From: Candidatus Woesebacteria bacterium | Lineage (GTDB): Bacteria > Patescibacteriota > Saccharimonadia > Saccharimonadales > EFPC-124 | NCBI GenBank assembly: GCA_050115675.1 | Contig: JASFQB010000005.1 | Coordinates: forward strand, 22,556 to 86,555 | Length of the DNA: 64,000 bases | Direction of reading: 5' to 3' | Shown here: positions 1-64,000 of the stretch, one piece after another | How the letters are laid out: each line of letters begins with the position of its first letter | Numbering within the stretch: the first letter of the stretch is position 1 | Notes under the pieces: model-generated | Told to the model about the DNA's origin: nothing | Seen by the model: only the letters and a program-made list of their open reading frames with translations | The model's database searches: none | Program-made: the position numbers and the translations under genes

Positions 1-1
1 T

Positions 2-355
2 ACGCCATTTTTGCAGGCGTTTACTGCGCTTGTTCTTCCTTTGTCTATCGTGACTGCAGTGGCTTTGAAGCTACCAGTTGCCATTACTATGTTGCTGTTT
101 GCGCCTTTTGTTCCAATTGGCGTAACGATTGTAACGCAGCTTATTGGATTGAACAATTTTGGTAGAGCCTTTAACGAAAAGGTGAGCGTCTGGCATTATA
201 TGTCGGTTGCTTGCTTGGCGTGGCTTTACCAGATCGTCCTTGGGGCGGCAGCGGTTTGGGCTGTTGCTCGACATCTGAAAGGAAACAATGGCTGGTACAA
301 GACGGGACGTAGTGGACAACATCGCAACGTTGCTTTCGAAGGTGGTGCAAAATGA
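2..355 (+). CDS. 3' end of a membrane-protein gene truncated by the window start (possibly the TM tail of a glycosyltransferase)
   Basis: Frame is open from nt 2 to TGA 353-355. Translation is rich in hydrophobic helices. The stop overlaps the next ATG (ATGA), implying co-transcription with the GT-C gene. Confidence 0.45.
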   Translation, partial: TPFLQAFTALVLPLSIVTAVALKLPVAITMLLFAPFVPIGVTIVTQLIGLNNFGRAFNEKVSVWHYMSVACLAWLYQIVLGAAAVWAVARHLKGNNGWYKTGRSGQHRNVAFEGGAK

Positions 356-1881
356 ACACAAAAAATATGCGTTTGCCCGAGTGGATTAAGAAGCATTGGG
401 TAAGTATCGAAGTATTGATGGCTTTGATGTTTGTTGTAGGGCTGGCTAATGCATGGAACCTCCATGGTTGGCCAGCGCGCCTTAACGACGACGAGGCGAC
501 GTACGTTGATCAAGCCTGGGCTTTTTTGCATAATGGCACGCTTAGTCACTACACCTACTGGTATGATCATCCACCCATGGGTTGGATTTTCATTGCCGCG
601 TATGCCTGGGTTACAGATGGTTTTGACCGTCTGTCCAGCGCCGTAATGGTTGGCCGCGAGGCTATGTGGTTTGTAGTGATGGCTAGTTGTGCACTCATCT
701 ACCTGCTCGTGCGGCGTCTAAACCTAAGCAGGTTTGCTGCTGTTGGCGCTGTGTTGATTTTTGGGCTTAGTCCGTTGGCAATTTACGAACACCGCATGGC
801 ATTTTTGGATAACCCTGCGACTATGTGGCTACTCGCTGCAATGGTTTTTGCGCTTTCCCCCAAAAAGGGATTGGGCGCAGCAATGGGTGCAGGAATTTGC
901 CTTGCGCTGGCTGTACTAACCAAAGAAACTATTGGCATTATGCTGCCAGTGGTAATTTGGTTGATGTGGCGCAACTCTGATAGGCGAACTCGCATTTGGA
1001 ATATCAGTGTATTTGTTACCATTTTTGGATTGCTTGGATTTTCGTACGTACTGTTTGCAATTCTTAAAGGCGAGCTGATTCCGGGATCAGACCACGTTAG
1101 CTTGGGCTGGGCCTTGTGGTATCAGTTTATTGGCCGAGAGGGAAGTGGTAGTGTTTTTGATTCTGCAAGTGATTCGTACAGATTAGTGCATGTGTGGTTT
1201 GCTCTTGATTCCTGGCTGCTATGGGCGGGACTGGCTGCTGCATTTGCTGGCCTGTTTGTAAAAAAGCTGCGTCCTTTTGCGGTTGCGGTTTTGATGCAGG
1301 TCTCGGTTGTGTTTAAGGGGGGGTATCTGCCCTCGCCGTACGTCATTGCCGTAATTCCGTTTATGTCTGTTTTGGTGACTGGCGTTCTTGAACTTCTTTG
1401 GAAGAGTGAGATGCCAATTACCAGTAGTGCAAAAAAGTTGTTCATTTTTACTAGACGATTCGCAATGGTAACGACTTGCACGGTGCTTGCTGTATCCATG
1501 GCATCTGTATCAATCAGTAATATCAGGTCGCAGTCGTTTTCTGATGGTGATTTGGCCTCTTTGCAAGCAACCGAATGGCTAATGAACAATATCAGCAAGG
1601 ACGACGTGGTCATTGTTGACGACTACATTTGGGGTGATCTTAAGATTGCTGGCTACAACCCAGTTTGGTACTGGAAGACCAGTGGTGATCCGCAGGTTAC
1701 TCGGGAAATTCTTCCAGAAGGCTACAAGAATGTCGATTACGTTGCAATGCCCTACACGCCCCCAAGTACTTTGGAATCTTTGCCCGTGTTGGGTGAGGCG
1801 ATAAAACACTCCACGGTCGTGGCGAGCTTTGGCGGAAGCTCCGAGGAGGCGGTTACGATTTACTGTGTTGATAACACATAG
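352..1881 (+). CDS. GT-C fold, lipid-carrier-dependent glycosyltransferase (PMT_2/ArnT-like)
   Basis: 509-aa polytopic membrane protein. The first extracytoplasmic loop 'WPARLNDDEATYVDQAW' (acidic DD/DE motif) and the overall topology are typical of GT39/GT83-type enzymes. Confidence 0.7.
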   Translation: MNTKNMRLPEWIKKHWVSIEVLMALMFVVGLANAWNLHGWPARLNDDEATYVDQAWAFLHNGTLSHYTYWYDHPPMGWIFIAAYAWVTDGFDRLSSAVMVGREAMWFVVMASCALIYLLVRRLNLSRFAAVGAVLIFGLSPLAIYEHRMAFLDNPATMWLLAAMVFALSPKKGLGAAMGAGICLALAVLTKETIGIMLPVVIWLMWRNSDRRTRIWNISVFVTIFGLLGFSYVLFAILKGELIPGSDHVSLGWALWYQFIGREGSGSVFDSASDSYRLVHVWFALDSWLLWAGLAAAFAGLFVKKLRPFAVAVLMQVSVVFKGGYLPSPYVIAVIPFMSVLVTGVLELLWKSEMPITSSAKKLFIFTRRFAMVTTCTVLAVSMASVSISNIRSQSFSDGDLASLQATEWLMNNISKDDVVIVDDYIWGDLKIAGYNPVWYWKTSGDPQVTREILPEGYKNVDYVAMPYTPPSTLESLPVLGEAIKHSTVVASFGGSSEEAVTIYCVDNT

Positions 1882-1893
1882 CAAAAAACTTTG

Positions 1894-1936
1894 CGCCCAG
1901 CCAATAATAGGTTACTCTCATTGGCTGGGCGTTTTA
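1894..1936 (+). terminator. Rho-independent terminator
   Basis: 12-bp perfect stem cgcccagccaat/attggctgggcg followed by TTTT. Confidence 0.75.
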
Positions 1937-2034
1937 AAATTTTACAACGGGAAAACACTTGTGCTTGTTGCGAACATGAGTTAAACTTTCATTTGTGTAG
2001 TAAAAACATAAAAATAAACTAAAGTAATAAAAAT

Positions 2035-2763
2035 ATGGCAAGATTACCCCAACCCGGGCGAGATATGGGCGCCTGGGGAGATATTTTAAACGAGTTTTTG
2101 CTCGAAGAGCATAACCCCGATGGTACGCTAAAATTGCGTACAACAGGCGATTTAAACAGAGAGCCAATTATAGAAGCGGGCTCGGTAGGCCAATATTGGC
2201 GCGGCGACAAAACATGGCAACTGCTAGATAAAACAGCGGTTGGCCTAAGCGCAGTAAACAACACAAGTGATGATGACAAGCCTATAAGCAGTGCCGCTCA
2301 AGCAGCGCTTAACGAAAAAGTTAATACAAGTGGCTCGGTTATTTCTGGCGATTTAACTTTTGCGTCAGACGTTGGTTTGACATTTAATGGCACTAATCAG
2401 TATCTAAAATGGGCAACTGGAGAAGGCTTATGGTTGGCCGTTGCTGACGATAACAAAAATCTCAAGCTCTCTTATGGTGGAGGTAGCGGGCGTTTGGTCA
2501 TTGACCAATATGGCTATGGAGAAGTTGCCAGATTTAGCAATGGCATGTTAAGCATGAGGTCGCATTACATAAAAGATGTCGCAGATCCGTACGATGCAAG
2601 TGATGCCGCTACAAAGAACTACGTAGATACGAATGGATGGTCAGACGTGCCAGTTGCTATAAGCAGTGCCGGAATAGCGGGCCAAAAGGCTTACGATAGC
2701 CAGTATATGTATATTTGTGTAGCTACAAACACTTGGCGCAGAGTAGCGCTGGAGACTTGGTAG
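2035..2763 (+). CDS. Phage tail-fibre-like protein (native GC), paralogous N-terminus to the 28237-29835 gene
   Basis: 242 aa. Fibre-type motifs 'YWRGDKTWQLLDKTAVGLSAVNNTSDDDKPISSAAQAALNEK' and 'IKDVADPYDASDAATKNYVD'. The N-terminus 'MARLPQPGRDMGAWGDILNEFLLEEHNPDGTLK' is shared with the GC-rich gene. Confidence 0.6.
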   Translation: MARLPQPGRDMGAWGDILNEFLLEEHNPDGTLKLRTTGDLNREPIIEAGSVGQYWRGDKTWQLLDKTAVGLSAVNNTSDDDKPISSAAQAALNEKVNTSGSVISGDLTFASDVGLTFNGTNQYLKWATGEGLWLAVADDNKNLKLSYGGGSGRLVIDQYGYGEVARFSNGMLSMRSHYIKDVADPYDASDAATKNYVDTNGWSDVPVAISSAGIAGQKAYDSQYMYICVATNTWRRVALETW

Positions 2764-4641
2764 ATGAAAAGGCTTTTGCCTCTTGTTGGTACTGTGGCAG
2801 CGGGCGTTGCGGTGGCAACTGCGGGCGCATGGTTTGTTGAAAGCTTGGTCAAAGAAGTCCCCCCAAGTGATGATGTTTCAACTGTTCAGCAAGCAAGCTC
2901 TGATGACCAAACAAAAAACAATACAAGCTCCGTTGCAGATGCGTCAAGCTCTGGAGCTGACGGCGAAGATAATATTGTTGAAGCGGTGCTTTCAAGTATC
3001 TCAAGATTTTTTGGTTTTGAAAGTAATCCACAAAGCAGCATAATTGCACCGTCAATTTCTGGGCAAATTGAGCAAATTTCACAGTCCGAAGCTCCTGACT
3101 ACCGACAGTTAAAATTACGTGGACTAAACCTATCTGGTTTGGAGTTTAGCGGAATATTTCAACCAAACACAGAGCAAACCTACCAGTATATCCGGCAAAA
3201 AGGCTTCAACCTGGTACGATTGCCAGTAGAGTGGAGTGAGCTGCAGCCATATTTGTACGGTGATTTTGATTCAACCTCAAAAGAATACGTTGATCAAAAC
3301 ATTGCTTGGGCAAAAGAGAATGATCTGGCGGTCGTGCTAGACGTACATAACTACGGGCGTCGTCAAGTGTATCGTGATGGTGGACTTACAGATGATTTCA
3401 GTGAATCTACCCAGCACACATTTATTATGCCTTACGGTGATCACGACAGCTCGGCAGGCACGCTAACGTTTCGTGATTACGGACGTGGCCTGGCAGGAAC
3501 AGCCGCAAACCCAGTTTCTTCAAACGGCTATAAAGCCACTTTTGACGCAAAAATTGATCAAATCGGTGGCGATCTATGGAATGAATTTTTTATGGATGTC
3601 TACTACCAAAGCGAAGATGATCGATATACTTTGGCAATAAATCCAGTAACAAATACTTGGGCGCTGCGTCAAACAATCAGCGGGCAGCAAACCGTTTTGG
3701 CTAGTGGTAATAAAACTTGGTCAATAGATCAATACTATAATTTTTCTATTGATGTGAATCAGGCAACAAGCGAAAAAATCAACGTAAGCGTTGATGGAGA
3801 ACCGCTGTTTGAAGTTAACTCTGTTAATACAAGCCCTGAGTTAAAGAGTGGTTATGTTGCTATGTTTCCGGCTGGCGTAAAAGCCACAATAAAAGATTTT
3901 ACGCTTGATGTGGGTGGGGACATCTCAAGCGGTGGATCTATAGAGCAGCGTATAACTGATGAAGCTCTGCCGATAGAAGCCTGGGAAGATTTGTGGAGAA
4001 GGTTGGGCGAGACATATAAAGACGAAAGCACCGTTTTTGCCTATGACCACAACGAGCCTCACGACTTGCCGGTTTCGACAAGCACAGACAATTACTCCTA
4101 CCAGGTTGCCGCGGCAAACGGCGTACAGGTGGCAACTGCCACTCAACTTGGGCAAACAATGGTAGACTCTTTGCGAGAAGTAGGTGATACAAAGTTTGTT
4201 ATGGTAGAAATGGATCATTGGGCAAACGCGCATTACTTTGGTACTCAGTATGGAACCAACGCTGCACCATGGATTTCAGATAGTCTATCGCCACAAAAGG
4301 TTGTATACTCTGGACACTACTATTTTGATAGTGACCATAGTGGTATATATAGCGATCCAACCACACCTTCAAACGAGCAAATTGCAGCCGATGTAACTCC
4401 GTTTTTTGACTGGTGTAGCAAAAACCAAGCGCTATGCTACATTGGCGAGTTTGGCGTACCAAACACGAGCACGTGGCAGCCGTCGTTAGCTTACTTTTTA
4501 CAAACAATGGAGAATTATAACATTTGGTGGACACATTGGGCTGGGGGTGATTTGTACTCGTCTGTTACGAGTATTCAGCCAACAGAATCGTTCACAATTG
4601 ACCAAATGCAAATGGACACAATTGAGCCGTTCTTAGACTAG
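2764..4641 (+). CDS. Membrane-anchored/secreted glycoside hydrolase family 5 with an inserted jelly-roll-like domain
   Basis: N-terminal hydrophobic helix and S/D-rich linker. GH5 signatures occur in order: GFNLVRLPVEW, VVLDVHNY, NEPH, GHYYF, IGEFG, WTHWAGG. The start ATG directly follows the upstream stop (TAGATG). Confidence 0.8.
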   Translation: MKRLLPLVGTVAAGVAVATAGAWFVESLVKEVPPSDDVSTVQQASSDDQTKNNTSSVADASSSGADGEDNIVEAVLSSISRFFGFESNPQSSIIAPSISGQIEQISQSEAPDYRQLKLRGLNLSGLEFSGIFQPNTEQTYQYIRQKGFNLVRLPVEWSELQPYLYGDFDSTSKEYVDQNIAWAKENDLAVVLDVHNYGRRQVYRDGGLTDDFSESTQHTFIMPYGDHDSSAGTLTFRDYGRGLAGTAANPVSSNGYKATFDAKIDQIGGDLWNEFFMDVYYQSEDDRYTLAINPVTNTWALRQTISGQQTVLASGNKTWSIDQYYNFSIDVNQATSEKINVSVDGEPLFEVNSVNTSPELKSGYVAMFPAGVKATIKDFTLDVGGDISSGGSIEQRITDEALPIEAWEDLWRRLGETYKDESTVFAYDHNEPHDLPVSTSTDNYSYQVAAANGVQVATATQLGQTMVDSLREVGDTKFVMVEMDHWANAHYFGTQYGTNAAPWISDSLSPQKVVYSGHYYFDSDHSGIYSDPTTPSNEQIAADVTPFFDWCSKNQALCYIGEFGVPNTSTWQPSLAYFLQTMENYNIWWTHWAGGDLYSSVTSIQPTESFTIDQMQMDTIEPFLD

Positions 4642-4758
4642 TTGACCCTCTTGTAAACTGTATTGTTTTATAGTACAATTACATCTGTTAATAACTTAAC
4701 TCAGCTTAAGTCATGGCTTAAGCATTCGGCTAGTCCGAATTCCGAAGGAGGAGACAAA

Positions 4759-5106
4759 ATGAGAGACTACGAATTAATAGTAGTGTTCCATCCAGATTTA
4801 GAGATAGATCTAGAAAAACCACTCACCAAAGTGCGTTCAATAATTACGGACAATGGCGGAGAAATCACAAAAGAGGATAATTGGGGCAAACGAAAACTTG
4901 CGTACAAAATTCGCAAAGAAGAGTTTGGCGTATACGTTTACTTTGACGTAAAAATCCCAGCTCAATCTGTTAAAAAAATACAAAGCGTTTTAAACATTAC
5001 CGATGAGGTTTTGCGATATCTTTTGACCGCAGTCGATCCACGAGCAATCGCAGCCGCAGAAGAAAAACGTCAACGCGAACAAGAAGAAGCAACAAGCGAG
5101 GAGTAG
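4759..5106 (+). CDS. rpsF: 30S ribosomal protein S6
   Basis: 'MRDYELIVVFHPDLE...' S6 homology. RBS GGAGGAG lies 6 nt upstream of ATG 4759; the longer 4663 start has no RBS. Confidence 0.9.
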   Translation: MRDYELIVVFHPDLEIDLEKPLTKVRSIITDNGGEITKEDNWGKRKLAYKIRKEEFGVYVYFDVKIPAQSVKKIQSVLNITDEVLRYLLTAVDPRAIAAAEEKRQREQEEATSEE

Positions 5107-5109
5107 TAT

Positions 5110-5547
5110 ATGTCTAAAAGTATCAACCAAGTCATCTTAATGGGTAACCTAACTCGAGATCCAGATTTGCGCACAACGCCAACTGGCCAAAATGTTTGCA
5201 GCTTTTCGCTAGCTGTTAACAGATCTTGGCAGGGCTCGGATGGCCAAACTCAAGATGCGGTTGACTACTTTGACGTTACTGCTTGGGGCAAATTGGGCGA
5301 ACTCGTTAGTCAATACCTAAGTAAGGGCCGAAAATGCCTAGTTATGGGTCGTTTAAGCCAGCGAAGCTGGGAGCAAGACGGTCAAAAACGAAGCAAAGTA
5401 GAGGTTGTTGCAAACGATGTAACATTCTTAGATGGTGGTAACGGCGGCAATTCGAGTGCTCCTGCTAGTTCTTCAAAAAAGTCTGAAGACGTTGTAATTG
5501 AAGACGTTGACGACAAGCCAATTGATTTAAGCGAAATACCATTCTAA
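5110..5547 (+). CDS. ssb: Single-stranded DNA-binding protein
   Basis: OB-fold N-terminus '[34 protein letters not shown]', G/S-rich linker and acidic tip 'DLSEIPF'. Canonical rpsF-ssb-rpsR context. Confidence 0.9.
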
Positions 5548-5563
5548 TTTAACCGGAGTTTAT

Positions 5564-5767
5564 ATGCATAAAGGTAAACGATTCAAAAACGAAGTTTCCT
5601 ACTTTGACTACAAAGACGTTAAAGTATTGCAACGATACGTAAATGTTTATGGCCAAATTGAGCCAATTGCTAAAACTGGTTTAAGCGCAAAACAACAGCG
5701 CCAACTAGCAGTAGCAATTAAGCGTGCACGACACTTGGCATTGCTGCCATTTGTTGCAAACAGCTAG
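5564..5767 (+). CDS. rpsR: 30S ribosomal protein S18
   Basis: '[48 protein letters not shown]' matches S18. Confidence 0.9.
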
Positions 5768-5784
5768 ATTTTAAAAACAAAATC

Positions 5785-5818
5785 AAAAAGCGCTCGCTCT
5801 ATTTGGCTGGCGCTTTTT
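5785..5818 (+). terminator. Rho-independent terminator after rpsR
   Basis: aaaaagcgc...gcgcttttt inverted repeat with a T-run. Confidence 0.6.
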
Positions 5819-5842
5819 GGGTTTAAATGCAAGGAATAACAG

Positions 5843-6409
5843 ATGAGTTTAGGAATTACAGAGCTAAAAAAAGGTACACTTATTCAAATAGATGGCAGGC
5901 CATTTAGAGTTATTGAGTACTCTCAAAAAGTTATGGGTCGTGGCGGTTCAATAGTGAACGTACGACTTAAGGGCTTGCTTGATGGCGCGGTCATACCGAA
6001 AACTTTTAAGGGCTCAGAAAAAGTTGACGAAGCAATTGTAGACAATAAGACCGTGCAATATCTTTACTCTGACGGCACAAATTATCATTTTATGGACGGC
6101 AATACGTTTGAGCAATTTGAACTTGCTGCTGATTTTGTAGAAGACGCATCCCCATACTTTAAGGAGGGCAATGAAGTAAACTTGCAGTTTTACGATGGCA
6201 AGGTAATAAACGTAGAGCTGCCAAAAAACATCTACCTAGAGGTTACATATACAGAAAACGTGGTCAAGGGCGACACAACAAGCAGCGTGCTAAAAGACGC
6301 AACACTCGAAACGGGCCTAGTGTTAAAAGTTCCAGCTTTTATAAAAACAAGTGACATAATTAAAGTAGACACACGTACAGGCGAGTATTTAGAGCGTAAA
6401 AAAGATTAG
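5843..6409 (+). CDS. efp: Elongation factor P
   Basis: 188 aa; 'LKKGTLIQIDGRPFRVIEYSQKVMGRGGSIVNVRLK' and the three-domain EF-P length. Confidence 0.9.
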   Translation: MSLGITELKKGTLIQIDGRPFRVIEYSQKVMGRGGSIVNVRLKGLLDGAVIPKTFKGSEKVDEAIVDNKTVQYLYSDGTNYHFMDGNTFEQFELAADFVEDASPYFKEGNEVNLQFYDGKVINVELPKNIYLEVTYTENVVKGDTTSSVLKDATLETGLVLKVPAFIKTSDIIKVDTRTGEYLERKKD

Positions 6410-6410
6410 A

Positions 6411-6446
6411 AAAACTGCCCTGTTTTGTTTAAAACAGGGCAGTGGT
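6411..6446. terminator. Hairpin terminator between convergent efp and the 6448-6735 gene
   Basis: 12-bp perfect stem ctgccctgtttt/aaaacagggcag. The A-run on the + side gives a U-tract for the minus-strand transcript. Confidence 0.65.
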
Positions 6447-6447
6447 G

Positions 6448-6735
6448 CTACGCAAAATCGTGACGCAGTTCCCATCTATGAACGTAGTCTTCTCTGTAGA
6501 ATTCAATAAAAGCGGTGTACAGGTCGTTTCTACTCATAATGCTTGGCACGGCCGGTGTGACTTTGCAATGCGTGTCGCTTTCCATTCTGATAAGTTGTAG
6601 CTCCTCAGGCAGCTTGCTGATGATTTCTTCAATTGGCAATGTGGCTGGCCATGGAACGCTAAGCGAGATGTGAAGATCGGGCGAGTAGTCTTCTCCAACG
6701 ATTTCGTCCCAAACGATGAGTCTTTCAGATCTCAT
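6448..6735 (-). CDS. Hypothetical protein (95 aa)
   Basis: ORF with GGAG 5 nt upstream of the internal ATG at 6735. The longer 6816 start would overlap the tlyA start. No recognisable motif. Confidence 0.45.
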   Translation of the reverse strand: MRSERLIVWDEIVGEDYSPDLHISLSVPWPATLPIEEIISKLPEELQLIRMESDTHCKVTPAVPSIMSRNDLYTAFIEFYREDYVHRWELRHDFA

Positions 6736-6808
6736 GATGGCTCCGTCTCTGTGATAGGCTGACTTTTGCCTTGTTAAATTTATCACAATAAAGCATAATG
6801 TCAATAGT

Positions 6809-7531
6809 ATGACCAAATTTCGTCTAGATCACTTGTTGGTAAAAAATAATTTAGTTTTGACTCGCTCTCAGGCAGAGAGTTGGATCAAGCTTGGTAGAGT
6901 AAAGGTCAATGGCAAAAATATTACCAAGCCTGGCTATTTTGTAGATGAAACTGCAAAGGTTAGTTTAAATGCTAGCGAACAGTACGTTTCGCGTGCAGGT
7001 CTTAAATTGGCTAGCGTAGCAAAAATGCTTGGGCTAAAATTTAATAATGCAATTGTGCTTGATGTTGGAAGCAGTACAGGTGGTTTTACAGACTATAGTT
7101 TGCAGCATGGCGCTAAAAAGGTAATTGCAGTTGATGTCGGTACAGATCAGCTGCATCCGAGCTTGCAGGGTAATTTTGCAATAGAGCTGCACGAAAAAAC
7201 AGATATTCGTGATATAAAAGCAATGTCTGACATACCAGACATTGTAGTGATTGACGTGAGTTTTATAAGTTTGCGCGAGATTTTGCCCCATGTGGCGACT
7301 TTGTGTAATTTTAACACTAACATAGCTGCGATGGTCAAGCCTCAGTTTGAGGCAGGTAGTGATACAAAAAGCAAAGGTGTTATAAAAAACGACGCCGTAC
7401 GACGTAAGATTTTAAAAGATTTTGAAATCTGGGCCAAGCAGTACTTTGTTGTTGCAGACAAAGCAGATAGTGATGTTGCTGGAGCAAAAGGGAATCGCGA
7501 ACGATTTTATTTGCTGAAGCCTTCAAAGTAG
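6809..7531 (+). CDS. tlyA: TlyA-family rRNA 2'-O-methyltransferase (S4 domain + FtsJ-like MTase)
   Basis: N-terminal S4 RNA-binding motif 'RLDHLLVKNNLVLTRSQAESWIKLGRVKVNG' and SAM motif 'VLDVGSSTGGFTD'. Confidence 0.85.
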   Translation: MTKFRLDHLLVKNNLVLTRSQAESWIKLGRVKVNGKNITKPGYFVDETAKVSLNASEQYVSRAGLKLASVAKMLGLKFNNAIVLDVGSSTGGFTDYSLQHGAKKVIAVDVGTDQLHPSLQGNFAIELHEKTDIRDIKAMSDIPDIVVIDVSFISLREILPHVATLCNFNTNIAAMVKPQFEAGSDTKSKGVIKNDAVRRKILKDFEIWAKQYFVVADKADSDVAGAKGNRERFYLLKPSK

Positions 7532-7533
7532 AC

Positions 7534-7561
7534 TTGTTAATTACCTGATATATGCTATAAT
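7534..7561 (+). promoter_or_regulatory. Sigma70-type promoter (TTGTTA-16-TATAAT, extended TGcTATAAT)
   Basis: TTGTTA at 7534-7539 and TGCTATAAT at 7553-7561, 25 nt upstream of ATG 7586. Confidence 0.5.
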
Positions 7562-7585
7562 TATCTTGATTATTTACGATTACTC

Positions 7586-7927
7586 ATGAATGGGGTGTTT
7601 TTTGTGGAGCAGTTTAATGATGCTGCTGCAGTGCAAGTAAGCGTTAGGGTTGTGGGCGGCGGTCACGTTGATGTCATGCGGCATGCTGCACAACAAACAA
7701 TAGTTAACTGCCCGGGCGGATCGCGTACAGATAATCGCAATGGCGAGGTTAGCATTGTTGTTTACTGTGAAAAAGGTCAACGTGCTTTGGTGATGATTCC
7801 TGAGTCCGCAAAGCTTGAGGGTGTGACTTATTCTAGCGACGCTTCTACGGATGGCGGTAGCTCCGTCCTCATCCTGGTTGGGCTGTCGTTGTTTGCACTT
7901 GTGGCGCTTATTGTTGCATTTGTATAA
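7586..7927 (+). CDS. Hypothetical tail-anchored small protein
   Basis: 113-aa ORF behind a good promoter but with no SD. It has a C-terminal hydrophobic helix 'VLILVGLSLFALVALIVAFV' and no recognisable family. Confidence 0.35.
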   Translation: MNGVFFVEQFNDAAAVQVSVRVVGGGHVDVMRHAAQQTIVNCPGGSRTDNRNGEVSIVVYCEKGQRALVMIPESAKLEGVTYSSDASTDGGSSVLILVGLSLFALVALIVAFV

Positions 7928-7938
7928 CGCTGATTTTT

Positions 7939-7967
7939 GGGCAACGGCTTAGCTGCGTTGCCCTTTT
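7939..7967. terminator. Bidirectional hairpin terminator
   Basis: gggcaacg/cgttgccc stem flanked by TTTTT (5') and TTTT (3'), between convergent genes. Confidence 0.65.
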
Positions 7968-8847
7968 AAAATAGACTCGCTTGCACTGGTTCGTGCTGAT
8001 TCTTTTGAATTGAGTTACTGATGTTGACGCGATAACCCTTTAGTTTGCTTAAAGATAGGGCAAAATGCTGATCATCATGCTCAAAAAACAAAATACCGCC
8101 GATCATTCCAATGCACTTGCCCGAAATTTGCTGCTGCTTTGAAAGGTCAATAAAGCCACTTTGTGGCTGGTTTTGTGAAAAATAATATTTATCTAGATGT
8201 TCTGGTGTGCTTTTTATATCAATCTGGTGTTGATTAGCAATTGATTTTGCAACCTCTTGAAGCTCGTTTATTGCTGCGGCAGAGTCATATTTTTTGTTTA
8301 AAAGCGCTAGTTTGTTTCTGACTTGCAGCGTTTCGGCTACGTGGGGAAGGCGAGCGATGCTAGCTTCTAGCATCCTAGCTTGAGTTGCGTCAGGAAAAGT
8401 TTTTATGATAATTGCACTTCTGGCGCCTTGCTCTAGTAGGCGACGAATGCCGCGACCCTCCCAGCTTATGCCAACTTTTACGATTCCTGGCGCAAAGTGT
8501 GCCAAGTATAAAATGTGAGGTTGTTGGTTTCGGGCTTGTTGCTGGGGCGAAATCTCGCTGGCGTGGTAAAACGCTGGATTAAATCCAGTTCTTTGCTGGC
8601 AGGCACGGCATTGATCATATTGTGAGGTTGTTTCTGCTGAGTTGGGGCAGGGAAAGCTTTTTGTGGTCTCTAGGTCGTGCCAGCCTGTACAAAACCTTTT
8701 TGCTGTGTCGAATTTGATGGTAAAAATATTGTCGCGTGGTTTTATGTTTAAAAAACCTGTAGCGTTATCTGACAGCAATGATAACTGCGGAGATAGATCG
8801 TCCCCTCCAAATCCGTAATGAATAAATGTAAAATCGCCGTTTTGCAT
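7966..8847 (-). CDS. DUF2797-like protein (Cys-rich region + 'H.LYLA....VKVGIS...R..R..EQGA' core)
   Basis: 293 aa. 'CTGWHD..CPNS..CRACQ' cysteine cluster followed by 'HILYLAHFAPGIVKVGISWEGRGIRRLLEQGARSAI', which resembles the DUF2797 pattern as I recall it. Confidence 0.45.
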   Translation of the reverse strand: MQNGDFTFIHYGFGGDDLSPQLSLLSDNATGFLNIKPRDNIFTIKFDTAKRFCTGWHDLETTKSFPCPNSAETTSQYDQCRACQQRTGFNPAFYHASEISPQQQARNQQPHILYLAHFAPGIVKVGISWEGRGIRRLLEQGARSAIIIKTFPDATQARMLEASIARLPHVAETLQVRNKLALLNKKYDSAAAINELQEVAKSIANQHQIDIKSTPEHLDKYYFSQNQPQSGFIDLSKQQQISGKCIGMIGGILFFEHDDQHFALSLSKLKGYRVNISNSIQKNQHEPVQASLF

Positions 8848-8865
8848 GGTTCCACCCCTAATTAT

Positions 8866-9942
8866 TTAAACGTTAAATCTAAATTCTACAACGTCGCCAG
8901 GTTGCATGACGTAGTCTTTGCCTTCTGTGCGCATTTTGCCTGCGGATTTTGCAGCTGTCTCTGAGCCTGCTTTTGCTAGCTCATCAAAATCTACAATTTG
9001 TGCGGCAATAAATCCGCGCTCAAAATCACTATGAATAACACCTGCCGCTTGCGGGGCAGTGTCGCCCTGTTTAATTGTCCAGGCATGGATTTCTTTTGGT
9101 CCGGCAGTCATGTAGCTTTGCAGTCCAAGTGTATCGTATGCTGCTTTGATTAGCTGATTTAAGCCTGGTTCGGTTTGTCCGTAGGCCTCAAGCATTTCTT
9201 TGGCGTCTTCTGCTGGGAGCTCGCGTAGTTCTTCTTCTAGTTTTGCGCACATAAATAGTGCTTTTGCAGGATCTACCAAAGCGGTTAACTCATTTTTGCG
9301 CTGTTGATCTGTGAGAGTTGACTCGTCAACGTTGAACACATAAATTACCGGTTTTGCGGTCAATAGGTGCATGTCGCGAATTGCCTCGTGGTCAAGGCTG
9401 GGTAGTTTGTGTAGAGGAGTGCCTTGCTCGAGGTGGCGTTTTAAACTTTCGATATAGGTTGCGACGTCGCGCATTTTTGGATTGGCTTTTATCTCTTTGC
9501 CAATGCGTTGCAAACGTTGTTCTATTGTTTGTAGGTCAGCCAAAATTAACTCGGTATTAATAATTTCGATATCTGCCAAAGGGTCAACGCGGTCGGCAAC
9601 ATGCACTACGCTGTCGTCTGCAAAAGCGCGAACAACATGAATAACGGCGTTGCATTCGCGAATGTTCGCTAAAAACTTATTGCCCAGGCCTTCGCCCTTG
9701 CTTGCGCCAGCAACCAGCCCGGCAATATCTACAAAAGATACTGTGGCCGGAACAATTTTTTGAGATGAATAAAGATCTTTTAAAACATCAAGCCGCTCGT
9801 CTGGAACAGGAACAATTCCGGTGTTGGGCTCGATAGTTGCAAAAGGGTAATTTGCTGCCAAAATTTTGGCATCTGTAAGCGCGTTAAAAAGGGTAGATTT
9901 GCCTACGTTGGGTAATCCAACAATACCAATAGATAAACTCAT
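8866..9942 (-). CDS. ychF: Ribosome-binding ATPase YchF
   Basis: '[19 protein letters not shown]' P-loop, 358 aa, C-terminal TGS-like '[18 protein letters not shown]'. Confidence 0.92.
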
Positions 9943-10010
9943 AGGGCAATCATAGCATAAAAGGGTAATTTGGTAAAAATTAAATATTATGTTGTGATAT
10001 AATTGTTGCT

Positions 10011-10136
10011 GTCGAATCTTTTGATGATGCTGAATGTTTCATTGATCCTCTTAAAAAAATGAGTTACGAATACATGCCAGAAAGAATGTTTGCTGATCGA
10101 AAATCTTTTCCAAAAGGACCAAGGTCAAACATCTAA
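10011..10136 (+). pseudogene. Relic fragment of a GrpB-family gene (41 codons, no start, no N-terminal domain)
   Basis: Translation 'VESFDDAECFIDPLKKMSYEYMPERMFADRKSFPKGPRSNI*' fits the central GrpB pattern (..l..lGYe.......gR..F.KG), but only this piece is present. Confidence 0.3.
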
Positions 10137-10226
10137 AGCCCTGCTGTGAGTTGGGGCGTGTAATCTTGTTATTGTGGTTATGATTTGTTAGCATAACAGT
10201 ATGGCCATTATTGCGTGGGGAAGTTT

Positions 10227-10802
10227 ATGACTGATTTAGATGCTCAAAAGCTGGCTAATAGCAGGCCTAAAAAAGCTAAAAGGGGCGGACTAAAGCGCTT
10301 ATTTAGTAAGCGTAATGTAGTTATTTTTGTTATTTTATTGGTACTTTTGGCAATTGGAGTCGGTGTAGGATTTTTAGTTGGTGGCTTGCTGAATAAAAAT
10401 AACGATGCCTCTACGGGGTCGCTAGATTTTGATATTGGCGAACCGACGTCTGTTTCAGAGATTAACGACGTAATAACTACTGGCGACACTGACGAAGCGA
10501 CAAGCAAGGTGGAATCTGATTCTAATTTATCTGGTAGTATTGATGGTCAGCTGATTTTGGCAGCGGCCGCCGTAAATGCTGGCAAGACTGATGAGGCTTT
10601 GATTATATATTTAGCCGCGGGCGAAAAGTATGGTTGGCGTGCAGATATGGCTGATCAGGTGGCGTTTATATATTCAACAAAAGGCAACAAGGCATTGGCA
10701 ATTAGTTATTACGAGAAAGAAAAAACGCTATTGGATACAAACGAGCCAAGCTATGATTCTCAGATTGAAATCATAGATAGCTACATTAAGGAGCTTCAAT
10801 GA
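10227..10802 (+). CDS. Membrane-anchored protein with TPR-like C-terminal region
   Basis: Basic N-terminus, one TM helix 'VVIFVILLVLLAIGVGVGFLVGGLL', and a C-terminal helical repeat region 'ALIIYLAAGEKYGW..VAFIYSTKGNKALAISYYEKE'. The stop overlaps the next start (ATGA). ATG 10227 is preferred over GTG 10215. Confidence 0.5.
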   Translation: MTDLDAQKLANSRPKKAKRGGLKRLFSKRNVVIFVILLVLLAIGVGVGFLVGGLLNKNNDASTGSLDFDIGEPTSVSEINDVITTGDTDEATSKVESDSNLSGSIDGQLILAAAAVNAGKTDEALIIYLAAGEKYGWRADMADQVAFIYSTKGNKALAISYYEKEKTLLDTNEPSYDSQIEIIDSYIKELQ

Positions 10803-13036
10803 TTGGGCGCTTTGGGTTAACAAAAAAAATATTTCTTGCTGCGTTTGTGGTGTTTGCAGTTGGTTTTTATGTTGGTATTACGACAAATAAAGCGGAAGCG
10901 TTCCCGTTTATTGATGGCAGATGGCGTGGCTATTTTGAGCGTGATTTAGATTACTATGGTCCGGGTGTGATAGCGGGAGGGCTAAACGCCTCGCATAGTA
11001 GCTCGTATAATATCGATAATTTTGTCAGTGATATCGGAAAGTGTCTCTACAATGCACCTCCGTACGAAACCGCGCGCAACGCGCCAGGCGGGGCGTTTAT
11101 TGTTTTGTCTATGCTTGGGTATAAGCAGGGCAACCCTGCGTGGTCCGATAGTGCATGGGGTGGTATTGCGCTTGCAAGGGCGGAGTTTGGTAGATGGGAG
11201 ACACTAGTTAGGTCTTATGCAAGCAACGGCTATGTGAATTTTAATGCCTATGTTTCGTATACTATTAATACATATCATCAGGGTAGTCCAGGCCCGTTTG
11301 ACGTGGCCTATTACACAGTAGGTACTTCGTACACGTGGGCTATAAGGTTCGCAGGTCCAAATGGTGCAGATTACATAATTAAACACGATTGTGGCAACCC
11401 CCTTGGCGATATGGACGCGTTGCCAGAAGTGTCAAATTACGATATCACTGGTTACTCTACGGTGTCAAATGCAGCTCCAAAGCCCGGGCAAACAATTACG
11501 TTCAATCACTACATTCGTAACAATGGCCCAACTAGCACTGGTACCAGAGTAATATGGTGGGCGGCATGGGAATGGCCAAGCTGGTCTAACGGTGTCGGCA
11601 ATGCCTATGGTACTATGGCGAGCGGACAGCAGGCCTTGGTTCATACAGAGAATTATACTGTGCCAGTAGGCACTGCGCCTGGAACCCAAATATGCAGAAT
11701 AGTTGGCTGGGACCCGGATGATAGCTGGGGGGGGCGTGATGGACGCGGCACTCCTGTGTGCGCAACGGTTGCATGGGATTATGAACTTACGCCAACTGTT
11801 TCTTCGAGCGCAAGTTCTGCACAGCCAGGCGACACGATAACGTTTACATATAGCATCTCCAACTCTGGACCTACCGTGTCTCAAAATACAAATTGTAAAG
11901 TTGTTGGAAATGTTCGCTCATCTGGGTATACGCCATTACCACTACAGGATGTTGACCGTACTTCAGATGGCGACTATTCTCCTCCGTCCACAATTTGTCC
12001 GACGACTGTAAACGCCAGTAGTGCTGTCACTGTTGCTACGGAGACAATAGTAATTGGAGACGAAACGCCAGGTACTAGGCTCTGCCGTTCTTTAGTAATT
12101 GATCCGCGTGATGAAAATGGCGGCGTGCGATCTAGCGCGGAATCGTGTGTTGTGATTGCAAAGACTCCTTATGTTCATATGATGGGCAATGACGTTTGGG
12201 CTGGTGGAGGATTTGCTTCGGTAAACCCAGCGTGCAATACTAGTTCTAAAATACAGACAGTTGCGCACACTTTAGGTGATGGATCTATCGCTGGCTCTGC
12301 TTCAGAGTATGCTGCTTTTGCGCTTGGTAAAATTACCAATTTTGGATCTTCAAACAAGGCTCTAATCAACCCATCTGGCGTAGCTGGCAAGGCTTTAACT
12401 TTTGCAAATATAGATTCTAGCAACCTGGGAAACTTTGGAGCACCGCAGCATTGCATAACAGACTATGTCGCCAAGTATGACAAGGATGTAAACGATGGTG
12501 GTGTGCCAAGCGCAATTGATGTTGGCGCTATGAGTGACGGTACGCAATTAAATATAACTGGGCCTCGATCATTTAGCGGCGAAATTGGCATTGGATCTCG
12601 TCAGGTGTATCTAGTTGAGGGCGATGTTACGATAACGGGCGATATAAAGTACCCTTCAAAATACAATGGCATAAGCGAGATACCCTCATTGGTAATTATT
12701 GCCACAGGAAACATAACTGTTAATCGTGACGTAACGCAAATAGACGGATTATTCGTATCAAGAGGCCAGTTCTTTACCTGTGATGTGCCTGTGGCTACAA
12801 CGCTTTCTGTGAGCGGGCCGTGCGAAAAACAGTTAACGGTCAATGGCGCAGTGATTACTGGTGAGCTTCAGCTACTAAGAACATACGGCGCTGATGGCGA
12901 AAATGATACTGATCGCAAACGACCAGCCGAGGTGTTTAAGTTTAATTCAGAGATGTACTTGCGAAGTGCATTGACTGGCGATAATCCAAATTATCTTCAA
13001 ACAACCCAACAGATAGATTTACCACCAAGATATTAA
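10799..13036 (+). CDS. Large surface protein: N-terminal anchor, unknown globular domain, two CARDB/DUF11-like Ig domains, C-terminal beta-rich domain
   Basis: 745 aa with the signal/anchor 'IFLAAFVVFAVGFYVGI'. Two 'PGQTITFNHYIRNNGPTST' / 'PGDTITFTYSISNSGPTVS' motifs typical of CARDB-like folds. Sits directly upstream of the pilus operon. Confidence 0.5.
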   Translation: MIGRFGLTKKIFLAAFVVFAVGFYVGITTNKAEAFPFIDGRWRGYFERDLDYYGPGVIAGGLNASHSSSYNIDNFVSDIGKCLYNAPPYETARNAPGGAFIVLSMLGYKQGNPAWSDSAWGGIALARAEFGRWETLVRSYASNGYVNFNAYVSYTINTYHQGSPGPFDVAYYTVGTSYTWAIRFAGPNGADYIIKHDCGNPLGDMDALPEVSNYDITGYSTVSNAAPKPGQTITFNHYIRNNGPTSTGTRVIWWAAWEWPSWSNGVGNAYGTMASGQQALVHTENYTVPVGTAPGTQICRIVGWDPDDSWGGRDGRGTPVCATVAWDYELTPTVSSSASSAQPGDTITFTYSISNSGPTVSQNTNCKVVGNVRSSGYTPLPLQDVDRTSDGDYSPPSTICPTTVNASSAVTVATETIVIGDETPGTRLCRSLVIDPRDENGGVRSSAESCVVIAKTPYVHMMGNDVWAGGGFASVNPACNTSSKIQTVAHTLGDGSIAGSASEYAAFALGKITNFGSSNKALINPSGVAGKALTFANIDSSNLGNFGAPQHCITDYVAKYDKDVNDGGVPSAIDVGAMSDGTQLNITGPRSFSGEIGIGSRQVYLVEGDVTITGDIKYPSKYNGISEIPSLVIIATGNITVNRDVTQIDGLFVSRGQFFTCDVPVATTLSVSGPCEKQLTVNGAVITGELQLLRTYGADGENDTDRKRPAEVFKFNSEMYLRSALTGDNPNYLQTTQQIDLPPRY

Positions 13037-13053
13037 AACTTACATAACAAGTG

Positions 13054-13081
13054 TTGGAATAACGCTGGCCTGTGCTATAAT
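13054..13081 (+). promoter_or_regulatory. Promoter of the pilus operon (TTGGAA-16-TATAAT, TGcTATAAT)
   Basis: TGCTATAAT at 13073-13081 lies only 10 nt before the pilM ATG (13092), which implies a very short or absent leader. Confidence 0.5.
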
Positions 13082-13091
13082 CATAAGCAGT

Positions 13092-14132
13092 ATGAAGCTT
13101 TTCAGTTCGGTGGGCGACTTTTTCGCATTAGATATTGGCACGACTGCCGTTAGGGTGGTTCAGTTAAGACACAGTGGTGATATGTGGAATCTTATTAAGT
13201 ATGGCGCTGCCCCTGTAGACATTAGAGTCGCTACAAGCGATGCACCTGAAGATCAGCGTCGTCTTGGCGGAATTATAACCAATCTTATTTCGCAGGCTGG
13301 CATAAATGGGCGCAACGTTGCAGTTGGTATACCTTCAAATAAAATGTTTGCTACTGTTGTCGACCTTCCTGATTTGCCTCCGCAAGAACTGGCAAGCACT
13401 ATTAAATATCAGGCTGAACAGTTTATCCCCATGGCAATAGAAGAAGCAAAGATTGATTGGGCTGTGCTTGGTAAATCTTTTCGAGATCCACACAAGAATG
13501 AGGTGCTGTTGGCGAGTGTATCAAATAAATTTAGCGAATCTCGCTTAGACTTGGTTGAAAGCCTAGGTTTAAACGTTGTGGCGATTGAGCCAGATTCTTT
13601 GGCGCTTGTGCGGTCTTTGATATCAGCAGCAAGTCGTGATGCCCACATGATTATTGATTTTGGAGATTTTTCTACAGATATTGTTATGGTTCTTGATCAT
13701 GCTCCACGATTGATCCGTTCTATTCCAATAGGAAAACAGACTCTTGTTAAAGCTGCAGAGCAGAACTTAAATGTGGATGCGAATCAAGCTAATCAGTTTA
13801 TATTGAAATTTGGACTTTACCCAGACAGGCTTGAGGGGCAAATATTAAAATCACTTGATGCAACGCTTGAGCAGTTTATGGTAGAGGTTAATAAGTCAGT
13901 AAAATTCTTCCAGTCGAAGTATCCAAATGTTGGTATTGCATCGATTGTTTTGTCTGGATATACGTTGTCTATTCCTGCCTTTGGTGAATATATCGCTGGT
14001 AAGACTGGCATGCAGACTATTGCTGGTAATGCATGGAGTAATGTGAGATTTAGCAACTCGTTACGCGATAACCTGATGCAGATGGCGCCACAATTTGCGG
14101 TTGCTGTTGGTTTGGCGGAGAGAACGATATGA
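13092..14132 (+). CDS. pilM: Type IV pilus assembly protein PilM (actin-like ATPase fold)
   Basis: 346 aa; 'ALDIGTTAVRVVQL' phosphate-1 motif and 'IDFGDFSTDI'. Followed by pilN-like and pilO-like genes. Confidence 0.85.
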   Translation: MKLFSSVGDFFALDIGTTAVRVVQLRHSGDMWNLIKYGAAPVDIRVATSDAPEDQRRLGGIITNLISQAGINGRNVAVGIPSNKMFATVVDLPDLPPQELASTIKYQAEQFIPMAIEEAKIDWAVLGKSFRDPHKNEVLLASVSNKFSESRLDLVESLGLNVVAIEPDSLALVRSLISAASRDAHMIIDFGDFSTDIVMVLDHAPRLIRSIPIGKQTLVKAAEQNLNVDANQANQFILKFGLYPDRLEGQILKSLDATLEQFMVEVNKSVKFFQSKYPNVGIASIVLSGYTLSIPAFGEYIAGKTGMQTIAGNAWSNVRFSNSLRDNLMQMAPQFAVAVGLAERTI

Positions 14133-14842
14133 CAACGATTCAATTAAACTTGCTACCTGATGTTAAAAAAGAGTATCTGAAGTCTCAAAAAAACAAGGCT
14201 ATGGTTATTAGTGGTGCAATTTTGGTGACGATAGCTTCAGTGGCTATCAGTGTATTGCTTGTAATTTATGTATTGGTTGGACAGCAGTTACAGATGTCTA
14301 TAATTACCGGTGAGATAAAGGATAAGACCACTGAGCTAAACAACGTGCAGAATTTAGAGAAATACTTAACTATACAAAACCAGCTTGCTGCTTTGCCTGG
14401 TTTGCATGATGGCAAGGGCGCGTACTCTAGAATGTTTACTTTTTTGCCGATATTAAATCCAAGTGCGCCTAATAATGTCAAGCTGTCGGTATTCCAACTG
14501 TCCGCCGCGGATAGCGAGGGTGCAGCGTATTTTACTGGCACGACTGCGACATACGAGAGCCTAAACGTCTTTTTAGACACGCTTAACAATGCGGAGGTGA
14601 CTTATACTCCCCAAGGTTCTACTCAGCCGACAGTAGCCAAGATGTTTACGTCTGCAATTGTACAAAGTAGCTCGCTGGCTTCTGTGAATAATGTTTCGAC
14701 AGTGTCATTTACTATACGAGCTATATATGATCCAGCTGTGTTTGATGCTACAAATACAGACGTAACCGCAAGTGTGCCAAATATTGTGACTACTCCGTCT
14801 GTTACCGGGAGTCCATTATTTGAACAATCGGGGGAACAATAA
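14129..14842 (+). CDS. pilN: PilN-like pilus alignment protein
   Basis: 'IQLNLLPDVKKE' N-terminus, a single TM helix, and a 4-nt overlap with pilM. Confidence 0.65.
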   Translation: MTTIQLNLLPDVKKEYLKSQKNKAMVISGAILVTIASVAISVLLVIYVLVGQQLQMSIITGEIKDKTTELNNVQNLEKYLTIQNQLAALPGLHDGKGAYSRMFTFLPILNPSAPNNVKLSVFQLSAADSEGAAYFTGTTATYESLNVFLDTLNNAEVTYTPQGSTQPTVAKMFTSAIVQSSSLASVNNVSTVSFTIRAIYDPAVFDATNTDVTASVPNIVTTPSVTGSPLFEQSGEQ

Positions 14843-14843
14843 A

Positions 14844-15518
14844 ATGCCAATGCAAGAACAAAAACTTACTGGCGTAAAGAAACGACAACAAATAGAAAGT
14901 GCTAGTCGCACTATGTTTATCTGGGTTGCGGCGGCATCCGTTGCTGTATCAGTGGCAATTGTTGTATCTCAATTTTTTATACAAAAATTGGTCTATAACA
15001 ATAAGGTCATTTCAGCCAAAAGTTTAGCTGCGGATACGCTAAAGAAGAATATTCAGAACGCAGAGATTCTTAAGCAGGGTGTAGATGCATTAGTTGGAAA
15101 CCAGGACTTGGCTTCTGTTAAGACAAATCCTGACGATTCAAATACTAAGATTGTTTTAGACGCGCTGCCAAGCGTAAATGATCCTACTGCGTTAGCGACC
15201 TCTTTGCAGCAAGCAATACTAAGTAAGAGTGGTGTAACTATCGAAAACATAACAGTGCCAAGCGTTATTGCTGATGATGCCACTGCTACGGAAACGGCTT
15301 CAGTGCCAGTTGAGCAAATTTTTAGCGTCACTGTTAGCGGATCGTACGACAAGATTAATGATATGATTTTGGATCTTGAGCGAACAATTCGCCCTATGAA
15401 GATTACAGAGATCAACTTGAATGGTAACGATGCTTCTATGCGTGCGGTGGTAAGCGGTGTTACGTATTATCAACCAGCCAAAACTACAAGCATCAAGGAG
15501 GAGACGGTTGAGCAATGA
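14844..15518 (+). CDS. PilO-like pilus alignment protein
   Basis: Single TM helix then a coiled-coil. RBS GGGGGA upstream of ATG 14844. Assignment rests on position between pilN and pilB. Confidence 0.5.
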   Translation: MPMQEQKLTGVKKRQQIESASRTMFIWVAAASVAVSVAIVVSQFFIQKLVYNNKVISAKSLAADTLKKNIQNAEILKQGVDALVGNQDLASVKTNPDDSNTKIVLDALPSVNDPTALATSLQQAILSKSGVTIENITVPSVIADDATATETASVPVEQIFSVTVSGSYDKINDMILDLERTIRPMKITEINLNGNDASMRAVVSGVTYYQPAKTTSIKEETVEQ

Positions 15519-15757
15519 AAAAGAACGATATAGCACTGATTATTCTTATTATATCCGTTAGCTTGGTTGCAACTTACTTTTTGGCAAAGGCTATCTTAGG
15601 AGAGCCGCAAAACAACACTGTAAAAGCCGAAGTCGTTGAGCCGATTTCTGCGGATCTTACGCAACCTAGTAGTGATATATTCAACAAAAATGCAATAAAT
15701 CCAACGGTTGATATCGAAATTGGAAATTCTGCAAATCAACAGCCATTTGGAAATTAG
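15515..15757 (+). CDS. Small single-TM protein of the pilus operon (occupies the PilP position)
   Basis: 80 aa with N-terminal helix 'IALIILIISVSLVATYFLAKAIL'. Overlaps the upstream stop (ATGA). No family recognised. Confidence 0.45.
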   Translation: MKKNDIALIILIISVSLVATYFLAKAILGEPQNNTVKAEVVEPISADLTQPSSDIFNKNAINPTVDIEIGNSANQQPFGN

Positions 15758-15771
15758 CTTAGGGGGCAAAC

Positions 15772-17556
15772 TTGAGTCTTCTAACAGATGACACTCAGAA
15801 AAAACTCGAAGCCTTATTAGTAAAAGAAGGTCTGGTTAGGGCTGATGTTCTTGATACGTATCGAAAAGAGGCCGCAAAACAGCGCAAATCTTTGGTGACC
15901 TTACTTCTGGATCGAAAAGTTATAAGTAACGAAGTTTTTACAAAGCTGCTAGCGTCAGTTTCTGGTGTGCCATATGTGAATTTGACTAACGCACAAGTAG
16001 AGCAGAGTGTCTTAGATTTGTTGCCTAGAGATGTTGCCGAGCATTTTATGGCCGTACCTTTAGGTGAAGTTCAAAAACGCTTGGCTGTAGCTATGTTAGA
16101 TGCCAATAACGTTCAGGCTGTTGACTATCTTTCAAACAAAATCGGGCGACCGCTTAAGGTCTATATGGCTTCAGAGGAGGGTATTAAGCACATTTTAGAA
16201 CAGTACCGCACGAACCTAGAAGAGGGGGTTAGTGCTGCTGTTGAAACAGCTAACGCAGAAGCCGGTACGGCTACCGTGCAAAAACCAGGCCAAACGCAGG
16301 ATATTAAAACTATCGTACAGGATTCTCCGATTAGCCGAGCACTTAGCACAATTTTAGAGTATGCGGCGCGTGCTCGTGCATCTGATGTTCACATTGAACC
16401 ACTTGAAAACGATTTAAAAATTAGATGCCGGATTGATGGTGTTTTGCGCGAGATTATGCGCTTGCCAAAATCAATTGAGCCAGCATTGGTATCGCGTGTA
16501 AAAATTTTATCAAACCTAAAAATTGATGAGCATCGCATACCTCAGGATGGTCAGTTTGCTATCCATGTTGCTGGTCAAGATATTGACCTTCGTATTGCAA
16601 TTAGTCCTGTAGTTTGGGGAGAGCAAGTTATTATTCGTTTGCTTAACAAAACGGCCACCAGCTTTAAGTTGGAAGAAATGGGCTATGCTGGACGAGCGTT
16701 GCGGGCTATTCGCAAGGGCATTAAAAAGCCCAACGGCATGGTGCTGACTAGCGGTCCTACTGGCTCTGGTAAATCGACTTCGCTTTATGCTTTGGTGCAA
16801 GAGATCAAAAGCGACGCCATAAACATTGTTACGCTTGAAGACCCTGTAGAATACAAGATGGAAGGAGTGAATCAAATACAGGTCAATCCAGAGGTGGGAT
16901 TGACGTTCGCTAGTGGTTTACGTTCAATTTTGCGTCAGGACCCCGATGTTGTGTTGGTCGGTGAGATTCGCGACCGCGAAACAGCCAACTTGGCGGTGCA
17001 GGCAGCCTTGACGGGTCACTTGGTGTTTTCTACGTTGCACACTAACTCGGCGGCAGGTGTTTTGCCGCGTTTGCTAGATATGGGTGTAGAGCCGTTTTTG
17101 ATTGCGTCTACCGTTAATACAGTGATCGGTCAGCGTTTGGTTAGGCGAGTTAGCGAAGAGCGTGAAACTTATCAGTCAACTGCGCTTGAAGCTCAAAGTA
17201 TTCAAGAGACTATTGGAATGATTCTACCAAAAGATCGCGCGAGTGTAGCAAATATTTCTGCCGATCTTGGCTATAAAGACTTGCCGTTAGCTGGTCAAAA
17301 AGCTTATACTTTGGTAAAGGGGAAGGACACGCCGCAAACTCCTGGGGGGTATAAAGGGCGAGTAGGGCTCTATGAGGTCATGGACATGACCGAAGGCATA
17401 CAGAATTTAATTATTAAGCATGCGACAAGCGCCGAAATACAGCGCAAGGCTATAGAGCAGGGTATGGTGACTATGCGGCAAGATGGCTACCTAAAAGCTT
17501 TGCAGGGGCTAACAACATTAGAAGAAGTTAACAGAGTCGCCGCGAATATGGCATAA
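15772..17556 (+). CDS. pilB: Type IV pilus extension ATPase PilB (GspE family)
   Basis: 594 aa. T2SSE_N-like N-terminus, Walker A 'GPTGSGKST', 'DPDVVLVGEIRD', His box 'GHLVFSTLHTN'. TTG start with RBS GGGGG. Confidence 0.9.
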   Translation: MSLLTDDTQKKLEALLVKEGLVRADVLDTYRKEAAKQRKSLVTLLLDRKVISNEVFTKLLASVSGVPYVNLTNAQVEQSVLDLLPRDVAEHFMAVPLGEVQKRLAVAMLDANNVQAVDYLSNKIGRPLKVYMASEEGIKHILEQYRTNLEEGVSAAVETANAEAGTATVQKPGQTQDIKTIVQDSPISRALSTILEYAARARASDVHIEPLENDLKIRCRIDGVLREIMRLPKSIEPALVSRVKILSNLKIDEHRIPQDGQFAIHVAGQDIDLRIAISPVVWGEQVIIRLLNKTATSFKLEEMGYAGRALRAIRKGIKKPNGMVLTSGPTGSGKSTSLYALVQEIKSDAINIVTLEDPVEYKMEGVNQIQVNPEVGLTFASGLRSILRQDPDVVLVGEIRDRETANLAVQAALTGHLVFSTLHTNSAAGVLPRLLDMGVEPFLIASTVNTVIGQRLVRRVSEERETYQSTALEAQSIQETIGMILPKDRASVANISADLGYKDLPLAGQKAYTLVKGKDTPQTPGGYKGRVGLYEVMDMTEGIQNLIIKHATSAEIQRKAIEQGMVTMRQDGYLKALQGLTTLEEVNRVAANMA

Positions 17557-17572
17557 GAAAGGCAAAAATAAC

Positions 17573-18649
17573 ATGCAAGCAGGAAATACGGAATTACGAA
17601 TAGAGATACTCCTCGAAGAGGTTATTCGCAAGCGTGCTTCTGACCTACATTTACAGGTTAGTGTCCCGCCAATGCTACGTGTAGATGGCCGGTTAATCCC
17701 AATTGCAGGTTATCAGCTTTTGTCAGAAGAGGACGTTGAGGCCTTGGTGTTTGCAATTTTGGATGATGAGCAGAAGCAGATCCTGCTTAAAGATAAAGAG
17801 TTTGATTTTTCTTTTGCCTTTGGTGATTTGGGGCGTTTTCGTGTTAACGCGTTTCATGAGCGTGGGAATATGGCTGCAGCGCTTCGTTTGATTCCTAACG
17901 AAATAAAAAGCACGGCAGAGCTTGGCTTGCCTCTAATTGTGAATAATTTTGCAAAATATCCACGTGGTTTAGTTTTAGTTACGGGACCAACTGGTTCGGG
18001 TAAGTCGACTACATTGGCTGCATTAATTGACCAGATAAATTCAGAAAAATCGCACCACATTATTACCATCGAAGACCCAATTGAGTTTACGCATAAATCT
18101 AAAAGATCTGTAGTGGTGCAGCGTGAGGTCCACTATGATACCTATAGCTTTTCAGCCGCGTTGCGTTCGAGTCTGCGTCAAGATCCAGATGTAGTACTTA
18201 TTGGTGAGATGCGTGACTTAGAGACTATATCTGCGGCCATAACAATTGCCGAAACAGGACATCTAGTCTTTGCGACTTTGCACACCAACTCTGCTGCTCA
18301 ATCTATTGATCGAATGATAGATGTATTTCCTCCGCACCAGCAGCCACAAATACGCGCACAGTTATCAAATATATTGATGTCCATTTGTTCGCAGCGACTT
18401 ATCCCTGCAATTGGTGGTGGTAGAATCGCAGCGGCAGAGGTGCTTATAGCTACTCCTGCGGTTCGAAACATCATTAGAGAAGGCAAGTCTCACCAGCTTG
18501 ATGCGGTTATACAAACGGGTGCAGAGCAAGGCATGCAGTCTATGGATCGAACTTTGGTGGGTCTTGTGCAAGCAGGAACAATCACATACGATGAGGCCAG
18601 AAATTATGCTGTTGATTTATCAGAATTCGAAAGAATGATGAGGGGCTAA
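17573..18649 (+). CDS. pilT: Twitching-motility retraction ATPase PilT
   Basis: 358 aa; 'ASDLHL', 'GPTGSGKSTT', 'DPDVVLIGEMRD', 'GHLVFATLHTNSAAQSIDRMIDVFP', 'AVRNIIREGK'. Confidence 0.9.
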   Translation: MQAGNTELRIEILLEEVIRKRASDLHLQVSVPPMLRVDGRLIPIAGYQLLSEEDVEALVFAILDDEQKQILLKDKEFDFSFAFGDLGRFRVNAFHERGNMAAALRLIPNEIKSTAELGLPLIVNNFAKYPRGLVLVTGPTGSGKSTTLAALIDQINSEKSHHIITIEDPIEFTHKSKRSVVVQREVHYDTYSFSAALRSSLRQDPDVVLIGEMRDLETISAAITIAETGHLVFATLHTNSAAQSIDRMIDVFPPHQQPQIRAQLSNILMSICSQRLIPAIGGGRIAAAEVLIATPAVRNIIREGKSHQLDAVIQTGAEQGMQSMDRTLVGLVQAGTITYDEARNYAVDLSEFERMMRG

Positions 18650-18652
18650 TAG

Positions 18653-19867
18653 ATGCTGACTTTTGTATACACAGCTCGTGATACTACAACAAACAAGGTG
18701 GTGAGTTCTACTGTTCAGGCTGAGTCCGAGCGGGCAGCTGCAAAGCTTTTGATGGCGCAGGGGATAGTTCCGCTAGAGATTGTTGAGCAAAGTAAAAAGC
18801 AGAACTTTTTGCAAAAGTTCATGAACCGCGTAAGCACTAAAGAAAAAATTATTTTTACGCGTCAGCTGGCAACTCTTATTAATGCTGGATTGCCCTTGGC
18901 TCAAAGCTTGCATACGCTTGCCGATCAAACTCAAAGCAAGCAGTTTAAGGCTGATATAAACGACATTATCACCTCGATAGAAGGTGGCTCGTCTTTGTCG
19001 GTTGCTTTTGCAAAGCACCCAACTGTGTTTGATGATGTGTACATAGCCTTAATTGCAGCCGGAGAGGTTTCTGGTACGCTAGATCAGGCTTTGGAGCGAA
19101 TAGCGGATCAACAAGAAAAAGACGCAGAAATGCTAGGCAAGGTTAGGGGTGCTATGGTCTATCCTGCCATTGTTTTGGTAGTCATTGTTGGTGTTATTGC
19201 CTTTATGATGTTTACCGTGGTTCCGCAAATCCAACGCTTGTACAGCGATTTAAAGCAAGAACTACCATTTACTACAGCCTTGATGGTGAATGTTACTAGC
19301 TTTTTTGCAACGTACTGGTGGCTTGTTGTAATAATTGTAGTCGCTATAATTTACTTTGCACGAAGGTACTTTATGACGGATGCTGGCCGCGAAGTCATTG
19401 ACACATTTAAGCTTAGGATGCCATTATTCGGGCCTTTATTCCAAAAACTTTACATGGCGCGCTTTACTAGAACAGGTCAAACTTTGCTTGCCACTGGCGT
19501 GCCTATGTTGGAGATGTTGCGTATATCGTCTAACTCTGTAAACAATGTTGTTGTTGCAAAGTCAATTATGCGTGCGGCAGAGAAAGTCAAAGGTGGAAAG
19601 GCTCTGTCTGTTGCACTTAAGAACGATGATAATATTTTACCTTTGGTTTCGCAAATGATAAGTGTTGGCGAGCAGTCTGGTGGAATAGACAAAATGATGG
19701 GCAAGGCTGCAACTTATTACGAAAATGAGCTTGATACTGCCATAAGGTCAATATCAACGGCCATAGAGCCAATATTGATGGTTGTTTTAGCTTTAATGGC
19801 AGGATTTATGGTGGGCGCCATTCTTTTGCCTGTGTACCAACTAGTGGATAGTAATCCAACTTTATAA
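18653..19867 (+). CDS. pilC: Pilus platform protein PilC (GspF family)
   Basis: 404 aa with two GspF repeats, three TM segments and the typical 'F.RQLATLINAGLPL' motif. Confidence 0.88.
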   Translation: MLTFVYTARDTTTNKVVSSTVQAESERAAAKLLMAQGIVPLEIVEQSKKQNFLQKFMNRVSTKEKIIFTRQLATLINAGLPLAQSLHTLADQTQSKQFKADINDIITSIEGGSSLSVAFAKHPTVFDDVYIALIAAGEVSGTLDQALERIADQQEKDAEMLGKVRGAMVYPAIVLVVIVGVIAFMMFTVVPQIQRLYSDLKQELPFTTALMVNVTSFFATYWWLVVIIVVAIIYFARRYFMTDAGREVIDTFKLRMPLFGPLFQKLYMARFTRTGQTLLATGVPMLEMLRISSNSVNNVVVAKSIMRAAEKVKGGKALSVALKNDDNILPLVSQMISVGEQSGGIDKMMGKAATYYENELDTAIRSISTAIEPILMVVLALMAGFMVGAILLPVYQLVDSNPTL

Positions 19868-19952
19868 AAAGGTCTTGCAAAATTTATGTTTTTGCCCGAT
19901 AATCATAAGCGTTATATCAGTTAAACTCTGATCACGAAAGGGTGAGGGTAAA

Positions 19953-20429
19953 ATGAAAAAACTAGACCAAAAAACACATGATGGTGGCTTTACTATCATT
20001 GAGGTCGTGTTGGTGCTTGCCATAGCAGCTTTGATCTTTTTGATCGTCTTCTTGGCATTGCCAGCATTGCAGCGATCTCAGCGTGACACAGCACGCAAAA
20101 ACGATGTTAGCCGATTTATTTCGCAGTTAACAAACTACCAATCTAACAACCAGGGTGCAATTCCTGCTAATACTGGCTGGGCAGGTTTTGTTAGCTCGTA
20201 CATGACGGTGGGTGGACAATCGTTTGCAGATCCGCAAACGGGCAGCTACACATTGAATGTTCTTGCCTCTACTGCAACAGCACCCACAAGCACAATTGGC
20301 ACTGTAAATATCTACCCTGGTGGAGTTTGCGATAGTGATTTGACCAATGGCGTGACTGCTGGTTCAGCACGACAGGTTGCAATTGTTATGCCTGTTGAGC
20401 AAGGTGGCTTTTACTGTCAAAACAACTAG
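19953..20429 (+). CDS. pilA: Major type IV pilin (prepilin with class-III signal)
   Basis: 'MKKLDQKTHDGG|FTIIEVVLVLAIAAL' (Gly-1, Phe+1, Glu+5). C-terminal Cys pair (GGVCDSD...FYCQNN). Own RBS GGGTGAGGG and a strong terminator. Confidence 0.85.
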   Translation: MKKLDQKTHDGGFTIIEVVLVLAIAALIFLIVFLALPALQRSQRDTARKNDVSRFISQLTNYQSNNQGAIPANTGWAGFVSSYMTVGGQSFADPQTGSYTLNVLASTATAPTSTIGTVNIYPGGVCDSDLTNGVTAGSARQVAIVMPVEQGGFYCQNN

Positions 20430-20443
20430 TTTGTAATTTATTT

Positions 20444-20478
20444 AAAAAAGTAGTTCCAATGCTGGGACTACTTTTTTT
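20444..20478 (+). terminator. Rho-independent terminator after pilA
   Basis: aaaaaagtagttcc / gggactacttttttt stem (one mismatch) with a T7 run. Confidence 0.75.
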
Positions 20479-20507
20479 ATTCACATAAAACTGATAGCAT
20501 AAGTAAG

Positions 20508-21308
20508 ATGGTAGAGCTAGTAATGATATTGCTGGGATTGGCTTTTGGTAGTTTTATAACTGCTTTTACTTGGCGCTTGCATGAAAAAAAAGACTTTGTA
20601 GCAGGTCGTTCGGAGTGTGAGAGTTGCGGACATGTATTGAGCGTGTTGGATCTATTGCCAGTAATAAGCTGGGTCTTCTTACGTGGTAGATGTAGATATT
20701 GTAAAAAAAGAATAAGCTGGGCCAATCCTCTGCTTGAGCTATCTATGGCTGTGTTATTCTTGTTGTCCTACATTTTTTGGCCATATTCTTTTGATCAGTG
20801 GCAAGCTTTGGCAGCGTTTGCTATTTGGTTGGTTTATCTCGTATTGTTAATGTCTTTGGTGGTTTACGATTTAAGGTGGATGCTTCTTCCAAATGCTGTA
20901 GTATTTCCGCTTATTGCGCTCGGTCTGATTGACGCGGCGCTTGTAGTGAGCTTGCAAGGGAGCATATCTTTGGCAGCGTATTTGTCACATATAGCTCTTG
21001 GGGCATGCGCTTTGGGTGGATTTTATTGGGTGCTGTATGAAGTCTCAAAGGGCAGATGGGTAGGATTTGGCGATGTAAAATTGGGTGTTTTTATGGGCAT
21101 AGTGCTTGGTTGGCAGCAAGCGCTGATGGTGTTATTTGCTGCAAACGTAATAGGGCTGGTCGTGATTTTACCTGCCTTAATGATGGGTAAGTTAGGGATG
21201 AAAACAAGATTACCCTTTGGTCCTTTTTTGATCGCAGGATTTATTATTGTAGGGCTGTTCGGTAATAAAATCATTAACTGGTATATTAGTGCACTTATAG
21301 TTGGATAA
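20508..21308 (+). CDS. pilD: Prepilin peptidase/N-methyltransferase family (A24) PilD
   Basis: N-terminal CxxC...CxxC ('CESCGH...CRYCKK'), polytopic, catalytic Asp motifs 'GFGDVKL' and 'PFGPFL'. Confidence 0.88.
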   Translation: MVELVMILLGLAFGSFITAFTWRLHEKKDFVAGRSECESCGHVLSVLDLLPVISWVFLRGRCRYCKKRISWANPLLELSMAVLFLLSYIFWPYSFDQWQALAAFAIWLVYLVLLMSLVVYDLRWMLLPNAVVFPLIALGLIDAALVVSLQGSISLAAYLSHIALGACALGGFYWVLYEVSKGRWVGFGDVKLGVFMGIVLGWQQALMVLFAANVIGLVVILPALMMGKLGMKTRLPFGPFLIAGFIIVGLFGNKIINWYISALIVG

Positions 21309-21343
21309 TAGCGCCTGTTTTAGTTAATCGAATATTAAGCTTA

Positions 21344-21352
21344 TGGTATAAT
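21344..21352 (+). promoter_or_regulatory. Extended -10 element TGgTATAAT
   Basis: 10 nt upstream of ATG 21362. The same ttatggtataat string precedes tmRNA. Confidence 0.4.
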
Positions 21353-21361
21353 TTTAATCAA

Positions 21362-22204
21362 ATGGGTATAAAGTGTTTTACAAGCGCGAGAAAGATTGTT
21401 GATAGGGCAGGTGTACTGCGATGTCCTTGTGATAATGATGGACAATCAGGTTATACGATTACCGAGATAAGCTTATTTTTGGGGATAAGTGGTCTTTTAA
21501 TACTGTTAGTGTTGATGGGTAGCGGTGCCACAATACAGGCTACACGCTTTACGGATAGCAGCAGATCTTTGCACGCTTTCATACAAAAACAGTACGACAA
21601 TATTTTAAATGGCGTTAACACTCGTAATGCCGATATAGCTTGTGATTCTGGCGTGATAGATTCGAGTCCGGCAAAAGGCGATGAAGTTGGCACTACAAAC
21701 TGCCTATTGATGGGTAGGTTGGTTGTATTGGATCAAGATAGTGTGGTCGCTACAGCGTATTCGATCATTGGCGTAGAGCCAGCAAATCCAGACTATAACC
21801 AGCCTGATGCAGAACTTATTCATGATTTTAATCCAATAATCGTCAGAGATATCGATACCGAGCAGTTTACTATTCCCTGGGGTGCAAGCGTTGTAGGCAG
21901 CAAACGTTCTAGTGATTCTACAAAAGTTAATGCCTTTGCTATGATTCGTAGCCCACGCTCTACGAGGGTACTTTTTTACACATATCAAGAACCTTTGACA
22001 AGCTATAATCTTGCAGAGCTAGTTAATCCTAACCTTGCAGAAGACGACAATAATTTTAGTTCGTCAACAAACACAAGCAATTTTTGTCTAAGAAGTGCGG
22101 ACACTTTTGCTGTAATGTCAAGAATCAAAATTGCGGGTGGGCAAGGCCAGGATGCAATTGGACTATCGTTTGACGCGACGACGGAGGATTGCAATGGCAA
22201 TTAA
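21362..22204 (+). CDS. Minor pilin-like protein (long leader)
   Basis: '...GQSG|YTITEISLFLGISGLLILLVL' prepilin-type cleavage motif with Glu+5. 280 aa. Confidence 0.6.
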   Translation: MGIKCFTSARKIVDRAGVLRCPCDNDGQSGYTITEISLFLGISGLLILLVLMGSGATIQATRFTDSSRSLHAFIQKQYDNILNGVNTRNADIACDSGVIDSSPAKGDEVGTTNCLLMGRLVVLDQDSVVATAYSIIGVEPANPDYNQPDAELIHDFNPIIVRDIDTEQFTIPWGASVVGSKRSSDSTKVNAFAMIRSPRSTRVLFYTYQEPLTSYNLAELVNPNLAEDDNNFSSSTNTSNFCLRSADTFAVMSRIKIAGGQGQDAIGLSFDATTEDCNGN

Positions 22205-22751
22205 AAGCCAAAGAGGTGATACGCTAGTTGAAGTTCTAATGGCTGTGGTGATTTTGAGTTTGGTTATTGTTGGTGCGATAACAATGATGTCACGCGGTCT
22301 TAGCGCAGCTCAGATTGCAGTAGAGCATACGCAGGTAAGACAAAGCATAAATGGTCAAACAGAAATGTTACGCTACCTACGTGACGCATATTTGTTAGAC
22401 AAAAATGGTTCTGCTGCGCAAGCTTGGGAGTCGTTATTTAGTGGATCTTCGTTATATGCCAACAATGTTCCTTCATCGTATGGTGGGGCTTGTGCGGTTA
22501 CTGCAAATAAAACTGGTTTTTATTTAGAGCAGTCTGGATCTAATGTTAATGTTATTGCGTTTGATTCTGCTAATAAGCCAACAACAGTAGCATTGCCTGG
22601 TCAGGGTTTATGGATAGAAGCCACACGTTCTGCATCAGGAATATCGCCAGCCTATGTTGATTTTCAGATAAGGGCTTGTTGGCAGGGTGTTGGTAGCTCA
22701 GCTGAGCAGCAAACGGTAACCGTGGAGAGATTGTATGATCCAGCACACTAA
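22194..22751 (+). CDS. Minor pilin-like protein
   Basis: ATG 22194 gives 'MAIKSQRG|DTLVEVLMAVVILSLVIVG' (Glu+5). Overlaps the upstream gene by 11 nt. The longer 22131 start is unlikely. Confidence 0.6.
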   Translation: MAIKSQRGDTLVEVLMAVVILSLVIVGAITMMSRGLSAAQIAVEHTQVRQSINGQTEMLRYLRDAYLLDKNGSAAQAWESLFSGSSLYANNVPSSYGGACAVTANKTGFYLEQSGSNVNVIAFDSANKPTTVALPGQGLWIEATRSASGISPAYVDFQIRACWQGVGSSAEQQTVTVERLYDPAH

Positions 22752-23370
22752 ATCTAATCAGTCAGGTTTTACTCTTGTGGAATTGACGTTAGCTATGGCG
22801 TTTGTGTCGTTTATTTTGTTGTTTATAGTTTTTGCTATGATAGAAATTATGGGTGATTACAACAAGGGGATTGTAGTCAAAGAGATTAATCAAACTGCGC
22901 GCACTATTGTTGAAGAAATGGGCAGGCTAAGTAGATCTACGGACGCATCTGCAATCAATACCTCGGCACAGGCCGAAGGAAGGCTTTGTTTTGGTAGTGT
23001 GAGTTATGCGTGGAATGTTCGTGGTAACGAGCTGGATAATAAATTTACAGACAACAGTCTTGTTGGCTTGGTCCGAGTGGAGGATCCAGCCGGTTCTTTG
23101 TGCGGATTAGTGTCTGGATCTTACCCTCAGATTGATCGCGCAAGTGCCATAGATTTAATAAGCGACCAAGTATGGGTGCAAAATTTAAATGCTCAGGTAA
23201 GCGGCAATCAAAAGCTTGTAGATATTGATTTAAAGCTGTCAACTGCGGGAGACAACAGGCCAACAGGAGTTGGTCCAAGCGGTTACATATGTGAAGGCGG
23301 AAAAATTGGTAACTTCTGTGCGGTAGCAGAGTTTAATACTACAGTTAGCACAAGAAACGGAGGGGAATGA
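22735..23370 (+). CDS. Minor pilin-like protein
   Basis: 'MIQHTKSNQSG|FTLVELTLAMAFVSFILL' canonical prepilin N-terminus. Confidence 0.7.
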   Translation: MIQHTKSNQSGFTLVELTLAMAFVSFILLFIVFAMIEIMGDYNKGIVVKEINQTARTIVEEMGRLSRSTDASAINTSAQAEGRLCFGSVSYAWNVRGNELDNKFTDNSLVGLVRVEDPAGSLCGLVSGSYPQIDRASAIDLISDQVWVQNLNAQVSGNQKLVDIDLKLSTAGDNRPTGVGPSGYICEGGKIGNFCAVAEFNTTVSTRNGGE

Positions 23371-24551
23371 TGAAGATTGCTAGGCGAAACATACAACCGA
23401 AAGAAGAAGGGTTTGTATCAATTTTTACAGTAATATTCTTTATGATGCTGGTCTCGGTGATTACCATTGGTTTTTTGCGCATCATGACGATAGAGCAACG
23501 TCAATCGCTTGATAACGATCTAACAGCAAGTGCGTTGGCCTCCGCAGAGTCTGGAATAGAAGATGCAAAAAGGGCAATATTAAAATACGCAAACATGCCC
23601 AATGGTGCCGAAAAAAATGCGCTAAGAAGTGCTTTAACTTCAAATGAATGTAATGCACTACTAGATAATGCAACAGCAAATAGTATTGGAATCAACGCAG
23701 ACGGCAGTATAACTGGCGATCCAGACCTTAATCAATATTACACATGCTTAAGCGTTAATCTATACTCGGCTGATTATTTGGGCGACTCGTCTGCGGGTGT
23801 AAGTGAATATGTACCACTTCGAACAGAAAGCGACGATCAGTTTGATCAAATTAAAATATCGTGGCATATGGTTAGCAACGCAATTGGCACGGATGGTGAT
23901 GGTCGCCCAAGCAACTATGCCTTGTCTACGGCCTTTCCAAAAGTGACAGGAGATGCGCAAAGCTGGGGTTCGCGTGGCTATCCTGCATATATGCGCGTGC
24001 AGCTTTACGGCTACCCCGAAGGATCTTTTACGCGCGATAATGTGAATGATCGTACACGTGCAGTATTTTTGGTACCAAGCGTAGTGGGAATAACAGAAGG
24101 TACAGCAATATCTACAACGGTGTCTGATCCGACTCCGCACGAATTCGACAATGATAAATCTGCAGTACAGGCTATACAGTGTAAAGATACTCCAGCGACC
24201 GTAAGTGAAGGGGAGTACGCCTGTACGGCCACAATATCGTTGCCCGATGACCCAACTTTAAGAGGCAATAATAATGAGTACTATCTACGCGTTACGCCTT
24301 TATATGGCGCTACTCACTATAAAATTCAGCTAATTGACAGTAGTAAAGCAGAAATTGTTAATTTTAGCGAGGTTCAGCCAATTGTTGATGTTACGGGTCG
24401 CGCCAGTGACGTTTATCGTAGAGTGCAGGCTAGAGTGCGTATGCAGTCCGTGGGAGATCTTCCAGAATACGCTGTTGAAAGTGCAGATGATATTTGTAAG
24501 AACATGCAGGTATCAGACGGTAGCTTTTATCAAGCAAATAGTTGCCCTTGA
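23367..24551 (+). CDS. PilX-like large minor pilin / tip-associated protein
   Basis: '...PKEEG|FVSIFTVIFFMMLVSVITIGFLRIMTIEQRQS' (PilX_N-like, no Glu+5). 394 aa. Last gene of the locus. Confidence 0.55.
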   Translation: MMKIARRNIQPKEEGFVSIFTVIFFMMLVSVITIGFLRIMTIEQRQSLDNDLTASALASAESGIEDAKRAILKYANMPNGAEKNALRSALTSNECNALLDNATANSIGINADGSITGDPDLNQYYTCLSVNLYSADYLGDSSAGVSEYVPLRTESDDQFDQIKISWHMVSNAIGTDGDGRPSNYALSTAFPKVTGDAQSWGSRGYPAYMRVQLYGYPEGSFTRDNVNDRTRAVFLVPSVVGITEGTAISTTVSDPTPHEFDNDKSAVQAIQCKDTPATVSEGEYACTATISLPDDPTLRGNNNEYYLRVTPLYGATHYKIQLIDSSKAEIVNFSEVQPIVDVTGRASDVYRRVQARVRMQSVGDLPEYAVESADDICKNMQVSDGSFYQANSCP

Positions 24552-24555
24552 TTTC

Positions 24556-25482
24556 TTACTCGGGCGATGAATGGAATCTCTCGTGAATCTCTTTTAGGTG
24601 AGGATCCGTAACATGAGTATACACCTGTGTTGTAGCAATATTGCTATGCCCTAACATAACTTGTACGCTGCGTATGTCAGCGCCGTTCATTAACAGCCCA
24701 GTAGCAAAAGAATGTCTCAGCGTGTGCGGAGATACCGTTTTTGTAATGCCTGCTAGCGAGGCATATCTAGAAACAATGCGCTGTATACTACGTGAAGTGA
24801 GGCGTCCGTAGTCGCCACTGTTGTCTACGTGCTCGGCACCGCCATATCTAATAAAAAGCGGTCTTAGGCTGTCTGTGCGCGCTGCCAAATAGCCATCCAC
24901 TAATAATGCTGCATCATCACTGATGAACACTGGTCGATCTTTCTGGCCTTTTCCGCGAATCCTAAACTCTTTTCTTTTAAGATTTATGCTGTCTTTGTTT
25001 AGGCTTACTAGCTCAGAAACGCGAAGTCCGCTTGAGTAGAGTAGCCCAATAATTGCTCGATCTCGCAAGCCTATTAATGTGTCTGCGCAGAGCGTAGAAA
25101 ATAATCTTTGCAGCTCATCTTCATTTAAAAAACTTACTTGTTTGCGTACGATTTTAGGTAGCTCTACCTTTTCTGGAGTAATTGACTCGATACCCCTTTT
25201 AGAGCAATAGCCTAAAAAACTGCGCAAAGCTATAAGATGGTATGCTTGTGTGATGGTTGATAACTCGTCGCCTTGATCGTTTTTGTATCTTGCTAGCCAT
25301 AGTCGCCATTTTCTAATTAGCTCGTCGTCAATTTTACATGCGTCAATATCACCAGCAAATTCAACGAGCCTATTTAAATAAAGGTGGTAGTTTTCTGATG
25401 TCTTTTGGGATCGATTTTTCTCGATCTCTAAGTATTCTAAAAAATCAATAATTAATTCAGAGATATACATAACCATAATCAT
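24556..25482 (-). CDS. Tyrosine recombinase XerC/XerD family
   Basis: 308 aa with an N-terminal SAM-like domain, 'R...HTLRHSFATGLLMNGADIRSVQVMLGHSNIATTQVYTHV' and the catalytic Tyr. Confidence 0.88.
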   Translation of the reverse strand: MIMVMYISELIIDFLEYLEIEKNRSQKTSENYHLYLNRLVEFAGDIDACKIDDELIRKWRLWLARYKNDQGDELSTITQAYHLIALRSFLGYCSKRGIESITPEKVELPKIVRKQVSFLNEDELQRLFSTLCADTLIGLRDRAIIGLLYSSGLRVSELVSLNKDSINLKRKEFRIRGKGQKDRPVFISDDAALLVDGYLAARTDSLRPLFIRYGGAEHVDNSGDYGRLTSRSIQRIVSRYASLAGITKTVSPHTLRHSFATGLLMNGADIRSVQVMLGHSNIATTQVYTHVTDPHLKEIHERFHSSPE

Positions 25483-25564
25483 TATACCAGCAAACCCTTA
25501 AGAACAAAAAAATTATTCAAAATTAACAGTAGTATAGGCATGGCAAATAGGCTACAATATACCT

Positions 25565-26347
25565 ATGACTATATTTGAAGCAATAACACTCGGACTAGTA
25601 CAGGGCATAACAGAATTTATTCCCGTTTCGAGTTCTGGACATCTTGTAATAGCCGAACACTTTTTAGGAATAGCACCTCCCTACGTTTTTAGTTCGTTAA
25701 TTAATCTTGGTACATTTTTGGCCCTGGTGATTTATTTTCGTAAAAAAATACTACAAATCTGTTGTGATATTTTTATTAAAGGCAACTATAGGCTTGCGCG
25801 AAACATTGTAATTTCTGCAATTCCTGTTGGTATAGCTGGTGTATTGTTGTCAGATTTATTTGAACAAATTCAAACACCACAAGTTGTAGCGATAATGCTG
25901 GTAGTTTTGGGGTTGTTGATGATAACTCTAGATCTTTTACCAAGGCTATCGAGTGTAAAAGATGCCGAACAATTAAGTGCAAAACGAGCTGGTTTCATAG
26001 GTGTCATGCAGGCAGGCGCGTTAATTCCAGGTGTGTCTAGGTCAGGGTCAACAATCGTAGCTGGCAGGTTGGCTGGATTGTCGTATGAGCAGGCTGCAGA
26101 GTACAGTTTTTTGCTTTCTATTCCTGTGATGCTTGGCGTGTTGTTAAAAGGACTTGCAAGCAGTGAGGGTATTTCATTTATACAAAACAACATTGTTTCA
26201 TTTACGGTGAGTGTAATTGTTGCATTCTTGTCTGGTATGTTTGCGGTTGGTTTTATGTTGCGTTATTTACAGCGTGGAAACCTAAAAATTTTTGGGTTAT
26301 ACAGAATAATTCTAGCGGCAGTGGTTTTACTAGCGCTGGCTTTTTAG
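25565..26347 (+). CDS. uppP: Undecaprenyl-diphosphate phosphatase
   Basis: 'GLVQGITEFIPVSSSGHL' and 'PGVSRSGSTI' BacA/UppP motifs. Confidence 0.9.
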   Translation: MTIFEAITLGLVQGITEFIPVSSSGHLVIAEHFLGIAPPYVFSSLINLGTFLALVIYFRKKILQICCDIFIKGNYRLARNIVISAIPVGIAGVLLSDLFEQIQTPQVVAIMLVVLGLLMITLDLLPRLSSVKDAEQLSAKRAGFIGVMQAGALIPGVSRSGSTIVAGRLAGLSYEQAAEYSFLLSIPVMLGVLLKGLASSEGISFIQNNIVSFTVSVIVAFLSGMFAVGFMLRYLQRGNLKIFGLYRIILAAVVLLALAF

Positions 26348-26410
26348 CTTAGCCCATTGATATAACCGTCAATAACATCTACAATGTTCATAAAATTTTA
26401 GGAGAAATAA

Positions 26411-27040
26411 ATGACCAAGCTACATCCAGCACTTAGCCCAATCAAATTTCAACGTACTTTTTGTATGATTAAGCCTGACGGCGTTATGCGTGGATTAGTG
26501 GGTGACATTATCCGCCGAATAGAAAAGTCTGGACTTAAAGTTGTTGCCTTAAAAATGGAGCGTGCCGACGAGGAACTTGTGCGCAATCATTATCCAATGA
26601 GCGATGAGGCATGGGTTTATCGCCTTGGCGAAAAAAGTCTGAGCGGTTTTGACAATCTAGATAATATTGATGCTTTAGAAATATTGGGCACAACTGACAG
26701 AGCGGCTTTGGGTAAAGAAGTGACAGAAAGCCTAGTTGCATATTTGACATCTGGTCCAGTTGTTTGCATGGTGGTTGAGGGTATTCAGGCAATTGACATG
26801 GTTCGTAAATTGGCAGGCCACACTTTGCCATTTAAAGCAGACGTTGGAACAATTCGCGGAGATTACTCGGTAGACAGCCCTGCAATTGCTAACGCAGAAA
26901 AACGTTCAATTCATAACTTATTCCACGCAAGCGAAAACGCCCAAGAAGCAGAAAACGAAATTACTTTGTGGTTTGGCAAAGATAAAACTCACAGCTACAT
27001 GCGTTCTGGCGAAGATGTAATGTACAGCAAGCATTACTAA
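26411..27040 (+). CDS. ndk: Nucleoside-diphosphate kinase (long form with insertions)
   Basis: 'RTFCMIKPDGVMRGLVGDIIRRIEKSGLKVVALKM', 'GTIRGDY', catalytic 'NLFHASE'. 209 aa versus roughly 140-150 in canonical forms. Confidence 0.85.
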   Translation: MTKLHPALSPIKFQRTFCMIKPDGVMRGLVGDIIRRIEKSGLKVVALKMERADEELVRNHYPMSDEAWVYRLGEKSLSGFDNLDNIDALEILGTTDRAALGKEVTESLVAYLTSGPVVCMVVEGIQAIDMVRKLAGHTLPFKADVGTIRGDYSVDSPAIANAEKRSIHNLFHASENAQEAENEITLWFGKDKTHSYMRSGEDVMYSKHY

Positions 27041-27057
27041 AAATAGTGTATAATAAT

Positions 27058-27087
27058 AGAGCGGTCTAAAGTCCGCTCTATATTTTT
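27058..27087 (+). terminator. Rho-independent terminator after ndk
   Basis: agagcgg/ccgctct stem followed by aTaTTTTT. Confidence 0.7.
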
Positions 27088-27164
27088 GCCTCGGTAGCTC
27101 AGCTGGATAGAGCACCTCCGTCCTAAGGAGGGTGCCGGGGGTTCGAATCCCTCCCGGGGTACCA
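27088..27164 (+). tRNA. tRNA-Arg (anticodon CCT)
   Basis: Hand-folded cloverleaf: acceptor gcctcgg/ccggggt, D arm gctc..gagc, anticodon stem cctcc/ggagg with loop gtCCTaa, T arm ggggg-ttcgaat-ccctc, encoded CCA. Confidence 0.85.
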
Positions 27165-28165
27165 TATTTCCCTGATCATCATTTTTGAGCTTGAACAGCT
27201 CGTTTAACTTCGGTGGTTCCACCGAAGTTTTGTTTGCAGAAAGTAAGTCGCCATAGTTTGGTGCACTGTTGAATAACAGGCCAAAGAAGTTGGCTTTTTG
27301 CACTGGATCAATCTGTTTTACGAGCAAATCTTCTAGATGCTGCAATTAATTACCGTTTCTGAGCTAACGAGCTTGATCTTATCAACCAATGCTTTCGCCT
27401 GCGCTCGCAGTGTGTTTATATGCGTTTCAATGCGCTGCTCTTCGTCTACGACTGATTGGTTTCGTTGTGTCCAGACGGTTTCCACGGCCGCTAGGAGCCC
27501 GTCGATTCGTGCCTCTTCGTATTTGACCCGGTGTACGAAATCGGCAATGGTCGTTTCAAAATCTTTTTTAGGCACGCGGAAGCAGTGGCCACGCTTGTTG
27601 TAGTGGTAGGCCGGGTAAAGTTTGCCCATCTTGCCGCGTGTAGAGCTGTCAAAGAGTGGTTTTTCGCACTCGGGACGCACAGACGATCTTATGGTATGAA
27701 AACTCGGCGTTCCGCGTACTTTTGGGAGTTGCGTAGCGCTCCTCAGTCGGCCTTTCGTACAGAAATATAGCCCCATCTTTCTCGCCGATCACGAGCTTGC
27801 CTTTATTGGCGGCATTGAATAGCTCGTAAGAAATTAGGCCAGCGAATTGCCCTCTAACAGCCTTGTTGTCTGTTTACTTTTCGCAAATAATGCCGGCGTA
27901 TATTGGATTTGCGATGTATCGCCAGAACGTTTTAATGTCAAGCTTCTTGCCGCCTCGTTTGCCAATAGCCTGAGTACGCTCCTGTGTACTCCTGAGCGTT
28001 TGCGTGCGTGACTTATAGCCAAGCTTATTTATCTCGTCTACGATTTGTCGGTCGTCTAAAGTCCTTCTGGCGCGTAACTCAAACATTTTGGTTATGAATT
28101 CGGATTCGGTGGGGCACGGTCGTAGCGCTAACTGTTCCCCATGCTGCGTATCTGTGCAGTTAAAG
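27165..28165 (-). pseudogene. Large serine recombinase remnant: catalytic N-domain missing, at least 3 frame disruptions
   Basis: Recombinase-domain piece 'EFITKMFELRARRTLDDRQIVDEINKLGYKS...FWRYIANPIYAGIICEK*' (28086-27874). A shifted piece 'LISYELFNAANKGKL'. A zinc-ribbon and coiled-coil piece 'CEKPLFDSSTRGKMGKLYPAYHYNKRGHCFRVPK...RIETHINTLRAQAKALVDKIK' (27776-27333). A further-shifted C-terminal piece (27345-27165) that runs into the tRNA. Confidence 0.7.
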
Positions 28166-28236
28166 CTTGTCGCTAAAAAATAGCAAGATATCCAAACAGG
28201 AATCCTCCGTAAGGGAGACTTAAAAGATTAGTATCT

Positions 28237-29835
28237 CTATCCAACCTCTGCCATCTCGACAGTCGCCACCCACCGGATGGTTTTCGCGGCTTCGCCGGTG
28301 ACAGTGATTGCGAGTCTGTTGTTGGTGCTGTCGGCGGTGACAGCGACGGTCCAGGTGGTGGCTCCGGCGTCGCACATGGTGGTGGTGCCGGTGCCGGTAG
28401 GGGTGCCGAGGAGTCTGCAGTTGCCGGTAGCGTCGCGGGTGATGGCGGCGTGGATGGGTGCCCATGCGGCGGCGGTGCCGGAGACGTCGGTGCGGTGAGC
28501 GGCGACGCGGATGGTGCATGCCATGGTGCGGGTTGCTGCGATGGTGATGTAGCCGCTGGTGGCGCCGTCGGCGGATAGCTCGGTGCCGGTGGCGTCGGTG
28601 GTGGTGATGCGGAGGACATCGACGACGTGTCGGGCGTCACCGGCGGTGGTGAAGTGCCCGTTCGAGGTGGCGTGTTGGCCGTATCTGTCTGCTTTTGCGT
28701 AGCTGCCGAGTGCGGTCGATGAGTCGCCGGACGCGGAGGCAGAGTTTCCGAGTGCGGTTGCGTAGTCGGCTGATGCGGTGGCCGATCTGCCTACGGCGGT
28801 CGCGGAGTCGCTGGCGGAGGCTGCGTATCCGACGGCAATCGAGGAGGAGCCGGATGCGGAGGCCGACCGGCCGACGGCGGTCGCGACAGTGCCGGACGCG
28901 GAGGCTGATTGTCCGACGGCAGTCGCATAGGAGCCAGCGGAGGCCGACCGGCCGACGGCTGTGGCGTAGTTGCCGGACGCGGAGGCTGATTGTCCGACGG
29001 CAGTCGCATAGGAGCCAGCGGAGGCCGACCGGCCGAGGGCGGTCGCGGATGTATTTATCGCAGAAGACAAAACCCCCACCGCCACAGAATTATTCCCACT
29101 AGCCACCGACGAAACCCCCAATGCCAAAGCGTCCGTCCCGGTAGCCGAACCGCCCGCACCAGGCGGCAAAGCCCAAGTACTATCGCCGCGCAAAAACGTA
29201 GTTCCGTCTGCCGTGCCCGTTCCAAGCCTGGCGGTATTCATCGTGCCAGATGTAATGTCCGCCGTACTGTGACCGTGATCTCCTGCGGCGGCCTGTTGCG
29301 CGCCCGTGCCCAAAGTACGAAGCGACGGCGTAGCCGTTGTGCCGTCTACCGAACCAGCTGCCATGTTGGCAGAAGTTAAACCCGTAAGAGCATCCGAACC
29401 TCCTGGCGCATGACTAGACGCGTGGGCCGTGGGAGTCCTGGCGTCCGAAAGTCGTGCATCATCGCCCTGGGCTGCACTGCCAGACGTAGTGCCATAAACA
29501 ACCGCCAATGTTACATCCGAATTCAGCGCTCCGCCACCCGTCAAACCAGTGCCAGCGACAACTTGTCTGGTGGACTGCACTGCGCCAGTTATGCGACTGT
29601 CATCTCCGGCGGCAACCGTGCCGCTTGTACTGCCCACGTTTTTAGTTGCAGAATCGCCCAAATCTGTAACATCCGAAGCTGTATGATGATGAATTACGTC
29701 TGCCTTAGAAGAGAGTGCACTAGATTTTAGAGAGCCGTCAGAATTATGCGTAACCAGTAAAAAATCGTTAAGGATATCACCCCAAAGACCGTCATCAGAA
29801 CCGGAAACTGGAAGCCTGGACACTCTGCCCCCCAA
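28237..29835 (-). CDS. Tail-fibre / trimeric-adhesin-like protein, compositionally chimeric (GC-rich body)
   Basis: 532-aa ORF; the likely true start is GTG 29823, giving 'MSRLPVSGSDDGLWGDILNDFLLVTHNSDGSLK'. Fibre motifs 'AAGDDSRITGA', 'AQGDDARLSDA', 'AAGDHGHSTADITSG', 'FLRGDSTWALP'. YadA-head/Hep_Hag-like repeats 'SASASGNYATAVGRSASAGSYATAVGQ'. High GC3. Confidence 0.75.
   Translation of the reverse strand: MGGRVSRLPVSGSDDGLWGDILNDFLLVTHNSDGSLKSSALSSKADVIHHHTASDVTDLGDSATKNVGSTSGTVAAGDDSRITGAVQSTRQVVAGTGLTGGGALNSDVTLAVVYGTTSGSAAQGDDARLSDARTPTAHASSHAPGGSDALTGLTSANMAAGSVDGTTATPSLRTLGTGAQQAAAGDHGHSTADITSGTMNTARLGTGTADGTTFLRGDSTWALPPGAGGSATGTDALALGVSSVASGNNSVAVGVLSSAINTSATALGRSASAGSYATAVGQSASASGNYATAVGRSASAGSYATAVGQSASASGTVATAVGRSASASGSSSIAVGYAASASDSATAVGRSATASADYATALGNSASASGDSSTALGSYAKADRYGQHATSNGHFTTAGDARHVVDVLRITTTDATGTELSADGATSGYITIAATRTMACTIRVAAHRTDVSGTAAAWAPIHAAITRDATGNCRLLGTPTGTGTTTMCDAGATTWTVAVTADSTNNRLAITVTGEAAKTIRWVATVEMAEVG
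28891..29036. repeat. Intragenic tandem duplication, 81-bp period (27 codons)
   Basis: 65-nt string gccggacgcggaggctgattgtccgacggcagtcgcataggagccagcggaggccgaccggccga occurs identically at 28891-28955 and 28972-29036. Confidence 0.9.
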
Positions 29836-29969
29836 TTAGTGTTTTATGTTACTTTTGATTATAACTACATCCCTCACAAAACAAAACCCCTGCAGGGTCG
29901 AGCGTTGCAAAGTAGTCGTCTAGAGTTTCGGCGCGGCGGATCTGTACAACTTTTTGTTATGATAAATAT

Positions 29970-30299
29970 ATGGATTTTGATTTACTGCAAAAAAGGGCTT
30001 TAGAAATTCGAGACAAATACGACAGGCTAAACCAAGAAAAGCGTGGGGTTGTATGGAACGAGCAACAGCTTATGGCTGGTTTTGTTGGAGATGTCGGAGA
30101 TCTCTCAAAAATCGTTATGGCAAAGCACGGGCTGCGTGCTATGGACAACGTTGACGAAAGGCTTGCTCACGAGCTTAGCGACTGTCTTTGGTCTGTGTTG
30201 GTTATGGCTGGTAAATATAATATTAATTTGTCAGAGGAATTTATTAAAACCATGGACGAATTAGACGAGCGAATCGATTTTGATATGTCTAAAACTTAA
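29970..30299 (+). CDS. MazG-like nucleotide pyrophosphohydrolase (small all-alpha NTP-PPase)
   Basis: 109 aa; 'AGFVGDVGDLSKIV' and 'LAHELSDCLWSVLVMAGKYNINLSEEFIKTMDEL' resemble the EExxE/D helical MazG-type core. Confidence 0.6.
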   Translation: MDFDLLQKRALEIRDKYDRLNQEKRGVVWNEQQLMAGFVGDVGDLSKIVMAKHGLRAMDNVDERLAHELSDCLWSVLVMAGKYNINLSEEFIKTMDELDERIDFDMSKT

Positions 30300-30325
30300 C
30301 AAGAAGTACTGTTTGGTATTATCAT

Positions 30326-30820
30326 TTGTTCATGGGCTCTATGAAGAAACTTCCGCCAGACACCCTTCGAAGGCACAAGGGGGTGAGCTTTACGGGCATA
30401 GCAACGACTTTTTGGTGTCACAATGGCAGAGGACGACTTTTGCTATCTAGACGTAGCATGGGTGCGCGTGATGAATGTGGAACGTGGGAGCCTGGCACTG
30501 GAGGTCTCAGACACGGCCAGTCGTTAGTAGACAATGTTCGCAGAGAACTAAAAGAAGAATACAATACAGATCCGTTGACAATCGATTTCATTGGCTATCG
30601 CGATGTGTTCAGAAATCTCAATAATGGAACACTAACACACTGGTTGGCAATGGATTTTGCAGTTATTGTTGATCCTAGCAAGGTTCGCATAAATGAGCCA
30701 GAAAAAATCGATGCTTTGGGCTGGTTCGCGCTTGATAAACTTCCTAGTCCGCTTCATTCGCAATTTGCGTACTTCTTAATGTTGCACGGCGACAAGCTAA
30801 GGGCGCACATGAAAGTTTAA
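30326..30820 (+). CDS. NUDIX-family hydrolase (divergent Nudix box)
   Basis: 'GGLRHGQSLVDNVRRELKEEYN' approximates GX5EX7REUXEEXGU. 164 aa. The start is ambiguous (TTG 30326, ATG 30332 or 30341). Confidence 0.55.
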   Translation: MFMGSMKKLPPDTLRRHKGVSFTGIATTFWCHNGRGRLLLSRRSMGARDECGTWEPGTGGLRHGQSLVDNVRRELKEEYNTDPLTIDFIGYRDVFRNLNNGTLTHWLAMDFAVIVDPSKVRINEPEKIDALGWFALDKLPSPLHSQFAYFLMLHGDKLRAHMKV

Positions 30821-30823
30821 AAA

Positions 30824-30860
30824 ATGCCTCGCCTTAAACACTGGTATTAGGGCGAGGCAT
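30824..30860 (+). terminator. Hairpin terminator
   Basis: 10-bp perfect stem atgcctcgcc/ggcgaggcat, with a weak U-tract. Confidence 0.55.
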
Positions 30861-30920
30861 TTGCCACTTTAAAACTGATGACATACAATTAAAGCATAAA
30901 GATTAATCTTGGTTTTATAA

Positions 30921-31454
30921 ATGACAAAATATTTTGATGGCCAACATGATGACGAAGAAGTGCTTTTTACGTTTAGGCGTCACCCAATTGCAATGCGCAA
31001 AGGTTTTTATCTACTCTTAGTGCCATTTGTAATAGCCTCTCTTCCTACATTATTTTGGCCAGAAAATTTAAATAATTTATACGTCGCCTTTGGTGGATTG
31101 GCTTTGGGTATAGTGCTGTTTTTTTATCATTGGATGGGTTGGTACTTTAGTGTTTTTATTGTTACGGATCAGCGAATGCGTCAGGTGACTCAAAAAGGGT
31201 TTTTTAACAGAAGTGTCATTGATGTAGGTGTATCAAAGATCCAAAATATTAGCTATAATGTACCTGGATTCACTGCTTCGATTTTTGGCTTTGGGAACCT
31301 AGTGATACAAACCTACGTTGGTGATTTGTATCTTGATAAAATCGAACATCCAACAAAAACTTTTGATAATTTGTTAAAAGTTTTAAAAGATTATGGTGGC
31401 AGCGAAGTTAATGTAGGTAATTATGAAGAAGCTATTCAACAAGATCAGTCGTAA
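30921..31454 (+). CDS. Membrane protein with bacterial PH (bPH_2/YdbS-like) domain
   Basis: 'EEVLFTFRRHPIAMRK', two TM helices, then a 'VFIVTDQRMRQV' PH-like core. Confidence 0.5.
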   Translation: MTKYFDGQHDDEEVLFTFRRHPIAMRKGFYLLLVPFVIASLPTLFWPENLNNLYVAFGGLALGIVLFFYHWMGWYFSVFIVTDQRMRQVTQKGFFNRSVIDVGVSKIQNISYNVPGFTASIFGFGNLVIQTYVGDLYLDKIEHPTKTFDNLLKVLKDYGGSEVNVGNYEEAIQQDQS

Positions 31455-32490
31455 TCACAGGCAGCAGCCTCAACAGCCAGGAAGCTCGTCTTTAAGGATT
31501 ACAAACGAAACCGTGGCAGAGCATCGCGAGCGCGTTTTAGCTGGTGGGCGTAAGTTTAAATATCCCTTGCAGTACACAAAGCATCGCGTTGTAGTTGTAA
31601 CGGCAATTATTGTCTTTGCAATTGCAATTCTTGCGTCTGCAATAGGGGGGTGGCAGCTATATTCTGTGCAAAACGCAAGCAAGTTTATGCTTCGTGTTAC
31701 TCAAGTACTGCCAGTGCCAGTGGCCGAAGTTGATGGGGCTCAGGTTAGGTATAGCGACTACCTGTTGAATCTTCGTAGCTCGTTGCATTATTTATCTACA
31801 AAAGAGGCCGTAAACTTTTCTTCTGATGATGGTAAGCGCCAGCTTGACTATCAAAAGCGTCTTGCATTAAACAAGGCGATAGAAAACGCATATATTCAAA
31901 AAATAGCCGAGCAGCAGGGTGTCAATGTATCTCAAGACGAATTAGATACATACATAGACAAAGAAATAACAAACAATCCTTACGGGGTCACAAAAGAGAT
32001 GTATCAGCAAGTTGTTGGCGATTATTATGATTGGACGTTTGATGATTATAAGAACTCTGTGCGCGAGCAATTATTGCGCAAAAAGTTAGCTGCAAAAATT
32101 GATGTAGAGGGGCGTCAGCAAATTCAAGCCGCATGGGACGCTCTAAATGCAACTGCAGATTTTGCTGAAACTGCAAAAGGACAGTCAGAAGATGTTGCCA
32201 GTGCCGTTAACGGTGGCGACGTGGGATACGTAAGTATGAATGTTGACGATCCAAGCGGTTTGATCGTAGCCGCAGAAGGTCTTGAGCCTGGTCAATTCTC
32301 TGGTGTTATAGAAGGCGTAGATGGATTTTATATTATAAAAGTTTACGACAAGCGCGAAAAAGACATACACTTCGCAAAGATATTTGTGTCATATAAAACT
32401 TTAAACCAGCAAATAGCACAGCTAAAAGTTGACGGCAAAGTTAAAGAGTATATTTCAGTCCCAGAGACCGTCCAATCTACTAATCAGTAG
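31423..32490 (+). CDS. Membrane-anchored parvulin-type peptidyl-prolyl isomerase (PrsA/SurA-like)
   Basis: N-terminal TM helix, chaperone-like helical region, and C-terminal PpiC motif 'GGDVGYVS....G.FSGVIEGVDGFYIIKV'. Confidence 0.7.
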   Translation: MKKLFNKISRNHRQQPQQPGSSSLRITNETVAEHRERVLAGGRKFKYPLQYTKHRVVVVTAIIVFAIAILASAIGGWQLYSVQNASKFMLRVTQVLPVPVAEVDGAQVRYSDYLLNLRSSLHYLSTKEAVNFSSDDGKRQLDYQKRLALNKAIENAYIQKIAEQQGVNVSQDELDTYIDKEITNNPYGVTKEMYQQVVGDYYDWTFDDYKNSVREQLLRKKLAAKIDVEGRQQIQAAWDALNATADFAETAKGQSEDVASAVNGGDVGYVSMNVDDPSGLIVAAEGLEPGQFSGVIEGVDGFYIIKVYDKREKDIHFAKIFVSYKTLNQQIAQLKVDGKVKEYISVPETVQSTNQ

Positions 32491-32506
32491 AAAATGATAT
32501 AAATAC

Positions 32507-32531
32507 AAAAAGCGACGTAAAGTCGCTTTTT
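32507..32531. terminator. Bidirectional terminator
   Basis: aaaaagcgac/gtcgcttttt stem with A/T runs on both sides, between the PPIase gene (+) and tRNA-Asp (-). Confidence 0.7.
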
Positions 32532-32547
32532 CGAAAGTATAATTACC

Positions 32548-32625
32548 TGGCGGGCCCGACCGGATTCGAACCGGCGATCTCCTCCGTGACAGGGAGGCGT
32601 GATAGGCCAACTTCACTACGAGCCC
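32548..32625 (-). tRNA. tRNA-Asp (anticodon GTC)
   Basis: Reverse complement folds as a cloverleaf: gggctcg acceptor, anticodon stem cctcc/ggagg with loop ctGTCac, T loop ttcgaat, CCA encoded. Confidence 0.85.
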
Positions 32626-32710
32626 AAGACTAGCTTATTTTAGCAATTTTTTTAATAGATTACAAGGTGCGATAAATATTTTTTAGAGGTGGCGTAAATA
32701 GGGGGTTATT

Positions 32711-32719
32711 TGCTATAAT
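32711..32719 (+). promoter_or_regulatory. Extended -10 element TGcTATAAT upstream of the tRNA-Thr/Gly pair
   Basis: TGCTATAAT lies 15 nt upstream of the tRNA-Thr 5' end. Confidence 0.45.
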
Positions 32720-32733
32720 TACTGCTGTTATGT

Positions 32734-32809
32734 GCCGATGTAGCTCAGCTGGTAGAGCAGTGCTTTCGTAAAGCAAAGGTCGGCGGTTCAAGTCCGCCCA
32801 TCGGCTCCA
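32734..32809 (+). tRNA. tRNA-Thr (anticodon CGT)
   Basis: Acceptor gccgatg/catcggc, anticodon loop ttCGTaa, T arm ggcgg-ttcaagt-ccgcc, CCA encoded. Confidence 0.85.
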
Positions 32810-32812
32810 TAT

Positions 32813-32886
32813 GCGAGATTAGTATAATGGTAGTACGCTTGCTTCCCAAGCAAGAGGCGCGAGTTCGATTCTCGCATTTCGCACCA
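32813..32886 (+). tRNA. tRNA-Gly (anticodon CCC)
   Basis: Acceptor gcgagat/atttcgc, anticodon stem cttgc/gcaag with loop ttCCCaa, T arm gcgag-ttcgatt-ctcgc, CCA encoded. Lies 3 nt after tRNA-Thr. Confidence 0.85.
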
Positions 32887-32947
32887 TTTTTGTAGCCCAA
32901 AGCGGCATGTTGGTTTATACTTATATTCAGATAGATAAAAATACCTT

Positions 32948-33319
32948 ATGTTTAAGAAGAAAGAACTTGTAATTTTTTTTAGAGACAGACTTGCTATGTT
33001 GCTTATGGCTGGATTCTTTTTGAGCGTATTGGCTCTAATAACAATGACCTTTTTTAGTGTTCATATAAGCGATGTGCAATTGCCAAATCGCTACTCTGAT
33101 TATGGTTTCACAAATCTTTACAGGGGTAAATGGTATTCGTTAACATTATTTGCGCTTTTTGGCCTTGTGATTTTTTCTATAAACGGATATCTGTCTGTTA
33201 AGCTGCGCGAAGAAAGGCGAGCTTTGTCCCTGAGTATATTAAGTGTTAGCTTAGTAATAATGACATTCACAATAGTGATAGCTGCTAAAGTGTTTGGTTT
33301 GGCGGCGTTTTCTTTATGA
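32948..33319 (+). CDS. Small polytopic membrane protein coupled to the GT2 synthase
   Basis: 123 aa with 3-4 TM helices. The stop overlaps the next start (ATGA). Confidence 0.5.
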   Translation: MFKKKELVIFFRDRLAMLLMAGFFLSVLALITMTFFSVHISDVQLPNRYSDYGFTNLYRGKWYSLTLFALFGLVIFSINGYLSVKLREERRALSLSILSVSLVIMTFTIVIAAKVFGLAAFSL

Positions 33320-34941
33320 CGGACCTAGAAATTCCAGTTGGCAAGCGTACAGCAATGTACAGATTTTTTGAGATACTGCCAGCGGTTCTTAGTTACTCAA
33401 TATTGCTGTTGCCAATAATTTTAAGCATAATAAATCCGTTTGTAGCATCTATCTTTATCTTGGCGTATGTTATTATGTGGTTTGTAAAAGCTATTGCAAT
33501 GGCATTTAGAACAGTTCAAGGCTACAACTGCATGCAGGATGCACGCAAGGTCGATTGGCGAAAGCGCCTCGACGATCTTGAGGATGTTGATCTGGCCTTA
33601 CATCATCATCACCAAATGAAAGATCCAAAATCTTGGCATGAAAACAATCATTATAAAATTCTATGCTCAATTGCAGCTAGTCGCGAGCAATATTACAAGC
33701 CAAGCGAGGTTTACAATGCTGTGATTGTGCCTGTATACAAAGAGCCAGAAGATGTGGTCGTGCCTACTATTGATTCGATTGTCGATAGTCATTACGATTC
33801 AAGAAAACACACAATATTAATATTTGCTTACGAAGAGCGAGTAGGCAGGCCAGCTGAAGACTTAGCCAATGGTATGTTAAACAAGTATAAAGATAAATTT
33901 TATCACATGGCTATCACCAAACACCCCGACGGCATCCCTAACGAGGTTGTAGGTAAGGGCGGAAACATTACGTTTGCAGCGCAATGGCTAAAGGTATTCC
34001 TTGAAGAAAAAGGCATTGATCCAGATAAGGTTATCGTAACTACGTTAGACGCGGACAATCGCCCAGATCCGTCATTTTTGCCATACCTGACTTACGAGTA
34101 CATAATCGACCCCAATCACAGACATCGCGCCTACCAACCCGTGTCTTTATATATGAATAACATTTGGGATGTTCCTGCTCCAATGCGTGTTTTGGCAACA
34201 GGTAACTCATTTTGGACTATAATTAATGCTCAACGTCCTCACATGCTGCGGAACTTCTCGTCGCACGCACAAGGAATGGCGTCTCTTATCGATACGGATT
34301 TTTGGAGTGTTCGCACAATTGTTGAAGACGGACACCAATACTGGAGAAGCTATTTTAGATTTGATGGCGACTACGAAGTAACGCCAATTTATGTACCAAT
34401 TTACCAAGATGCGGTGTTAGATGTAACATACTGGAAGACTATAAAAGCACAATTTGTTCAACTGCGAAGGTGGGCGTACGGAGCCTCTGACGTTGCCTAT
34501 GTTGCCGATAAAGGTTTTAGGCGAGATAGCAAAATTCCGTTTTTCTCATTTTTTGGACGCTTTTTGCGATTACTCGAAAGTCATGTAAGTTGGGCTACGG
34601 CCTCAGTTATTATTGCTCTTGGCGCCTGGGCTCCATTGTTTATAAATAGTAACGCCAGTCATAGTATTGTTGCACATGAGCTGCCGCAAATAGCCAGTCA
34701 GCTACAGCAAATTGCCATGATAGGTCTATTTATAACAGTATTTTTGGCATTTAAAATGCTACCACCGCGTCCGGCACGATATAAAAGACATCGCAACATA
34801 TTAATGCTTGCGCAGTGGGCGATAATGCCCATTACTAGCATTGCCTATGGTTCGGCAGCCGCATTTTATTCGCAAACACGTTTGATGCTTGGAAAATACT
34901 TAGACAAGTTTGACGTAACAGTTAAAACTGTTAAAAAATAG
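33316..34941 (+). CDS. Membrane-embedded processive family-2 glycosyltransferase (cellulose/chitin-synthase-like)
   Basis: 'VIVPVYKEPEDVV', 'TLDADNRP' (DxD) and 'QLRRWAYG' (QxxRW), with TM helices at both ends. Confidence 0.75.
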   Translation: MTDLEIPVGKRTAMYRFFEILPAVLSYSILLLPIILSIINPFVASIFILAYVIMWFVKAIAMAFRTVQGYNCMQDARKVDWRKRLDDLEDVDLALHHHHQMKDPKSWHENNHYKILCSIAASREQYYKPSEVYNAVIVPVYKEPEDVVVPTIDSIVDSHYDSRKHTILIFAYEERVGRPAEDLANGMLNKYKDKFYHMAITKHPDGIPNEVVGKGGNITFAAQWLKVFLEEKGIDPDKVIVTTLDADNRPDPSFLPYLTYEYIIDPNHRHRAYQPVSLYMNNIWDVPAPMRVLATGNSFWTIINAQRPHMLRNFSSHAQGMASLIDTDFWSVRTIVEDGHQYWRSYFRFDGDYEVTPIYVPIYQDAVLDVTYWKTIKAQFVQLRRWAYGASDVAYVADKGFRRDSKIPFFSFFGRFLRLLESHVSWATASVIIALGAWAPLFINSNASHSIVAHELPQIASQLQQIAMIGLFITVFLAFKMLPPRPARYKRHRNILMLAQWAIMPITSIAYGSAAAFYSQTRLMLGKYLDKFDVTVKTVKK

Positions 34942-34954
34942 ATAAATATCAAAT

Positions 34955-35407
34955 TTACTTGAGACGTCTCTTAATTGTGCAAGCGTCTACTGCTGTATTT
35001 GTATAATTGGTTAGATATTTAATAAAGGCTGCTGAATCAAAATTTTTTAACACATCAAGACAAATATCTTTTATCTCGTTCGTAGTTACGATACATTTAC
35101 TGTTGGCGGTTTGTATTAATTTTTGCTCAACCGTCTCACTAAGCCAAAAAGCGTCATCAGTGTTAGCGCGATGATCGCAGGCTTTTGCTATACTCAAAAA
35201 AAGAGTAGTTTTAGAAAAAGGTAAAGTTTTTTTAAAGCTTGCGTCTGTAGCAACGCGCAAAAAACTTGAAGCCTCGATTAGCTCGTAGGTCGTAAATTCT
35301 TTGCTGCATGCTTGGCAGCGATGCCTGCGCCAAGTTGAATTAAGTTTTTTTGTGTTTCTGGAGTTATAAATTGTTGTCTTCTTGTTAAGGCAAAATGGAC
35401 ATATCAT
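34955..35407 (-). CDS. nrdR: Transcriptional repressor NrdR (zinc ribbon + ATP-cone)
   Basis: 'MICPFCLNKKTTIYNSR...RRHRCQACSKEFTTYE' followed by an ATP-cone-length C-terminus. Confidence 0.8.
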   Translation of the reverse strand: MICPFCLNKKTTIYNSRNTKKLNSTWRRHRCQACSKEFTTYELIEASSFLRVATDASFKKTLPFSKTTLFLSIAKACDHRANTDDAFWLSETVEQKLIQTANSKCIVTTNEIKDICLDVLKNFDSAAFIKYLTNYTNTAVDACTIKRRLK

Positions 35408-35517
35408 GTCTATATATTGTCATTGCGCTATAAAAAAGTCCAGTGGAAAAGTTAAAAAAATGAGTAAAACTAAAGCACTCCCCATAAGGGGAGTGCTGAT
35501 GAAAATCATTACTTGTA

Positions 35518-35664
35518 TTATCCGCGAGAGGCAACGTGTCGTTGTGGTTGTTTAACTTTTCGCGACTGCTTGTCTACTATTGTGCGGCTATCATCCGTAT
35601 GCTCGTAAAATATTTTAAATTTTTCAAGCTCAGATGTCTTTTTGGGTTGGTTGTTACTATTCAT
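35518..35664 (-). CDS. Possible 48-aa small basic protein (below the ORF-track cutoff)
   Basis: ATG..TAA frame 'MNSNNQPKKTSELEKFKIFYEHTDDSRTIVDKQSRKVKQPQRHVASRG', followed on its strand by the hairpin gcactcccc/ggggagtgc (35475-35496) and a T-rich tract. No SD. Confidence 0.25.
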   Translation of the reverse strand: MNSNNQPKKTSELEKFKIFYEHTDDSRTIVDKQSRKVKQPQRHVASRG

Positions 35665-35770
35665 AACATTTTTATATTAGCATAAACTTTATAAAAAGGC
35701 AATAGCGTGGCATTTATGTGTAAGTGTAGTATTATTTAACAGGTTAGTTTTGATCTAGAAGGGAAGGGTC

Positions 35771-35962
35771 ATGGCTTTAGTTGCTAGGACTGTTAATGCC
35801 AGGCAAGTGTTAGCAGGGTGGTATATAAAAGATTGTGGCAAATTTCAAAGAGTTGTGGCTGTTTCAAGAACAGATCGTGGATACATTTCTATTTGCCTAG
35901 AGAACAATGTAGTTTACGAGTATAGCCCCACCAGACACGTAGTGGCCTATGTTGAGAGCTAA
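35771..35962 (+). CDS. Hypothetical small protein (63 aa)
   Basis: ORF preceded by GAAGGGAAGGG 3 nt upstream of the ATG. No family recognised. Confidence 0.4.
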   Translation: MALVARTVNARQVLAGWYIKDCGKFQRVVAVSRTDRGYISICLENNVVYEYSPTRHVVAYVES

Positions 35963-36141
35963 CAAGCAAATGGGTACATGGCAATTGTCGGACAGATCGT
36001 CATGTACCCTATACCATAGATGGTTTAAATCATTAGACATAAACGAAGACTTTATACTATGAATGATATATTTTTGTAAAAAATGCCCAATATTTTATGT
36101 GGAAAACTTTTTGCCAATTGTTGATAAGTTTTTGCCAAAGC

Positions 36142-36174
36142 AAAAACCCCACAAGTCATGTCTGTGAGGTTTTT
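36142..36174. terminator. Hairpin terminator downstream of tRNA-Val
   Basis: aaaaacc(c)caca / tgtg(a)ggttttt with A/T runs on both sides, directly 3' of the minus-strand tRNA. Confidence 0.55.
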
Positions 36175-36178
36175 ACCT

Positions 36179-36255
36179 TGGTGGGCCCTAGAGGACTCGA
36201 ACCTCTGACCCCTTCCACGTCAAGGAAGCGCTCTAGCCAACTGAGCTAAGAGCCC
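36179..36255 (-). tRNA. tRNA-Val (anticodon GAC)
   Basis: Reverse complement gggctct..., anticodon stem cttcc/ggaag with loop ttGACgt, T loop ttcgagt, CCA encoded. Confidence 0.85.
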
Positions 36256-36454
36256 ATAATTACATCTGTAATACTACGATAAAAACCGACGATAATCAAG
36301 TGGAGGCATTGCTACAAAGCCTGATAAGAGGTAAAATAATTAACGATATGATCATAAGAGCTACTGCGAACGTGCGAACTACAACCCCGTAGGGGGGTAT
36401 TTATTCTTTTCTAAAATTTTTGAACAGACCAATAATTCGTACAAAGGAAGCGTT

Positions 36455-38275
36455 ATGGAAGAAAGAAAAAACATCGATATTATGCGTCACTCAATGGCGC
36501 ATATCACCGCGGCGGCAGTCCTTAAATTGTGGCCAGAGGCAAAGCTGGGTGTGGGTCCAGTAGTCGATAATGGTTACTACTATGATATTGACCTAGGTGA
36601 TAAAAAGATATCTGAAGACGATTTTGCCCGCATAGAAAAACAAATCAGTAAAATAATTGGGGAGGACTTGCCATTTGAGCGGATCACTATGTCAATTGAC
36701 GATGCCATCGATTGGGCAAAAAATAGCGGGCAAATCTACAAGCTAGAGCTACTAAACGATCTTAAGCGTGCAGGAACCACAGTTGCTAAGGATTTAGACG
36801 CATCAGAGCTTGGGTTGGAGTCTGAAGACGAGTCAAAAGTTAAAGAAGTGACTTTTTACAAAAATGGTGATTTTATGGACTTGTGTCGTGGCCTTCATAT
36901 TGCAAGCACGGGCAAGGCCGGTGCATTTAAGCTGATGAAAGTGGCTGGTGCGTACTGGAGAGGAAAAGAAACTAATCCTCAGATGCAGCGCCTATACGGT
37001 GTGGCCTTTGCTACCAAAGAGGAGCTTGAAGCTTATCTAAAAGCCTTAGAGGAAGCGAAATTACGCGATCACAGACTTTTAGGCAAGCAACTTGACCTGT
37101 TTGCGTTCTCTGACTTAGTTGGTCCAGGCTTGCCTTTGTTTACTCCAAGAGGAACAATTGTGCGTAACCTATTAAAGGCCATGCTAACGCAGTCAGCAAA
37201 AAAGTACGGGGGCGAAGAAGTTGGTATCCCGCATATTGCCAAGCGTGAGCTCTACGAAATATCTGGTCACGCCTATAAATTTACAGAAGAACTTTTTTCA
37301 GTAGATAGCCATTACGATATTGATTTTGTAATGAAGCCTGTAAACTGCCCACATCACACTCAAATTTTTGCTTCGCGTCCACGCAGCTATAAAGAACTTC
37401 CTGTAAACTATATGGAATCTACTATGCAGTATCGCGACGAAAAACCTGGCCAAATTGGCGGCCTTACTCGCGTTAGAGCTATCACTGTGGACGACGGGCA
37501 CGTTTTTTGCACGACAGAGCAAATAAAAGACGTAGTGCGCGATTTTTGCAAATTAATAAAAGATTTTCATTCTAGTTTGGGTATGTATGGAGATCATTGG
37601 GTATCGCTTTCTGTCAGAGATGATAATCGCGAGGCGTACATTGGAGATCCTGCTGACTGGGATTTGGCAGAACAAATGCTGTCTGACATGGCAGAGGAGC
37701 AAGGGCTTAATGCTAGGCGTATGGAAGGTGAAGCGGCGCTTTATGGTCCAAAACTAGATTTCATGTATAAGGACGTCTTAGGTAATGAGCGACAGCTTTC
37801 CACTGTACAGCTTGATTTTGCTACTCCTAAAAGGTTCGGTCTAAAATATATCGATCAAAATGGCGAAGACGCTGTGCCAGTAATGATACATCGAGCTATT
37901 TTGGGTTCGTACGAACGCTTTATGGCTATTTTACTAGAAAAAACTGCTGGCTGGATGCCGTTTTGGCTGGCACCAGAGCAAGTTCGCGTACTTGCTATTA
38001 ATGAAGAAGTTGCAGGCTACGTCAAAGAGGTTAAGCAGGTGCTTGACGAGTGTGTAGTTATGGAGCCACTTAAATACAATGAGGTTCGTTCTACTGTTGA
38101 TACACGTAATGAATCCTTGGGGCGCAAAATTAGGGACGCGCTTGAGCTTAAAGTCCCAGTTTTGATTATTGTTGGGTCGCGTGATCAAGGCGCACGGCAA
38201 GTAAGTGTCCGAACGCGAGATGGCGAAAAGGCAGTGCCTCTAGATGAATTGAAGTCGTTAATACAACAAATGTAA
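36455..38275 (+). CDS. thrS: Threonine--tRNA ligase (no N-terminal TGS domain)
   Basis: Begins at the editing-domain motif 'RHSMAHITAAAVLKLWP'. Class II motifs ('FRDE'-type 'QYRDEKPG', 'GLTRVRAITVDDGHVF') and an anticodon-binding C-terminus. Confidence 0.92.
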   Translation: MEERKNIDIMRHSMAHITAAAVLKLWPEAKLGVGPVVDNGYYYDIDLGDKKISEDDFARIEKQISKIIGEDLPFERITMSIDDAIDWAKNSGQIYKLELLNDLKRAGTTVAKDLDASELGLESEDESKVKEVTFYKNGDFMDLCRGLHIASTGKAGAFKLMKVAGAYWRGKETNPQMQRLYGVAFATKEELEAYLKALEEAKLRDHRLLGKQLDLFAFSDLVGPGLPLFTPRGTIVRNLLKAMLTQSAKKYGGEEVGIPHIAKRELYEISGHAYKFTEELFSVDSHYDIDFVMKPVNCPHHTQIFASRPRSYKELPVNYMESTMQYRDEKPGQIGGLTRVRAITVDDGHVFCTTEQIKDVVRDFCKLIKDFHSSLGMYGDHWVSLSVRDDNREAYIGDPADWDLAEQMLSDMAEEQGLNARRMEGEAALYGPKLDFMYKDVLGNERQLSTVQLDFATPKRFGLKYIDQNGEDAVPVMIHRAILGSYERFMAILLEKTAGWMPFWLAPEQVRVLAINEEVAGYVKEVKQVLDECVVMEPLKYNEVRSTVDTRNESLGRKIRDALELKVPVLIIVGSRDQGARQVSVRTRDGEKAVPLDELKSLIQQM

Positions 38276-39192
38276 TGAATTGTTCCAACAGAGAAGTTGT
38301 TAAAAAAACCACAAAGTCGATAATACCTCTTGTTGTTGTGGTTGGTCCAACTGCCAGTGGCAAGTCGTCACTGGCAATGAGAATAGCTCAAAAATACAGT
38401 GGCGAAATCATCTGCGCAGACTCGCGTACGGTTTACAAAGGTATGGATATTGGTACGGCTAAGCCTACCGACGAAGATAGGACTAAGGTTCGCCATCATA
38501 TTTTAGATTTGGTTGAGTTGAACAGTAATTTTAGTGCTGCGAACTTTAAGTCTTTAGCTGAAAAATCAATTAAAGAAATATCGGAGCGTAGAAACGTCCC
38601 AATTATTGTTGGCGGTACGGGCTTGTATGTTGATTCTGTTTTGTTTGATTACAGATTTGGTAAAGTCTCAAATTCAAACGAAAGGTTGGTACTTGAGCAA
38701 AAAAGCATTAAAGAACTGCAAAGTCTTTGCACTAAAAAAGATATTATACTTCCAGAAAACAGCAAGAACAGAAGACACCTTATTAGGGCGTTAGAGAATA
38801 GGGGTTTGATTAAGCAAGATCGATGTATTCGTGACAACACGATTGTAGTAGGAATCTCTACAGAAAGAGACATCTTGCGCTCTAGGATAAGAGGTCGTAT
38901 TGAGCAAATGTTTGCTGCTGGAATCATTGATGAGGTCAAAAAACTTGTGCAAAAATACGGCTGGGAATCAGAGGCAATGACGGGGGACATATACAGGTCT
39001 TGCCGTGACATCATTAAAGATGGTGTCAGTGTCGAAGGCGCAATTGAGGATTGTGTGCGACGCGATATGGCCTTGGCAAAGCGTCAAATGACTTGGTTCA
39101 AGCGTAATAAAAGTATTATCTGGAGTGACAGTCTAGCATACTTAGAAGACGAAGTTGATCGGTTTGTTGATGACTTAGTGCATAAAAATTGA
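38275..39192 (+). CDS. miaA: tRNA dimethylallyltransferase
   Basis: 'VVVGPTASGKSSLAMRIA...EIICADSRTVYKGMDIGTAKPT'. The start shares the A of the thrS stop codon. Confidence 0.9.
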   Translation: MNCSNREVVKKTTKSIIPLVVVVGPTASGKSSLAMRIAQKYSGEIICADSRTVYKGMDIGTAKPTDEDRTKVRHHILDLVELNSNFSAANFKSLAEKSIKEISERRNVPIIVGGTGLYVDSVLFDYRFGKVSNSNERLVLEQKSIKELQSLCTKKDIILPENSKNRRHLIRALENRGLIKQDRCIRDNTIVVGISTERDILRSRIRGRIEQMFAAGIIDEVKKLVQKYGWESEAMTGDIYRSCRDIIKDGVSVEGAIEDCVRRDMALAKRQMTWFKRNKSIIWSDSLAYLEDEVDRFVDDLVHKN

Positions 39193-39250
39193 TCAAAACT
39201 GAACAATTTTTGCTACAATAATAGATGATACAGAAGAGGGTCTAGTATAC

Positions 39251-39847
39251 ATGATCGATGCATTATTCGGTTCAAAAACACGCGTCAAATTGCTGCATCT
39301 ATTTTTGAATAATCCAAACAGGGCATTTTACGTAAGAGAAATAACTCGCAAAATCGACGAGCAGATTAACTCTGTGCGCAGAGAGCTTGCAAATATGCTT
39401 AATGTTGGAATTATAAAAAGTGACAGCTCAAATAATAGGTTGTACTATGAGGTCAATCAAAAGTATGCACATTACGAGCCGTTGCGTGCAATATTCGCAG
39501 ATGGCAACATTCGTAGCGAGACAGCTTCACTGAGCGAGTCAGGTGACTGGTCTAAGCGTTTGAAACTACTTGGCGATGTCAGGATAGCTTTGTTGGGTGG
39601 CAAGCTTGTTAGGGGCAGCTCGGGCGAGCTAGACGTCTTGCTGGCGGGAGATATAAATAAGACACAAGCCAAACGCTTTATCAAAGAGATGGAGGAAGAG
39701 GAGCGTGCTGCGTTAAACTATACGGTAATGTCGTACGAAGATTTTTACTATCGTTTAAGCATAAAAGACAGATTTGTCATGGAAATTGTTAACGACAAAT
39801 TTACAACAATACAGGACACAGAGGGTGTTTTGTCTCAAGGAATATAA
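39251..39847 (+). CDS. Winged-helix (ArsR/MarR-like) DNA-binding protein with C-terminal domain of unknown function
   Basis: 'FGSKTRVKLLHLFLNNPNRAFYVREITRKIDEQINSVRRELANMLNVGIIK' looks like a wHTH. Confidence 0.5.
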   Translation: MIDALFGSKTRVKLLHLFLNNPNRAFYVREITRKIDEQINSVRRELANMLNVGIIKSDSSNNRLYYEVNQKYAHYEPLRAIFADGNIRSETASLSESGDWSKRLKLLGDVRIALLGGKLVRGSSGELDVLLAGDINKTQAKRFIKEMEEEERAALNYTVMSYEDFYYRLSIKDRFVMEIVNDKFTTIQDTEGVLSQGI

Positions 39848-39862
39848 CAGAAAGGGTTTATT

Positions 39863-40492
39863 GTGGATATTGATTACAAAGGCGGAAATTGCATAACGAT
39901 TGCTGTAAAAAAGACACTGCTTTGTGTTGATCCAAAGTTATCAGAGCTAGGTCTTAAGAGCCAGACAGCAAGGGTGACTGCGCAATTATGCACTCAGCAT
40001 CAATTTAAGGTTGAATCTGATGAATCTATCGTCATTGACGGTCCAGGTGAGTACGAAGTAGAGAATATCTCTATAAAAGGCATTCCTGCACAGTCTCATA
40101 TAGATACCAAAGACACTCCTAAGACGGCAACAGTATACAGGGTGGATGCGAATGATTTAAGCGTAGCGATTGTTGGACATATTTATCCAGAATTATCAGA
40201 AGCTCAGCTAGAGGCGATTGGTGTGGTCGACGTGCTTGTTCTCCCTGTAGGTGGTAATGGTTATACTCTGGACTCAATTGGTGCAGTAAAAGTTGTTAAG
40301 ATGATTGATCCTAAGGTTGTTATACCTACTCATTATGCAGAGAATGGTGTAAATTACCCGATTCCTCAAGCTGATGTGGATGGATTTATTAAAGACTTGA
40401 GTGCCCCTGTTGAAGTAATGACAAAGGCGAAACTCAAGCCAGGCGGACTTCCAGAGGCTTTGACCATTTACCATATTACGCGAACAGCGTAG
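39863..40492 (+). CDS. MBL-fold (Lactamase_B_3/UPF0173-like) protein, metal motif degenerate
   Basis: The layout 'ITIAVKK..LLCVDP ... VDVLVLPVGG ... VVIPTHY' resembles MBL-fold hydrolases, but no HxHxDH is visible. GTG start. Confidence 0.45.
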   Translation: MDIDYKGGNCITIAVKKTLLCVDPKLSELGLKSQTARVTAQLCTQHQFKVESDESIVIDGPGEYEVENISIKGIPAQSHIDTKDTPKTATVYRVDANDLSVAIVGHIYPELSEAQLEAIGVVDVLVLPVGGNGYTLDSIGAVKVVKMIDPKVVIPTHYAENGVNYPIPQADVDGFIKDLSAPVEVMTKAKLKPGGLPEALTIYHITRTA

Positions 40493-40557
40493 GTTGGTAT
40501 CAAAACAAAGATCACCCCACATAGGTAAGGTGATCTTTGTTTTGAGTTGCTTAGTCG

Positions 40558-40779
40558 CTACTTTTCAGTGTTTTTGGTAACGGCAGGGGTAAGAATGCCT
40601 TTTTTCTTAAGAACTCGAATAGCCTGAGCGCTTAAGTGCATAGTGATCTTTTGACCATCTACAACAAAGGTCTTCTTTTGTAAGTTGGGTTTCCAGACTT
40701 TTTTAGTGTGCCTTTGTGAAAAGCTCACGTTGTGGCCATATTGTTTACCCTTACCGGTAAGTTCGCAAGTTGATGCCAT
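40558..40779 (-). CDS. rpmB: 50S ribosomal protein L28
   Basis: 'CELTGKGKQYGHNVSFSQRHTKKVWKPNLQKK' matches L28. Confidence 0.9.
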   Translation of the reverse strand: MASTCELTGKGKQYGHNVSFSQRHTKKVWKPNLQKKTFVVDGQKITMHLSAQAIRVLKKKGILTPAVTKNTEK

Positions 40780-40851
40780 AATTATTAAATCTCTTTTACA
40801 GTCTTATATATACTACTGTTTTATGTCGTTCAAGTCAAGATCTGTTTAAGA

Positions 40852-40860
40852 TGCTATAAT
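40852..40860 (+). promoter_or_regulatory. Extended -10 element TGcTATAAT giving a leaderless or near-leaderless mRNA
   Basis: TGCTATAAT ends 7 nt before ATG 40868, and there is no SD. Confidence 0.5.
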
Positions 40861-40867
40861 AAAGCTT

Positions 40868-41494
40868 ATGACCGATTTTAATCTTTTTTACCTTTTTATA
40901 GTTTTGCTGTCTATTTTAGTGTCTATGACGCTGCATGAAGCCATGCATGCCTACATGGGTTACTGGCTAGGTGACGATACGGCTAAAATGCAAGGGAGGC
41001 TTACATTGAACCCTTTGGCGCATATTGACCCAGTTACTACTGTGGCATTGCCGCTTTTTTTGGTAATGCTTGGTGCACCGCCCTTTGGTGCGGCAAAGCC
41101 AGTGCCGTTTAACCCAAATAGGGTTAAATATGGAGATTATGGCGCGGCGCTAGTTGCCTTAGCTGGCCCGCTAACTAATTTATTTTTGGCTGTAATCGCA
41201 GGTTTGGCTCTTAGATTTTTGGGACAGGGTATGGATTCTGTAATTGTAGGAATAACGTACGTGTTTGTCGTAGTTAACGTCAGTTTTTTTGTTTTTAATA
41301 TGATTCCGTTTCCTCCTTTGGATGGTTCTCGTGTATTGTATGCATTTGCTCCTGATGGATTTAGATCTGTTATGGAACGCATAGAGTCTATGGGATTTAT
41401 GGCGATAATGTTATTTATGCTATTGTTTTATGCGGTCTTGATTGAGCCATTCTCTAGAATTATTAGCTACATCATATATCTACTGATAGGCTAA
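40868..41494 (+). CDS. Site-2 protease family zinc metalloprotease (peptidase M50)
   Basis: 'LHEAMHAYMGYWLGDDTAKMQGRLTLNPLAHIDP' (HExxH), polytopic, 'PLDGSRVL'. Confidence 0.8.
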   Translation: MTDFNLFYLFIVLLSILVSMTLHEAMHAYMGYWLGDDTAKMQGRLTLNPLAHIDPVTTVALPLFLVMLGAPPFGAAKPVPFNPNRVKYGDYGAALVALAGPLTNLFLAVIAGLALRFLGQGMDSVIVGITYVFVVVNVSFFVFNMIPFPPLDGSRVLYAFAPDGFRSVMERIESMGFMAIMLFMLLFYAVLIEPFSRIISYIIYLLIG

Positions 41495-41678
41495 CAAAAC
41501 AGATATTGGGGTGATATAATATAACTGTTCTTCTGTGGCCAGGATGGTTGTATTTTCCTGAATGACGATTCCTAGGGAGCTCAAATGGCTGTGTTTTGAG
41601 GAATGCAGATGAGGGCACCCACTTTGTATAAAAGCGGGAATTAGGCGCCATCCTGGTTTGCAGAGGGCGTGTGCTTGC

Positions 41679-41756
41679 CGGGGTGTGGCGCAGTTTGGCT
41701 AGCGCGCACGGCTGGGGGCCGTGAGGTCGCAGGTTCAAGTCCTGTCATCCCGACCA
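41679..41756 (+). tRNA. tRNA-Pro (anticodon GGG)
   Basis: Acceptor cggggtg/catcccg (C1-G72, as in bacterial tRNA-Pro), anticodon stem cacgg/ccgtg with loop ctGGGgg, T arm gcagg-ttcaagt-cctgt, CCA encoded. Confidence 0.85.
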
Positions 41757-41784
41757 CACTTATTTTTCTAACAAGAGGAAAGCT

Positions 41785-42612
41785 ATGCAGCAAAGGATCA
41801 CTGTTGGTATGGTAGTGCAGAGTGGATCAGCTCTTTTGCTACTAAAGAGTATGCAAGGACGCTATAGTTTGCCTTTAGTCGGACTTGACGTTGGAGATGA
41901 CCCGAATGATATCTTATCGTCAGAAGTAAAGAAGGTATTTGGGGCGGAAAATGTGCGCGATACTGCGGTATGTGGTGTTTTTTCAAACATAGATAAATCT
42001 AAAAATGAGCAGACAATAACAATTGTTTATAGCGTAAAGGCGTCCAATGGGCAGCCAGCATGTAGTGGTGAGTGGATAGAGTTGTCAAAAAAACAATCCT
42101 ACAAAGTAGATAATTTGTCAGAAATAATAATAAACAAATGCGTTGTTAAGCCAGTAACGAGGGTGACGAGTGAAGAGAACACGGTGCATGATGTAGATAA
42201 AACAACTAGCGGTCGCGTAATGATATCGACGGATGGTGGATCTCGCGGCAACCCTGGGCCATCGGCGTCGGGTTTTGTAATACTTAACGATAGTGAAGAG
42301 ACGATTTACGAGGGCGGTAAATATTTAGGTATCACAACGAACAACCAAGCTGAGTATCAAGCTGTAAAGCTAGCACTAGAAAAGGCTTTGGAGTTGGGTG
42401 CGCGAGTGGCAGAATTTAAGATAGATAGCCTTCTTATTGTTAATCAGATGTCGGGGATTTATCAGATAAAAAACAGGGACCTTTGGCCGATATATACAAA
42501 TATAAAAGATCTTATTAGCAAGTTTGACAAAGTAACATTTAAGCACGTCCCCAGAGAACTAAATAAAGAGGCTGACGCAATGGTAAACAGGATTCTTGAT
42601 GAGCGTAAGTAG
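41785..42612 (+). CDS. rnhA: RNase HI domain fused to an about 140-aa N-terminal domain of unknown function
   Basis: The C-terminal half 'ISTDGGSRGNPGPSASGFVI...TNNQAEYQAVKLALE...IDSLLIVNQM...KHVPRELNKEADAMVN' carries the DEDD residues of type 1 RNase H. Confidence 0.75.
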   Translation: MQQRITVGMVVQSGSALLLLKSMQGRYSLPLVGLDVGDDPNDILSSEVKKVFGAENVRDTAVCGVFSNIDKSKNEQTITIVYSVKASNGQPACSGEWIELSKKQSYKVDNLSEIIINKCVVKPVTRVTSEENTVHDVDKTTSGRVMISTDGGSRGNPGPSASGFVILNDSEETIYEGGKYLGITTNNQAEYQAVKLALEKALELGARVAEFKIDSLLIVNQMSGIYQIKNRDLWPIYTNIKDLISKFDKVTFKHVPRELNKEADAMVNRILDERK

Positions 42613-42644
42613 TCTTATCGGGCGAATTGTAGTATAATTATGTG

Positions 42645-43036
42645 GCAGATTGCTGAACAGTCACTTGGTCGCAAGGCTAAGAGGAAAGTCCGGGCAGCAA
42701 AGAGCAAGACAGTCGCTAACCGCGACCGGAGGCAACTCTAGGGAAAGTGCCACAGAAACGAAACCGCATATTTATATGTAAGGGTGAAAGGAGTGGGCCT
42801 GCCTTTGTGCAGGATAGTCCTAAGGTTTATACTTGGGACGAATGTAAGAGCCCACAGCTGGGTATGGTGACATGCTCAGGAGGTAAACCCTGTCTGCTGC
42901 AAGGAGGTCTGTTTTCGTCTTTATGGCGTAGCTGCTCGCTAAACAGGCCGATTAACCGCTAGACTATGCAAGCAATTGCTTTTAGCTAGATAGATGACTG
43001 TTCTCGACAGAACCCGGCTTATAGGTAGTCTGCAAC
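42645..43036 (+). ncRNA. rnpB: RNase P RNA (bacterial type A)
   Basis: Universal 'GAGGAAAGTCCGGGC' (42681-42695), 'ACAGAACCCGGCTTATAGG' near the 3' end, and a P1 stem gcagattgct/aggtagtctgc. TATAAT at 42633-42638. Confidence 0.9.
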
Positions 43037-43037
43037 T

Positions 43038-43065
43038 AAAAAACCTGGCATTTGTCAGGTTTTTT
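43038..43065. terminator. Bidirectional terminator between rnpB and rplT
   Basis: aaaaaacctg / caggtttttt stem. Confidence 0.7.
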
Positions 43066-43087
43066 AGTTTATACCAGTATTCTAAAA

Positions 43088-43432
43088 TTACTTTTTAGCG
43101 GCTTCTACGACTGCAGCAAAGGCTTTTGGCTGTGTAGCTGCAAGCTCAGCAAGGATTTTACGGTCAACGCTGATGTTGTTTTTTTTAAGTCCAGCAATCA
43201 GATGTGCGTAGGTTGTTCCGTTTTCGCGAGCGGCAGCGTTAATGCGGCTGATCCAGGTAGATCGCAGATCGCGCTTTTTGTTTCGGCGGTCACGATATGC
43301 GTATTGAAATGCCCGAATTACAGCTTGCTTTGCTAGGCGGTAAGAACGTCGTCTTGCGGCCTGCATTCCCTTGGCAAGCTTTAAAATCTTCTTGTGCTTT
43401 CGGTGGGCGGTGACGCCTCTTTTAACTCTCAT
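43088..43432 (-). CDS. rplT: 50S ribosomal protein L20
   Basis: '[22 protein letters not shown]...' matches L20. Confidence 0.92.
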
Positions 43433-43436
43433 TTAT

Positions 43437-43631
43437 TTAAACTCCTAGTGCTTGTTTTACGTTCTTGGCGATTTTGCCAGAGATCGTTGTATTAACGGCA
43501 GTGGCTCGCTTTCGTGCGGCGCTTTTTTTCTGGTTAAAATGCTTGTCGCCGGCGCGAAGGCGCATAATTTTACCATTGCGGGTAATTCGAATGCGCTTAC
43601 TCAGCCCGCTGTGTTTCTTTAGCTTTGGCAT
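43437..43631 (-). CDS. rpmI: 50S ribosomal protein L35
   Basis: 'MPKLKKHSGLSKRIRITRNGKIMR' matches L35. Confidence 0.9.
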   Translation of the reverse strand: MPKLKKHSGLSKRIRITRNGKIMRLRAGDKHFNQKKSAARKRATAVNTTISGKIAKNVKQALGV

Positions 43632-44142
43632 TGGTGATGTTACTCCTTACTACTATGCTCAGGTTCTTGCCAGCCATTTGGGCTTTTTGGTCAACAACCG
43701 CAACGTCGCTTAATTTTTGAATAATTCGTTCTAGCAATTTGTATCCAAGCTCAGTATGTGCCATTTCTCGTCCTCTGAAGAAGATAAGAATTTTAACTTT
43801 GTGGCCATCGTTTAGAAAGCCCGCAATTTTTCGTAGCTTGATATCAAGGTCGTTTGCGCCGATTTTAAGACCCAGTCGCATCTGCTTAATTTCGCTAATT
43901 TTAGCATTTTTGCGATTTCGCTGCTGCTCTTTTGTCTTTTGGTAATTATATTTACCCCAATCAACTATACGAACAACAGGTGGGTTGGCGTTTGGTGATA
44001 TCTCGACCAAGTCAAGGTCATACCGTCTGGCCTCTGAAAGTGCATCTATTCTAGAAAGCACACCTATCTGGTCACCGTCAGGACCGATGACGCGAAGTTC
44101 CGAAGCTCTAATTGCCTCATTGATCCGAACTGGTTTACTAAT
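43597..44142 (-). CDS. infC: Translation initiation factor IF-3, ATT start codon
   Basis: The track ORF begins mid-protein. The frame stays open upstream to ATT at 44142, preceded by AGGAG + 7 nt. This gives 'ISKPVRINEAIRASELRVIGPDGDQIGVLSRIDAL...', 181 aa. Confidence 0.85.
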   Translation of the reverse strand: MSKPVRINEAIRASELRVIGPDGDQIGVLSRIDALSEARRYDLDLVEISPNANPPVVRIVDWGKYNYQKTKEQQRNRKNAKISEIKQMRLGLKIGANDLDIKLRKIAGFLNDGHKVKILIFFRGREMAHTELGYKLLERIIQKLSDVAVVDQKAQMAGKNLSIVVRSNITNAKAKETQRAE

Positions 44143-44297
44143 AAGGTTACTCCTTGTGTCACGATTATTGTTTCGGTACTAATTCTATCAAATAAAGTTA
44201 TAGTTTTCAAGAGAAACCGAGCAGGTGAGGGTAGCTTTTGTCTGAAATAAGCGATTAATGGGGGTAATTACATTTGTGTCTGTGATAAAATGCGCTT

Positions 44298-44721
44298 ATG
44301 AAATTATATTTTGTTCGGCACGGACAGACCAATGGCAACGCAAGCAATGGAAAGAAATCTGAAGCGCGCGATTCAAACTGCTGAGGCGATCAATAGATAT
44401 CACAGTATGAAGATCAAAGTGGACGAGGCATGGCGAGAGCGAGAAGCTGGGGTCTATGTTGATGCAGATATGTGGCGAGACTTGTTTGATTTTAGTAAAA
44501 ACATCAAGCTCGACGGTATGGAGCCGCTAAATGACTTTTTTGAAAGGGTGAGCGTGGCTATAGATAAATTAAAAAATGAGCATGCCGACCAGTCTGTATT
44601 TGTAGTGTCTCACGGAGGTACTCAGTACGTATTGCACGCCTGCGCAAATAAACTGCCATTGTCTGGAAGTATCATTGCTAGCCCTATAAAAAACTGTGAA
44701 TTCAGGCAATATAACATCTAG
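44298..44721 (+). pseudogene. Histidine-phosphatase (phosphoglycerate-mutase-like) gene with 5'-proximal frameshift/deletion
   Basis: ATG 44298 encodes 'MKLYFVRHGQTNGNASNG...' (RHG catalytic motif) but stops after 28 codons. The rest ('ERNLKRAIQTAEAI...VVSHGGTQYVL') continues in the +1 frame (track ORF 44311-44721). Confidence 0.55.
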
Positions 44722-44727
44722 GACAAT

Positions 44728-46236
44728 CTATGCTCGATTTCTGTATTGAAGTGCTTCGGATATATGCTTTGGATTGATATCGTCAGACCCGTCTAGATCA
44801 GCAATAGTACGTGCTACTTTGATGGTTTTAAAGTATCCGCGTGCGGATAGTAGTAGCCTGGTTGACGCTTGGTCAAGAAAGGTTTTTGCCTCTGATGTGA
44901 GTCTGGCTGTAGTTTTTATGTCATCGTTATTCATGCTGGCGTTGGTTTTAAGAAGCGATCCAAAGCGCTCTGTTTGAATAGTACGTGCCTCTGTTATCTT
45001 ATTTTTATAGTCAATTTTTGATTTAGGCGAGTTGAGTAGCTTGTTGGTGTCAACCCTAGAAACCTGGACTACGATATCGATTCGGTCAAGAAGCGGTCCT
45101 GATAGCTTTTTTGAATAATTGCTAACTTGCAATGCCGAGCAAGTGCATTCGCGTGTTTGGTCGTTTGCGTAGCCGCAGGGGCAGGGGTTTTTGGTTGCGA
45201 CAAGCATAAAGTCTGCCGGATAGCATACTCGGCTGTGTGTGCGTGCGATATGCACCTCTTTATCCTCGAGGGGTTGTCTAAGTGCCTCTAACGACGCACG
45301 ACTGTACTCTGGAAGCTCGTCTAAAAATAATACACCACAGTGGGCAAGACTGACTTCGCCTGGTTTTGGATTTGTTCCTCCGCCGATCAAAGAAGTGTGA
45401 CTGGCGTTGTGGTGTGGCGATCTGAATGGCCGAGATGTAATGGTTTGGTCGTCAATTTCGCCGGCTATGCTGTGTAATTTTGTTGTGGCAATTATTTCGT
45501 CGTCAGACATGGGCGGCATTACGTTGGCCAAGGCTTTGGCAAGCATCGTTTTCCCTGCCCCTGGAGGGCCGTCAAACAATATATTGTGATGCCCTGCAGC
45601 AGCGATTATAAGAGCTCTTTTGGCTTGCTCTTGCCCATATATGTCATTTAGCGTCACAGAGCTTCTGGAAGGCTCTGAGCGGCTATTCGTGGAAAGGTCG
45701 AGTGATATTTGGAGTTCATTTTTTAAGTAAGCCACAAGTTCTTTTAGATTTTTTGCGGGTATTATCTCGATGTCCTTTATTAGAGACGCTTGTTGGTAAT
45801 TGCGTGATGGAACCACGACGCTTTTTAGCCCGGTATTAAGTGCGGTCTGGACGTAGCCGATTATGCCACGCACGGGCTTTAAAGAGCCGTCTAATCCCAG
45901 TTCTCCTACGATAAGTTTGTTTTTTATAGAGGATTGTTCTATTTGTCCGCTAACGCAAAGTAGAGCTAACGCGATAGCAAGGTCAAAATGTGCACCATCT
46001 TTTGGAATATTCGCAGGCGCTAGATTAATAGTTATTCGTTTTCGTGGAAAATCTAGGTGACAATTTTTTATAGCACTTCGCACACGCTCTTTAGCTTCAT
46101 CGACGGCCTTATTGCCTAGTCCAACAATCAGCATGCTTGGTAATCCCATGCTAGAATCGCATTCTACGCTAATAAGCTTGCCTTCAAATCCGACATTTGT
46201 TGCCGAAAAAACAGTTGCTGTCATTGGTTTCCTCAA
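44728..46236 (-). CDS. comM: YifB/ComM-family Mg-chelatase-like ATPase
   Basis: 502 aa. Lon-like N-domain, 'GPPGAGKTMLAKAL', 'GVLFLDELPE', ChlI-type C-terminus. Confidence 0.9.
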   Translation of the reverse strand: MRKPMTATVFSATNVGFEGKLISVECDSSMGLPSMLIVGLGNKAVDEAKERVRSAIKNCHLDFPRKRITINLAPANIPKDGAHFDLAIALALLCVSGQIEQSSIKNKLIVGELGLDGSLKPVRGIIGYVQTALNTGLKSVVVPSRNYQQASLIKDIEIIPAKNLKELVAYLKNELQISLDLSTNSRSEPSRSSVTLNDIYGQEQAKRALIIAAAGHHNILFDGPPGAGKTMLAKALANVMPPMSDDEIIATTKLHSIAGEIDDQTITSRPFRSPHHNASHTSLIGGGTNPKPGEVSLAHCGVLFLDELPEYSRASLEALRQPLEDKEVHIARTHSRVCYPADFMLVATKNPCPCGYANDQTRECTCSALQVSNYSKKLSGPLLDRIDIVVQVSRVDTNKLLNSPKSKIDYKNKITEARTIQTERFGSLLKTNASMNNDDIKTTARLTSEAKTFLDQASTRLLLSARGYFKTIKVARTIADLDGSDDINPKHISEALQYRNRA

Positions 46237-46273
46237 AAATAATTACTTATACTTAGGATTTTTAACATATTTA

Positions 46274-46282
46274 TGGTATAAT
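46274..46282 (+). promoter_or_regulatory. Extended -10 element TGgTATAAT upstream of tmRNA
   Basis: Lies 19 nt upstream of the mature tmRNA 5' end. Confidence 0.45.
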
Positions 46283-46300
46283 GTACAAGTGCAACAGATT

Positions 46301-46697
46301 GGGGCTGACTTAAGCTTTGACGTTTGAACATTTACATACTGCTTTGCAAACCGAATTACGCTACGTTATGGCGTTTAAACAACTGCAAAATCTTTTGCAA
46401 ACGTAAAACAAACTTTGGCAAGCCTTTTCCAGGCCCCTCAGTTTGCTTTTCAAGCCGTTTAATTACACAGCGGCCATCGTCTAGCTAGGGGCTACGCTTA
46501 GCTTTACGGTGTTATTTATTGTAGCTTGAGCTTCTTTGGCGTTTTGCAGGCCAGAATAAGCTGACATTTTTCTGTAAAGACTTTTGCTATTTTTGTTGAG
46601 TTTTTTAGGCTAAAGTCAAAACTAAGATTCAGCTATGTTTGTAGACGAGTAGTGTGTAGTCAGACGGACTGGGGTGCGATTCCCCACAGCTCCACCA
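46301..46697 (+). ncRNA. ssrA: tmRNA (SsrA)
   Basis: 5' GGGGCTG pairs with 3' CAGCTCC-A-CCA (G3:U70 alanine identity). T-arm-like ggggtgcgattcccc. Internal tag ORF ends at TAA 46460-46462. Confidence 0.9.
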
Positions 46698-47499
46698 AAA
46701 GTGACCTAGCTTTAAAAAACTGGGTCTTTTTTGACACTGTTTTTTAGCAAAAAGAAAACAACGGCCTGCGAGTAGCCGTTGTTATTGTTTGTCGTATATT
46801 TTTTGTTTTTGAGCACTTTTTTTATTCAAGTGCTACCCCTATAATAGTAGGCATTTTGAAGGCTGTCAACACGTTTTTGCTTAGAAAATTTATATGCATG
46901 TGGATAAATAATAAGGACGGCTCTTTGCAACGTATAAAGCTCTCGTTTATATAAAAAACATTGTGATCAAAAGTAATGCAGTAATGTAAAATGTTGCTGG
47001 GCTGTTTTTTAAAAAATAATATAAAAATAGTAAAAGTAGTTTGTGTAAAAAGTAAGTTATAAATTTATAGCAATATAGCTAACATGCCAAGTGGGTTGTA
47101 GATCCATTTTTGCATGAATGCTATCGCGCGTGGTTGACTCCAGGATGCTGGGGCTAGTTGGTGATACGTTGAAAAATTTTAAAAGTTATTTTTAGAGTAT
47201 TTTTGTTGCTGTGGCTATCGAAGATCGTGCTACATTTTTGTGCAGATTTTTGTAAAAAATCGAGCCTAATATTTTTTGTAAACTCCAAAATCAAGTAAAA
47301 TATCCTGTGCATCAAAAACATATATTTTTTACAACAGCTGGTAAAAAAGTACGGAATAACAGGGTAGCACAGTAAAAAATACATCAGTATGAGTAGTTGT
47401 CGTATTGACATATTTATGGCGGCATGTTAAGTTGTAAGTAAGCTTTTAGAAAAATAAAAACAATTTCATAAAAACAAAAAAAGCTTGTACTTTAGAAGG

Positions 47500-47705
47500 C
47501 CTTCATCGTCTGGCGGAAGCACTGATAACTAATGAAATAATTGGTTATCAGTGTCCCGTCAGACGACGGGCAGCCAGCACTCCATTGAGCATTGCTCTGG
47601 ATTGTGCGGCATTTTATCGTCGCTCTCTTTGAAGGAGAGCGGTCAGTCGCTCGAAGCGGGAACTGCCATATAATTTGAATCAAAGGGCGGATTTCCCGCT
47701 CGAGC
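47500..47705 (+). ncRNA. Candidate structured RNA / cis-regulatory leader (unassigned class)
   Basis: Five consecutive strong hairpins: 47519-47554 (13 bp), 47555-47570, 47573-47610 (15 bp), 47621-47641 (7 bp), 47649-47705 (18 bp). They sit in a GC-richer patch inside an AT-rich spacer, ending about 20 nt before the next gene. Strand and function are unproven. Confidence 0.35.
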
Positions 47706-47725
47706 TCAAAAAACTCTTTAGTGAG

Positions 47726-48145
47726 ATGGGGAATGGCGCTATAGTTGTAGTTATGGTTAATATGCAAATTGTGCGTTCTTTTAGGCTTTATGCTACGTTT
47801 GGATTGCCTGTATTAATGGTGGTTCTATTGTTCTTTGCACTGAGTGTAACAAGTCCACTTTCGGCAGGGCCGGCGGGGATTTTGTTAGTTTTTGCTTTGA
47901 TGTACTTGGTGGCTTTGAGTCTGCTTTTTGCAGCGCTGGCATTGGTCTTGGTTGTTGTCGAAAAAGTAGCTAATCGTACACAGACGATAGGCAAGAAGTT
48001 GTACTATATAGCAGCGATTGTTGCGATGGCGCCAATTTTTATCTTGGCGCTAAATACAATTGGGCAATTGGATATCAAAGATTTTATTCTTGTGCTGATT
48101 CTTGAGCTTATGGCGTGTTTTTATGTTGCACGTAGGATGAAATAG
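47726..48145 (+). CDS. Small polytopic membrane protein (4 predicted TM helices)
   Basis: Hydrophobic ORF. The start is uncertain (ATG 47726 or 47762). The track start 47675 lies inside the upstream hairpin and is unlikely. Confidence 0.5.
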   Translation: MGNGAIVVVMVNMQIVRSFRLYATFGLPVLMVVLLFFALSVTSPLSAGPAGILLVFALMYLVALSLLFAALALVLVVVEKVANRTQTIGKKLYYIAAIVAMAPIFILALNTIGQLDIKDFILVLILELMACFYVARRMK

Positions 48146-48167
48146 GTGTATGCTGCTGACTATTTAA

Positions 48168-48176
48168 TGCTATAAT
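48168..48176 (+). promoter_or_regulatory. Extended -10 element TGcTATAAT
   Basis: Lies 10 nt upstream of ATG 48187. Confidence 0.45.
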
Positions 48177-48186
48177 TTATATAACT

Positions 48187-48627
48187 ATGGAGCCAAGATT
48201 ACCAACGCCACACCTATCTCCTGAGGCAGGTGCGTATAATCCAGAAACGCCAAAGGGGCAAGAAAGAGGGACTCAATTAAATAAAATTGAGACTGTTGGC
48301 AGTGCGGAAAAAAGCACGAATCAGGAAGCTCGCGAGCTAGACCCTAGTCAGGCGATGTCGGTGGCCTTGCCTTCGGCGCAGGCAATGAGTCCAATAGGTT
48401 CTGGTTCGAGTGCTTCGTCAAAGCGAAGTCCAAAAAATAACCTTAAGGACGTACCTGTAAGTGCAAGTGAGGATGATGTCATTGAAAAAGAATGGGTTAA
48501 TAAGGCCAAGCAGATAGTTAAAAACACAAAAAACGACCCCTATATGCAGGGGCTTGAGGTCAGTAAATTACAAGCTGATTATTTAAAAAAGCGTCATGGC
48601 ATAGATGTAAAGGTATCTGGTGGGTAG
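48187..48627 (+). CDS. Hypothetical protein, disordered N-terminal two-thirds
   Basis: 146 aa with a P/S/E/Q-rich N-terminus and a short helical C-terminus. Adjoins or overlaps the ATPase gene start. Confidence 0.45.
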   Translation: MEPRLPTPHLSPEAGAYNPETPKGQERGTQLNKIETVGSAEKSTNQEARELDPSQAMSVALPSAQAMSPIGSGSSASSKRSPKNNLKDVPVSASEDDVIEKEWVNKAKQIVKNTKNDPYMQGLEVSKLQADYLKKRHGIDVKVSGG

Positions 48628-51600
48628 TATGGAGATCTTTATCGTTGGCTTATTGTTGGGTGTGGTGATTCTTATATTTGCGGGATATTTTATGTATTGG
48701 CAGTATCGAAAAATCCTGCGTGAGGCAAAAAATTACGAGCGTGGATTAAAAATGATACCTTTGGTCATTCATTTGCCGCCATCTAGCGATGATGTTGAGG
48801 TTGGTGTTCGTGACACGAGAGATGTTGTAGAAGAGACGATATCCCAAGCTCAGATAATGTATAACATAATTGCAAGCACCGCCACAAAGGGATTTAAGAG
48901 TCGTATTTACGGACAGCGCCATTTGGCGTTTGAGGTGGTTGCGAGCCATGGTTTAATCCATTACTATGTCGTGGTTCCGTTGGTCCTTATGGACGTAGTG
49001 AAGCAAGCGGTGATTGCAGCTTATCCTAATGCACGCCTAGAGGAGGCAGAGGAGTCAAATATATTTAGCCGTGCTGGAAAGATTAGCGGCACTATTGGCG
49101 GCGAGCTGGCTCTAAAAAGAGAGTTCAGTTATCCAATTGCAACCTTTGAGGATAGTAAGCGTGATGCGATGCAAGCAATCTTGAATGCTTTTTCGGTCCT
49201 TTCTCGTGACGATGGCGCGGCGATTCAGCTATTGATCCGCCCTGCAAAAGAAAAATGGACAAAGACTTCTGTATCGATGGCAAACCGAATTCGTAAAGAA
49301 AAAGGCATCAAGGGGCATAGTGGAATTATGTCTATCAAAGAGGTTGCCGAAGCTCTTTGGAAGCCTCTTGCTGCCACAGAGGCTAAGCCCGAAGATAAGC
49401 AACTAACAACCCTTGAGCAATCTACGGTTGATGCTCTAGAAGAGAAGACGAGGCATCCCGGTTACGAAGTTCTAATTCGTGTTATGGCTTCATCTAACAC
49501 CGCAGAGCGTTCGCAGATAATTTTAAAAAACATTGTTGCGGCATTTGCGCTTTTTGATGCACCGAGTAAAAACGGCTTTAAATTTACGATGACAAAAAAT
49601 ATTGAAGCTTTTGTTACATCATTTATATTTAGATTTTTCCCTCAGGAGGCTGACGGGAACATCTTAAATAGTGTAGAATTGTCAACGATTCTTCACTTTC
49701 CAGACCAAAGGAACACCCCGACGTCACAATTACAACGACAGGCTTCAAAGCAAGTTGATGGCCCTGTACATATGAGTGATCAAGGTGTACTTTTGGGGTA
49801 TAACGTTTACCGTGGTGTGAAAAAGGAAATACGGCTAGACGCTGTAGACAGGCGCAGGCATGTTTATATCATAGGTCAGACTGGAACTGGCAAGTCAGGA
49901 CTGTTAGAGAACCTGGCACTGCAAGACATGCTTGACGGCAAAGGTTTTGCGTTTATCGATCCACATGGTGACTCTGCGGAACGTTTGCTGGGCATGGTTC
50001 CTAGAGAGCGAGTAGAGGATGTTATTTATTTCTCTCCTGGTGATATGCAGCAGCCTCTAGGATTGAATCTATTCGAATATGAAAGTGAAGAACAGAAAGA
50101 TTTTTTGATTCAGGAGGCTATTGCAATGCTATACCGTCTGTACGACCCAGGTCGCACTGGTATAGTTGGTCCGCGCTATGAGCATTGGTTTAGAAACGCT
50201 GCCTTAACAATAATGAGCGACCCAAATGGTTGTTCGTTTATTGATATCCCACAGGTGTTTAACGATAATGATTTTGCGAAGTCAAAGCTCAAATATGTAA
50301 AAGACCAGACCGTGCTTGATTTTTGGAATAAAGAGATGGCTCAGACAAGCGATTATCATAAGAGTGAAGTTTTGGGGTGGTTTGTGAGTAAATTTGGTGC
50401 GTTTTTGTCTAACGAGATGATGCGCAATATTATTGGTCAAACAAAGAGTGGCTTTAATTTACGAGAAGTTATGGATAAGAAGAAGATTCTTTTAGTCAAC
50501 TTATCGCAAGGGCGCACAGGCGAACTTAACTCTCAGCTTTTGGGCATGATTTTTGTTATGAAGTTTCAAGCTGCAGCAATGGGGCGCGCGAATGTTCCCG
50601 AGGATCAAAGGGAAGACTTTACTTTGTACGTTGATGAGTTTCAGAACTACGCTACCGATTCCTTTGAGGCTATACTGTCTCAGGCGCGTAAATATCGCTT
50701 AAGTTTAATATTGGCAAACCAATTTATGACGCAGCTTAACGATAAGGTCCGAGAGGCTGTAATTGGTAATGTGGGCACCGTAGTAGCTGGGCGTATTGGT
50801 ACAACTGATGCAGAATTGATGGTTAAGAAATTTAGGCCGATTTTTGACGAAGAGGACTTAACTAAATTGCCAAATTTCGAGTCTGTGGCGTCGGTAATGA
50901 TAAATAATGTACCTTCCACACCGTTTAGCATGTCTCTTATACCGCCACTGGGTAGGCCAAGTGACCAGCTTGCTGATGCTTTAAAAAAGCTTTCTGCTGC
51001 AAAATATGGCAGGCCAAGAACAGCAGTAGAGCAGGAGATTTTTAGTCGATTGCGGTCAGGTTCGACCGAACCTATGCCCGTTGGGGAGGCGGCTGCTGGA
51101 ACTGAAGAAAAAAAACCATCCTCGTTTTTAGATGAGTGGCTGGCTAAGAGAAAGCAAAAAATATCCAATGGAGTCAAAACAGCAAAGGTGGCTCAACCAG
51201 AGCTAAAAGATGCTGAGGGGTCTCCCGCAAGGACGCCACATTCAGGTGAAGCTTCGTTGCTAGGCAACGCGTTGCCGAATAATGTGAGTGGCAAGACTCC
51301 CCTGGGCCAGGATTCCGAAACAGTAAAAGATCATACAGTTGTCAAAAAAACGGACGATAGATTACGAAAGCTCCAATCTGCAAATATTGGCAGTAGTGTT
51401 GTTATTAAACCAACAAAAGACTATCCTGCAGGTAGTTTTGAATCCAATCTTGATGATGGTAAAAGACTGGAAGAAGAGGTTGAAAAAGCTAGAAGTACAG
51501 ATGTGATGAACAACGAAAATCCAAAAGTTTCAAACCAAGTACAGCCTAATGCAACAGTCCAGCAAACCGCTCAGCCCGAGCAGTTGGATGAAATTTATAT

Positions 51601-51658
51601 TGATATTCATGGTGATTTGCACCATGGAGCAGAATTGCCGTTAAATAAAAAAAGCTAG
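48620..51658 (+). CDS. Membrane-anchored VirD4/TraD/TraG-like (type IV coupling protein family) P-loop ATPase with long disordered tail
   Basis: N-terminal TM helix. Walker A 'GQTGTGKSG', 'FIDPHGD', Walker B 'LYVDEFQNY', 'ARKYRLSLILANQFMTQL' (TraG-D_C-like). About 230-aa low-complexity C-terminus. The start may be ATG 48629. Confidence 0.6.
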   Translation: MGSMEIFIVGLLLGVVILIFAGYFMYWQYRKILREAKNYERGLKMIPLVIHLPPSSDDVEVGVRDTRDVVEETISQAQIMYNIIASTATKGFKSRIYGQRHLAFEVVASHGLIHYYVVVPLVLMDVVKQAVIAAYPNARLEEAEESNIFSRAGKISGTIGGELALKREFSYPIATFEDSKRDAMQAILNAFSVLSRDDGAAIQLLIRPAKEKWTKTSVSMANRIRKEKGIKGHSGIMSIKEVAEALWKPLAATEAKPEDKQLTTLEQSTVDALEEKTRHPGYEVLIRVMASSNTAERSQIILKNIVAAFALFDAPSKNGFKFTMTKNIEAFVTSFIFRFFPQEADGNILNSVELSTILHFPDQRNTPTSQLQRQASKQVDGPVHMSDQGVLLGYNVYRGVKKEIRLDAVDRRRHVYIIGQTGTGKSGLLENLALQDMLDGKGFAFIDPHGDSAERLLGMVPRERVEDVIYFSPGDMQQPLGLNLFEYESEEQKDFLIQEAIAMLYRLYDPGRTGIVGPRYEHWFRNAALTIMSDPNGCSFIDIPQVFNDNDFAKSKLKYVKDQTVLDFWNKEMAQTSDYHKSEVLGWFVSKFGAFLSNEMMRNIIGQTKSGFNLREVMDKKKILLVNLSQGRTGELNSQLLGMIFVMKFQAAAMGRANVPEDQREDFTLYVDEFQNYATDSFEAILSQARKYRLSLILANQFMTQLNDKVREAVIGNVGTVVAGRIGTTDAELMVKKFRPIFDEEDLTKLPNFESVASVMINNVPSTPFSMSLIPPLGRPSDQLADALKKLSAAKYGRPRTAVEQEIFSRLRSGSTEPMPVGEAAAGTEEKKPSSFLDEWLAKRKQKISNGVKTAKVAQPELKDAEGSPARTPHSGEASLLGNALPNNVSGKTPLGQDSETVKDHTVVKKTDDRLRKLQSANIGSSVVIKPTKDYPAGSFESNLDDGKRLEEEVEKARSTDVMNNENPKVSNQVQPNATVQQTAQPEQLDEIYIDIHGDLHHGAELPLNKKS

Positions 51659-51709
51659 GCTGTATCTGTTGTGAAAATAAAGCATAACAATTATGTTCAG
51701 TTTAATCAT

Positions 51710-51739
51710 TTGCATTGAACATATATTGCCCGCTATAAT
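51710..51739 (+). promoter_or_regulatory. gyrB promoter (TTGCAT-18-TATAAT)
   Basis: Hexamers at 51710-51715 and 51734-51739. RBS GAGGGG precedes ATG 51779. Confidence 0.45.
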
Positions 51740-51772
51740 GTAGGAGTTGTAAAAGTTCAGTTCTTGATGTGA

Positions 51773-53758
<1,986 letters not shown>

Positions 53759-53760
53759 TT

Positions 53761-56310
53761 ATGGAAGAAGAAAAGAAAATACCACAAGAGGGCGAAATAG
53801 TAGAAGCTCAAAAAATTGAAGCCACGCACTCAAAAACTCTAGAACTAGACACCGTTGAAGACGTGATGGAGCGAAGCTACTTGCGATATTCGATGAGTGT
53901 TATCATTGCGCGTGCTTTGCCAGATGTTAGGGATGGCCTAAAACCGGTCCACCGTCGCATTTTATACGCCATGGACAAAAACGGATGGCGCCCAGGTACA
54001 AAGTTTGTAAAAAGTGCGCGTATTGTAGGTGATGTAATGGGTAAATATCACCCTCACGGTGATGCGGCTATTTATGACACCATGGTTCGTTTGGCGCAAG
54101 ACTTCTCGATGCGCTACTTGTTGGTTGATGGTCAAGGTAACTTTGGTTCAATGGACGGCGACCCAGCTGCTGCCTCGCGATATACCGAGGCACGCATGGC
54201 TAAGGTTGGCGCAGAGCTATTAGCCGACCTAGACAAAGATACAGTAGATTTTAGAGACAACTATGATGGATCCGAGCGTGAGCCGTCCGTTTTGCCATCT
54301 AAAGTTCCAAACCTTTTGCTTAACGGGCAGGTTGGTATTGCTGTGGGCATGGCTACAAGTATTCCTCCCCACAACCTTGGCGAGCTTATAGACGCAGTTG
54401 TGTTTATGATAGACCATAAAGAGGAGGTTACTCTTGATAGTCTGCTCAAGTTCGTTAAAGGTCCGGATTTTCCAACAGGCGCCATTGTTTATGGTGGCAA
54501 CTCCATGAAGCAGGCCTACGCAACGGGTAGGGGTAGTGTTGTTGTTCGTGCGGTTGCAAATATTGAAGAAACTAAAAAAGGCAAGCATCAGATAATTGTT
54601 AGTGAGATTCCGTACGGAGTTAACAAAGCTACGCTTATTGAAAGAATTGCCGATTTAGTTAAAGAAAAGAAGATAAATGGCATCTCTGACCTGCGTGACG
54701 AGAGTGCACGCGGCGAAGTTAAAATCGTGGTTGACCTTAAAAAAGATTCATATCCTAAAAAGGTGTTAAACCAGCTATTTAAATTGACTCCGTTGCAAAC
54801 AAGTTTTCACTATAACATGTTGGCTTTAGTTGATGGTATCCAACCAAAAATTCTTGGTCTTGAGGAGATTCTAAGTGAATACCTAAAACATAGGCAAATA
54901 GTTGTGCGTCGTCGTACCGAGTTTGAGCTAAGAAAAGCCAAAGATCGTGCGCATATACTCGAGGGCTTGTCTATTGCTTTGGATCACATCGACGAAGTAA
55001 TAAATACAATTAGAGCAAGTCAGACCACCGAAGAAGCCCAGATAAACTTAATGACTAAGTTTAAGCTAAGCGAAATTCAGGCCAAAGCTATTTTGGCAAT
55101 GCAACTTCGTACTCTTGCAGGTTTAGAGCGTAAGAAGATTGAGGACGAGCTAGCCGAGTTGCGTAAACTAATTGCCAATCTAGAGATGATATTGTCAGAC
55201 GAAAATCAAATATTGCGAATCATTAAAGAAGAGCTCCTGGTAGCTAAAAAGTCATATGCTGATCCACGCCGCTCAAAAATTGTCAGTCAAGAACTGGGCA
55301 AGTTTAGCGACGAAGAGCTAATACCGGATGAGCGAGTTGTTGTAACTATAACAACAGAGAACTACATAAAGCGTACGCTTATTAGTGAATATCGTCGTCA
55401 AAACAGAGGTGGCAAGGGCAAGCGTGGCATGACCACAAAAGAGGCAGACGTAATTGACCAGTTAGTTACTGCAAGTACGCACGATTGGTTATTGTTGTTT
55501 ACGAACAAAGGTAGAGTATTTAGACTTAAAGCTTACGAAGTGCCTGCTGCAGGGTTAACGGCAAAAGGTATTGCGGTTGTAAACCTAATACAATTACAGC
55601 CAGAAGAGCAAGTAACCTCAATGGTTTGTATAAGTAAAGATTACGACACGAGCAAGGGCTATCTGTTCATGACAACAACACATGGTGTTGTTAAAAAGAC
55701 TCAACTTGACGATTACAGCAACATTCGAAACTCAGGGTTAATCGCAATTAAACTTGATGATGGTGATGAGCTAAGGTGGATTCACTTAAGTTCGGGTGAT
55801 GATGATGTAATAATTTCAACATCATTTGGTCAAGCCATACGATTTAGCGAGAAAGACACACGCCCAATGGGACGATCGGCAAGAGGTGTTCGCGGAATGC
55901 GCTTAAGAGCGGGCGATAAAGCGGTGGGCGCAGATCTCGTGTACGAAGATAAACAACTGTTAGTTATGAGCAGCAACGGATACGGAAAGCTAACAAAAGT
56001 CGCAAACTTCCCAGCGCACAAACGTGGTGGAGTTGGCATTAAGGCTGCAATTGTAAATGGTAAAACCGGCAATCTTGTGACTGTAAGGTCTCTAGATCCA
56101 TCTGCCAATGAGGTTCTTATGATCTCTACAAAGGGTCAGGCAATAAGAATCGGACTAAAAGACATTCCAACGTTAGGTAGAACAACGCAAGGTGTTAGGG
56201 TTATGCGTCTAAATGATGGCGATACGGTTGCTTCTTTGGGTATCGTTGCAGAAGAAACTGATTCTATAAAAGAAGTCGTAGAAGAAGCAGAAGAATCCTC
56301 TGCCGAATAA
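53761..56310 (+). CDS. gyrA: DNA gyrase subunit A
   Basis: '[22 protein letters not shown]', '[20 protein letters not shown]' (QRDR region), C-terminal beta-pinwheel repeats. Confidence 0.95.
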
Positions 56311-56337
56311 TAAAAAGGTCTAAAAAAGGGGGCTTAA

Positions 56338-56763
56338 ATGAGTTTGGAACCGTTTCAATACATCTTGATACCAGTTGCGGCATGGATTGCCGCTCAGGGA
56401 GGCAAGTATGCGCTCCAGGCTCTTAAGAGAGGAGACTACAAACAAGCAGACTTGCTGTACAAATCGGGAGGCATGCCAAGCTCTCATTCGGCAGTGGTAG
56501 TCTCATTGGCCACGACAATTGGGTTGACTGAGGGATTTCAGTCGGCCCAATTTGGCCTTTCGGCAGTGCTGGCAAGTATTGTAATTTACGACGCAATTAA
56601 CGTGCGACGTGCAGTTGGAGAGCAAGGAGACGCTCTTTTTGCGCTCACAAAAGACAAAAAAGAGCTAACCTTCTTTACGGCAAAAGGACACACTCTACCT
56701 CAAGTAATTGCTGGTGGAACGCTTGGTTTTTTGGCCTCTGTCATAATGTTGCAATTTTTGTAA
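56338..56763 (+). CDS. Divergent PAP2-family membrane protein (DUF212-like)
   Basis: 'SGGMPSSHSAVVVSLAT' and 'IYDAINVRRAVGEQG' motifs. 141 aa. Confidence 0.7.
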   Translation: MSLEPFQYILIPVAAWIAAQGGKYALQALKRGDYKQADLLYKSGGMPSSHSAVVVSLATTIGLTEGFQSAQFGLSAVLASIVIYDAINVRRAVGEQGDALFALTKDKKELTFFTAKGHTLPQVIAGGTLGFLASVIMLQFL

Positions 56764-56784
56764 CGTATTTTTCTAGCGAAACTG

Positions 56785-56814
56785 TTGACATATGGGTGGC
56801 TTACCTGTTAGTAT
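56785..56814 (+). promoter_or_regulatory. 16S rRNA promoter (TTGACA-18-TAGTAT)
   Basis: Consensus -35 at 56785-56790 and -10-like TAGTAT at 56809-56814, about 130 nt upstream of 16S. Confidence 0.5.
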
Positions 56815-56944
56815 CAGTATCAGTCTGATGAACACATCTGAGCAAAAGAGGCGCAGAGGAAGTGAGATTGAACGTTAACAATTTGGTAGTGCAAGTCAAC
56901 GTCAGTTTTTGAGATAAAGATTTGAGAGAGTTTCTTACTTTCTT

Positions 56945-58419
<1,475 letters not shown>

Positions 58420-58591
58420 TAGGGAGTTACGCCTACATTAAAGCGATTTAATGTAGAGCGAGGTCGGTCTTGTGGTTTTGTTGAGTCTACAAAATCACTT
58501 TAGTCTCTGCATTGCAGAGTCAAGACTTTAGACTCATTGTTATCAAGAATGAAGCGTTGACTGCACTACCAAGTTGTTAAAACAGACTAAC

Positions 58592-58626
58592 AAATAGCAC
58601 CCTTTTGGGGTGCTATTTGTTTTTAT
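58592..58626 (+). terminator. Intrinsic-terminator-like hairpin inside the 16S-23S spacer
   Basis: aaatagcaccc / gggtgctattt 11-bp stem followed by gTTTTTaTcTaTTTT, 11 nt after the 16S processing helix. Confidence 0.6.
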
Positions 58627-58647
58627 CTATTTTACAGATGAAAACGC

Positions 58648-58676
58648 TTGCAGTTTTTGTATTTTTTCGCTAAAAT
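58648..58676 (+). promoter_or_regulatory. Internal spacer promoter (TTGCAG-17-TAAAAT)
   Basis: Hexamers at 58648-58653 and 58671-58676, 26 nt upstream of tRNA-Ala. Confidence 0.45.
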
Positions 58677-58701
58677 GTTGATTGTCACAAGCGATTAATT
58701 T

Positions 58702-58778
58702 GGGGCATTAGCTCAGCTGGTTAGAGCACCTGCTTTGCAAGCAGGGGGTCGTCGGTTCGAATCCGACATGCTCCACCA
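58702..58778 (+). tRNA. tRNA-Ala (anticodon TGC)
   Basis: Acceptor ggggcat/atgctcc with G3:U70, anticodon loop ttTGCaa, CCA encoded. Confidence 0.9.
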
Positions 58779-58874
58779 GGATTTGTCTCTAGTTTTCCGG
58801 AGATAAGTCCTGGTAGATGGGCGTTTGGGCTGTACTTTTTAAATCAGATTTTCTTTATGGTAGCACTAACATGT

Positions 58875-58951
58875 GGGCGATTAGCTCAGCTGGTTAGAGT
58901 GCGTCACTGATAATGACGAGGTCTCAGGTTCAAGTCCTGAATCGCCCACCA
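58875..58951 (+). tRNA. tRNA-Ile (anticodon GAT)
   Basis: Acceptor gggcgat/atcgccc, anticodon stem cgtca/tgacg with loop ctGATaa, CCA encoded. Confidence 0.9.
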
Positions 58952-59317
58952 GTTAGTGCTACTAGAGAAAAATGTATAAAAAATAGTTTTTTTATCAAAA
59001 AACACTTGTCACAAGATGATAATTTTGATATATTACTACGTAGTGAAGCGAAAGTTTTGAGAACAAAACCTCTGGCGTATTGTACGATTGGATTTGGTAC
59101 GTTGCAGAGGTATTTTTGTTGCAGATAATACATCAAAAATGTTCTTTACACGACAGCGGTTATCCTGATAAGATAATGTCACTTGAGGTTGCACAATTGA
59201 GCAGTAATAAACCGCTTCTCTGCGCGAACTCAAGTTTACGAGTTGGCAATTTAACAATTAGGTTTTTGATAAAGGAAAGACGGCAATTGGTAATTACCAA
59301 TTACTAGTCAAACCAAT

Positions 59318-62400
<3,083 letters not shown>

Positions 62401-62557
62401 TCTCATCCACGATGCTTATGCTTGCATTAGCGGAGTAGATGAGATAAGGTTTGACTAGTAGTTGGTGTATATCAACGACGATTCTTTATCAGAAATCTTA
62501 GGCATCGTATGGATGTCGAATTGACGAGGGTTATGTAATAGCTTTAAGCCTTGTGGA

Positions 62558-62665
62558 TTCGGTGTCCATGGCGCTGGGGAAACGCCCGTTCTCATTTCGA
62601 ACACGGAAGCTAAGCCCAGCTGCGGCGATTATACTGCGAAAGTGGAAAACTAGCACGATGCCGTT
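62558..62665 (+). rRNA. rrf: 5S ribosomal RNA
   Basis: Helix I cggtgtc/gatgccg and the loop region 'CCCGTTCTCATTTCGAACACGGAAGCTAAGC' typical of 5S. Confidence 0.8.
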
Positions 62666-62671
62666 TTATAT

Positions 62672-62698
62672 AAAACCCCAGGTAACTCCTGGGGTTTT
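62672..62698 (+). terminator. rRNA operon terminator
   Basis: aaaaccccagg / cctggggtttt 11-bp perfect stem with a T-run. Confidence 0.8.
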
Positions 62699-62979
62699 AT
62701 CTTTGTGCAATGTAAGTATACTTCCATCTTGTGCATGAGGGGATCCTTCTTACTTAACGTAAATGAGCTTATAGGAGCCATTGTTATGGTCAGAGGGCTT
62801 GGTTGAAGCGGTGCGCGCGGTTTGCTGCATTTTAAATGTATAGGCGTGTCAAGAGTTAGCTGAGTCTGGATATGTGACGAATAGGCTGCGTGGCTACAAT
62901 ATCATCAGTTGGTTTTATGCAGTTTGCAAATTATAAGGTTAATGATTGTGTTATAAAACATAAAGCGCTCATGTAAATA

Positions 62980-63008
62980 TTGACAAATTATAATAATAAT
63001 GCTAATAT
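62980..63008 (+). promoter_or_regulatory. Near-consensus sigma70 promoter (TTGACA-17-TAATAT)
   Basis: Hexamers at 62980-62985 and 63003-63008, upstream of the KGG stress-protein gene. Confidence 0.6.
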
Positions 63009-63050
63009 TAAATCATCCAAATATCATTTGTGAGTTTAAGGAGATATTAT

Positions 63051-63260
63051 ATGTCAGGTACAAAAGCTGGCAGCGAGAAGGCTGTTCAAACTATTATGAA
63101 AAGACACGGTAGCGACTTTTACGCACGTATAGGCGCCGTTGGCGGTAAAAAAGGCACAACTGGTGGCTTTGCTGCTAACCGCGAGCTAGCACGAGTTGCA
63201 GGCGCTAAAGGCGGTCGTATTAGCCGCCGTAGCAAAGCTGGCGTAAGAGAAAGTAAATAA
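63051..63260 (+). CDS. KGG-repeat general stress protein (YciG-like)
   Basis: 'GGKKGTTGGFAANRELARVAGAKGGRIS' KGG-type repeats. RBS AAGGAG 7 nt before ATG 63051. Confidence 0.7.
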   Translation: MSGTKAGSEKAVQTIMKRHGSDFYARIGAVGGKKGTTGGFAANRELARVAGAKGGRISRRSKAGVRESK

Positions 63261-63273
63261 GCGCGCCAGTTGC

Positions 63274-63705
63274 TTAAATTGATTCATCAATAAGCCAAGA
63301 ATACCTACAGTTTATGCAGCTGTAGGTATTCTTTTTGGTTTGAATTCCTGTTTGGCCGCATGCTGGGCAGAGGCTTTTTGAATGTAGCCAGTCTCGGTAT
63401 GTATCTAGACAGTCTTGAATATAATCATCGCTTATAGATATTTTGTAGTTATTTTGCAGTTTATTTTTTGCATAGTGCCATGCTGCACTTTCACATTTGA
63501 CCAGGTTAATATTTGCACTAAAGCTGTCATGGCCCAACAGGGCGTGGGCAATCTCGTGAAGAATAAGCCAAGCAGAGTTGGGTTCTGTGCTGCAAAAAGT
63601 TATCGTTTTTGTTTTTGGTGACCACTTAAACGATTTACCCTCGATAAAAACAAAGTTGGGATAATCTTTTGCTAGTTTATCAAGCAGGAGTTTGTTGAGT
63701 TGCAT
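63274..63705 (-). CDS. Putative HExxH zinc metallopeptidase with C-terminal zinc ribbon
   Basis: 'WLILHEIAHALLGH' plus 'CPACGQTG...YSCINCRYSW'. 143 aa. Family not identified (SprT-like or ImmA-like). Confidence 0.45.
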   Translation of the reverse strand: MQLNKLLLDKLAKDYPNFVFIEGKSFKWSPKTKTITFCSTEPNSAWLILHEIAHALLGHDSFSANINLVKCESAAWHYAKNKLQNNYKISISDDYIQDCLDTYRDWLHSKSLCPACGQTGIQTKKNTYSCINCRYSWLIDESI

Positions 63706-64000
63706 TTATGTAGCATCCGTAAAGTACAGCTTCGTTTGGGTGTACAGCTTCTTTTATTTCGGGCAGGTCAATAAAATCTGGCAGTCTGTCTCGCAAAACT
63801 TCACGTAGTTGTGGTGCAAATTTTTGAAAGTGGTCGCCAACGCTTCCGCCAAGAACAATTATGTTTGGTTGTAGCGCCGGTATTAAGGCTAATAAGCCCT
63901 GCGAGAGATTGTCTACAATCTCTTTCCAGTCATTTGCGCTATGTATATCTACGGCCTGATGTTTAAAGTATTCTTTTATGGCCTTGCCAGAGGCATAATC
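63680..64000 (-). CDS. 3' end of a ROK-family (glucokinase-like) gene; 5' part lies outside the window
   Basis: Frame is open from the window edge: '...PNIIVLGGSVGDHFQKFAPQLREVL...HPNEAVLYGCYINATQQTPA*'. There is no internal Met, so it is absent from the ORF track. Overlaps the next gene by 26 nt. Confidence 0.55.
   Translation of the reverse strand, partial: DYASGKAIKEYFKHQAVDIHSANDWKEIVDNLSQGLLALIPALQPNIIVLGGSVGDHFQKFAPQLREVLRDRLPDFIDLPEIKEAVHPNEAVLYGCYINATQQTPA

Follow-up and report, generated by a model that had tools for sequence, protein, structure and literature searches.

The question raised by this locus is what is encoded by a cluster of GC-rich hairpins lying in the AT-rich spacer upstream of a gene for a small 4-TM protein. 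Within the window (the whole 64,000-nt stretch of DNA that was analyzed), positions 47500–47705 form a GC island of 50–56% GC (47500–47699: 0.50–0.56), compared with 0.27–0.30 just upstream and 0.36–0.38 downstream, which bears out the abrupt switch in composition noted in the preliminary description of this DNA. All five hairpins proposed there were recovered in place. In silico folding of positions 47490–47715 (+ strand) yielded a minimum folding energy (MFE) of -107.7 kcal/mol, compared with -65.1±4.5 kcal/mol for shuffled sequences (z = -9.4; none of 200 shuffles was equal), while the - strand of the same segment folds less well (-96.5 kcal/mol; z = -8.3).

The start originally placed at 47500 proved to be too late: the hairpins stand, but a promoter and a 5′ hairpin extend the unit by about 60 nt upstream, to about 47439. 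The hairpin cluster accounts for four-fifths, on the 3′ side, of a predicted RNA unit of approximately 270 nt (47439–47705, + strand, about 267 nt), whose fold stability is higher still (z = -10.1). A protein-coding reading was rejected, since small ORFs across the element are not kept: indels of 1, 2 and 4 nt separate close relatives. The best reading, held with moderate confidence, is that this unit is the gene for a structured non-coding RNA (ncRNA) of an undescribed family, which would function as a folded particle rather than as a ligand-sensing leader. Its features are listed in Table 1.

Table 1. Predicted features of the RNA gene and of the start of the adjacent 4-TM gene (positions within the window).
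Feature	Position	Strand	Description	Basis
Promoter of the RNA	47405–47433	+	-35 TTGACA (47405–47410); 17-nt spacer ending in TGT; -10 TAAGTT (47428–47433)	Read from sequence
H0 and 5′ end	47439–47487	+	UAAGCUUUU (47439–47447) pairs with AAAAGCUUG (47479–47487); 31-nt A/C-rich loop	MFE
Single-stranded motif GUACUUUAG	47487–47495	+	Directly 3′ of H0; family consensus GCACCUU(A)ACAAUU	
P1, long irregular hairpin	47499–47571	+	Outer stem GCCU/GGGC and UCGUCUGGCGG/CCGUCAGACGA; apical stem 47519–47554 (first hairpin of the preliminary description, i)	MFE
Hairpin ii, CCCGUC-AGAC-GACGGG	47555–47570	+	Alternative to the outer part of P1	
P3, variable	47573–47610	+	Third hairpin of the preliminary description (iii)	MFE
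P4, CGCUCUC/GAGAGCG	47621–47641	+	Fourth hairpin (iv)	Covariance model, covariation
Near-invariant core AGCGGUCAGUC	47638–47648	+	Unpaired part 47642–47648; kept in almost all homologues	
P5, long hairpin	47649–47705	+	Fifth hairpin (v); bulged A; asymmetric internal loop (3′ side AU of GGCGGAUUU); 18-nt AU-rich terminal loop	MFE
Tail UCAAAAAACUCUUUAGU	47706–47722	+	No U tract directly after P5	
-10-like box and start of the 4-TM gene	47740–47755	+	TATAGT (47740–47745), ATG (47753); gene of 130 aa (47753–48145); neighbour of the RNA, not part of it	

The distribution of the RNA was examined in 80 loci (designated L followed by a number) fetched by means of the neighbouring gene for a coupling-protein-like (T4CP-like) ATPase, four of which are cut off upstream. 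This analysis revealed the RNA in 75 of the 76 evaluable Saccharimonadales loci: iterated nhmmer searches detected it in 74 of the 80, with strand and position the same in every case, and a covariance model added L016. At locus L029 the operon is kept and the RNA is missing. As far as sampled, the family appears to be restricted to Saccharimonadia (TM7, Patescibacteria). A metagenome pattern scan returned mostly members of the L007-type subclade and not relatives nearer the window. The homologues range from 265 to 580 nt, having grown by large insertions. The covariance model detected one copy of the element within the window, and no further repeat copies were found there. Viral contigs contained 22 exact 16-mer matches, approximately the number estimated for chance, none of which fits either covariance model, and phage records gave no blastn match to the element. 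A repeat, MITE or other mobile element was rejected on the lack of a second copy in the window and of a phage match.

The gene neighbourhood is equally constant. The RNA is always located between tmRNA (at a distance of 0.8 to 2.2 kb) and a cluster encoding the 4-TM protein, a lysine-rich 146-aa protein and the coupling-protein-like ATPase (DUF8128/VirD4-like), followed by gyrB/gyrA, and its gene keeps a fixed place 20–100 nt upstream of the 4-TM/146-aa/T4CP-like ATPase cluster. Homologues of the 4-TM protein were found downstream of the RNA in 72 of 74 loci and those of the 146-aa protein in all 74. The 4-TM protein belongs to no Pfam or NCBIfam family, is neither CrcB nor SMR, and its AlphaFold model (pLDDT 73) gave no fold match in the PDB. 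The fixed linkage to this membrane-protein operon suggests that the partner or the role of the RNA may lie there.

A near-consensus sigma-70-type promoter is predicted in front of the RNA gene and appears to be conserved. The pattern TTGACN-17-TGcTAnnnT, followed by 6 nt and then by AAGCUUUU, was matched in 52 of 75 homologous loci by a regular expression, and further cases were visible by eye. The putative promoter stands at a fixed distance from the conserved 5′ end, an arrangement that points to a stand-alone ncRNA gene. Judging by the promoter and terminator signals, the RNA probably starts at about 47439 (47438–47440) and ends at P5. Its predicted fold comprises, in order, H0, the long P1, a middle part that varies (in the window, P3), P4, single-stranded AGCGGUCAGU and the long P5. 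About 45 of 51 relatives have the 5′ hairpin H0, whose compensatory variants are exemplified by GGUUUU/AAAACC, UGUUUUAA/UUAAAACA and UAAGUUAUUGAU/GUCAGUGACUUG.

Comparative analysis revealed homologues and covariation in relatives, the check proposed in the preliminary description: P1, P4 and P5 are maintained by compensatory substitutions beyond the level of shuffled and slid controls. The family core of P1 is UUUGRCGGA...UCCGCCAAA, above which an internal loop leads to a second stem. Both-side changes occur in 14 of 16 pairs of its seed alignment; in 63 + strand rows, 94.6% of cells are paired (80.6% after shuffling) and double changes affect all 16 pairs, with 151 double-change cells compared to 41 in the shuffled control. 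Compensatory changes in the outer stem were seen in L085 and L081. With the P1 model (R2) the + strand scored 43.5 bits and the - strand 31.6 bits, and every + strand match outscored its mirror. Since G-U pairs outnumber A-C combinations (68 GU/UG cells, 23 AC/CA cells), the RNA is read from the + strand, and a minus-strand RNA or a DNA cruciform was rejected on the same two observations.

The variable middle part is conserved only locally. P3 shows compensatory changes in L081 (GCAC/GUGC to GCUA/UAGU and UCCA/UGGA to UCCG/CGGU) and a wobble change in L085; outside the clade of the window, unrelated hairpins and large insertions occupy its place. Further downstream, covariance model R1 matched positions 47607–47713 with 82 bits. 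P4 is paired in 94.1% of cells, with double changes in 3 of 7 pairs and family variants that include GCCCUC/GAGGGC, CCCGAG/CUCGG and CCCGGG/CCCGG. For P5 the values are 93.6% of cells and 11 of 14 pairs. Taken jointly, P4 and P5 are paired in 93.8% of cells, compared to 81.9% after shuffling and at most 47% with partners slid, and contain 123 double-change cells (30 in the shuffled control). Many relatives have an extra helix inserted in the P5 region, and P5 keeps a conserved sequence (CACRCGCY...RGCGGAU) in its apical half. The invariant AGCGGUCAGU between P4 and P5 is unpaired. In several clades the core pairs with an ACUGACCG that closely precedes P1: a run of 8 or more uninterrupted base pairs occurs in 17 of 62 sequences, compared to 2.6% of shuffles. 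This pairing, real in several other clades, was rejected for the window, where the best match is only 5 bp.

The window was scanned with Rfam 15 (4227 models), the whole of it at gathering thresholds and the element also at E ≤ 10. Nothing was found in 47400–47750 at gathering thresholds, and the permissive scan returned only hairpin-shaped microRNA noise (at most 22 bits, with thresholds of 80–140); a scan of the distant homologue L049 gave nothing relevant. The placement of the element outside known RNA families, as first proposed, is therefore upheld, and no description of the RNA was found in the literature.

Conserved nucleotides in internal loops and junctions across the molecule, the tolerance of large modular insertions and the sequence conservation of the last hairpin all argue for a folded particle, most likely one that would act as a protein-binding scaffold. 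In most species P5 and its U tract would end the transcript, with partial read-through into the operon in some clades, possibly including that of the window. Several large orphan RNAs of bacteria, namely the raiA motif, ROOL and GOLLD, resemble this RNA in being highly structured, promoter-driven and seemingly abundant, with strong covariation, modular variation in size and no assigned function, but they share no homology with it, and the window RNA is limited to Saccharimonadia and fixed next to the 4-TM/T4CP-like operon.

A parallel in gene context is OLE RNA (RF01071) of Bacillota, a multi-helix RNA of about 610 nt encoded upstream of the gene for a small 4-TM protein, with OapA as its membrane partner. 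In both cases a lineage-restricted multi-helix ncRNA lies directly upstream, on the same strand, of a small 4-TM gene (here in 72 of 74 loci), and conserved internal loops suggest protein binding, although an RNA-protein contact is conjectural here and drawn by analogy. The differences are that RF01071 gave no match, that the RNA is 265–580 nt long and comes from another phylum, and that the 4-TM protein could not be related to any family. It is conceivable by this analogy, though speculative and improbable, that the RNA would be the nucleic-acid subunit of a Saccharibacteria-specific membrane ribonucleoprotein with the 4-TM and/or 146-aa protein, working with the DUF8128/VirD4-like ATPase. 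Such a complex would be OLE/OapA-like but independently arisen in these ultra-small epibiotic bacteria, and possibly connected with the translocation of macromolecules at the interface with their host.

The genomes of Saccharibacteria and other Patescibacteria are tiny and, to our knowledge, almost no regulatory or structural RNAs have been described from them. The Patescibacteria lineage accounts for much of the uncultured diversity of bacteria. A conserved, covarying, promoter-driven RNA beside an operon suggests an undescribed cellular component; it is a candidate new Rfam family, which would improve the annotation of Patescibacteria genomes. No small RNAs have been validated in TM7x, according to a 2022 preprint on its transcriptome. 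Since cultured Saccharibacteria can now be manipulated genetically (Wang et al. 2023, PMC10633639), the role of the RNA is directly testable.

The alternative that survives best, although we regard it as rather unlikely, is that the element is a cis-regulatory leader of the 4-TM/146-aa/T4CP-like operon, i.e. a riboswitch or a protein- or RNA-responsive attenuator, with P5 as a conditional terminator controlled by the upstream domains. The invariable position of the RNA directly upstream of one operon, on the same strand, fits this explanation, as does the U-rich tail, 44 of 73 relatives having at least 5 U residues among the 9 nt that follow P5. In types L010, L022, L015 and L009 a Shine-Dalgarno sequence and start codon follow directly after P5 and leave no space for a promoter; co-transcription with the operon, the RNA forming the 5′ part of its transcript, is therefore likely in some clades, and a cis-regulatory role may be compatible with it. 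However, an exact TATAGT, often as TGnTATAGT, occurs 3–16 nt before the 4-TM ATG in 34 of 71 loci, without a Shine-Dalgarno sequence, and the 4-TM homologues start at the methionine of 47753. The closeness of this box to the ATG suggests a separate, nearly leaderless 4-TM mRNA.

The properties of P5 also argue against a leader. No conserved pairing in competition with P5 was found, its apex is conserved in sequence, unlike typical expression platforms, and in the window it lacks a U tract: only 1 of the 9 nt that follow is U (UCAAAAAAC), a U tract is likewise missing in the closest relatives L085 and L081, and a consensus scan detected no + strand terminator at the window P5. Moreover, a two-fold variation in length is not typical of an aptamer, and the operon of L029 lacks the RNA. 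The downstream genes, of unassigned function, suggest no candidate ligand. The riboswitch-like leader of the 4-TM gene that had been suggested in the preliminary description is thus disfavoured by the RNA's own promoter, the conserved P5, the TATAGT before the ATG and the variable length.

A switch had also been proposed, in which 47504–47512 would pair with 47560–47568 at the expense of hairpin ii. In the MFE structure this pairing and hairpin i are parts of one continuous hairpin, P1, to which hairpin ii is the less stable alternative. In the clade of the window, hairpin ii can be formed by the 3′ strand of P1 instead, and the observed substitutions allow both pairings, which is consistent with a leader. 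Nevertheless, the segment energy is -30.8 kcal/mol with hairpin ii and -41.4 kcal/mol with extended P1 in the window, and in all 7 closest relatives, in which hairpin ii can be formed, it is 5–16 kcal/mol less stable than extended P1. Hairpin ii is absent from other clades, e.g. the L011 type. A family-wide switch was rejected on these energetics and on its confinement to one clade.

Among known leaders, the fluoride/crcB (RF01734) and guanidine/SMR riboswitches resemble the element in being GC-rich, structured and located upstream of a small 4-TM gene, and P1 (GGCG...GAUGCUCCGCC) is faintly reminiscent of the crcB motif. These riboswitches gave no match (none for RF01734 at E ≤ 10) and the neighbour is not CrcB or SMR. 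The window RNA is 3–8 times larger than those aptamers, has a terminal hairpin of conserved sequence and is often separated from the gene by a -10 box.

A trans-acting base-pairing sRNA, with GCACCUU(A)ACAAUU or GGUCAGU as the seed and a Shine-Dalgarno-like AAGGUG as a possible target, seems distinctly unlikely. The own strong promoter, a protective 5′ hairpin, a terminator-like 3′ hairpin and conserved unpaired motifs would suit such a function, and CACCUU resembles an anti-Shine-Dalgarno sequence (the 3′ end of the window 16S rRNA reads ...UUACCUCCUUUCU). Nonetheless, the RNA is far larger and more structured than typical seed-type sRNAs, with conservation spread across helices and internal loops. 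The window version of the post-H0 motif is degenerate (GUACUUU), and the L010 and L022 types have neither H0 nor the GCACCUU motif. No target was found, pairing with the start of the 4-TM mRNA amounting to only about 5 AU-rich bp by eye.

It is very improbable that the element is a highly diverged 6S or SRP RNA missed by the Rfam models in Patescibacteria. The RNA is near-universal in the class, single-copy and preceded by a strong promoter, and the Rfam scan of the window identified RNase P RNA, tmRNA and rRNAs, whereas neither SRP nor 6S RNA was matched. 6S RNA (ssrS) is often co-transcribed with a downstream gene; the two RNAs share a strong sigma-70 promoter, a length of a few hundred nt, possible co-transcription and near-universality in the lineage. 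Yet there is no rod with a closing stem and central bubble, since the 5′ and 3′ ends are not paired with each other (only two 3-bp contacts were found, and the 5′ end is engaged in its own hairpin H0), and RF00013 did not match. A local resemblance of GGUCAG...GGGAACUGCC in the window to SRP helix 8 (GGUCAGG...GGAAGCAGCC) concerns a stretch (GGUCAG...CUGCC) that is the 5′ strand of P5, paired by covariation, and it is lost in relatives. SRP RNA (RF00169, RF01854) gave no match, and no SRP or 6S model matched at E ≤ 10 with relaxed filters; the absence of the RNA from its locus in L029 is a further objection. The SRP-like and fluoride-like resemblances were rejected on the covarying P5 and P1 pairings and the lack of model matches.

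An element acting at the DNA level (a replication origin, an oriT or other transfer signal, a palindromic repeat or MITE, or an integration remnant at tmRNA) is scarcely credible: the AT-rich spacer with one perfect DnaA box (46899–46907), the position between tmRNA and a coupling-protein-like gene and the good folding of both strands are outweighed by the three-fold excess of G-U over A-C, the consistently higher + strand scores, the single copy, the conserved promoter and the absence from viral contigs and phage records. A replication origin in particular was rejected, as the number of DnaA boxes is at the chance level (18, with 16.5 expected) and the GC skew is positive throughout the window without a switch.

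The lysM-TM7 motif was the only TM7-specific RNA motif found in literature searches. It presumably has an Rfam model; no Rfam family matched the window RNA. Both are candidate structured RNAs specific to TM7/Saccharibacteria, but the gene contexts differ, the lysM-TM7 motif being short and a candidate element in the 5′ UTR of lysM genes (Weinberg et al. 2017, PMC5737381).

Comparative analysis showed that the element is a conserved structured RNA of the + strand, with a putative promoter of its own and the signature of a new family. Eighty species-level genome loci were obtained via the neighboring ATPase gene. Iterated nhmmer searches detected the element in 74, in each case approximately 1 kb upstream of the ATPase gene and on the same strand. 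A covariance model added a further locus (L016) and four others are truncated on their upstream side, giving a tally of 75 of 76 evaluable loci. In the one locus truly without it (L029), the 4-TM gene comes straight after tmRNA and a small, conserved element of the spacer. Upstream tmRNA was present in all 13 loci scanned, at a distance of 0.8–2.2 kb. Of 74 loci, 72 have a homolog of the 4-TM protein and all 74 a homolog of the 146-aa protein downstream of the RNA, usually 35–45 nt past helix P5. Closer relatives (L085, L081 and L082–L084) were fetched through protein look-ups. In L029 (2400–3180; Patescibacteria bacterium SMAG_U12867) the operon is intact, though the large RNA is missing at the locus.

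The five hairpins (i–v) reported in the preliminary description were all found in the sequence at their positions. The GC content is 0.50–0.56 over 47500–47699, compared to 0.27–0.30 upstream. The + strand of 47490–47715 folds at −107.7 kcal/mol (dinucleotide shuffles −65.1±4.5; z = −9.4), the − strand of this region gives z = −8.3, and the complete unit (47440–47722) reaches z = −10.1. No Rfam family matched the element, whether gathering thresholds or a cut-off of E ≤ 10 were applied.

Covariance models were built for P4 and P5 (hairpins iv and v; model R1, 18 short-form sequences) and for P1 (hairpin i plus its outer stem; model R2, 21 sequences). R1 has a single match in the window (47607–47713, 82 bits) and + strand matches in 51 of the 80 genome loci. 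Standard pairs occupy 93.8% of cells in its alignment versus 81.9% in shuffles, with changes on both sides at 14 of 21 pairs and 123 versus 30 double-change cells; when the partners are slid, pairing falls to 38–47%. For P1, 14 of 16 pairs are compensated in the seed alignment. Among 63 distinct + strand matches, paired cells amount to 94.6% (80.6% shuffled), double changes occur at all 16 pairs (151 versus 41 cells), and G-U/U-G cells outnumber A-C/C-A cells (68 versus 23). The − strand mirror match of R2 always scores 10–20 bits below the + strand. The covariation, the G-U excess and the strand scores together show that selection acts on the + strand RNA, not on the DNA or the opposite strand.

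In the minimum free energy (MFE) structure, hairpin i and the pairing proposed as a switch-like "alternative" to hairpin ii form one long hairpin, P1 (47499–47571), and hairpin ii is the weaker option. The outer stem is compensated among close relatives (UCGUCUG/CAGACGA in the window, CCGUCUG/CGGACGG in L085, GUUAUUUG/CAAUUAAC in L081). Hairpin ii, the other arm of the suggested switch, is possible in all seven close relatives because a CGUC element is repeated within this stem; L001 has a 16-bp version. Extended P1 is the MFE structure in every close relative compared, and enforcing hairpin ii makes the segment 5–16 kcal/mol less stable. Since clades with P1 of the form UUUGGUAGUG...CACUACCAAA also lack hairpin ii, the switch is treated as a local possibility and not as a family feature. 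P3 (hairpin iii) carries compensatory changes in L081 and a wobble change in L085; unrelated hairpins replace it outside the clade of the window.

The RNA extends beyond the start originally described. Upstream of that point lies a promoter that is conserved (TTGACN and TAnnnT, separated by a 17-nt spacer with TGn at its end) and followed after 6 nt by conserved AAGCUUUU; a regular expression recovered the whole pattern from 52 of 75 sequences, and further cases were seen by eye. Placed from the promoter, the RNA start in the window is near 47439. Hairpin H0 has compensatory variants in relatives (GGUUUU/AAAACC, UAAGUUAUUGAU/GUCAGUGACUUG) and is followed 3′ by the single-stranded motif GCACCUU(A)ACAAUU (GUACUUUAG in the window). 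RNA length ranges across the family from approximately 265 to 580 nt, a spread caused by large insertions in P5, in the middle region and at the apex of P1. In a long-form clade (L045, L044, L052, L040, L038, L064 and others) the P1-apex insertion contains CUUGCA...GCACGCACCUUU, so that the GCACCUU motif found after the 5′ hairpin is present twice. The 5′ motif (G)CACCUUAG (47487–47499) and the post-P5 stretch CUCUUUAGUGAG (47712–47729) are direct repeats, altered in parallel in L081 (UUAG to UUGU); they may reflect chance or a shared contact with one partner.

The sequence AGCGGUCAGU, located 3′ of P4, is nearly invariant among homologs. In many relatives its exact complement ACUGACCG occurs a few nt 5′ of P1, and the two pair at long range to close a multi-branch domain. 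Eight or more contiguous bp are available in 17 of 62 sequences, compared to 2.6% of shuffled controls, and the helix extensions covary (e.g. GUACUGGCC/GGUCAGUAC). The window has no upstream partner for this core (best match 5 bp).

Coordinates of features in the window
Feature	Positions	Strand	Remarks
RNase P RNA	42645–43037		Rfam
tmRNA	46301–46697	+	Rfam
Terminator of second unit	46783–46757	−	followed by U tract
Promoter of second unit	TTGACA 46869–46864, TATTAT 46846–46841	−	near-consensus
AT-rich spacer, tmRNA to element			approximately 0.75 kb
Promoter of the RNA	−35 TTGACA 47405–47410, TAAGTT 47428–47433	+	
Hairpin H0	47439–47447 / 47479–47487	+	A/C-rich loop; formed by first nucleotides of the RNA
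TATAGT	47740–47745		ATG at 47753
4-TM protein	47753–48145		130 aa
146-aa protein	48187–48627		
DUF8128/VirD4-like ATPase	48620–51658		1012 aa

The unassigned structured RNA of the preliminary description is real and more substantial than proposed, but the riboswitch label was not earned. It is a new family among the orphan structured bacterial ncRNAs. Its conserved nucleotides are spread over internal loops and junctions, it accommodates large modular insertions, its terminal hairpin is kept in sequence, and its promoter, judged from sequence, appears strong. These four features are closer to the protein-binding or scaffold RNAs (OLE, raiA, 6S, SRP, RNase P) than to riboswitch aptamers or seed-type sRNAs, and the roughly even chance we give to a mode of action of the former kind exceeds that of any rival. 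Since linkage to the 4-TM/146-aa/ATPase cluster is much tighter than to tmRNA, a partner or role within this cluster is suggested.

Of 73 relatives, 44 have a U-rich tail after P5. No such tail is present in the window, L085 and L081, where the sequence reads UCAAAAAACUCUUU. An exact TATAGT, often TGnTATAGT, lies 3–16 nt upstream of the 4-TM start codon in 34 of 71 loci, where a Shine-Dalgarno sequence is absent, and homologous 4-TM proteins start at the methionine of ATG 47753. This proximity and the missing Shine-Dalgarno sequence point to a separate, almost leaderless 4-TM mRNA. In L010, L022 and similar clades GAGGUG and AUG directly follow P5, leaving a promoter no room, so co-transcription of the RNA with the operon is likely there. 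The observations fit an RNA gene at the head of an operon, with variable terminator strength and often a second promoter. TGnTATAGT located 6–11 nt from the 4-TM ATG in many genomes, without Shine-Dalgarno sequences, suggests that leaderless mRNAs are in use in the lineage.

A cis-regulatory leader of the downstream genes is a doubtful reading, a trans-acting sRNA is less probable still, and very little weight falls on a DNA element or on a housekeeping RNA that has diverged. SRP, 6S, fluoride and OLE RNAs gave no model match and their defining architectures are absent. Indels of 1, 2 and 4 nt between close relatives rule out protein coding, a repeat or mobile element was ruled out for the RNA, and a replication origin was rejected (GC skew positive throughout, DnaA-box counts at chance level).

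The window comes from a chromosome of a member of the Saccharimonadales (TM7, Patescibacteria), in which hardly any RNAs have been characterised. This RNA did not turn up in searches of the literature; a TM7x transcriptome preprint states that validated small RNAs are lacking. The local order is comM-like (−), tmRNA (+), spacer, element, 4-TM, 146-aa, ATPase, gyrB, gyrA, PAP2-like and rRNA operon; Rfam also detected tRNAs and the rRNA operon. The 4-TM protein had neither a family nor a fold match. The T4CP-like ATPase has a 100% identical counterpart among the NCBI proteins of a MAG, and all its relatives with 60–80% identity are from Saccharimonadales. According to a study of the Patescibacteria type IV secretion system, the distant t4cp homolog was non-essential in S. 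epibionticum and may have been exapted (PMC12102498). NCBI proteins identical to the ATPase and the 4-TM protein are labeled "Candidatus Woesebacteria bacterium"; as close relatives of the locus are all Saccharimonadales, this MAG is probably misclassified.

The spacer past tmRNA contains a second conserved non-coding unit (46745–46869, − strand; fold z = −4.4), without a match in Rfam. It is predicted to produce an RNA of approximately 90 nt, in which an A/C-rich linker (UCAAAAACAAAAAA...) joins a 5′ hairpin to a terminator. It was detected by nhmmer in approximately 63 of 80 related loci and is inverted in L022.

An ORF at 28237–29835 (−, 532 aa) contains YadA-head adhesin repeats (Pfam PF05658, E = 4e-20), and 28001–30000 is a local GC peak (58%, approximately 43% elsewhere); the ORF may encode a surface protein that is repeat-rich or was acquired horizontally. 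Insertions are often reported in Patescibacteria rRNAs, and the 23S rRNA match (59321–62399) spans 3079 nt versus a 2925-position model, which implies approximately 150 nt of insertions.
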